Shown here: positions 1 to 32,232 of the stretch, piece by piece | Position numbering within the stretch: the stretch's first letter is position 1 | How the letters are laid out: each line of letters starts with the position of its first letter | Translations under genes and position numbers: made by a program | Notes under the pieces: generated by a model | The model's input: the letters and a program-made list of their open reading frames with translations, nothing else | The model's database searches: none | Told to the model about the DNA's origin: nothing | DNA from: an uncultured Nannocystaceae bacterium | Lineage (GTDB): Bacteria; Myxococcota_A; Polyangia; Nannocystales; Nannocystaceae | Reading direction: 5' to 3' | NCBI GenBank assembly: GCA_938084085.1 | Contig: CALKDV010000330.1 | Location: forward strand, 1 to 32,232 | Length of the DNA: 32,232 nt

Positions 1-1258
1 CGGCGAGGAGCTTGCCCCGCTCGTTCTTGTAGACAAGGTCGTCGGCGTCGTCCCGCGTGATGGGTCGATTGGTGGGGATCACCATCACGTCGAGGTTGTA
101 GATCTTATGGAACTCTTCAGCCTCCGTCTCCGCCGTGCCCGTCATCCCCGACAGCTTGCGGTACATGCGGAAATAATTCTGGTAGGTGATCGTGGCGAGG
201 GTCTGGCTCTCCGGTTGAATCGGCACCCCCTCCTTGGCCTCGATCGCCTGATGCAGCCCGTCGCTCCAGCGTCTCCCGGGCATCTTGCGGCCCGTGAACT
301 CGTCAACGATGACGATCTCGCCGCGCTCCACCAGGTACTGCACGTCTTTTTTGTAGAGCGTGTTGGCGCGGAGGGCCTGGTTCACGTGGTGCAAAAGCTC
401 TGAGTTCTCTTCTTCGTAGAGATTGGAGCACGACAACATCTGCTCCACCCGATCGACGCCGCTGTCCGTGAGCAGGACGCTCTTGGCTTTCTCGTCGAGG
501 ATATAATCAAGGTCGCGACGGAGAGCTGGGATGACCCTGTCGACCGTGGTGTAGGTCTCCGCCGGCTTCGCGCTCTCTCCCGAGATAATCAATGGTGTCC
601 GCGCCTCATCGATCAAAATCGAGTCGACCTCATCCACGATCGCGTAGTGCAGATCTCGCTGCACGTACTTCTCGATCGTCTCTTTCATATTGTCGCGGAG
701 ATAATCGAAACCGAACTCGTTGTTCGTGCCGTAGGTGATGTCACTGCGGTACGAGCGTTGACGCTCGAATGGAGACAGACCGTGCACGATGGCGCCGCAG
801 CTCATGCCCAAGAAGCGGTAGACCTGGCCCATCCATTCCGCGTCGCGAGACGCGAGGTAGTCGTTAACCGTGACAAGGTGCGCGCCCTTCCCCTCGAGCG
901 CGTTGAGAAATAAGGCGCAGGTGGCGGTGAGGGTTTTGCCCTCGCCCGTACGCATCTCCACAATTTTTCCCGAGTGCATGGCGATGCCGCCGATCATCTG
1001 CACGTCGTAATGACGCATCCCAATGGTGCGCCAGGCCGCCTCTCGCACGGCTGCGAAGACCTCAGGGAGCATGGCGTCGAGGGTCTCACCCCGCGCGAGT
1101 CGTTCGCGGAACTCGGGGGTCTTGGCGCGAAGCTGGTCGTCGGACAGGGACTTGAGCCCGGCCTCGAGTCCATTGATACGTTCCACCAACGGGCGAACCC
1201 GATTGATCTGTCGGTCGTGCTTGGTGCCGAAGGCTTTTCTAAAGAGCTTGGTGAACAT
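1..1258 (-). CDS. secA: Preprotein translocase ATPase SecA, N-terminal ~419 codons (3' part lies beyond the left edge)
   Basis: Absent from the supplied ORF track because it runs off the edge. My reverse-complement translation from the ATG at 1258-1256 stays open to position 1. It reads [32 protein letters not shown]...[73 protein letters not shown]...[19 protein letters not shown]...[29 protein letters not shown]...[31 protein letters not shown]. These are classic SecA motor-domain signatures. The plus-strand ORFs 107-403, 647-913 and 974-1504 are its antisense shadows. Confidence 0.95.
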
Positions 1259-1413
1259 GGTACGAAGAGCGTCAGTTGCGCACTTGGAGGGGGAGAAATG
1301 GGGATCCTAGGGATCTCGGCGCCGCCTGTCCACGCCGCCCCAATCCGCGGGCAGACGAGTACACTGGGTCCGCGCGGGTCGACGGTACTGGACCCTGCGC
1401 CGCGTCTGACGCA

Positions 1414-2388
1414 ATGTCCCACAGATCGTCATCATTCTCCGCCAGGATTCACGTGCTGGCGCCCGCGGGTCCGGTCCCGGTGGACAAGCTGCGCGCCGGC
1501 ATGAGGGTGGCGGATCGCCACGGCGCCATCCAATGGCAAATTGCAGCCAACGTCGAGCAACGGCAGGGCTATTTCGCCGGGGATGACGGAGCGCGGCTCG
1601 CGGGGATATTGGACGCCCTCCGTGACCCGGAAGCGCACACCGCCTGGTGCGCCCGGGGCGGCTACGGCACGACGCGCCTGCTCACCTCCTTGAGTCGAGC
1701 GCTCCAGGCGAACCCGCGCAAGCAGGACGGGCCCCGCGCGATGAACCCCAAACGACCCTTCATCGCGGGCTTCTCCGACGTCACCGCGCTGCTGTGTTGG
1801 GCTTGGACACACCGCGGCACACCCGGCGTCCACGGCCCCGTGCTGACGCAGCTGGCGTCCTTGCCGCTTGAAGACCAGCAACGAGCCTGGGACGCCATCG
1901 CTGGTGAGCCCCCTCCGCCGCTGGAGGTCGCGGGAGACGCGTCGTGTGTCTCTGTCGGAGGCAGCGTCGAAGGGCGACTCATCATTGGGAACCTTGAGGT
2001 GTTGCGCAGCCTCATCGGCACGCCCTCCATGCCCTCACTCGACGGATGTATTTTGGCGCTAGAGGAGGTGGGCGAGCGCCCCTATCGTATCGACCGCGCC
2101 TTGACCCACCTTCACTCCTCGGGAGCTCTGCGTGGTGTTCGGGGCGTGGCCCTCGGACAGTTCACCGGGTGCCGCGAACCTGCGGGCACCCTGAGCGAGG
2201 GCGCAGCCGCCCTCGAGGTGGCCCACGAACGACTTGAGAAGCTTCAGGTCCCCGTGGTCAGCGGCTTCCCCTTCGGCCACGACCCGGCCCGCAACGCCGC
2301 CCTCATCTTCGGTGGCCAGGTACGTCTCGAAGCAGATCACGGCACGCTGCTCTCGCTGGAAGGTCTCGAAGAAGCGGCGCGGCCCTGA
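1414..2388 (+). CDS. LD-carboxypeptidase, peptidase S66 family (LdcA/MccF-like)
   Basis: Track ORF 1276..2388. It carries the S66 nucleophile motif GFSDVTALL, LEEVGERPYRIDRAL (Glu region) and GFPFGHD (His). I prefer the in-frame ATG at 1414 (MSHRSSSFSARIHVLAP...). The TTG at 1276 would leave only 17 nt to the divergent secA start. Confidence 0.85.
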   Translation: MSHRSSSFSARIHVLAPAGPVPVDKLRAGMRVADRHGAIQWQIAANVEQRQGYFAGDDGARLAGILDALRDPEAHTAWCARGGYGTTRLLTSLSRALQANPRKQDGPRAMNPKRPFIAGFSDVTALLCWAWTHRGTPGVHGPVLTQLASLPLEDQQRAWDAIAGEPPPPLEVAGDASCVSVGGSVEGRLIIGNLEVLRSLIGTPSMPSLDGCILALEEVGERPYRIDRALTHLHSSGALRGVRGVALGQFTGCREPAGTLSEGAAALEVAHERLEKLQVPVVSGFPFGHDPARNAALIFGGQVRLEADHGTLLSLEGLEEAARP

Positions 2389-2398
2389 GCGCGCTCGG

Positions 2399-4270
2399 TC
2401 ACCGATATCCCGCGGCCTGAAGCTCGAACAGGCGCGCGTACCGGCCGCCTCGCGCCACCAGGTCCTTGTGACTCCCCCGCTCCACGACACGCCCGTGATC
2501 GAGCACCAAGATCGTGTCTGCGCTTCGTACCGTGGAGAAGCGGTGAGAAATCAAGATAGCCATCTTGTCGCGGGCGAGCCCTTGCACGTGCTCAAAGACC
2601 GTCGCCTCGGCCTCCGCGTCCATCGCGGCAGTCGGCTCGTCGAGCACGAGCAAGTCAGCGCTCGAGCGCATGAACGCCCGTGACAGCGCCACCTTCTGCC
2701 ACTGGCCTCCAGAGAGCTCGCGTCCGTCTTCGAACCACCGACCCAACTGGGTCTGATAACCGCGCTCAAACTCGTTGATGAACGGCGCGGCCATGCCTTG
2801 ATCCGCGGCCGTCTCCCAGCGCTCCTCATCGAGCAGGTGATCCACATCGCCCACTCCGATGTTCTCACCGACCAGCAATTGGTAGCGTGCAAAGTCTTGA
2901 AAAATCACCCCCACCCGCGAGCGCAACGCGGACGGATCCCACGTATCGAGAGGGGATCCGTCGAGCAAGATCCGGCCGCGAGACGGCTCGTACAGGCGGG
3001 TGAGCAGCTTGATCAAGGTGGTCTTGCCAGACCCGTTCTCACCCACCAGCGCCAGCGCCTCACCCGGGCGCAGGTGAAAGCTCACCTCCTCGAGCGCGGC
3101 GGACTCCGTGCCGGGGTAGGTGAAGCTTACGGACTCAAACCGCAGCCCGTCTCCCACGGATTCCCCCTCGACGAGCGCGCCCTCCTTTTGCTCAGAGCGC
3201 TGCTCGAGATACTCGTACAGATTCGACAGGTAGAGGTTGTCCTCATACATCCCGCCGATCGCGCTCAAGCTCGCCGCGACGGCCCCTTGACCCTGCTTGA
3301 ACAACATCAGGTACATGGTCATCTCGCCGAGTGAGATGGCGCCTGCGGCCGTCTCCAGCACGATCCACGCGTAGGCCCCATAAAATGCCCCGGTGCTGAT
3401 GAGCCCTACCGCGAAACCCCACGCCCCGCGCCGGAGGGTGAGGCGGCGGTCGTCCTTAAACACGGTCTCGAAGATGCCTCGATATCGACTCAACAACGTC
3501 TCCCCGAGTCCGAAGAGCTTCACCTCCTTGACGTAGTCCTCCCGCGCGAGGACCGTCTCCAGATACATCTGCTTGCGGGCCTCAGGCGAGCGCCAACGAA
3601 ACAATCGAAACGCCTCTCCCGAGAACTTCGTCTCCACAAAAAATGCGGGGATCCCCGCCACGGCGAGCAACACCACCGCGACCCCCGAGAACTGCCACAG
3701 CAAGATCCCATAGCTCACGAGGGAGATCGCGTTTTGCACGAGCCCGAAGGTCTTTGTCACCAGGCCCAAGGGGCGCACCGAGGCCTGACGGCGCGCGCGG
3801 GTGAGCTTGTCGTAAAACTGCGGGTCTTCAAAGTGTTGAAGCTCGAGCTCCAACGCCTTCTCCAAAATCATCACGTTCACGCGATGGCCGAGCAGCGCGC
3901 GAAGCAGACTCTGCGCCACGCTCACGCCGCGACCGATCCCGGCGATCCCGACGAAGATGAGGGCCTCCACGCCCACCCATTGCAACGTCACCGTCACCAG
4001 TTCCTCGCTGCCACCGCTCGCGCCCGCCGCCACCACCCCGTCCACGATCTTTTGACCGACCCACGCCGCGGCCGCGGGCAACAACCCCCCGACGAGCGTC
4101 AAGATAACAAAGAGGAGCGTGAGCGTCCGGCTCGTCTCCCAGACCAAACGCACGGCGGCCCGGGTGTAGCCGAAGACCTCGGTGAATCCTCGCAGCCCTC
4201 GCCCTTGGGGCTCCTCCCGATGATGCGCTACCATGCCGGTAGTGTGGACAAGGACGCCTCCGGGCTCCAC
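2399..4270 (-). CDS. ABC exporter, fused transmembrane domain plus ATPase (MsbA/type I exporter-like)
   Basis: 623-aa ORF with a hydrophobic N-terminal half containing about 6 TM segments. Walker A GENGSGKTT, signature LSGGQWQKVALSRAF, Walker B LLVLDEPTAAMD, H-loop ILISHR. The start is either GTG at 4270 or ATG at 4234 (MVAHHREE...); I cannot resolve which. Confidence 0.9.
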   Translation of the reverse strand: MEPGGVLVHTTGMVAHHREEPQGRGLRGFTEVFGYTRAAVRLVWETSRTLTLLFVILTLVGGLLPAAAAWVGQKIVDGVVAAGASGGSEELVTVTLQWVGVEALIFVGIAGIGRGVSVAQSLLRALLGHRVNVMILEKALELELQHFEDPQFYDKLTRARRQASVRPLGLVTKTFGLVQNAISLVSYGILLWQFSGVAVVLLAVAGIPAFFVETKFSGEAFRLFRWRSPEARKQMYLETVLAREDYVKEVKLFGLGETLLSRYRGIFETVFKDDRRLTLRRGAWGFAVGLISTGAFYGAYAWIVLETAAGAISLGEMTMYLMLFKQGQGAVAASLSAIGGMYEDNLYLSNLYEYLEQRSEQKEGALVEGESVGDGLRFESVSFTYPGTESAALEEVSFHLRPGEALALVGENGSGKTTLIKLLTRLYEPSRGRILLDGSPLDTWDPSALRSRVGVIFQDFARYQLLVGENIGVGDVDHLLDEERWETAADQGMAAPFINEFERGYQTQLGRWFEDGRELSGGQWQKVALSRAFMRSSADLLVLDEPTAAMDAEAEATVFEHVQGLARDKMAILISHRFSTVRSADTILVLDHGRVVERGSHKDLVARGGRYARLFELQAAGYR

Positions 4271-4280
4271 CCCTGACTCA

Positions 4281-4317
4281 AGAAAGTAAACGAGGGCGCA
4301 TCCCTCGGCACGCCCTC
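4281..4317 (-). terminator. Putative intrinsic terminator after the beta-helix lipoprotein gene
   Basis: GAGGGCG (4292-4298) pairs with CGCCCTC (4311-4317). On the minus-strand transcript the hairpin is followed by GUUUACUUUCUU (complement of 4281-4291). It lies between the lipoprotein stop (4344) and the ABC exporter start. Confidence 0.45.
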
Positions 4318-4343
4318 ATCGTTTCGGGCACAAGTCCCGCTCG

Positions 4344-5759
4344 TTACGGCGCGAAGTTAAGCCACGCCGCCTGCGTCCAGTCCTCCGCTGCGAGAGGATC
4401 GACCGCGCCGAGATAGGTGACTTGGTCGAACCCCGCGGGCAGCGCCGTCCCCGCGCCGTTGCCCACCGCCGAGCTGCCCGGGTCCGGCTGCACGTTGGGT
4501 GCGCCCCAGGTCGGGTCGAGCGAGAGCCCGGTGAAGTCTCCGGTGTCCGTGAGGTTGTTGTTGCCCAGCAGGCTCCCTAGATCACATCCCGACGGGGTCT
4601 TGTCGAAGACATCACCGATCGCGATGTCGAAGTCGATGGCGATATTTCCGGCCATCCACTCTGCGCAGGTCTCGTCATCTTCCACGATCAGCATGAGCGG
4701 AGTCATGCTGGTCGCGTCGTTGGCGTAGTTCCCCAAGATCGAATTCCAGATCGAGAAGTTCGTTTGCTCCTTGAGGAAGATGCCCGTGGACTTATCCCCG
4801 GTTCCCGAGCCCACCACAGTCGCGTTCGCGATGAGTGGGTTGGTCCGAGGAGTCGCCGCAAAGTCCCCCCCGTTGGAGACCTCAAAGCCGTTGTCTCCTG
4901 CGGGAGCGCTGTCTTGGTGAATCAACACGTACTGAATCTGCCCCGAGAACCCGAGGTCCATGTCGAGCGAGTCATCAGCCGCACCAGTCACCACGAGGTG
5001 ATCTGCGTCGAACGAGCCACCAAACATCTCAATGCCGTCGTCGGAGCCCATGTGCGACTGCACGTGGCTCACCGTGGTGTCGGTGCCGCAGCCATAAAAC
5101 GTGATGCCGTTGAGCTCGTTGCCCGCGGTCACCTCGAAGCCTGCGTACTCCACCCGCACAAACTCAAGGGAGCCGCAGTTGTGGGTGGGGACGTCGCCGC
5201 CATAGCTCGGGGCGCTGGAGGGGAAGCCCTCCGCGGTGCACGAGGTCCCACAGTTCGCCGGCGCCTCGCCGATGAGGACGAGTCCTCCCCAATCACCGCG
5301 AGCGACGGTCGCGGGGCTGGTCGCGAGCGTGTCTGCGGTGAACACGATGGGCGCATCCGCAGAACCCGATGCCTCCACGCGAGCGCTCTTCTCGATGACG
5401 AGCGCGCTGCCCCCTTGCCCTCGGATGGTGGTTCCTGGCTCGATCTCGAGGACGCCGTTTGTGACGGTGATGAAGTTCTCGAGCACGTAGACCTTGTCAC
5501 AGGTCCAGGAGGCGCCGCCTTCGATGTTTGCGTTCACCGCGACGATGTCGGCGGCGTCCGTGGTGAGCGGGTCCGCACACAGGTCGCCGTCTCCGTCCCC
5601 GTCGCCGTCGCCGTCTCCGTCGCCATCTCCGTCCCCGTCGCCGTCCCCAGAAGAGGAGGAGAGGTCGGTTGTGTTGCCTTCTGCGTCATCTGCACATCCG
5701 AGCGCGCCCAATATGAGCGGAGCGATCAAAAGTGCACTGAAGATATTTTTGGTGTTCAT
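4344..5759 (-). CDS. Secreted lipoprotein with a (Gly-Asp)11 tether and a predicted parallel beta-helix body; function unknown
   Basis: Track ORF 4344..5954. I place the start at the ATG at 5759-5757, preceded by GGAG 7 nt upstream. It gives MNTKNIFSALLIAPLILGALGC with a lipobox (LGALGC), then SSSSGDGDGDGDGDGDGDGDGDGDGD. The body carries motifs I associate with an uncharacterised beta-helix family: WTCDKVYVL, LEIEPGTTIRG, APIVFT, GDWGGLVLIG, NELNGITFYGCG, SDDGIEMFGGSFDADHLVV, DDSLDMDLGF, NGFEVSN and a C-terminal DWTQAAWLNFAP. The 65 codons upstream of Met66 look non-coding (no signal peptide, atypical composition). Confidence 0.8.
   Translation of the reverse strand: MNTKNIFSALLIAPLILGALGCADDAEGNTTDLSSSSGDGDGDGDGDGDGDGDGDGDGDLCADPLTTDAADIVAVNANIEGGASWTCDKVYVLENFITVTNGVLEIEPGTTIRGQGGSALVIEKSARVEASGSADAPIVFTADTLATSPATVARGDWGGLVLIGEAPANCGTSCTAEGFPSSAPSYGGDVPTHNCGSLEFVRVEYAGFEVTAGNELNGITFYGCGTDTTVSHVQSHMGSDDGIEMFGGSFDADHLVVTGAADDSLDMDLGFSGQIQYVLIHQDSAPAGDNGFEVSNGGDFAATPRTNPLIANATVVGSGTGDKSTGIFLKEQTNFSIWNSILGNYANDATSMTPLMLIVEDDETCAEWMAGNIAIDFDIAIGDVFDKTPSGCDLGSLLGNNNLTDTGDFTGLSLDPTWGAPNVQPDPGSSAVGNGAGTALPAGFDQVTYLGAVDPLAAEDWTQAAWLNFAP
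5583..5648 (-). repeat. Coding hexanucleotide tandem repeat, 11 x (GTCNCC on plus strand), encoding (Gly-Asp)11
   Basis: Read directly: gtcgcc gtctcc gtcccc gtcgcc gtcgcc gtctcc gtcgcc atctcc gtcccc gtcgcc gtcccc. It sits in frame inside the lipoprotein gene, just after the lipobox. Confidence 0.95.
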
Positions 5760-6001
5760 AGGATTCTCCGTCAAGCGTTTGTTCGTCGGCGTGTTCGCCG
5801 AACTCGTAGGTTCTCGCAGACAACTTTGACTTCTGTGTGCGGGTTCGGTGAACACTCGGTCACAAGAAATGATGTGAAGTGGAGACCAGCGGTGGGCAAC
5901 GTCCATGCAGACCACGGCGGTCTGCGTCCGAGCAGCATCCTCGATGCCATACATTCTGGGCCATTGGGAAGGACCGCGGAGCCTTCCGTCCTGCGCGGCC
6001 G

Positions 6002-9000
6002 CTAGAAGCTGTAACTAAGTCCCAAGCGGACGTCGACGCCCTTGCGGAAGTTGTTACGATCGATCTCTTGGACAACGTCCGGATTTGCGATGCCGTTCGC
6101 GATCTGGTTGGCCTTGATCTCCGAGACGGTTTCGTCCGTGAGCCGCTGTACGACCCCAAATTTGGTGTTGAGAATATTTCCGACCCGCAAGGTGACACGC
6201 AGCTCTTGGCTCGTCTCCGCCTCGAAGGAGTCGGTGGAGGAAGCCACCTGAAACAGGCGCTGGGACATGACCAGGTCCAACATGTGCTGGGGTGTCTCCC
6301 AGATGTTACCGAACTCCGAGAGGCGCCAGAGACGCTCGCCAAACGCGTTGTACAGCACGCGCGCACGTGTGCCCGAGGTGCTGTTGTCGTAGTCGATGAA
6401 GGCGTTCAAGATCCACGGTGACACCCCTGCCAGAGGACGCTTTTGAGAACCTGCGGCGCTATATTGAAGATAATGACGGCAGAGGCGGTCTTCCGGCGGG
6501 CACTCACCTTCGAAGTTTTCTCCGACCACGTAGGTGTTTCCATCCACGGCCGTGTAGTCCCGGACCGGCGTCACGCGCGAGAAAATATACGCGAAGTTGG
6601 CGCCGACCGAGATGTCCTCAAGCCACCGCAGTTTGGGTTTCATGAGGTCCTCGTCCCGGTCGCGCCCCAAGAAGCCGAGGTTCTTCTTAAACTCAGCTTC
6701 CCCGCCGATGTTGATGGCGCTCTGGCTGTTGACCCAGGACTGAAGCTCGCTGGAGGTACCAGAGGTGAGCACCGCCTCGATGGGCTTATCAAACTGCTTG
6801 AAGAAGGCAGACACCGCGACCACCTCGCCCCCGGAGGGGAACCACTCCCAGCGCAGATCTGCGTTCCACACCCGAGTCGACTCCAGCAGGTCAAAGCCCT
6901 CTGAAGTCACTCCTCCAAACGATTTTGTAAAGGAGAAGGGCGCGAGCTCGCGCATCTCAGGTCGCGCGATCGTCCGCGTCCCCCCGAGCCGAATATTCAT
7001 TTTGCTCGTGGGCGAGAAGATCAATGAGGCCGCCGGGAACACGTCACTGTCTGTGGTGTTAAACGTCTCTAGATCCTGATTTTCGCGGTCAAAGGGGTTG
7101 AACGGGCGCATCGCGATCTTTGAAAACTCGTACCGCACCCCTCCCGTAATCTTGAACCATCGGGTGATGGGTAGGTCCATCTGTCCGTAGCCCGCGAACA
7201 CCTGCTGACGGCCCTCATATCCGTCGGCGTCCCCGGTCTGTTCGACGAGATAGAAGGGTTCTTGACCGCCGACCGCGGCGCCTAATCCGCCTCCGATGGT
7301 GTCCGCGTTGAGAACGTTCCCCACGTAGTCTGGAACATTGGACACCCCGTTGGCTTGCTGGAACAAAAATCGACGATTGCTAAACTCTCGCTGCTTTCCC
7401 TCGACCCACGCGCCCATCTTCACAGAGGAGTCAAGCTGCAGCCACTGGCGAAAGGGAAACTCAAGGTTCATGACGCCGTTGCCAACGGCGTCGTCGAGGA
7501 CCCCCGCGTTGATCCGTGGCTTCGCCACGTCCACCGCCACCTCGTAGTTGCCCTCGCCAGACGTGTCCGTATAGAGCACCTCCCGGCGAGTGGGATCATC
7601 TTGCCGGGCTCGCGAGAAAGAACCCGAGTAGTCCAGCTTCAAGCCCCGCGCCTTCTCAAATTCGTGTGCCGCGCCCACCTGCGTAAAAAAGATGGAGCGC
7701 ATCACGTAGCGGTGGCGAGAGGTGAGCGCCGCTTCGGGGCCGATCGCCTTCGGCGAAAAGCCGCGCTGGTAGCGAACCTCATTGGCCGCGTCTCGCGAGT
7801 AGAACATGTTCGCGAAGACCTCGTGACCTCGCTCGCTCGTGTACTTGGCCAGGCCGATCCCTCCGAGCTGTACGCGACGAACGTAGCGTCGGTCACTCCC
7901 CTTGTCGGTTGAGCCCCAATCGGTCCCCGCCTTGAGCCCCGACTCATCCGCCACCGTGCTGCTCATTCCGGCGTCAGTGTTGGGGCAACCGCGGCAATCG
8001 ATGGCCGAGGCAGACACCCCCTCCACCGTCTTGAACTCGTCTTTGATGCCGCCCGAGAGCACCCAACCCACGCGATCCCCGTTGGCCAAGGTGTGACCAT
8101 TGCCGAGCGTGGTACTCAAGCGATACGTCGGCGGCGCCACGGACGACGCGCTCGGCGTCGCCGTATACAAGGCCTCACCGTACGCCTCTATTTCCTCCGG
8201 TGCGTACGCCGGCCCGGCCACGGGCGGCGATGAGGTGCCTGGAAAACCCGTGGGCAGGCCGCGAGAGATGTTGCCGAAGCCAACGCCGTCGCCCCGGAGG
8301 CGTCCATCACGAACGAAGTCGTCGAAGGTCGCTTGGGTGTTCGCCTCGAAAGACGCGGAGACGTCAAAGGTGAACTCATCAGGGATGTCACGGCTGCGCA
8401 GCTGCGTCGAGCCGCCCACAAAGTCCGCGGGCTGCTCCGGGGTAAATGACTTCACAATGTCGATAGACGACAACGCCCCTGAGGGAAAGATATCGAGCGG
8501 AACGGTCCGCACATCTGGATCAGGACTCGGAAGACGAGCCCCGTCAAACAGCGTATTTCCGTAACGGTGCTTGAGACCCCGGATGATGAGATATCGATTG
8601 TCCTCGAGCGTCGCCCCGACGATGAAGCGCGCGAGGGAGGCGCTCGATCCTCCGCCTGCCTTCTTCATCTCCTGCGAGGACATGACGTCCTTGGTCTCCA
8701 CCGCCTCCGCCCGCTCGGTGAGCACCACAGATTCGTTCCCTTTGGGCGCCTCCGCCTCGATGACGGTCTCGCTCACCATCCCTGCGAGGGGCACGAGCTC
8801 CACAGACTGGGTGCGAGATCCGTCCACCTCCACCTCAAGATCTGCGATCTCCTTGACCGAGAACGTCTCGTAGAAGAACTCCACGGTGTAGATCCCCTCC
8901 GGCAAACGCAACACGTACGCGCCGTCCCCGTCGGTCGTCACTTCATATGGAGAATTCAGCACCCGCACGTTCGCGCCCATGAGGGGATCACCTGTCCGCG

Positions 9001-9532
9001 CGTCTTTCACCACGCCTCGTAGCTCTCCGGACGCGCCCTTAACTTCGACCTGCTCGACTTGCTCTTCGAGTTCTGCGTTCGGGTCGTCGCTGGCATCTTC
9101 GATGAGGACTTGACCGTCCCAGTCGTCCTCTTCGTCTTCCTCCCCCCAATCTTCCTCCTCTTCCTCGTCTCCCCAGTCGTCCTCTTCGTCTTCCTGCGCC
9201 GGTTCGCTGACCTCGTCGAGGACCTCGTCGGTATCTTGTTCAGTCACGTCGGCCGGATCGTCGGGGGGAACTTCCTCGGTCGGTTCAATGCTCTCGTCGA
9301 CTTCGGACTCCGGCTCCTCCTCTGTGGGGATCGCGTCCGCCGCCGGCGGGTCTTCTGGAGACGGCCCGTCCTCTTCACTGGGAGTCGGCGCCTCACCCGC
9401 CGGCTCCCAAGCGCCGCCAAGCTCTGCCTCGCCGGACCGGGCCATCGCCGGCCTGTCGCAGGTGGCTGCGAGCACCAAGGCAATGGTCGTCGCGACGGGA
9501 AGAGAGGGGGAACGTCGGCGGAGAGTCTTCAT
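6002..9532 (-). CDS. TonB-dependent outer-membrane barrel with acidic N-terminal extension and CarboxypepD_reg-like domain (Oar/SusC-style architecture)
   Basis: 1176 aa starting at ATG 9532. Signal peptide MKTLRRRSPSLPVATTIALVLAATCDRPAMA. Residues about 33-166 are extremely acidic. A CarboxypepD_reg-like segment follows: GELRGVVKDARTGDPLMGANVRVLNSPYEVTTDGDGAYVLRLPEGIYTVEFFYETF. The plug reads NRYLIIRGLKHRYGNTLFDGARLPSPDPDVRTVPLDIFPSGALSSIDIVKSFTPEQPADFVGGSTQL. A long beta-rich region ends in VDVRLGLSYSF (terminal Phe, the outer-membrane barrel signature). Confidence 0.9.
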   Translation of the reverse strand: MKTLRRRSPSLPVATTIALVLAATCDRPAMARSGEAELGGAWEPAGEAPTPSEEDGPSPEDPPAADAIPTEEEPESEVDESIEPTEEVPPDDPADVTEQDTDEVLDEVSEPAQEDEEDDWGDEEEEEDWGEEDEEDDWDGQVLIEDASDDPNAELEEQVEQVEVKGASGELRGVVKDARTGDPLMGANVRVLNSPYEVTTDGDGAYVLRLPEGIYTVEFFYETFSVKEIADLEVEVDGSRTQSVELVPLAGMVSETVIEAEAPKGNESVVLTERAEAVETKDVMSSQEMKKAGGGSSASLARFIVGATLEDNRYLIIRGLKHRYGNTLFDGARLPSPDPDVRTVPLDIFPSGALSSIDIVKSFTPEQPADFVGGSTQLRSRDIPDEFTFDVSASFEANTQATFDDFVRDGRLRGDGVGFGNISRGLPTGFPGTSSPPVAGPAYAPEEIEAYGEALYTATPSASSVAPPTYRLSTTLGNGHTLANGDRVGWVLSGGIKDEFKTVEGVSASAIDCRGCPNTDAGMSSTVADESGLKAGTDWGSTDKGSDRRYVRRVQLGGIGLAKYTSERGHEVFANMFYSRDAANEVRYQRGFSPKAIGPEAALTSRHRYVMRSIFFTQVGAAHEFEKARGLKLDYSGSFSRARQDDPTRREVLYTDTSGEGNYEVAVDVAKPRINAGVLDDAVGNGVMNLEFPFRQWLQLDSSVKMGAWVEGKQREFSNRRFLFQQANGVSNVPDYVGNVLNADTIGGGLGAAVGGQEPFYLVEQTGDADGYEGRQQVFAGYGQMDLPITRWFKITGGVRYEFSKIAMRPFNPFDRENQDLETFNTTDSDVFPAASLIFSPTSKMNIRLGGTRTIARPEMRELAPFSFTKSFGGVTSEGFDLLESTRVWNADLRWEWFPSGGEVVAVSAFFKQFDKPIEAVLTSGTSSELQSWVNSQSAINIGGEAEFKKNLGFLGRDRDEDLMKPKLRWLEDISVGANFAYIFSRVTPVRDYTAVDGNTYVVGENFEGECPPEDRLCRHYLQYSAAGSQKRPLAGVSPWILNAFIDYDNSTSGTRARVLYNAFGERLWRLSEFGNIWETPQHMLDLVMSQRLFQVASSTDSFEAETSQELRVTLRVGNILNTKFGVVQRLTDETVSEIKANQIANGIANPDVVQEIDRNNFRKGVDVRLGLSYSF
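9113..9196 (-). repeat. Coding tandem repeat (54-nt period at DNA level, 9-aa period at protein level) encoding EDEEDDWG / DEEEEEDWG / EEDEEDDWD
   Basis: cccagtcgtcctcttcgtcttcct occurs at 9118-9141 and again at 9172-9195. In the protein, Trp residues 120, 129 and 138 are spaced exactly 9 aa apart in a poly-Asp/Glu context. Confidence 0.85.
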
Positions 9533-9557
9533 CGCGGGCCTTAAAGCGTGGTCGTGA

Positions 9558-9583
9558 TGAGGGCGTGAACGAGCGCGCCCTCA
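9558..9583 (-). promoter_or_regulatory. Stable intercistronic hairpin between exbD and the TonB-dependent barrel gene
   Basis: tGAGGGCG (9558-9565) pairs with CGCCCTCa (9576-9583) across a 10-nt loop. No U-tract follows on the sense (minus) strand, so it is more likely an RNA stability or attenuation element than a full terminator. The same GAGGGCG/CGCCCTC stem recurs at 4292-4317. Confidence 0.4.
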
Positions 9584-9593
9584 GGCAAAAGGA

Positions 9594-10055
9594 TCAGCGG
9601 TCCTTGTCTCCAAGTTTGACCGGCTCCGTGAGCATCACGACCGGTGCAGCCTTCGCGGCTCGCGCAGCGAGGATCGCTTCGAGTGTCCTCCGAAACTCCA
9701 CATCATCGTCCGCGTCGACATAGACGACTCGATCTTTCCGAGCGTTGAGGACACGCTCGAGCTTGTCGATGAGATCACCGCGCTCCTCTGGGGCGTACTT
9801 GTATTTGGCGTTGATCCACAGTTCCCCGCTCTCTCGCGCGATGAGCGTCAAGGTCTCATTTTGGAGATCTTGGATCATCGCTTGCGTCTGTTCATCGTCC
9901 GGCTTGGGAGGAAACCGCACGTACAAGCCCTTCGTAACGACCGGCGCGATTACCATAAAGATGATGAGCAACACCAACACCACGTCCACGAGCGGGGTCA
10001 CGTTCATCTCTGGGCGAACGCCCTTCTTCCCTCCACTGCCGAGATTCATGCCCAT
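9594..10055 (-). CDS. exbD: Biopolymer transport protein ExbD/TolR (second copy)
   Basis: 153 aa starting at ATG 10055. NVTPLVDVVLVLLIIFMVIAPV matches the ExbD/TolR single-TM signature. The start is 3 nt after the upstream exbD stop. Confidence 0.9.
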   Translation of the reverse strand: MGMNLGSGGKKGVRPEMNVTPLVDVVLVLLIIFMVIAPVVTKGLYVRFPPKPDDEQTQAMIQDLQNETLTLIARESGELWINAKYKYAPEERGDLIDKLERVLNARKDRVVYVDADDDVEFRRTLEAILAARAAKAAPVVMLTEPVKLGDKDR

Positions 10056-10058
10056 GGT

Positions 10059-10544
10059 TTAGTTCCCCTCCTCGGCCACACCGGCCTCTTCGCTCCACTC
10101 ATCTTGCTGCCCGCTCACCGCGAAGTTCACCGCGCCGAGCCCGCCATCTCGAAGGTCTCTGACCATGTCGCGAACGACCTTGTGCTTCACGCCGGCGTCG
10201 ACGCGCAGCAGCAGCGGGAGCTCCGGCGTCTCGTTCCATTTCTCCACTGCGGCGCCGACGATGACGTCGCGCGGAAGATCAGCGTCGACCAGCGTGAACA
10301 CGGGCGCGTCGTCCTCGAGAGAGATGGTCAGCGACACGGGCTCCTCGCCATCCGCGGCCGCATCATCCGCCGCGTCTGCGGGGATCAGCTCGATGGACTT
10401 CGCGTCCTGGACCGCTGGCAGCACGACCATAAAGATGATCAAGAGCACGAGCACCACGTCCACGAGCGGCGTGACGTTGATGTCTGGACGCACCCCGCTC
10501 TTTTTGCCAGTTTTGGCAAATGGATTTTTACCGAGTGTGGCCAC
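10059..10544 (-). CDS. exbD: Biopolymer transport protein ExbD/TolR (first copy)
   Basis: 161 aa starting at GTG 10544. INVTPLVDVVLVLLIIFMVVLPA. It overlaps the 3' end of exbB by 17 nt. Confidence 0.88.
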   Translation of the reverse strand: MATLGKNPFAKTGKKSGVRPDINVTPLVDVVLVLLIIFMVVLPAVQDAKSIELIPADAADDAAADGEEPVSLTISLEDDAPVFTLVDADLPRDVIVGAAVEKWNETPELPLLLRVDAGVKHKVVRDMVRDLRDGGLGAVNFAVSGQQDEWSEEAGVAEEGN

Positions 10545-11190
10545 CCTTGGTCTCCAAGTGATCGATGAGTTCGCTCGAGGCGTGCTGCAGTTGAAGCTCG
10601 ATAACGTCGAACTTTTGAGTGAGGAAGTTGAAGATCCACACAGCCCCGATTGCGATGACCAGGCCGAGCCCCGTCACAATCAGCGCCTCGGCGATGCCGG
10701 CGGACACCGTGTCAAAGCCACCTCCGCCAGATTCTGCCATCTGGGTGAAGACCGTGATGATTCCGATAACGGTCCCAAACAACCCAACGAACGGCGCAGT
10801 GGACCCCGTGGTCGCGAGGATGCCCGTCCCTCGTTTGAGCTGCGCGCTCAAGTCCTCGAGTCTGCGCGACAATTGACGGGTCGCCAGCTCAACGGGGCCG
10901 AGAATTTTGTCATCGATATTGTCTAGATAGCTCTGGAGTCCGAACCGGTACAGCTGGGCCAGGGGAGAGACCCCGTGGCGCTCCGTCAAAGACAAGACGG
11001 CCTCAAAGTCACCCTCCTGCACCAGCTCACTTGCAGAGCGAGCGAACTGCTCCGACGCGCGGTTTGATTTACGAAGCGCGATGAAACGCTCAACGCCGGC
11101 CACCAAGCTCCAAATCCCCATCCCGACCAAGGTGAAGACGACGAGGCGGGCCGCGAGGCCCATTGAACTCCAAATATGATGTAGATCCAT
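10528..11190 (-). CDS. exbB: MotA/TolQ/ExbB proton-channel protein
   Basis: 220 aa starting at ATG 11190, with three hydrophobic segments. GSTAPFVGLFGTVIGIITVF and IAEALIVTGLGLVIAIGAVWIFNFL match the ExbB/TolQ signature helices. Confidence 0.9.
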   Translation of the reverse strand: MDLHHIWSSMGLAARLVVFTLVGMGIWSLVAGVERFIALRKSNRASEQFARSASELVQEGDFEAVLSLTERHGVSPLAQLYRFGLQSYLDNIDDKILGPVELATRQLSRRLEDLSAQLKRGTGILATTGSTAPFVGLFGTVIGIITVFTQMAESGGGGFDTVSAGIAEALIVTGLGLVIAIGAVWIFNFLTQKFDVIELQLQHASSELIDHLETKGGHTR

Positions 11191-11211
11191 GAATTTGACT
11201 CTTTCCGATGA

Positions 11212-12021
11212 CTAGCGCTTCAACTTAAATGGAAAGCGCTCTCGCATAACGCAGGTGAATGCCTGCCCGTCCGGGTGACGGCAGGGCTCGGTGAACTTCC
11301 ACTTTGACAGGGCGCGCCCCACCTCTTTTTTCATGACCTCGTTGGCCTTCGCGATGTGGCTCTCCTTGGTCGCGTTGTTGGTCACTTTGACGAACTTGAG
11401 CTTGCGCAGACGCGCTTTTTGATCGATCGTCATCTTCACCACGACCAGACCCTCGATCCCACGCTTTTGCATCGCGGAGGGATACTTGGGCTGCGGATTT
11501 CCCGCGGCCTTCTTCGCGGGTTTATCCGCGCGGGTGAGCGTCGTCGGTTTCTTCGGATCCCGTTTGGGGGGCGCCTTTTTCTTTGGCGGCTCAGGCTTCT
11601 CTTCCTTCTTACCGATGTCTCCCGCGGGCTTCGCCGGTCCGGTGCCTCCACCCCCTCCACCCGCTTGGCCATCCGACGCGGCGTCCGACTCCGCGAGGTC
11701 TTGCTCGGACAGATCAGTGGGTGTCTCCAGCTTCGGCGCGGGCTTCTTTGGACCAGACGACCTTCGAGCATTGGGCGGAGGTGGCGCCGGTGGCTCCTCA
11801 GGTTCCTCCTCTTCGATCTCCTCGATCGGCTCTTCCTCCACCGGAGAGGGCGCAAGCTCAACCGCGACCACCTCCTCGTTTACCTCCGGAGGCTCGAACT
11901 CCACCTGTGAACCGGCGTAATAGACCGCTCCGTACAGCGCGAGTACCACCACGATGGCCGCGCCGCGATGACGGTCAAAAAATTGGTGCTTCGGCGCACC
12001 CGGGTCAAATCCTCCGAACAT
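11212..12021 (-). CDS. tonB: TonB-family energy transducer
   Basis: Track ORF 11212..12054 starts at TTG. I prefer the ATG at 12021 (MFGGFDPGAPKHQFFDRHRGAAIVVVLALYGAVYYAG, an N-terminal TM anchor). It has a Pro/Glu/Lys-rich spacer (EEEPEEPPAPPPP...KKEEKPEPPKKKAPPKRDPKKP). The TonB C-terminal-like domain reads PKYPSAMQKRGIEGLVVVKMTID.... Confidence 0.85.
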   Translation of the reverse strand: MFGGFDPGAPKHQFFDRHRGAAIVVVLALYGAVYYAGSQVEFEPPEVNEEVVAVELAPSPVEEEPIEEIEEEEPEEPPAPPPPNARRSSGPKKPAPKLETPTDLSEQDLAESDAASDGQAGGGGGGTGPAKPAGDIGKKEEKPEPPKKKAPPKRDPKKPTTLTRADKPAKKAAGNPQPKYPSAMQKRGIEGLVVVKMTIDQKARLRKLKFVKVTNNATKESHIAKANEVMKKEVGRALSKWKFTEPCRHPDGQAFTCVMRERFPFKLKR

Positions 12022-12189
12022 CCGAATGCGGACGTTGCAGCCGTTCGACGACAACCGCGTGTCTCGATCGTGTCATCCACGTGAAATATCGCGGGTGGAA
12101 CGGCGAAATGCAACGGAGCGATACCGAGTTGTCACACCTGGCGCACAGATGCCGCTAAACTCTCCTGAGTCTCGCAAAGCCCCACAGCT

Positions 12190-12804
12190 ATGCCCCTTAC
12201 CCGACCTATTCTCCTGCTGGATGTCATGGACACACTCGTCGAGGATCCTGCCTATCGCGTCGTCCCAGCCTTCTTTGGTGAGGATCTCACCACTCATTTT
12301 GCGCTGAAGGACAAGCGAGCATTCCACGCGTTCGAACGCGGCGAGATCGACGAAGCGCAGTTCCACGCCCACTACTACCTCGATGGCCGTTCCTGGGACC
12401 TCGAGGGCCTCAAACAGCGGCTATCAGAGGGCTACGCGTGGATTCCGGGGATGCGAAGCCTGGTGCAGCGCTTGGTCGAGACTGGCTGGGAGCTGCACGC
12501 CTTATCGAACTACTCCAGCTGGTATGATCTCGTGGATCTGCGTTGCGGCCTCGGCGACGCCGGCGTACGACGCAGCTTTGTGTCGTGTGACACTGGCGTA
12601 CGAAAGCCGTCGCCGCATGCATATCTGGGCCCGTGCGCCGCCATGTCCGCACCCCCCTCGCGGTTCCTGTTCGTCGACGATCGCGCGAAAAATGTCCACG
12701 GTGCGCGAGCGGTCGGCATGCCCGCCATTCACTTCACCAGCGCGGACAATCTCGCGTCCGCCCTCGCGCGCTACGACGACCCCACCGCCGACGGTCCCAC
12801 CTAG
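12190..12804 (+). CDS. HAD-superfamily hydrolase
   Basis: 204 aa starting at ATG. Motif I-like LLLDVMDTLV, motif III region TGVRKPSPHAYL, motif IV FVDDRAKNVHGARAVGMPAIHF. Confidence 0.8.
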   Translation: MPLTRPILLLDVMDTLVEDPAYRVVPAFFGEDLTTHFALKDKRAFHAFERGEIDEAQFHAHYYLDGRSWDLEGLKQRLSEGYAWIPGMRSLVQRLVETGWELHALSNYSSWYDLVDLRCGLGDAGVRRSFVSCDTGVRKPSPHAYLGPCAAMSAPPSRFLFVDDRAKNVHGARAVGMPAIHFTSADNLASALARYDDPTADGPT

Positions 12805-13880
12805 GGGGTCTGAACGTAGCGCTGCGTCAACCCGTGCGTCGCCACGCTCGCGACCGCGGGCAATCCCCAGGCGATGTTGCCGCGAAAGCCGACAAAGAAG
12901 CTCCCGCTCGTGGAGATTCGGATCTCGTCGGGGAGTTCGCTGCGCGAGAGCGCCGTGTTGATTTGGCCGCCGACGATCAGCGCACCCCAGCCGCCGACTC
13001 CGACGCCAACGTCACCAGTCAAGCCCAACGGTGAGCGCTGAGGCCCTCCCCCAAACTCGCCGCGGGTGCCGCGGAGCCAAAAGCTGATGCCGGAGGACAC
13101 CTCCAGCGTGGGGGACCAGGATCCTCGCTTGAACCAGTACCGCATCGCCACCCCCACGTTGCCAAACAACGATTCTTCTTCCCCTGCGATCACTCCGCCT
13201 TTGGGTCCGAGGGTGAGGCGAGTATACCGACGCTCGCCCACGACCTCGCTCACAACGGGAAGATTCAGCCACAGATCGTACTGGGCGCGCCCCGAATTCC
13301 ACTGGTTGAGTTCGTTGCGGCTCACGTCCCCTTGCCGGAAACGGCGCGCATAAGCGGAGGTTGCCTGGAGCTCCAGCGTCCACCCGCACGACGGGTCCGC
13401 CACCCAGCAGCGAAACGCGCGCTTGCCCTTGGCCATCTCGGGGCCGCTCGCGTCGCCGCGCTGAAGCTCAAAGCGCGCGCGGAGTTCGTCTTCGTCCCCA
13501 ACTCCGTAAAATGGGGGCCCTTGTTCGGGAGGTGTCATCGAGTAGCCGTCACGAAGATCTGGTCCCAGCGCTGCCTCCGGATCCTCTGCGGAGTCCGCCT
13601 CATCGGGCTCCGCCGCGTCGGGCGCCGCCGCATCGGGCGCCACAGGCTCCGCTGCCTCTTCTGCCGCTGCTACCGCGTCACTTGCGGCCGGCTCCGCCGC
13701 TGCTGCACCGCTCGTCTCAGGCTCCGCCGCTGCTGCATCGCTCGTCTCAAGCTCCGCTGCCGCGTCGTTTGCCGCCGGCGCTACGCCCTCGGCCCTGGCC
13801 ACGGAGGTCATCAATGGCACGCCCAACGCCGCCACCAATATGCGCGCTCCCATGACTCGTGAATACTTCAAACGGCTCAT
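12801..13880 (-). CDS. Secreted protein of unknown function, paralog A (Ala/Glu/Pro-rich repeats plus a beta-rich C-terminal domain)
   Basis: 359 aa starting at ATG 13880. Signal peptide MSRLKYSRVMGARILVAALGVPLMTSVARAEG. The low-complexity region AAAELETSDAAAAEPETSGAAAAEPAASD... is followed by a conserved domain shared with the upstream gene (FRCWVADPSCGW, GVGVGGWGALIVGG, FFVGFRG). Its ATG overlaps the upstream stop as ATGA (13877-13880). Confidence 0.75.
   Translation of the reverse strand: MSRLKYSRVMGARILVAALGVPLMTSVARAEGVAPAANDAAAELETSDAAAAEPETSGAAAAEPAASDAVAAAEEAAEPVAPDAAAPDAAEPDEADSAEDPEAALGPDLRDGYSMTPPEQGPPFYGVGDEDELRARFELQRGDASGPEMAKGKRAFRCWVADPSCGWTLELQATSAYARRFRQGDVSRNELNQWNSGRAQYDLWLNLPVVSEVVGERRYTRLTLGPKGGVIAGEEESLFGNVGVAMRYWFKRGSWSPTLEVSSGISFWLRGTRGEFGGGPQRSPLGLTGDVGVGVGGWGALIVGGQINTALSRSELPDEIRISTSGSFFVGFRGNIAWGLPAVASVATHGLTQRYVQTP
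13691..13767 (-). repeat. Coding 30-nt tandem repeat (about 2.5 copies) encoding ETS[GD]AAAAE[PL]
   Basis: gctccgccgctgctgcaccgctcgtctcag (13691-13720), gctccgccgctgctgcatcgctcgtctcaa (13721-13750), then the partial copy gctccgctgccgcgtcg. A smaller 15-nt duplication (PDAAA/PDAAE) lies at about 13611-13639. Confidence 0.85.
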
Positions 13881-14770
13881 CCTCCACCACCGCCGATCGC
13901 CACGCCCCCGAGCAACAGGCCGGAGATCACGAGCACCGCCACGGGCCCCGCGGCGATGGCGTGCCCCTTGAAACCGAAGACAATGCGCGTGTCTCCGTCG
14001 AGAAAGTCACCGTTAACGAAGACGCCGCCCCATCCTCCGAAGCCGGCCCCAAACTCCGCATTGAAGCCGGTATAGCGCTTGTCCGAGATGGCGTTGAAGA
14101 CGCTGCTGGCCACCACCCCGATCGTCGCGTCGAGATGAAAGCCGTTGCGCCGCGGTCCAAGCCACATCTGATTCACCACGCCGAACCGAATCGCCCGCGT
14201 GTCATCTCTCTCGATGAAGGGGGTGTCATTGCTGCCCGGCAGCACCGAGCCGGAGCCGAGCGACCAGCTCACCACGGGGCCCACCGCCCACGGGTGCCAG
14301 GTTTTTTTCGCGATTTTGATGGGGCGGAAGGTGATCCCGCCGCCGACGCGGAACTGGGTATAGGGTACATCGAAGGCCTCGTCGGTCTCGATGGCGTTGA
14401 TTCCCGCACCCACATCAACCCACGCCAACAGGGACATCGAGCAGGTCGCGTCTTCGACAAAACAAAAATAACCATTGCCCACGGACAACCGCGGGTGGGC
14501 GGGATACGGAGACGCGTACCCGACCTCGTCACGGGGCGCGACCATAAAGGTCGCCTCGTGATTCGGTGGAGACGACGCCTCCTCTTCAACGTTTGCATCC
14601 GCCGCCGGCGCCTCCGCGACATCCGCGTCGCGTGCGTCCATCATGGCCTGCGCGTCGACTGGCGCGAGCGACCACCAGGTACCCGCCATCGCCATGAACG
14701 AGCGAACGACCCGCGCGCGGAGCACCGTTCGCCGTGAAAGTCGAACGCATCTGGCCTTCCGCACACCCAC
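13877..14770 (-). CDS. Secreted or membrane protein of unknown function, paralog B
   Basis: 297 aa starting at GTG 14770. Arg-rich N-terminus with a weak hydrophobic segment, then an acidic Ala-rich stretch DADVAEAPAADANVEEEASSPP. The conserved domain carries YFCFVEDATCSM, GAGFGGWGGVFVNG and IVFGFKG. The C-terminus is hydrophobic and ends in GGGGG. The antisense ORF 13859..14737 is Arg-rich and looks like a shadow. Confidence 0.7.
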   Translation of the reverse strand: MGVRKARCVRLSRRTVLRARVVRSFMAMAGTWWSLAPVDAQAMMDARDADVAEAPAADANVEEEASSPPNHEATFMVAPRDEVGYASPYPAHPRLSVGNGYFCFVEDATCSMSLLAWVDVGAGINAIETDEAFDVPYTQFRVGGGITFRPIKIAKKTWHPWAVGPVVSWSLGSGSVLPGSNDTPFIERDDTRAIRFGVVNQMWLGPRRNGFHLDATIGVVASSVFNAISDKRYTGFNAEFGAGFGGWGGVFVNGDFLDGDTRIVFGFKGHAIAAGPVAVLVISGLLLGGVAIGGGGG

Positions 14771-14792
14771 CGGCCCGAAGATATAACACGTT

Positions 14793-14815
14793 CGCTCGCG
14801 ATATTATCGCGAGCG
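14793..14815 (-). terminator. Perfect 23-nt palindrome (11-bp arms), a putative bidirectional terminator or operator
   Basis: CGCTCGCGATA-T-TATCGCGAGCG read directly. It is flanked by TTTTA on the plus side and starts 10 nt downstream of the stop (14826) of the PAS/GGDEF-like gene. It is also about 25 nt upstream of paralog B's start, so an operator role is equally possible. A further TATCGCG half-site lies at 14819-14825. Confidence 0.4.
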
Positions 14816-14825
14816 TTTTATCGCG

Positions 14826-15776
14826 CTAGGCGGCGGAGGGTCCCGTGCGCGCATCTTCATCAACGAGGACCTGACGATAGGCACGTTCGAGGAGACTCTC
14901 TGCCGTGTCGAAGCCATCCGCCACCACCCAATCGGCGCGACGCAGGCATAAGGAGCTCACCCCGACGAAGACGCTCCGCGCAATCTCCGCAGGTGCGCGC
15001 GCCCGGATTCGCAGCGCCACGGCGTGGGCGCCGGTTTCGCCGGCGTAGGGCAGCACCACGAGATTCCATGAGAACTCTGGGTGCAACGGCACCGCGAGCG
15101 CCGCGATGGTCACCTCTCTCGGGTCGAGCCCGGCGTCGCCAACCTCGCGGGCCACGGCCAAACCGCCGAGCCTGTCTGAGCTTCGGAGCACGGGAGAGAT
15201 CCACGCGTCCCGAGTCTCATAGGTCAAACCGAGCGGCGCCTTTATCAACACCGCCGACATTTTCTCGCCGTCACGGTTGGCGCGTCGGGTCTCGTGACTT
15301 AAGAACTGCAAGATGGCGCGGTGGTCGAGCACGGGATTGGCGTCCCTCCCCCACCGCCCCGAGGATCCCGACGCCGCGTCCTCCATGGCGCGAAGCTGCC
15401 TCGCGCGACTCCGATCTCTCAACACCATCGCGGTTGGCGTTTCTTGAAGTCGATCCGCAGTCAAAAAATCCCCAGAGCGTTGGGAGGGCAGACGAAGACA
15501 CTTCACATCGAAGCCGTCCACTTCGTCGGCTGCGCCGGGGCAACCGATGGTCTCCCCCGCGAACAAGAGCGTCGCCTTGTTCCGGGGAATCTGCAGGAAT
15601 CGCGTGACAACCGTGTGACTCGTTTTGCCGATCAACGCCGGCGCCCGAACCCCAAGATGTCGACACGCGGCCGCGTTGCAAAACGCCACCCGGTCCGACT
15701 CATCAAAAATAAGCACGCCGTCATCGATGGCGTCACAAACAATCTGCAGCCCCATCGTGCCTAGTTCTAACGCCAT
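14826..15776 (-). CDS. PAS-like sensor protein with a degenerate GGDEF-like C-terminal domain (tentative)
   Basis: 316 aa starting at ATG 15776. PAS-like N-terminus LQIVCDAIDDGVLIFDESDRVAFCNAAACRHLGVRAPALIGKT. The C-terminal half follows the GGDEF-domain pattern (DHRAILQFLSHETRRANRDGEKMSAVLI ... LHPEFSWNLVVLPYAGETGAHAVALRIRA ... SVFVGVSS ... AESLLERAYRQV). The GG[DE]EF catalytic motif itself is not intact. Confidence 0.55.
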   Translation of the reverse strand: MALELGTMGLQIVCDAIDDGVLIFDESDRVAFCNAAACRHLGVRAPALIGKTSHTVVTRFLQIPRNKATLLFAGETIGCPGAADEVDGFDVKCLRLPSQRSGDFLTADRLQETPTAMVLRDRSRARQLRAMEDAASGSSGRWGRDANPVLDHRAILQFLSHETRRANRDGEKMSAVLIKAPLGLTYETRDAWISPVLRSSDRLGGLAVAREVGDAGLDPREVTIAALAVPLHPEFSWNLVVLPYAGETGAHAVALRIRARAPAEIARSVFVGVSSLCLRRADWVVADGFDTAESLLERAYRQVLVDEDARTGPSAA

Positions 15777-16056
15777 CTACAGTGAGACATCGCCCATTTG
15801 ACGGCTGATCTGTAGAGGCGTTTGCCAATTTGAAACCATGCGTGTTTTTGTCCCTCGGCCTCGACACTCGGGAGAGCCTGACGGCCTGCTCAAGCTCGAA
15901 CAAGTTCGCCGATACCGTGGAGTTTTGCGCACTTCAAGCGGCTTAAGGTCCTGACGAGAGCAGGCAAACCCCACCTCTGCCCGCAGCCACGATCACCAGC
16001 GTTGGCCCACACTTCTGCACGCCGTAGTACAGTGAGGCATCGACGCAACGCCCCAC

Positions 16057-17586
16057 ATGAGTGAAGCCGAGGCGCGATTTGATGCGCGGCGTCGCGCATT
16101 TGGGCGTTGGCTCGGCCCAATCTTGGCGACGTCGATGTTGCTCGCGCCACTCGACCTGCCCACCGACGCCCACCGCCTGTCCGCGATCTGCGTCCTGGTG
16201 GTGATCTGGTGGATCACAGAGGCGATCCCGCTCGCGGTGACCGCGGTGGTCGGACCCGCGCTGTGCGTCTTGATGGGTGTCGCCGGCGCGAAGACAGCCT
16301 TTCAAGGCTTCGCGCACCCGCTCATCTTTTTGTTCCTCGGAGGATTCATCCTCGCCCGGGCCCTCTCCGTCTGCGAGGTCGATCGGCGGATCACCTTGTG
16401 GCTGCTCTCGCGGCCCTGGATCGCGGGTCGGCCCGCGCGCGCCTTCGCTGCCGTCACCTTGATCACGTGGGGGTTTTCCATGTGGGTCTCCAACACCGCG
16501 ACCACCGCGATGATGCTGCCCATCGCACTTGGGCTGGCGCGGACCCTCGGTCGCCACCTGCCCGACACAGACGAGACGGTCGGCGCCATGTCTCGCTGGA
16601 CCGAAGGGTTGATGATCACGCTGGCCTACGCCGCCTCCCTCGGTGGCGTCGCCACACCGGTGGGCACCGCGCCCAATATGATCGCGATCGAACAGATCGA
16701 ATCACAGCTCGGGCAGCGGATCGATTTTGTCCAATGGATGGCCTTCGCCTTCCCGGTGAGCGCCTGCGCCGTTGCCCTCCTGCTGTTCTTGTCGCTCCGC
16801 CGATTTCCCGCGCCCGTCGCGTTCGTGGCCGGGCTGACCGACGAGCTCTCCAACAGCTTGAGTGCGCTCGGACCGATCCGTCCCGCGCAGCGCCGTGTGG
16901 TCGCGGTCTTCGCCGCCACAGTGCTCGGATGGCTCACGCCCGCGGCCTTGAGAATCCTCGACCCCGGTGGCCCCCTCGCGCAATGGGGGCGAGCCCACAT
17001 GCATGAAGGGGTGGTCGCGCTGTTGGGGGTCGCCGCTCTATTTCTCCTTCCCGGGGACGCGAAGTCCTCGGCCGATCCCCACGAGCGCGGGACCCCCCGC
17101 TTGATCACGTGGCGCCAAGCGGTCGACATCGACTGGGGGACCTTGCTGCTGCTCGGCGGTGGCTTCGCCATGAGCGGCATGGTCTTCGAGACAGGCCTCG
17201 CGGACGCCATCGCACGCGGCGTCCTTCAAGACGGCGCCCTCCCCGGAGGTGCCCCCATGCTGATGTTCGCCGCGGTCGGACTGGTGATCTATCTAACCGA
17301 GGTCGCCTCGAACACCGCGACGACCAATATGATGCTGCCGGTGCTGATCCCCATCGCCGTCGCCGCCGGTTTCGACGCCCGCCTCGTAGCTGTCGGGGTC
17401 GCCATCGCCGCGAGCTGCGCGTTCATGCTTCCCGTCTCCACCCCGCCCAACGCCATCGCCTACGGCTCCGGCCGCGTGCGCATCGTGACCATGGTTCGCT
17501 ACGGCGCCCGGCTCGATCTCATCGGGCTGGTCGCGCTCTGGCTGTTCAGCCTGTATGTACTCCCAGCGCTGTTGCCGTCTGCGTAG
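16057..17586 (+). CDS. Divalent anion:Na+ symporter (DASS/SLC13) family transporter
   Basis: 509 aa starting at ATG, polytopic. It has two SNT hairpin motifs (VSNTATTAMMLPIALGL and VASNTATTNMMLPVLIPIA) and an N-terminal WWITEAIPLAVTAVVGPALCVLMGV typical of DASS carriers. Confidence 0.9.
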   Translation: MSEAEARFDARRRAFGRWLGPILATSMLLAPLDLPTDAHRLSAICVLVVIWWITEAIPLAVTAVVGPALCVLMGVAGAKTAFQGFAHPLIFLFLGGFILARALSVCEVDRRITLWLLSRPWIAGRPARAFAAVTLITWGFSMWVSNTATTAMMLPIALGLARTLGRHLPDTDETVGAMSRWTEGLMITLAYAASLGGVATPVGTAPNMIAIEQIESQLGQRIDFVQWMAFAFPVSACAVALLLFLSLRRFPAPVAFVAGLTDELSNSLSALGPIRPAQRRVVAVFAATVLGWLTPAALRILDPGGPLAQWGRAHMHEGVVALLGVAALFLLPGDAKSSADPHERGTPRLITWRQAVDIDWGTLLLLGGGFAMSGMVFETGLADAIARGVLQDGALPGGAPMLMFAAVGLVIYLTEVASNTATTNMMLPVLIPIAVAAGFDARLVAVGVAIAASCAFMLPVSTPPNAIAYGSGRVRIVTMVRYGARLDLIGLVALWLFSLYVLPALLPSA

Positions 17587-17590
17587 CTCG

Positions 17591-19615
17591 TCACGACGCC
17601 GCGTCAGCGACCACGCCCAAGATCCCCTCGCCAAAGCGCGCCGCCTTCGCCGGGCCGATCCCATGGGCCTGAAGCAGCTCCTCCATGTCCCGCGGCCGCA
17701 GCATGGCCACGTCCCGCAAGGTCCGATCACTCGCGACGACGTAGGGCGGCACGGCGTGCGCGCGCGCGACCTCGAGGCGATGCACCCGCAACGCCTCAAA
17801 CAACTCCGCAGCCTCCGGCCCTAGCTCTGAGACCTCTGGCGACGCCGCGCGCGCCCCCTGTCTCGCGGGTCGCGAGCCCCTCGGGCGCTTCGACGCCAAC
17901 GGGGGCAGCGAGATCGACGCGACCATGGTCCCGCGCATCACGGCGCCTCCCTCGTCCGTCAACAACACCATCGGATGGTCGCCCGTGGTGAACGACACCC
18001 AGCCAGCCGACACGCACCGTCGCGCCAGTCGGGTCAGCCACGCCTCGGCAAAATCTTGAAGAGCCCCGAAGGTGCGGACATCATCGAGCCCGTATCGCGT
18101 GAGGCGTGGATCCTGGGTCCCCTTGGCGAGACGCACGGCGGCGCCGAGTCCCAACCGACCATGACAGCGGGCCACCGCGCTGAGGAGTTTGCGCACCACG
18201 AGCGCGGAGTCCTCTGTCGACATGTCCGCGCTCTCCACCCTCCCCTCACACACGTCGCAGCGTCCGCAGCCGCCGAGCACCTCCGCCTCGTCACCGAAAT
18301 AGCGCAAGATGCCGTCGTGCCGGCACGAGCCGCTGTCGGCCCACCTCATGAGCTCAAGGAAGGTACTCCACTTGTGCTCGACCATCTCTGGGTCGGGCGC
18401 GCGACCGTCGACATCAAGCTCAAGCAGGCGCCGCCGAAGCGGGAAGTCCTGCGTCGAGGTCATCAGCAAGCCGACCGCGGGCTCGCCGTCTCGACCCGCC
18501 CGGCCCACCTCTTGATAGTAGGCCTCGATGGATCCCGGCGGACCCAAATGCACCACGGCCCGGACGTCGGCGCGATCGATCCCCATGCCGAAGGCGTTGG
18601 TCGCCACGACCACCTCGAGCTTGCCCACCGAAAATCGCTCGCTGACCTTGGCGCGCTTCGACGCGCTCAGGCCCGCGTGATAGACCGCCGCCTTCCACCC
18701 CAGCGACTTGAGGCGCTCTCCCTCCGCGTCCGCCTTGCGCCGGGTCGGCGCGTAGATGATCACCGCCCCTGAACCCGCGAGGGCACGCCCCGTGGGAGCC
18801 TCAAGGACCTCCGCGAGCACGGCGTCCACGCGCGCCCTTGCCTCGCGGATACCCGAGACCTCCACCGCGCGTAAGGCCAGGTTCGGCCGCGCGAAGCCGT
18901 GGATCAGCTGGGGCGTGTCCGCGCCAAGGCCAAGCTTGGCCACGATCTCATCACGCACCACCGGCGTCGCGGTCGCGGTACAGGCGAGCACGCGCGGGTT
19001 GCCCGGGAAGGCGTCGAGGAATTCACCGATCTGCAGGTAATCGGGGCGAAAATCGTGCCCCCACTCGCTGATGCAGTGGGCCTCGTCGATCGCCACGAGC
19101 GGGCAGCCCATCTCAGCCAACATCCCGCGAAATCCCGGATAGCTCAGCCGCTCTGGCGCCACGTACAAGAGATCGTAGCCGCCCTCCCGCGCGCAGCGCA
19201 TTCGGTGTCGAAGCTCGTCGCTGTCGAGGGTGGACGCGAGATAGGTGCACGAGACCCCTCGCCGGGACAGCGCGCTCACTTGATCCTCCATCAACGAGAT
19301 CAGGGGACAGACCACCAAGGTCGTCCCCTCCAACAGCAACGCGGGCAGCTGATAGGTCAGGCTCTTCCCGCCCCCCGTCGGAGCCACCAAAAGCACCCTA
19401 TTGCGCGAGAGAAGCTGCTCCACAGCCTCTCGCTGGCCACGGCGGAACGATTCGAAGCCGAGTGTGGCCAACGCCGCGTCCATCTGTTCCAGCGCCGCTG
19501 CGTCCCTCACAGGAGCTATATCCGCCTTTTCAAGTGGGGACGCAAGGCAGATCTTGGGATCGGCGCTGTCGCGTGTGTTTACACGAGCGACACACAACAA
19601 CAACATTGCCTCCAC
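17591..19615 (-). CDS. recQ: ATP-dependent DNA helicase RecQ
   Basis: FESFRRGQREAVEQLL, motif I APTGGGKSLTYQLPALL, DEAH box AIDEAHCISEWGHDFRPDY. RecQ zinc motif CRHDGILRYFGDE...GGCGRCDVC. C-terminal HRDC-like ELFEALRVHRLEVARAHAVPPYVVASDRTLRDVAMLRP. The track start is GTG 19615. The ATG at 19483 (MDAALATLGFESF...) gives the usual short N-terminus and a realistic divergent promoter region. Confidence 0.92.
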   Translation of the reverse strand: MEAMLLLCVARVNTRDSADPKICLASPLEKADIAPVRDAAALEQMDAALATLGFESFRRGQREAVEQLLSRNRVLLVAPTGGGKSLTYQLPALLLEGTTLVVCPLISLMEDQVSALSRRGVSCTYLASTLDSDELRHRMRCAREGGYDLLYVAPERLSYPGFRGMLAEMGCPLVAIDEAHCISEWGHDFRPDYLQIGEFLDAFPGNPRVLACTATATPVVRDEIVAKLGLGADTPQLIHGFARPNLALRAVEVSGIREARARVDAVLAEVLEAPTGRALAGSGAVIIYAPTRRKADAEGERLKSLGWKAAVYHAGLSASKRAKVSERFSVGKLEVVVATNAFGMGIDRADVRAVVHLGPPGSIEAYYQEVGRAGRDGEPAVGLLMTSTQDFPLRRRLLELDVDGRAPDPEMVEHKWSTFLELMRWADSGSCRHDGILRYFGDEAEVLGGCGRCDVCEGRVESADMSTEDSALVVRKLLSAVARCHGRLGLGAAVRLAKGTQDPRLTRYGLDDVRTFGALQDFAEAWLTRLARRCVSAGWVSFTTGDHPMVLLTDEGGAVMRGTMVASISLPPLASKRPRGSRPARQGARAASPEVSELGPEAAELFEALRVHRLEVARAHAVPPYVVASDRTLRDVAMLRPRDMEELLQAHGIGPAKAARFGEGILGVVADAAS

Positions 19616-19650
19616 GATCGCCGGGTACGAAGGGTCCAGGAAACGTACGC

Positions 19651-20250
19651 ATGCGCTCGCTCATCGCCCCAATCGCCCTCCTCTGCCTGCTCCCCGGCTG
19701 TGAAGTCCGTGAGGTCGCTACGCCGACCGCCGACCGGTTTGACGCGTGTGAAATCGGTTTCGAGTGCGCGCTCGACTGTGAGCTCCCCATGGATTCGCTC
19801 GAGGAGCTCGGCTGCGGCCCTGGCGACTTCAGCTCCGAGGCGCCCTTTTGCGACCTCGAAGACGACTGCGCCAACGCCAAGAGCAGCTGCTACGCCGCAT
19901 GCGAAGCGGACTACCCGCCGAGCGAGGGCGCTGTCCCGCAAGGGCAAGTCGACTGCAAGATCGAATGTTCCGACAATTTCGGGAATGACTCGTCCTGCAA
20001 GACCGACTTCCAAGCGTGGCTCGGCGAGCGCGAGGCGGTCCTCAATCCCTATCGCGTGTGTCTGTCACCTTGCGAAGGCCGCCCCACGCGGGTCGACTGC
20101 GATGCCGGCCAAGAAGACCGCTGCGATCCGGTGATGTACGCGCGCCACCTCGGCGTGGAGATGGTCGAGGCCTGCATCCTTGGAGACGATGACGCATGCG
20201 CGTGGCGCTGCGACGATCCAATCCACGGCTTCCCCACCCTCGAGCGTTGA
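19651..20250 (+). CDS. Acidic cysteine-rich lipoprotein, function unknown
   Basis: Track ORF 19462..20250. The internal ATG at 19651 gives MRSLIAPIALLCLLPGC (lipobox LLPGC). The upstream 63 codons are Pro/Arg-rich and overlap recQ. The mature part is strongly acidic and has 18 Cys by my count. Confidence 0.7.
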   Translation: MRSLIAPIALLCLLPGCEVREVATPTADRFDACEIGFECALDCELPMDSLEELGCGPGDFSSEAPFCDLEDDCANAKSSCYAACEADYPPSEGAVPQGQVDCKIECSDNFGNDSSCKTDFQAWLGEREAVLNPYRVCLSPCEGRPTRVDCDAGQEDRCDPVMYARHLGVEMVEACILGDDDACAWRCDDPIHGFPTLER

Positions 20251-20443
20251 TGACGTCCGGTCGTGACGGCACCGCCGCAGCCCGCGCCGAGCGCCCACAG
20301 CATCGCCCACGTCGAGCGACGCAAAACGTCCCGGCCGCCAAAGAACAGCGGTCATCGTACAAGCAGGCTCACGCTCCGCGCCCGCTTTGTCGCGTTGAGG
20401 TTCCCAGCTTGCCGACGGTCAACCCTCGTGCGACGCTCGGTGC

Positions 20444-20689
20444 GTGGACGGATCGGACAACGACAGCAACGAGACTAACGATGAGCTCACGGAAGCCACC
20501 GAGCGCACGCGCGCGCTTCGAAAGATGATGCTCGTGCTCCTCGTGGGGCTGGTGGTGCTGCGTCAATTTGGAATCGTCGCCGTCCCCACCTGGGTCATCA
20601 TGGTGATCGCGTTGATCGCGTCGCTGCTTCCGATGTTGTCCCTCGCCCAGGCCATGGCGACCAAGATGCCGCCAGACACCCGCGCCTGA
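20444..20689 (+). CDS. Possible small two-TM membrane protein
   Basis: GTG start at 20444, with an alternative ATG at 20526 (MMLVLLVGLVVLRQFGIVAVPTWVIMVIALIASLLPMLSLAQA). Third-codon positions are G/C-rich like neighbouring genes. I recognise no family. Confidence 0.35.
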   Translation: MDGSDNDSNETNDELTEATERTRALRKMMLVLLVGLVVLRQFGIVAVPTWVIMVIALIASLLPMLSLAQAMATKMPPDTRA

Positions 20690-20700
20690 CGAGGCGCCCC

Positions 20701-22446
20701 TTAGCGGGGTCCGGTCTCGCCCGCCGCCGGATAGGACGGCCGTAAGTCCACGGGGATCCCCTCAAGCTTCCCAAGGGCCGCCTCCATCGGCGTGGACATC
20801 ACCCCGTACTTGTTCAAGAAGGCTTCCACCGCCTTGGCGTCACCGTTGTGCTGCATCACGCACACATCCTTGACGAGCGCCGTGATCGATTTCTCAAGCT
20901 GCGCGAGGTCCACCTTGAAGCGACCCGTCGCCGCGTCGATGCTGGCCGCGCCCTCTTCGAGGAACCGATTGATCTGGAACGCCGCGCCCTTCCCGTGCGC
21001 CTCCGCCACTCCAAACCGCACGCTGCGAAACAGCCCCGCGAAGTAGCTAAGCAGCAGCTGATTTTTGAACTCCGCCGGGAACAGCCCCTTCTCAATCATA
21101 TAGAGGATGTTGTAGGCGCCCATCACGTCCGCCTTCCCCTCCTCGAGCGGCGAATACAAGCTCCCGAGCGCTACCCGCACCTCCACCTTCTCCCCGTCTC
21201 GCTCCGTGAAGGCAGGACCGAGGCTGTGGGAGAGCTCGTGGAACAACGTCTCGTTGAAGAACGCGTCACCGGAGAGCAAAGGCAGCTGCGACTCGTCGAT
21301 GATGCGACCCGCGAGCGGGCGCAAGATCACGTCGAACTTAACCTTGATGATGTTGCGGAGCATCACTTTCTTCGCGCCCTTCTCTTTGCGGACGCGCTCG
21401 TCATTGGGGAGGTTAAAGGCGATGGTCTGCACGCTCTTTCGGGCGTCGCCTGAGGTGTAGACGATGTCCACGACCCGAATGGGGCTCTCCGCCCCGCGGA
21501 CCGTCTTCATCTCCTCGGGGATGGGGAGGTTGCGCTCCATGTCGGGCAGTAGCTCCTTGTACCGCGCGAGTTTCTTGGAGGCGTCGGGATCCGCGACGGT
21601 CACGAAGGCCTCGAACGCCGCCTTCGCGCCCCCGAGTTCGTCCTCGTAGGTCTCGTAGGGTCCGATGGTGATCTCCACCGGAGAGTCGAGGTCCATCCAG
21701 TCCTTGTCGCTTTGGTAGTAGTCGTCGGAGCGGAACCCGGCGGCACGAGACTTCAAGAAGGTCGCGAGGCTCTCATTTTTTGTCATGCCTGCGGCCGCCT
21801 CCAGATGCTTGGCGGCCGGCTCCAGCCACTCCTTATACGCCTCACTGTAGGGCACAGCCTTGAGCGTGTCCCCGTCCCTCACCACCAGGGTAAACAGCCC
21901 CTCGAGCGCCTCGCGTTGATCGGGGTGCGCCTTGAGGTAGGCGTCCAACCCCGCCTTGTCGAGGTCCTCCGGATAGTATCCGGCACCGACCGGACGGGGC
22001 GTCGCCACTGCGAACGGGGCAAAGTGATCTTGTCGGTCCCACGGCCCCCGCATGACCCTGTAGTACGCGAGGGCGGCCTTGCTGGCGTCGTCATCCCGCG
22101 CCGCCAACGCCGCTTCGAAGGCGGGGTTTAACGCCCACGCCTGTCGGTCGAAGATGGGGTCGAGAAGCTTCGCCGCCTCGATCAGCTCTTTGAGCGCGGC
22201 TTGATCGCCCGGGCTCAAATGATCGGTCTTCGCCGTCAACTCGACCGGCGCGAACTGGGCGAGCTTCGCCTTCAGCGCCGCCACGTCGCCCACGGCGACC
22301 TCGGGGATGCGTGGTTGTGCGACCTTCGCCGGCTTCGCCTCCTCTTTGTTCTCCGGCGCTGACTTCGCCGCTCCCGAATCCGCCGGTTTCGAGCAACCGA
22401 GCGACAACAACAACGACAAAGAAACAACGAGGGTTCGTGGGTACAT
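20701..22446 (-). CDS. Peptidase M49 (dipeptidyl-peptidase III)-like zinc metallopeptidase, predicted lipoprotein
   Basis: Track ORF 20701..22488. The ATG at 22446 gives MYPRTLVVSLSLLLSLGCSKP, a lipoprotein-type signal. Zinc motifs FHELSHSLGP and EEGKADVMG match the HExxH / EExKAD variant of the M49 family. Confidence 0.75.
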   Translation of the reverse strand: MYPRTLVVSLSLLLSLGCSKPADSGAAKSAPENKEEAKPAKVAQPRIPEVAVGDVAALKAKLAQFAPVELTAKTDHLSPGDQAALKELIEAAKLLDPIFDRQAWALNPAFEAALAARDDDASKAALAYYRVMRGPWDRQDHFAPFAVATPRPVGAGYYPEDLDKAGLDAYLKAHPDQREALEGLFTLVVRDGDTLKAVPYSEAYKEWLEPAAKHLEAAAGMTKNESLATFLKSRAAGFRSDDYYQSDKDWMDLDSPVEITIGPYETYEDELGGAKAAFEAFVTVADPDASKKLARYKELLPDMERNLPIPEEMKTVRGAESPIRVVDIVYTSGDARKSVQTIAFNLPNDERVRKEKGAKKVMLRNIIKVKFDVILRPLAGRIIDESQLPLLSGDAFFNETLFHELSHSLGPAFTERDGEKVEVRVALGSLYSPLEEGKADVMGAYNILYMIEKGLFPAEFKNQLLLSYFAGLFRSVRFGVAEAHGKGAAFQINRFLEEGAASIDAATGRFKVDLAQLEKSITALVKDVCVMQHNGDAKAVEAFLNKYGVMSTPMEAALGKLEGIPVDLRPSYPAAGETGPR

Positions 22447-22624
22447 GTTCAAAAGTCCTTTGGACGCGATCATCAGCGCCTCGCGCATACTAGCGATTCC
22501 CGGAGGAGGTTACGAGCACCGCGACCGAGGTTGTGCCGGTCGGGTAGCTTACCGCTAGTACACCGGGAGATTCCGCGCCCCCTCGGCGTGTTGAACCGAG
22601 GTCTAGAGGTTGCTACGTTGGCGC

Positions 22625-23476
22625 ATGCGCGTTGGAGGGGCCAAACGAATCCGCCGAGCGAGGCGAGGTAGCGCGACGGTGGGCTGCGCCGCCCTCGCGT
22701 GGACACTCTGCGCCTCCCCCGTCTTTGCGAACTCCCCCTCGAAGGCCGAACAGGCCCGGGTTTCGGTGCGGGAAGCGGTAGGCGCCCTCCCCCCCAACGC
22801 CGCCCTCGAGCGCCTCGCGAAAGAGGCATACCGCCTCAAAGATCCGCTGCTGTTGCTCGATGCGGGGGAGGAAGCGCTGGCCCGCGCGACGGAGATCGAG
22901 GACGTCGAGGCGCTGGGGCGCGCTCGCGCCCACGTGAGCGTGGCCTTCGACATGCTCGCGTACCTCCAAGATCCCCGCGTCAAGAGCCGCTGGGTGCCCG
23001 TGGAGACGGCGGACCTGCCCGCGCACATCGACCGTGCCGACACGCTGCTGCGCGACATCGACGCGCGCATCGATGAGATCCGTGCCGCGCGAGCCGCCGC
23101 CCTCGTCGCCACCGCCGAGCCGCCGCCGAAGACCGGTCGGGGTCGTCTCGTCAGCGGTGCGGTGCTCACCGCCGTGGGCATCTCCGGCGCCGCGCTCGGC
23201 TTGACCGGCGCGCTGCTGGGTCGACAGGCCCAAAACAAGATCGACGATCCTTCAATCTACGGCACCACGTGGGACGAATGGGATACGAAGGGTCGTAACG
23301 CGAATCTGATGTCCTTCGTGGGTGCGGGCGCCGCCGCCGTGGGTCTGATCGTCGGGATCCCGCTGATCGTGTCGGGGACCAAGGCGAAGCGACGCGCGGA
23401 GGAGCGCAGCGCCACCTCGAGTGCCCTTCGGATCCTCCCGCAACCACGAGGGCTGCTCGTGACGGGGAGGTTTTAG
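22625..23476 (+). CDS. Secreted or membrane protein of unknown function (signal peptide, helical region, two C-terminal TM segments)
   Basis: Track ORF starts at TTG 22610. The ATG at 22625 gives MRVGGAKRIRRARRGSATVGCAALAWTLCASPVFA. Third-codon positions are strongly G/C-rich in this frame, and the antisense ORFs 22603-23238 and 22613-23233 look like shadows. TM segments: LVSGAVLTAVGISGAALGLTGALLG and FVGAGAAAVGLIVGIPLIV. Confidence 0.65.
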   Translation: MRVGGAKRIRRARRGSATVGCAALAWTLCASPVFANSPSKAEQARVSVREAVGALPPNAALERLAKEAYRLKDPLLLLDAGEEALARATEIEDVEALGRARAHVSVAFDMLAYLQDPRVKSRWVPVETADLPAHIDRADTLLRDIDARIDEIRAARAAALVATAEPPPKTGRGRLVSGAVLTAVGISGAALGLTGALLGRQAQNKIDDPSIYGTTWDEWDTKGRNANLMSFVGAGAAAVGLIVGIPLIVSGTKAKRRAEERSATSSALRILPQPRGLLVTGRF

Positions 23477-23968
23477 ATGCGCGCGCGGCCATCGCCTCTT
23501 GGCTGCAGGTTCAAGCGAGTCCGCATGCTCGCAGCCGCCGCCGTGTGGTTGCTGGCGAGCACGGCGACCCCTTCACCGCTGAGCGCGGCGGACACCTGCA
23601 ACCCGGACATTCTGTGCGCGATCTCCGGGACCGTCACGTTTAAGCCGGAGGCGACGATCTCTCGGGGCTCACTGCGCAAGGACTACAAGAAATACCGGCG
23701 TCGCAAAAAAGTTCCCGTCACCTTCATCGTCGCGGAAGGTCGAGCTTCCGTGTTTATCGACGGTGTCTACGAGGGCACGACGCCGACGGATCCGATCCCG
23801 CTGCGACCCGGGCGGCACGACGTCCAGCTGCGCGACAAAGAACTCATCGTGTCTCAGGGGGTGATGAGAATCTCCACCCGCAGCGATGAGGCCGTCATGA
23901 AGGTGCGACACCCCTCCGCGCGCCCGTCGGCGAAGCCCCGCGAAGACAGCGGGCCCCCGTCGATCTAA
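23477..23968 (+). CDS. PEGA domain-containing secreted protein
   Basis: The ATG directly abuts the upstream TAG, with GGGGAGG 7 nt upstream. Signal-like MLAAAAVWLLASTATPSPLSA. PEGA-like segment RASVFIDGVYEGTTPTDPIPLRPGRHDVQLRD. Confidence 0.7.
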   Translation: MRARPSPLGCRFKRVRMLAAAAVWLLASTATPSPLSAADTCNPDILCAISGTVTFKPEATISRGSLRKDYKKYRRRKKVPVTFIVAEGRASVFIDGVYEGTTPTDPIPLRPGRHDVQLRDKELIVSQGVMRISTRSDEAVMKVRHPSARPSAKPREDSGPPSI

Positions 23969-23999
23969 CTCACTCGCGAGGTGCGGACACCTCGAGCGC

Positions 24000-24977
24000 T
24001 CACTTCGCGGAGTAGCGGAGGTCCATGGCGATATTCTGCTCGATGACCATCTCTCCGAACGAGATCGTCATGAGGATGTCGAGCTTGCTCGCCCGGGGAA
24101 TACCCATGGACGGCTCCACCTCGATGGTTCCCGACACCTCTTGATCCACCGCCACGAACGCGCTCTGACCTCCTTGGCTCATCTCTTTCGCCCCGCTCGC
24201 AACGACCTCGATGGCCAGGCTGCTGATCGCGCCATCCCCCTCGCCGGCAGGCGCCGTGATCGAATACGCTTTCTCAAACTCCATCGGAATCTCTTGACCG
24301 AACAAGTTGATGTCTTTCTCCTCGGTCATCGTCTTCGTGGGATCCCCAAAAACGAGGCTCGGTACGGGGAACTCTGGCGGTCGCGCGAGATCCAGGAACT
24401 GGCTCCCCAGCGCGGTCACAACCGTCTCCTTCGAGACCTTGGGCTCCTCTCCCTCTGCTGGTTTTTCTTCACCTTCCTTGGCCGCAGCCCGCGCCTTCGC
24501 CTCGGCGGCTTTGGCGACGTTTTCAGGCAGCGCCTTGGCCATCTCGTCGTCGTCTTCCCCCTTCAGGTCGATCACCCAATACGAGGTCTGACCGGCGAGG
24601 TCACCGATGAGGGTCTCCACATCCATGTCACCAAACTGATCCTTCATGACACCGTCGGAGCTCACCGCCTCCACGGCGACCACGCGCCCGACCACTTTCA
24701 GGTGCGTGTCGTCCATGGGCTCAAAGCTGTACTCCGCCTCCCCCGTGATCGACATGTTGCCCGCTTGCGCCCCCGCCACCTCCATGGATACGGTGCCCGC
24801 CGCCTTGAGCGCGACCCCCGTGACCGGGTACCGCAGCGTCACTGCGTTGCTGGCCTCGGCGGAAGCCCCGTCCGCGGGCGACGCCGTCTCCCCCGTCGTT
24901 TTCTTGCACGCGGGGGTCATCGCGACGCACAAAAGCATGGAATACAGGACGGGCCGGGTCAAAAGGCGACGCAACAT
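24000..24977 (-). CDS. Lipoprotein of unknown function
   Basis: 325 aa starting at ATG 24977. MLRRLLTRPVLYSMLLCVAMTPACKK (lipobox-like MTPAC). It contains a Lys/Glu/Ala-rich linker (AKAAEAKARAAAKEGEEKPAEGEEPK). The plus-strand ORF 24141..25100 is an Arg-rich shadow. Confidence 0.7.
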   Translation of the reverse strand: MLRRLLTRPVLYSMLLCVAMTPACKKTTGETASPADGASAEASNAVTLRYPVTGVALKAAGTVSMEVAGAQAGNMSITGEAEYSFEPMDDTHLKVVGRVVAVEAVSSDGVMKDQFGDMDVETLIGDLAGQTSYWVIDLKGEDDDEMAKALPENVAKAAEAKARAAAKEGEEKPAEGEEPKVSKETVVTALGSQFLDLARPPEFPVPSLVFGDPTKTMTEEKDINLFGQEIPMEFEKAYSITAPAGEGDGAISSLAIEVVASGAKEMSQGGQSAFVAVDQEVSGTIEVEPSMGIPRASKLDILMTISFGEMVIEQNIAMDLRYSAK

Positions 24978-25110
24978 GGCCGCACGCTAGCGCCTGAAGG
25001 GGACAGACGCAACACGCGAGAGCGGCCTCCCAACGGGGCATTGGAGCCGTCGCGGGGCCTCCCCCGTCGGCAGTGGACCAAAGGGCGGTCCGCCTGCTAA
25101 ACCCACGCCC

Positions 25111-26028
25111 ATGTCGTGGCTCGCCGACCTCTTTGGACCTCGGATCCGACTCCCGAGGGACGTCCGTACCAAGGTACCGCGCAAGGCTCGCAAGGCCGCC
25201 GCGCAACCTCTCGCGGGGATGCAGCGGGTGGTGGACGAGCTTGGCGCGATGCCCGGCATCGCAGACATCAGCGACGAGAAGCGAGCACCCCGCGGCTTTT
25301 ACGCCAAGATCGATGAATTCCTCGACCTGTATGACGCCTATGTTGAAGTCGTCACGGTCACCATGGGGCTTGAAGGCGCCGCCAAGGCCGGCACCCCGGA
25401 AGGTCGTGGCGCATGCTGTGCAGCGCCGATGACGGTGAGCGCCATCGAGGCCATGCGGATCTACCGGGAGGTCCGAACGTGGCGCGATTTCCCTCAGGTC
25501 GGACAATCCCTCGCCGCGCTGGGTCAGCAACAATTTACCGACATCCAAGCCTTTCAAAAAGGGGCGGACCCCGAAAAGATGCGCGTCGCCGGCCGCGCCC
25601 TCCAGAAGGGACGCCGACGCTTCGCCCAACGTGGCGAGCCGTGCCCCTTGCTCGACACGAAAAAAGGCAAGTGTCGCGCGTGGTCTGTTCGACCGCTCAG
25701 CTGCCGTATGCACCACATCCTCCCCCCAACCGAGCGGGCCCACCCGCAGCACGACGCGCACGATCGCGTCGACGTGCGAAATATCCGCATCCCGATCCGC
25801 AAGCAGGCCGCGCTTCAACAGCTCGACAAACGCATGAGCCTCGGTCTCGCTCCGTTCATGTACGCCGGCGTACTACAGCTCCTGGAGCTGGCGCAGGGCG
25901 AGCTCATCCCCGAGACCGGCGAAGCGGTGCAACGCATGGGTCAAGATGGGCGCGTACAACAGCGGGCGAACCGAAACGTAAAGCACGCCAAGAAGTTTAA
26001 GGGCAAAGGCAAAGGGCGCCGGAAGTGA
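25111..26028 (+). CDS. YkgJ/UPF0153-like cysteine-cluster (putative Zn/Fe-chelating) protein with a long N-terminal extension and a Lys-rich tail
   Basis: 305 aa starting at ATG. GACCAAPMTVSAIEAMRIYREV and EPCPLLDTKKGKCRAWSVRPLSCRMHH resemble the CxxCxxCC-family pattern (CPFL..g.C.iY..RP..CR). The first CxxC pair is missing. The tail is KHAKKFKGKGKGRRK. The antisense ORF 24721..25818 is rejected. Confidence 0.65.
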   Translation: MSWLADLFGPRIRLPRDVRTKVPRKARKAAAQPLAGMQRVVDELGAMPGIADISDEKRAPRGFYAKIDEFLDLYDAYVEVVTVTMGLEGAAKAGTPEGRGACCAAPMTVSAIEAMRIYREVRTWRDFPQVGQSLAALGQQQFTDIQAFQKGADPEKMRVAGRALQKGRRRFAQRGEPCPLLDTKKGKCRAWSVRPLSCRMHHILPPTERAHPQHDAHDRVDVRNIRIPIRKQAALQQLDKRMSLGLAPFMYAGVLQLLELAQGELIPETGEAVQRMGQDGRVQQRANRNVKHAKKFKGKGKGRRK

Positions 26029-26173
26029 CGCGGCCCCTTTTCATGACCGACCCAAATTAGAACTGCCCACGGCGCGTACGTGAATGCGCACCGCGAGGAG
26101 TCAAATTGAGACCTTTCGTGCGGCGCTTTTGCGCGGTGCTACGCTTTTCTTGAAGACGATTAGCGAGCTCCAC

Positions 26174-26824
26174 ATGAAATCCCTAGCGCAGCTGAAGCCT
26201 ACCCAAAGGTCGCGCAGCGCCTACCACGAGGCGGGGCATTTTGTTGTGGCGCTCGCGCTAGATTCCCCCGCCCTGCAGGTCCGCGCGCTCCATATCATCG
26301 AGTCCGAACGGCACACGGGCGCGGTCGTCACCGACAGCGAGGGCATCTACGACTGGGACGACGCGAGAGAGGTCTGCACCATATTGTTGGCGGGATTCCA
26401 CGCAGAGAGTCAGTTCTCGGGCGAGCCCATGATCGAGGCCGCCGCCACCGATCTGCTCCAAGCGGAAGAGCTCATCCGAGAGCTCTCAGACTCCCCTCAA
26501 CACTGGACCACCCACGCCCTTGAGATCAGCGCTCGCGCGCGGCGCATCGTCTCCATGTACTGGTCCGCCATCGACGCGCTCGCCCGCGAGCTGCTGTGCA
26601 GCTCGCGCATCGAGGAAGCGCGCGCGCGCGACATCGTCTCTCAACACCGACCCTCTCCGCCTCCCCGGAGCGAGCGACCCCTTGAGCTGAAGCGAAGATG
26701 GTCCTCGCACACCAACGCCAGTCGCCTCAGTCAGCGGCTGGGAGCTTCGCTACGGATACAGCGTGCCGCGAGCGCCGTGCCCTCTGGGAAATCGACCGAT
26801 TCCCAGGGTGCGGACGGATCGTAG
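26174..26824 (+). CDS. Stand-alone FtsH-like peptidase M41 domain protein (no AAA+ module, no TM)
   Basis: Track ORF 26084..26824; I prefer the ATG at 26174 (MKSLAQLKPTQRSRSAYHEAGHFVVALAL). The HEAGH zinc motif is followed by ILLAGFHAESQFSGEP and AAATDLLQAEELI. These parallel FtsH LLGGRAAEE..FG and TGASNDIxxAT, which holds the third zinc ligand Asp. The last ~60 codons are low-complexity with weaker codon bias. Confidence 0.65.
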   Translation: MKSLAQLKPTQRSRSAYHEAGHFVVALALDSPALQVRALHIIESERHTGAVVTDSEGIYDWDDAREVCTILLAGFHAESQFSGEPMIEAAATDLLQAEELIRELSDSPQHWTTHALEISARARRIVSMYWSAIDALARELLCSSRIEEARARDIVSQHRPSPPPRSERPLELKRRWSSHTNASRLSQRLGASLRIQRAASAVPSGKSTDSQGADGS

Positions 26825-28209
26825 GCCTCCGTCTGGGTGATCGGCCCGTCCAACGTCCAGAAGGGGCCAGGTCCCGCGAAGGCCATCGAGAGCGGAGCAC
26901 CCGGCGAAAATTCGCTGCGCCGGGGCAAACGAAACCCGCCCTCGCCCGACCCTCCCGCCGGCACCCGAAGATGCTTACAAAATGCACGCGCCTCCTCAAA
27001 GTTGACCGCGTCGGCCACACCACCGAAGACCTCAAGCGCCCCGATGCGCTTGGTCGTGGGGACCGCGGGCGCGGACGCCGGCACCTTCAGCGCTTCATCG
27101 GTCTCGCGGAGATCACTCGCGCAGCGAAAACCGACGCGCGGAGACGGGCCGATGGATGCCCACGGTGCGAGCCCGCCTTGGGAAGTGTCCCGCGGGAGGG
27201 CGGCAGCGGGAAGGTCGAGCCCCGAGCGGCGATTTGCCACACGCCCGTACTTCACCACGAATCGCTGCGTCGCCGCGGCCTTTTTGTCTCCCCCAGCCCC
27301 GAAGAGTATTTCACGATGCTCTCGACGAGCACGAGCGACCGGGCCGTCCGCGACACGAAAATCCGCCGCGAGAAATGATCGGAGTCCCGCGTCGTCGTCG
27401 TAGGCGTCAGCGACCCACTCCATCACGCCGATCCCCATCCCAAAGATTCCGAAGTAGCCACGATCGAGATGGGTCAAATTCGACGGGAGTGGACCTTGAG
27501 GTAGCTCGTCATTAACCTCATTGCCCCACGGGAAGACGCGACCATCGACACCGCGCGCAGCGTACTCCCACTCCGCCTCCGTCGGCAGTCGCCCGCCGCG
27601 CGCCACACAAAACGCCTGCGCCTGCGCGTGCGAGACGCACGTTTGAGGGAACAGCTCTGCGGTGCTCGTGAAGCGCTCAGGAACGCGTGCCGGCTCGTCG
27701 CGTGGACACTCGGTGGCCGTACACGCTCCCTCCTCGACGCACGCTGCGTAGGCCTTCTTTGTCACCTCTTGGAGATCGATGAAGAAGCTCTCCACAGTGC
27801 GCAGGCGCGGCGGGTTGGCAGACCATCGAACATAGGGCGGCGTGCTGCCAACGACAACGCTGTAGAGCCGGGGGATGTCTCCCATCACAAAGTCGCCGGT
27901 GGGGATTTGGACCCGCTGCACGTAGCCAGCATCGTAGGTCGCGAGGGTCGTACACGTGCCGTCTCCGCGCCGCCCCGTGGTCGGTCCACACGCGTCCGCC
28001 GTCCCGTCGCCGCCCCCGTCCGTCGACTCCGCGCCGTCGACGGCGGCCGTCTCCTGCTCAACGGCGGGACGTGGCGCGGGCACCGGGACGGCGCGGTCGA
28101 GGTGCCCATGCTGTGGGATCGGTCCTGAACATCCAACGAGCCCAACCACCATCCACCCAGCCGCGCCTCGCCGCCACCTTCCGGCACCCTCAAGCGCGAG
28201 CACCATCAT
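26731..28209 (-). CDS. FGE-sulfatase (SUMF1/formylglycine-generating-enzyme fold) domain lipoprotein
   Basis: Track ORF 26731..28275. The ATG at 28209 forms an ATGA overlap with the upstream symporter stop and gives MMVLALEGAGRWRRGAAGWMVVGLVGCSG (lipobox LVGC). Hallmarks: FCVARGGRLPTEAEWEYAARGVDGRVFPWGNE, GIGVMEWVADAYDDD, RVGFRCASD. A second shorter lectin-like repeat follows (FEEARAFCKHLRV...GFRLPRRSEF). Confidence 0.85.
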   Translation of the reverse strand: MMVLALEGAGRWRRGAAGWMVVGLVGCSGPIPQHGHLDRAVPVPAPRPAVEQETAAVDGAESTDGGGDGTADACGPTTGRRGDGTCTTLATYDAGYVQRVQIPTGDFVMGDIPRLYSVVVGSTPPYVRWSANPPRLRTVESFFIDLQEVTKKAYAACVEEGACTATECPRDEPARVPERFTSTAELFPQTCVSHAQAQAFCVARGGRLPTEAEWEYAARGVDGRVFPWGNEVNDELPQGPLPSNLTHLDRGYFGIFGMGIGVMEWVADAYDDDAGLRSFLAADFRVADGPVARARREHREILFGAGGDKKAAATQRFVVKYGRVANRRSGLDLPAAALPRDTSQGGLAPWASIGPSPRVGFRCASDLRETDEALKVPASAPAVPTTKRIGALEVFGGVADAVNFEEARAFCKHLRVPAGGSGEGGFRLPRRSEFSPGAPLSMAFAGPGPFWTLDGPITQTEAYDPSAPWESVDFPEGTALAARCIRSEAPSR

Positions 28210-29720
28210 CGCGCCCCCAACTCGAACGTTGCCAAATGGTCCGGGCTGCTTCGCGTCGTCCATACGGAGACGCATACCAAGACAAGGGCGTTCACCGCCA
28301 CTGATAGGAAACCGATTTCCACCCCCGCTGGATTCATGCGCCCATAAAAGGCGGGATCAGCGTACTGCAGCGAAAACAGAACCAGCGCAGACAACAGGCC
28401 ACAAGAGAGCCCAAGCTCGGCGCCTCGCCGTGTGGCGCCACGCCAATACAAGCCAGCCAACACCAGCGGAAGAAACTGCACGGGGATCGCATAGGAGAGC
28501 AAGAGCAGCTCCACCACCGGCAGCGACCCGGCCAGCGCGAAAAGTTGCCAGCCGAGGTATGCGAACACCAGGACGAATCCACGAATCACGGCGGTCTGGG
28601 CGCGGTCGCTCATGATTCGGCCGGCGGCCCCCACCCACACGTCGCGGACAAAGATGGACGCCGCACCATGAAGCAAGGCATCCCCGGTCGACATGGACGC
28701 CGCCAAGATCGCGAACGCGACCCCCGCCATCAGCAAGCCGTGATCTCCCAGCGACTGCACCACACTCCCCGGCGCTGGGTGGTGCTCAGGAAGTCGAGCG
28801 ATCCAGAGCAGGACGGAATCATCGCCGGGGCCGCCGAGCGCGACCGCCGTGTACCCCAGAAACACCAGGGGCAACAAGAACAGCAAAAAGGTCGGATACA
28901 TGGCCACCGAGAGCTGTACAAGGCGGGCGCTCCGCGCCGTAAAACACTTCATGAACACGTGGGGCCACATGGAGAAACCGAGCACCGAGAGCAGCACCTC
29001 CGACGTGTAGCGAAAATCGCTGGTCTGGGCCTCGGGACCTGGCAAGGTCAGATGCGCCGGGTGGCGCGCGACGATCTCGTCAAACAGGCCTTCAACGCCC
29101 CCGAAATATGCTGCCGGCACCGTGAGACCCACAGTCCACACGACCACCAGCATCACGATCCCTTGCAAGACGTTGGTCCAGCCGACCCCGCGGACGCCTC
29201 CGAGGATGACATAGGAGACAACGACGGCGTAGACACACGCGGCGCCCGCCAAGCGGCTCCATCCCGTCACGGCCTCGAGCACGATCCCCGCGCCCTTCAT
29301 CTGGATAACCAGATACGGAATGAAGCTCGCGACACTCGCCACGCCCATCAACCCCGTGACCCATCGACTCTCAAATCTCGCCCCCACAAACTCAGCCTGG
29401 GTGACGTAGCCATAGCGGGCACCGATGCGACGAATCTTCGCGCCCATAAAAAACAAGGGGACAAAGCCCACGCTCCCAAACGCGAAGATGTAGAACATGT
29501 CGCTCCCCTTGGCCACGACCCGCTGGGGTGTGCCGAGCAACGCGTACGCGGAGAAAATGGTCGCGCCCATCACGAAGTACATCAGCACAGGACCGAAGGC
29601 ACGGTCTCCCGCGACAAAATCCGTGACGCCCCCTCCGCCCCTCCGCCCCGCGAGGACGCCAAGCACCAGCGCTATCGCCAGATATCCAAAGACGACGACA
29701 GCGGCGATGGGCTCGGTCAC
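28206..29720 (-). CDS. Sodium:solute symporter (SSS) family transporter
   Basis: 504 aa starting at GTG 29720, with about 13 hydrophobic segments. The N-terminus VVFGYLAIALVLGVLAGRRGGGGVTDFVAGDRAFGPVLMYFVMGATIFSAYALLGTP is typical of SSS carriers. Confidence 0.88.
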   Translation of the reverse strand: MTEPIAAVVVFGYLAIALVLGVLAGRRGGGGVTDFVAGDRAFGPVLMYFVMGATIFSAYALLGTPQRVVAKGSDMFYIFAFGSVGFVPLFFMGAKIRRIGARYGYVTQAEFVGARFESRWVTGLMGVASVASFIPYLVIQMKGAGIVLEAVTGWSRLAGAACVYAVVVSYVILGGVRGVGWTNVLQGIVMLVVVWTVGLTVPAAYFGGVEGLFDEIVARHPAHLTLPGPEAQTSDFRYTSEVLLSVLGFSMWPHVFMKCFTARSARLVQLSVAMYPTFLLFLLPLVFLGYTAVALGGPGDDSVLLWIARLPEHHPAPGSVVQSLGDHGLLMAGVAFAILAASMSTGDALLHGAASIFVRDVWVGAAGRIMSDRAQTAVIRGFVLVFAYLGWQLFALAGSLPVVELLLLSYAIPVQFLPLVLAGLYWRGATRRGAELGLSCGLLSALVLFSLQYADPAFYGRMNPAGVEIGFLSVAVNALVLVCVSVWTTRSSPDHLATFELGAR

Positions 29721-30031
29721 GAGTCCACGGTCCCCTCTTGAGCCGGCCGCCGTTCGTCGATCTCCTCGGGAGCCAAGGCCTCACGTGAATCCACCACCCG
29801 CGCGGCGTACAGCCCGAGCAACACAAAAGCGTTCATCGTCACCACGCCCAGCACGTAGCAAAGAGACCACGGCATCCCCAAGATCCGCGGTTCCACGTGG
29901 TTGCCGAGCATGGGAAACAAGGGCCACACCAAGCCGGCGGTCACGACCACAAAATACGCGACCGCGATTCGGGTCCAACGAGCGCCTCCCATCCACGTGA
30001 TCATCGCACGAAGGCGGCGCCCGCCGCACAT
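29717..30031 (-). CDS. Small two-TM membrane protein, DUF3311-like SSS-transporter partner
   Basis: Its stop overlaps the symporter GTG as GTGA (29717-29720). RIAVAYFVVVTAGLVWPLFPMLGNHVEPRILGMPWSLCYVLGVVTMNAFVLLGLYA resembles the small proteins encoded upstream of SSS genes. The start is uncertain (ATG 30031, 30004 or 29992). Confidence 0.65.
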   Translation of the reverse strand: MCGGRRLRAMITWMGGARWTRIAVAYFVVVTAGLVWPLFPMLGNHVEPRILGMPWSLCYVLGVVTMNAFVLLGLYAARVVDSREALAPEEIDERRPAQEGTVDS

Positions 30032-30379
30032 GTCGCACGAGGGGTGCCGTGGGACGACCTCTGGCCCCCCAACGCTCCCGCCAGGCGCTCCCTGCTTTAG
30101 GTGCTCCGTCCACGGACGGCGCGCAGATCAAGGCGTCGCGCATCCCCCGTGTTGACGCGCTTCGTTCAATTTTTGACCCTGGTCCCGCGCGGTTAAACCT
30201 TCGACGTGTTCAAGGTTACGGGCGCCTGCCACTGCTTTTTTAGGAGTGATCTCCTCATGATACGCGCAGAGTCTCCCGTGCGATGCTGGTGTGACTTTCG
30301 ATCGTCTAGATCGACGTGGCGATTCCAGAATTGTCGACCATGCTCCCGATGAGGTGGTCCACCACCTCTGGAGTCCACC

Positions 30380-30808
30380 ATGAGTCTACGCGGAAACATT
30401 GAGCACATCGTACATTCCAACGGTATCGAAGCGGCGCTAGTCCGAGTCGAAGAGCAGCCGGATACCTTCGCCGGTAGCGAGGAGTGGAACGAGACTCTCG
30501 CCACCGCGCTCGACGTCTTTCGCCTGTCTGAGCAGTCCAGCGTTCGCATCGTTGTTGGCAAACACACCCTGGTGGTGCAACAAGAGCGCGGCGAACAGGT
30601 CGCGGTGGCGCTGCCCACGGGCCATCCCATGGCCAAGTCCTTGAGACGAATGCTACGCCGGATGGCGCGAAAAGACCGGGGGCCGCTCGCCAGCGCGGCG
30701 CCGCCTGAGGTTCGCGCAGTGCCGCACGTGGCGCAGAGCAGCGAGCGAACGCCAGGCCACATGCACAGCGACGAGGGTGCGGCGAGCCACGCCGTGTTCT
30801 CCTTCTAA
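30380..30808 (+). CDS. Hypothetical protein, possibly Roadblock/LC7 (MglB-like) fold
   Basis: 142 aa starting at ATG, preceded by GGAG 7-10 nt upstream. The pattern IEAALVRVEEQPDTFAGSE..TLATALDVFRL..VRIVVGKHTLVVQQERGEQVAVALPTGHPMAKSLRRMLRRMAR loosely follows Roadblock/LC7 secondary-structure periodicity. The antisense ORF 30193..30762 is rejected. Confidence 0.45.
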   Translation: MSLRGNIEHIVHSNGIEAALVRVEEQPDTFAGSEEWNETLATALDVFRLSEQSSVRIVVGKHTLVVQQERGEQVAVALPTGHPMAKSLRRMLRRMARKDRGPLASAAPPEVRAVPHVAQSSERTPGHMHSDEGAASHAVFSF

Positions 30809-30906
30809 GCTGGAGGCTTCAAGGGGAGACTGTGCGCATCTGCCGCCCTCGCTGCTGGTCCCGAAACGGGGTTGAGACGGGTTCGACGCGCTGAGGCGCT
30901 CCGTGC

Positions 30907-32016
30907 TCAACCCCGCGCGAAATCGTAAAAGTCAGCCCGCTCGAGAGGCGGCAGGAGAGGCGCGCGAAGTAGCAGGCTTCGCACCGCCCAGAATTCGGTG
31001 AACACGCGGTACTTGAGGGCAGTGGCGTCGAGGTACGCGACGCCCGCGGACCCACCCGTGCCTGTCCGTCTCCCGATCATCCGCTCAACCATTCGGGCGT
31101 GGCGCTGCCGAAAGATCGTGAAGCGCTGCTCAAGTTGCACGACGCTCTCCAGGATCTCCCGGGGCCAAGCGAGCAGCGGCAGCTCGCGGTAACTCTCGAT
31201 GAACACCAACGAGGCGCGCACCCGGCGAAGCCGCGTCCGATCTTGCTCGGGCTCCTCCTCCGCAGCGAGGAACTTTCGGGCCAACAACAGCTGCTTCTCG
31301 TAGCGTGTGCGAAGTCGGTCCGCGTCCTCTTCGGTCAACGCGAAGCCGATCGCACGATCTCGCTGCGTGTTCGCGTCTCGCTCCATCGCTCCGCAATACT
31401 TGTCGATGAAGTTGGACACCACCTCGTCATCCTCGGGCTGATCGGGCGTACTACCGTCGATGGGCGTTCGAAACAGCCAGTCCTCGAGCGCGCCCTTGAG
31501 GGACGGGACGTCACCGAGCCGCCGCTCCACTCGCTCTGAGGCGGGTGAGGGCCGACCGTCGGGATAACGGAGCGCCTGCATATACGCCTCGTTCCCAAGC
31601 GGGACCCGATCGCTCTCTTCAAGTCCCATCAAGATCTCAATCTCTCGAAGCTGCGCCGATTGAAATCCACTCGCCGGCGAGAGCTTGTCCCGAAAGCTCA
31701 GATAGTCACGAGTGGTCATTGTCTCCATCAACGCAAAGTGCTCGCTGAGCTGTCGAAACACCTCCCCTGCACGACGCAAACCGCGCGTCGCGGCGGACAA
31801 AGACTGCTCCGCCACATGGTCGGCAGCAAAGAGATCGCGGACATGCACAAGCTCGCGAATCGCGAGCTTGAACCACAGCTCATCGATTTGATGGACCGTG
31901 ATGAACAAAACTTCGTCGTTGCTCAAAGACGCGTCTGTCTCCTCACGCCCTGACTGCAACGCAAGCAACTCCTCGATCTTGATGTAATCCCAGTAGGTTG
32001 TGGGAGATTGACCCAT
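30907..32016 (-). CDS. kynA: Tryptophan 2,3-dioxygenase (long form)
   Basis: Track ORF 30907..32121; I prefer the ATG at 32016 (MGQSPTTYWDYIKIEELLALQSG). SNDEVLFITVHQIDELWFKLAIRELVHV and RRTGTGGSAGVAYLD match the conserved TDO motifs (HDE.LFI..HQ..ELWFK, G.GGS.G..YL). Confidence 0.88.
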   Translation of the reverse strand: MGQSPTTYWDYIKIEELLALQSGREETDASLSNDEVLFITVHQIDELWFKLAIRELVHVRDLFAADHVAEQSLSAATRGLRRAGEVFRQLSEHFALMETMTTRDYLSFRDKLSPASGFQSAQLREIEILMGLEESDRVPLGNEAYMQALRYPDGRPSPASERVERRLGDVPSLKGALEDWLFRTPIDGSTPDQPEDDEVVSNFIDKYCGAMERDANTQRDRAIGFALTEEDADRLRTRYEKQLLLARKFLAAEEEPEQDRTRLRRVRASLVFIESYRELPLLAWPREILESVVQLEQRFTIFRQRHARMVERMIGRRTGTGGSAGVAYLDATALKYRVFTEFWAVRSLLLRAPLLPPLERADFYDFARG

Positions 32017-32232
32017 AACGGGAACGCTGCCACTGAAGCGCACGCGCCGCAAGCAGGAACAATTAATCCCCTGCGAACCCCTCTCCTCGCGCGCGCCGAG
32101 CCTATGCGTGCCCCGCGACACCGCGTCGCCCGAGGCGACATCTTTGCACCACGAGCGCGCCTTGTGACCGCTGTAGATCCGCGTCAGCCTTTTAGCGGCG
32201 TCGCTACATGTGACCGCCCTTCACTCCAAGGT

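Follow-up and report, generated by a model that had tools for sequence, protein, structure and literature searches.

A six-gene Ton cluster of an uncultured Nannocystaceae bacterium pairs a TonB-dependent transporter with a predicted ElpS-family beta-helix lipoprotein

The window analyzed here is the whole 32,232-nt stretch of contig CALKDV010000330.1 (GenBank assembly GCA_938084085.1) from an uncultured Nannocystaceae bacterium. ORF calls placed six genes on its minus strand, in the order tonB, exbB, exbD, exbD, barrel and lipoprotein, with one hairpin inside the cluster and another closing it:

11212-12054, minus strand, tonB (Pfam TonB_C)
10528-11190, minus strand, exbB (Pfam MotA_ExbB)
10059-10544, minus strand, exbD, first copy (Pfam ExbD)
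9594-10055, minus strand, exbD, second copy (Pfam ExbD)
9558-9583, minus strand, hairpin TGAGGGCG-N10-CGCCCTCA in the exbD-barrel gap (sequence reading)
6002-9532, minus strand, TonB-dependent transporter (barrel) of 1176 aa (Pfam)
4344-5759, minus strand, predicted Beta_helix_4 (ElpS-family) lipoprotein of 471 aa (Pfam matches of homologues, AlphaFold2 model)
4289-4320, minus strand, terminator-like hairpin with a T-rich tail, closing the cluster (terminator scan)

The junctions were recomputed from tonB to the lipoprotein gene and consist of a 21-nt gap (tonB to exbB), a 17-nt overlap (exbB and the first exbD), a 3-nt gap (between the exbD copies), a 61-nt gap and a 242-nt gap. The gene set, junctions, hairpin and terminator described in the initial annotation are thus correct to the base. 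The hairpin at 9558-9583 has no T tract and was not called by the terminator scan, while the closing one comprises 12 pairs followed by TTTACTTTCTTG. An ABC exporter gene (2399-4270, minus strand; Pfam ABC_tran and a weak, sub-cutoff ABC_membrane match) lies 73 nt beyond the lipoprotein gene.

The first four genes encode a Ton energizer, with TonB_C, MotA_ExbB and ExbD domains encoded together and each scoring above its Pfam gathering score. The product of tonB, the first gene of the conserved six-gene order and the positional counterpart of Myxococcus xanthus MXAN_0276, has an N-terminal membrane anchor, a Pro/Glu/Lys-rich spacer and a TonB C-terminal domain (26.7 bits vs. a cut-off of 24.6). 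ExbB, the proton-channel subunit, matches MotA_ExbB with 97.6 bits, and the two ExbD proteins match their model with 55.8 and 64.3 bits, respectively. None of the Ton-energizer proteins reached an NCBIfam equivalog cut-off.

The barrel protein begins with a signal peptide and a hyper-acidic disordered stretch (aa 32-166, DNA 9035-9439) in which 60 of the 135 residues are Asp or Glu. These are followed by CarboxypepD_reg (PF13620; aa 171-246, DNA 8795-9022, 49.8 bits), Plug (PF07715; aa 278-368, DNA 8429-8701, 27.1 bits) and a beta-barrel (TonB_dep_Rec_b-barrel, PF00593; aa 609-1075, 71.6 bits) ending in ...SYSF. All three Pfam matches exceed their gathering scores, which bears out the proposed CarboxypepD_reg-plug-barrel layout; the Plug, the beta-barrel domain and the C-terminal aromatic residue mark the protein as a TonB-dependent transporter. 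The description of the barrel as SusC-style did not hold, and a SusC/RagA assignment was rejected: TIGR04056, whose cut-off is 368.25 bits, scored 31 bits and aligned with the N-terminal 150 residues alone. The best NCBIfam match, below its cut-off, was TIGR01782, the Xanthomonas/Caulobacter receptor type, which includes sugar importers. End to end, the protein is 28% identical to the MXAN_0272-type barrel of M. xanthus (E 3e-96), and 24% identity was found with the CC0171-type barrel of Caulobacter (E 2e-42).

The lipoprotein starts at M66 of a long ORF (4344-5954), which gives it the signal peptide MNTKNIFSALLIAPLILGALGC. Its lipobox, LGALG-C22, is followed by acidic residues at +2 to +5 (ADDAE), by a (GD)11 tether (aa 38-59, DNA 5583-5648) and by a right-handed beta-helix spanning approximately aa 70-345; the C-terminal part contains the motif YxGAxxxxxxxWxxxxW. 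The AlphaFold2 model is a right-handed beta-helix (mean pLDDT 85.9, pTM 0.85), and no SusD Pfam match was obtained, so that a SusD-like partner was rejected. AlphaFold2, Foldseek and the sequence therefore agree with the earlier description of a non-SusD beta-helix lipoprotein on a (GD)11 tether. We assign the protein with confidence to Pfam Beta_helix_4 (PF28492) through its homologues, as the 120 best of these all carry the domain (E 4e-120 to 2e-86). A profile built from the homologues retrieved 14,769 cluster representatives at 50% identity, among them giant proteins that carry as many as five beta-helix domains in tandem.

Homologues from Myxococcota, Alphaproteobacteria and Bacteroidota also have a lipobox, acidic residues and then a low-complexity tether (GD, TD, PT or poly-G). 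Under a strict pattern, a lipobox and a tether comparable to those of the window were present in 44 of the 84 family ORFs. In the Gracilimonas and Latescibacterota partners, a T9SS Por_Secre_tail replaces the lipobox. This sorting tail in other phyla implies that the partner works at the cell surface, and we infer surface exposure of the window lipoprotein by analogy with these tails and with the proteinase K experiment on ElpS described below.

Nine acidic residues (E215, D240, D241, E244, D262, D263, D266, D268 and E293) form a ladder on four consecutive rungs of the helix and do not vary among 12 aligned sequences, which represent at least five phyla. No conserved basic residue that could be used as a catalytic base was found in this cross-phylum alignment of 12 sequences, which lends no support to catalysis by the lipoprotein. 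This bears on the idea that the protein acts at the surface as a lyase or hydrolase of an acidic polysaccharide (e.g., a polyuronate), whose oligosaccharide products would be imported by the barrel as in a minimal polysaccharide-utilization locus. Indeed, the only structural neighbours are carbohydrate-active beta-helices: Foldseek returned beta-helix proteins exclusively, among them the pectate lyases Pel9A and PL3, PL6 lyases, tailspikes and the AlgG epimerase. A few family members match Pfam Beta_helix weakly, and the receptor type closest to the barrel would fit sugar import. However, all Foldseek matches were weak (E > 0.001, query TM-score at most 0.43), PDB sequence and profile searches with the lipoprotein gave no match, and the Lys or Arg base needed for beta-elimination is not among the invariant residues. 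Moreover, in none of the phyla does the neighbourhood of the pair contain a conserved gene for a glycoside hydrolase, lyase, sugar transporter or regulator. We therefore consider glycan capture unlikely.

The initial annotation had asked whether this lipoprotein family recurrently adjoins TonB-dependent barrels; this is the case in many phyla, and with tonB-exbBDD throughout the Myxococcota. The barrel gene adjoins the beta-helix gene in 58 loci, to which 5 loci cut by contig ends and loci L029, L052 and L078 can be added, i.e., in approximately 66 of approximately 73 informative loci from at least eight phyla. Pair-bearing loci were found in Myxococcota, Alpha- and Gammaproteobacteria, Bacteroidota, Verrucomicrobiota, Latescibacterota, Fidelibacterota, KSB1 and Binatia, and the pairing is kept whether or not the barrel carries CarboxypepD_reg. 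The full six-gene order, including the dedicated tonB-exbBDD, is kept across the Myxococcota in approximately 30 loci, a recurrence that places the arrangement far beyond chance. The pair is therefore a new member of a known, very widespread and poorly understood module, not a new system.

Beyond the six genes, nothing around the cluster is conserved among homologous loci, in agreement with the view of the module as self-contained. The ABC exporter gene was nevertheless considered as a possible partner in a single trans-envelope system, as it lies on the same strand only 73 nt after the cluster and is arranged likewise in L002, the closest relative. The terminator-like hairpin separates the two, and the exporter is absent after the cluster in the other loci. 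L002 also shares the next gene beyond the exporter, which makes the suspected association a matter of local synteny and a joint system extremely improbable.

Judged by gene order and domain content, the six genes represent, in a Nannocystaceae-type version, the cluster known from M. xanthus as MXAN_0271-0276, in which MXAN_0272 is the barrel and MXAN_0276 is TonB (Gomez-Santos et al. 2019, PMC6434023). The M. xanthus locus in our set (L021) was equated with MXAN_027x from its gene order, the locus-tag positions in other strains (~261-270) and the presence of only three such clusters in the genome. With PF13620 preceding the plug, the barrel does have the layout of the Oar subclass, and this part of the term Oar-style stands. 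Orthology to Oar (MXAN_1450) was rejected on the basis of cluster synteny and the neighbouring gene, since it is MXAN_0271-0276 that is syntenic and encodes a lipoprotein of this family, and MlpA is encoded beside Oar.

[quoted passage not shown] 2010, PMC2996285). The lipoprotein, initially described as of unknown function, is thus not wholly uncharacterized. The same study (PMC2996285) reported that phosphate starvation induces ElpS and that the protein has a link to extracellular phosphatase activity; ElpS is proteinase K-sensitive on intact cells and, like CC0171, was recovered in stalk extracts of cells grown in low-phosphate medium. Expression of cc0171 was described as constitutive and that of elpS as inducible. 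ElpS itself has no phosphatase activity, and its deletion did not lower the extracellular activity (PMC2996285). The T2SS adjacent to elpS, which releases ElpS, is part of the PhoB regulon. Our Caulobacter locus (L083), with a Beta_helix_4 gene, a TonB-dependent transporter gene and gspC to gspK, reproduces the published cc0170-cc0171-gspC..N layout, and the C. vibrioides family member shares the LAGC lipobox and the size (~50 kDa) of ElpS. Elsewhere, three Latescibacterota MAGs have pstSCAB next to the pair, and locus L082 has pstA, pstB, PHO4, PhoU_div and the remnant of a pstS gene; overall, just 4 of the 84 loci have phosphate-transport genes nearby.

These two systems bear on the direction of transport. 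The barrel might secrete a protein, as proposed for Oar and PopC, or release the lipoprotein itself, given that the Oar cluster has the same gene layout and that ElpS is released into the medium. However, it is MXAN_0272 and not Oar that corresponds to the window barrel; mutants lacking MXAN_0272 showed unaltered PopC secretion and development, and MXAN_0272 failed to solubilize PopC. Import is favoured over PopC-type export on these grounds, and the export direction raised initially finds no support. Furthermore, no beta-helix protein is encoded beside Oar. ElpS reaches the surface independently of the T2SS, its release is protease-dependent, and deletion of cc0171 did not suppress its production (PMC2996285). 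Export thus appears very unlikely.

Another alternative is metal acquisition, in which the acidic ladder would bind the transported cation itself (Ca, Fe, a lanthanide or another) and pass it to the barrel. The nine invariant Asp/Glu residues on consecutive rungs would suit such a role, and the M. xanthus literature assumes iron uptake for MXAN_0273-0276. This iron assignment is a guess, however, and when the iron-uptake genes were up-regulated during predation, MXAN_0272 was one of two receptors that did not rise with them. The neighbourhood shows no conserved Fur-type or metal-homeostasis genes, and Caulobacter ElpS responds to phosphate. We regard this alternative as improbable.

Two candidate regulatory elements lie in intergenic regions:

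12131-12148, minus strand, candidate Pho box-like operator, a 7-4-7 direct repeat CTGTGCG-CCAG-GTGTGAC (weight matrix)
5809-5865, minus strand, candidate internal promoter with four half-sites phased at 11 bp (sequence reading)

The first lies upstream of tonB, in the tonB/HAD intergenic region, and is the top site in the window on both strands for a matrix derived only from the lipoprotein-gene promoters of relatives. In approximately 15 Myxococcota loci, the region upstream of tonB shows a strong enrichment of GTGAC-N6-GTGAC repeats. The second (TTGTGAC-CGAG-TGTTCAC-CGAA-CCCGCAC-ACAG-AAGTCAA) is followed 11 nt on by a -10-like hexamer, AGAACC, and GTGACCGAGTGTTCAC was found 104 nt ahead of the lipoprotein ATG. 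At the equivalent place, relatives have a conserved promoter-like element, ...CGTCAC-N10/11-CATAAC, and 12 Nannocystaceae loci carry a conserved box-N10-CATAAC element ahead of their lipoprotein gene. The match of the window to the promoter profile of its relatives is partial (2.7 bits), and the array in the 242-nt gap is a weak candidate for an internal promoter of the lipoprotein gene. Tandem CTGTCAT-like boxes in 11-bp phase precede the Caulobacter elpS orthologues, and the Methylophaga homologue is preceded by a site that matches the E. coli Pho-box consensus well, its second half-site being exact. Most of the upstream repeats, read along the coding strand, have GTGAC, which is the Pho half-site in reverse complement; the regulator could therefore be any OmpR-family protein.

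Taken together, we consider that the module most likely mediates TonB-powered import, its most likely, though putative, role being phosphorus scavenging under phosphate limitation, as for ElpS/CC0171; we give this reading a probability of approximately 0.5. [quoted passage not shown] The groove of nine invariant acidic residues, probably loaded with divalent cations, would capture a polyanionic nutrient, may also cleave it, and would hand it to the adjacent barrel. The dedicated Ton complex would then draw on the proton-motive force, pulling the plug so that the nutrient can enter. More speculatively, and with considerable doubt, ElpS-type proteins could form a third large class of surface partners for TonB-dependent transporters, after the SusD-like and TbpB-like ones, in which a cation-loaded acidic groove captures polyanionic phosphorus compounds; ligands may include polyphosphate, extracellular DNA, teichoic acids and phytate.

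For the window itself, the result is mostly a clarification, as the cluster is an ordinary member of the module and neither an Oar-type exporter nor a new system. Among orphan transporter-partner modules, few are as widespread as this pair (~14,800 clusters of the family at 50% identity), and three previously separate observations are joined here, namely MXAN_0271-0276, Caulobacter ElpS/CC0171 and the T9SS-sorted partners of other phyla. Together, they yield the hypothesis that an invariant acidic ladder captures a phosphorus-containing polyanion and that TonB-driven import follows, for which M. xanthus, C. crescentus and Plesiocystis pacifica are tractable organisms. If true, the barrel-helix pair would be a very widespread, unrecognized phosphorus-scavenging route in at least eight phyla, with its own dedicated Ton motor in myxobacteria.

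Among known systems, MXAN_0271-0276 has an identical six-gene order and domain layout, including a low-complexity stretch before CarboxypepD_reg, and its lipoprotein, MXAN_0271, is 38% identical to that of the window. In contrast, this stretch is Pro/Gln/Thr-rich in M. xanthus and hyper-acidic in the window, and the barrel-lipoprotein gap is 21 nt instead of 242 nt; unlike the M. xanthus gap, that of the window may hold its own promoter. The Oar cluster is paralogous and likewise comprises tonB-exbB-exbD-exbD, a CarboxypepD_reg-extended barrel and a lipoprotein gene, but the latter encodes MlpA. The ElpS-type protein of C. vibrioides, likewise a Beta_helix_4 member, shares with the window lipoprotein 40% identity across the core, the acidic ladder, a lipobox and a flexible tether, and the best NCBIfam match of its neighbouring barrel is also TIGR01782. 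The Caulobacter pair differs in its reversed order, with the lipoprotein gene first, in a barrel devoid of CarboxypepD_reg and acidic extension, and in its location beside a type II secretion cluster, absent from the window, without a dedicated tonB-exbBDD.

As in the SusC/SusD (RagA/RagB) systems of Bacteroidota, a CarboxypepD_reg-extended TonB-dependent barrel is encoded beside a surface-type lipoprotein, which by analogy points to a shared scheme in which capture at the surface precedes import. However, the window barrel fails the SusC/RagA model, its partner is an all-beta right-handed helix whereas SusD is helical, and glycan-degrading genes do not accompany the pair. In TbpB/TbpA and BtuG/BtuB, a tethered, lipid-anchored surface protein captures the ligand for an adjacently encoded TonB-dependent barrel. 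Although the folds are unrelated and no sequence similarity was found, the window lipoprotein would likewise capture a ligand for the barrel encoded beside it.

The region is a self-contained unit in which a Ton motor is encoded together with a TonB-dependent transporter and an ElpS-family surface beta-helix lipoprotein. The six minus-strand open reading frames were found exactly where the initial annotation had placed them, and recomputing the junctions again gave a 21-nt gap, a 17-nt overlap, a 3-nt gap, a 61-nt gap and a 242-nt gap. The domain calls listed here were borne out by Pfam, and both the hairpin inside the 61-nt gap and a terminator-like hairpin at 4289-4320 were present.

11212-12054, minus strand: tonB (TonB_C)
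10528-11190, minus strand: exbB (MotA_ExbB)
10059-10544, minus strand: first exbD (ExbD)
9594-10055, minus strand: second exbD (ExbD)
6002-9532, minus strand: TonB-dependent barrel, 1176 aa (CarboxypepD_reg at aa 171-246, Plug at 278-368, beta-barrel at 609-1075)
4344-5759, minus strand: lipoprotein, its start being an internal Met of the long ORF 4344-5954
2399-4270: ABC exporter gene, 73 nt beyond the cluster

From the start at 5759, the lipoprotein carries a signal peptide and lipobox of the textbook type (MNTKNIFSALLIAPLILGALG-C22), followed by a (GD)11 tether that was confirmed at aa 38-59.

The pairing of barrel and lipoprotein, whose conservation had been proposed as a check, proved to be recurrent. 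Relatives were drawn from a scan with one genome per species (558 confirmed, 80 loci kept), and barrels beside lipoprotein genes were sought by iterated searches with the window's own proteins. In 58 loci a same-strand barrel gene was the immediate neighbour of the beta-helix gene, and 5 more loci were cut by a contig end. Loci L029 and L052 also count as paired, and in L078 the barrel is divergent, giving the pair in ~66 of ~73 informative loci in total. The order tonB-exbB-exbD-exbD-barrel-lipoprotein is kept in Myxococcota (Nannocystaceae, Myxococcus, Sorangium, other Polyangia and Sandaracinaceae); in Sphingomonadales, Caulobacter and most Bacteroidota, the lipoprotein gene is followed by the barrel without Ton genes. 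The CarboxypepD_reg extension is present on partner barrels of Bacteroidota, Latescibacterota, Verrucomicrobiota, Fidelibacterota, KSB1 and Myxococcota and is missing from the proteobacterial ones; the pairing is therefore independent of that domain. No further gene family was found to be conserved around the pair across phyla.

The barrel-less exceptions, mainly gammaproteobacterial (Methylophaga, Oceanococcus, Chromatiales), showed no common alternative partner. Such a partner was sought in L020, L028, L030, L032 and L033 and rejected: the homologue of Methylophaga (L020) lies downstream of the TRAP transporter genes dctQ and dctM, which do not recur. An uncharacterised protein of ~330 aa with no Pfam or NCBIfam match (L060 8868-9914, L062 8836-9861, L070 5687-6655, also L072 and L077) adjoins the beta-helix gene in two barrel-less Bacteroidales loci and in Latescibacterota loci.

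A SusC/RagA identity was rejected for the window barrel, whose score of 31 bits fell short of the cut-off of 368. Among NCBIfam models TIGR01782 matched it best, below cut-off, and the same model is the best relative of the M. xanthus and Caulobacter partner barrels. Between the signal peptide of the window barrel and CarboxypepD_reg lies a hyper-acidic stretch of 135 residues (aa 32-166, window 9035-9439), probably disordered, with 60 Asp/Glu, 2 Lys/Arg and EEDDWG-like units that recur. At this place the barrel of M. xanthus has Pro/Gln/Thr-rich repeats instead, and its length varies from 1005 to 1143 aa across Myxococcus strains.

It had been suggested, by analogy with the M. xanthus barrel Oar, that the cluster might act in export. 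In M. xanthus, a barrel is accompanied by a full Ton gene set in three clusters, those of MXAN_0272, MXAN_0821 and MXAN_1450 (Oar). Searching with the lipoprotein led to the M. xanthus locus L021, where the six genes follow one another as in the window. The proteins of L021 correspond to DK1622 entries, and locus tags in other strains put them at about gene 261-270. MXAN_0276 is TonB, and MXAN_0273-0276 form the Ton complex. Given the gene order, the tag positions and these named Ton genes, this locus is therefore MXAN_0271-0276 and not the Oar cluster, and its lipoprotein is, by inference, MXAN_0271; the lipoprotein downstream of Oar is MXAN_1451 (MlpA). An alignment running from one end to the other matches the window barrel to the MXAN_0272-type barrel at 28% identity (E 3e-96) and takes in the low-complexity stretch preceding CarboxypepD_reg; the two lipoproteins share 38% identity. 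The window cluster is thus orthologous in layout to MXAN_0271-0276, and Oar-like export, for which the barrel architecture had been the argument, is left without support here and stands behind import. MXAN_0271-0276 are absent from the supplements of PMC9548883.

Coupling to the ABC exporter, which had been left as a possibility given the position of that gene, also has less support: apart from the window, L002, the closest relative, is alone in having the exporter and LD-carboxypeptidase genes downstream of the cluster. On the other side, a gene of the cytoplasmic HAD-IA phosphatase type (12190-12804, plus strand) is divergent from tonB and shares with it a 135-nt region holding the window's best Pho-box-like site. 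Further upstream, two minus-strand genes with a 4-nt overlap (12801-13880 and 13877-14770) encode secreted-looking proteins with no family match, Ala/Glu/Pro-rich N-terminal regions and Gly-rich C-termini; no paralogy between them was detectable. Neither the HAD gene nor these two genes were conserved beside the cluster in any relative locus.

The lipoprotein found no family in local Pfam and NCBIfam scans, the libraries of which hold no model for it. Precomputed annotation placed PF28492 on 120/120 of its best homologues, and a neighbourhood look-up named this family Beta_helix_4. The initial annotation had described a beta-helix protein of unknown function: the fold stood, and the family turned out to be partly characterised through its member ElpS. 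A relaxed Pfam/NCBIfam scan of 27 family members gave weak Beta_helix matches in 4 and nothing else, and literature searches on PF28492 and on a beta-helix lipoprotein paired with a TonB-dependent transporter returned nothing and nothing relevant, respectively. A profile search of 1.84 billion representatives put the family at 14,769 cluster representatives (E ≤ 1e-3), of which 4,019 reached E ≤ 1e-30. In many members the whole beta-helix domain is present in two to five tandem copies; giant ones include P0334 (2035 aa), P0339 (2403 aa) and P0360 (4910 aa), and one 4910-aa protein comprises 14 matched stretches. Some Nannocystaceae have a second lipoprotein gene directly beside the first, such as L013 11312-12856 (minus strand) or the two copies of Nannocystaceae bacterium ST9 (P0073/P0117, adjacent tags ACNOYE_14840 and ACNOYE_14845).

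A confident AlphaFold2 model from 116 homologues (mean pLDDT 85.9, pTM 0.85) showed a right-handed parallel beta-helix spanning roughly residues 70-345, with disorder in the first ~60 residues (signal peptide and tether). Sequence and profile searches of the PDB with the lipoprotein gave no meaningful match, and Foldseek against the PDB returned only generic beta-helix proteins (tailspikes, pectate lyases Pel9A and PL3, PL6 lyases, AlgG), with E > 0.001 throughout and TM-scores ≤ 0.43. When 12 members from at least five phyla were aligned, only a few dozen residues proved invariant; among them, nine acidic residues occupy four successive rungs (E215, D240, D241, E244, D262, D263, D266, D268 and E293), within the motifs NELNG, DDGxExFGG and DDSxDxDxG plus one invariant Glu. 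Invariance extends to W157-G-G and Y186-G-G; His193, Cys195 and Cys224 are conserved in Myxococcota only. No invariant basic residue was found in this alignment, which argues against a beta-elimination lyase. Uptake of a glycan, a reading to which the lyases among the Foldseek matches might lead, has less support than phosphorus scavenging. From the residue pattern we infer that the acidic ladder would be a site for several cations, and it could bind a polyanion via bridging cations. Such a site could suggest uptake of a metal itself; this also has less support than phosphorus scavenging.

Partner proteins of Myxococcota, Alphaproteobacteria and Bacteroidota have a lipobox, then acidic residues, then a low-complexity tether whose composition varies (GD, TD-rich, PT repeats, poly-Gly). 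The Bacteroidota residues after the Cys (GDDD, KKDD, DKEDDED) resemble the known surface lipoprotein export signal of that phylum. Gracilimonas and Latescibacterota partners have no lipobox and carry a C-terminal T9SS sorting domain instead. In Caulobacter, ElpS reaches the surface independently of the type II system, and the protease that then releases it is dependent on that system (PMC2996285). The two predicted sorting routes and, by analogy, the proteinase K experiment on ElpS point to a cell-surface location.

Several neighbourhoods hint at a link between the pair and phosphate. Three Latescibacterota MAGs have pstS, pstC, pstA and pstB divergent beside the barrel, and in L082 the pair has pstA, pstB, PHO4, PhoU_div and a remnant of pstS as neighbours. 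An apparent PstS-Beta_helix_4 fusion in the latter (P0222, 4338-6251, 637 aa) was rejected as a mis-called start that joins the in-frame upstream pstS remnant; the true ElpS homologue has a signal peptide and lipobox of its own and begins at about residue 143. Upstream of Caulobacter elpS orthologues lie three to five 7-bp boxes in 11-bp phase (for example CTGTCGT-CGGA-CGGTCGG-CGGA-CCGTCAT-CGAC-CGGTGGC-CGCA-CCGTCAC), with a -10-like hexamer ~10 nt on. In Methylophaga thiooxydans (L020 9505-9560), the homologue is preceded by AAGTCAC-AAAA-CTGTCAT, which matches the E. coli-type Pho box well, the second half-site being exact to the consensus. The barrel-lipoprotein gap of twelve Nannocystaceae loci (L003-L013, L015) conserves GTGAC...(C/T)xGTCC(T/A)-N4-xCGTCAC-N10/11-CATAAC; the promoter-like element, with 11-bp-phased boxes, spans ~60 nt before the lipoprotein gene (e.g., L003 9643-9703). 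The Myxococcaceae gap differs, being 20-45 nt long without this element. In the window, the 242-nt gap contains four phased half-sites (5826-5865) followed by AGAACC. An nhmmer promoter profile of the relatives, built without three of the twelve Nannocystaceae loci, missed this gap in a full search and gave a weak 2.7 bits in a targeted one.

GTGAC-N6-GTGAC is strongly concentrated just upstream of tonB in ~15 Myxococcota loci (~20/89 occurrences in ~0.5% of the sequence). The window's best match on either strand to a weight matrix derived solely from the boxes of relatives lies at 12131-12148, within the 135-nt tonB upstream region. These candidate elements fit an OmpR/PhoB-type regulator. 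Most of the tonB-proximal repeats are in reverse orientation relative to classical Pho boxes, so the regulator may be any protein of the OmpR family.

Surface capture followed by TonB-driven import is the best-supported mechanism: the tethered beta-helix would capture a polyanionic nutrient at the surface, and this nutrient would then be imported by the Ton system. Phosphorus scavenging is the leading, unproven hypothesis for the role of the cluster.

One member of the family that has been studied in part is from Caulobacter. In L083, a Caulobacter locus, a prepilin peptidase gene is followed by those for a Beta_helix_4 lipoprotein (488 aa) and a TonB-dependent receptor (881 aa), then gspC-D-E-F-G-H-I-J-K. 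The core order is that published for C. crescentus, cc0170-cc0171-gspC..gspN (le Blastier et al. 2010, PMC2996285), although there gspO (prepilin peptidase) lies downstream of gspN rather than ahead of cc0170. CC0170 is ElpS, a lipoprotein of ~50 kDa with an LAGC lipobox (PMC2996285); the C. vibrioides family member has the same lipobox and size and shares 40% identity with the window lipoprotein over a 230-residue core. Overproduction of ElpS increases extracellular alkaline phosphatase activity; the protein itself, refolded or immunoprecipitated, shows none, and deletion of elpS leaves the extracellular activity unchanged (PMC2996285). ElpS and CC0171 were both found in stalk extracts from low-phosphate medium (PMC2996285), and later Caulobacter work assigned the type II system next to the pair, as well as several TonB-dependent receptors, to the PhoB regulon. 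[quoted passage not shown] The window cluster is a further member of this known Beta_helix_4-barrel kind of system.
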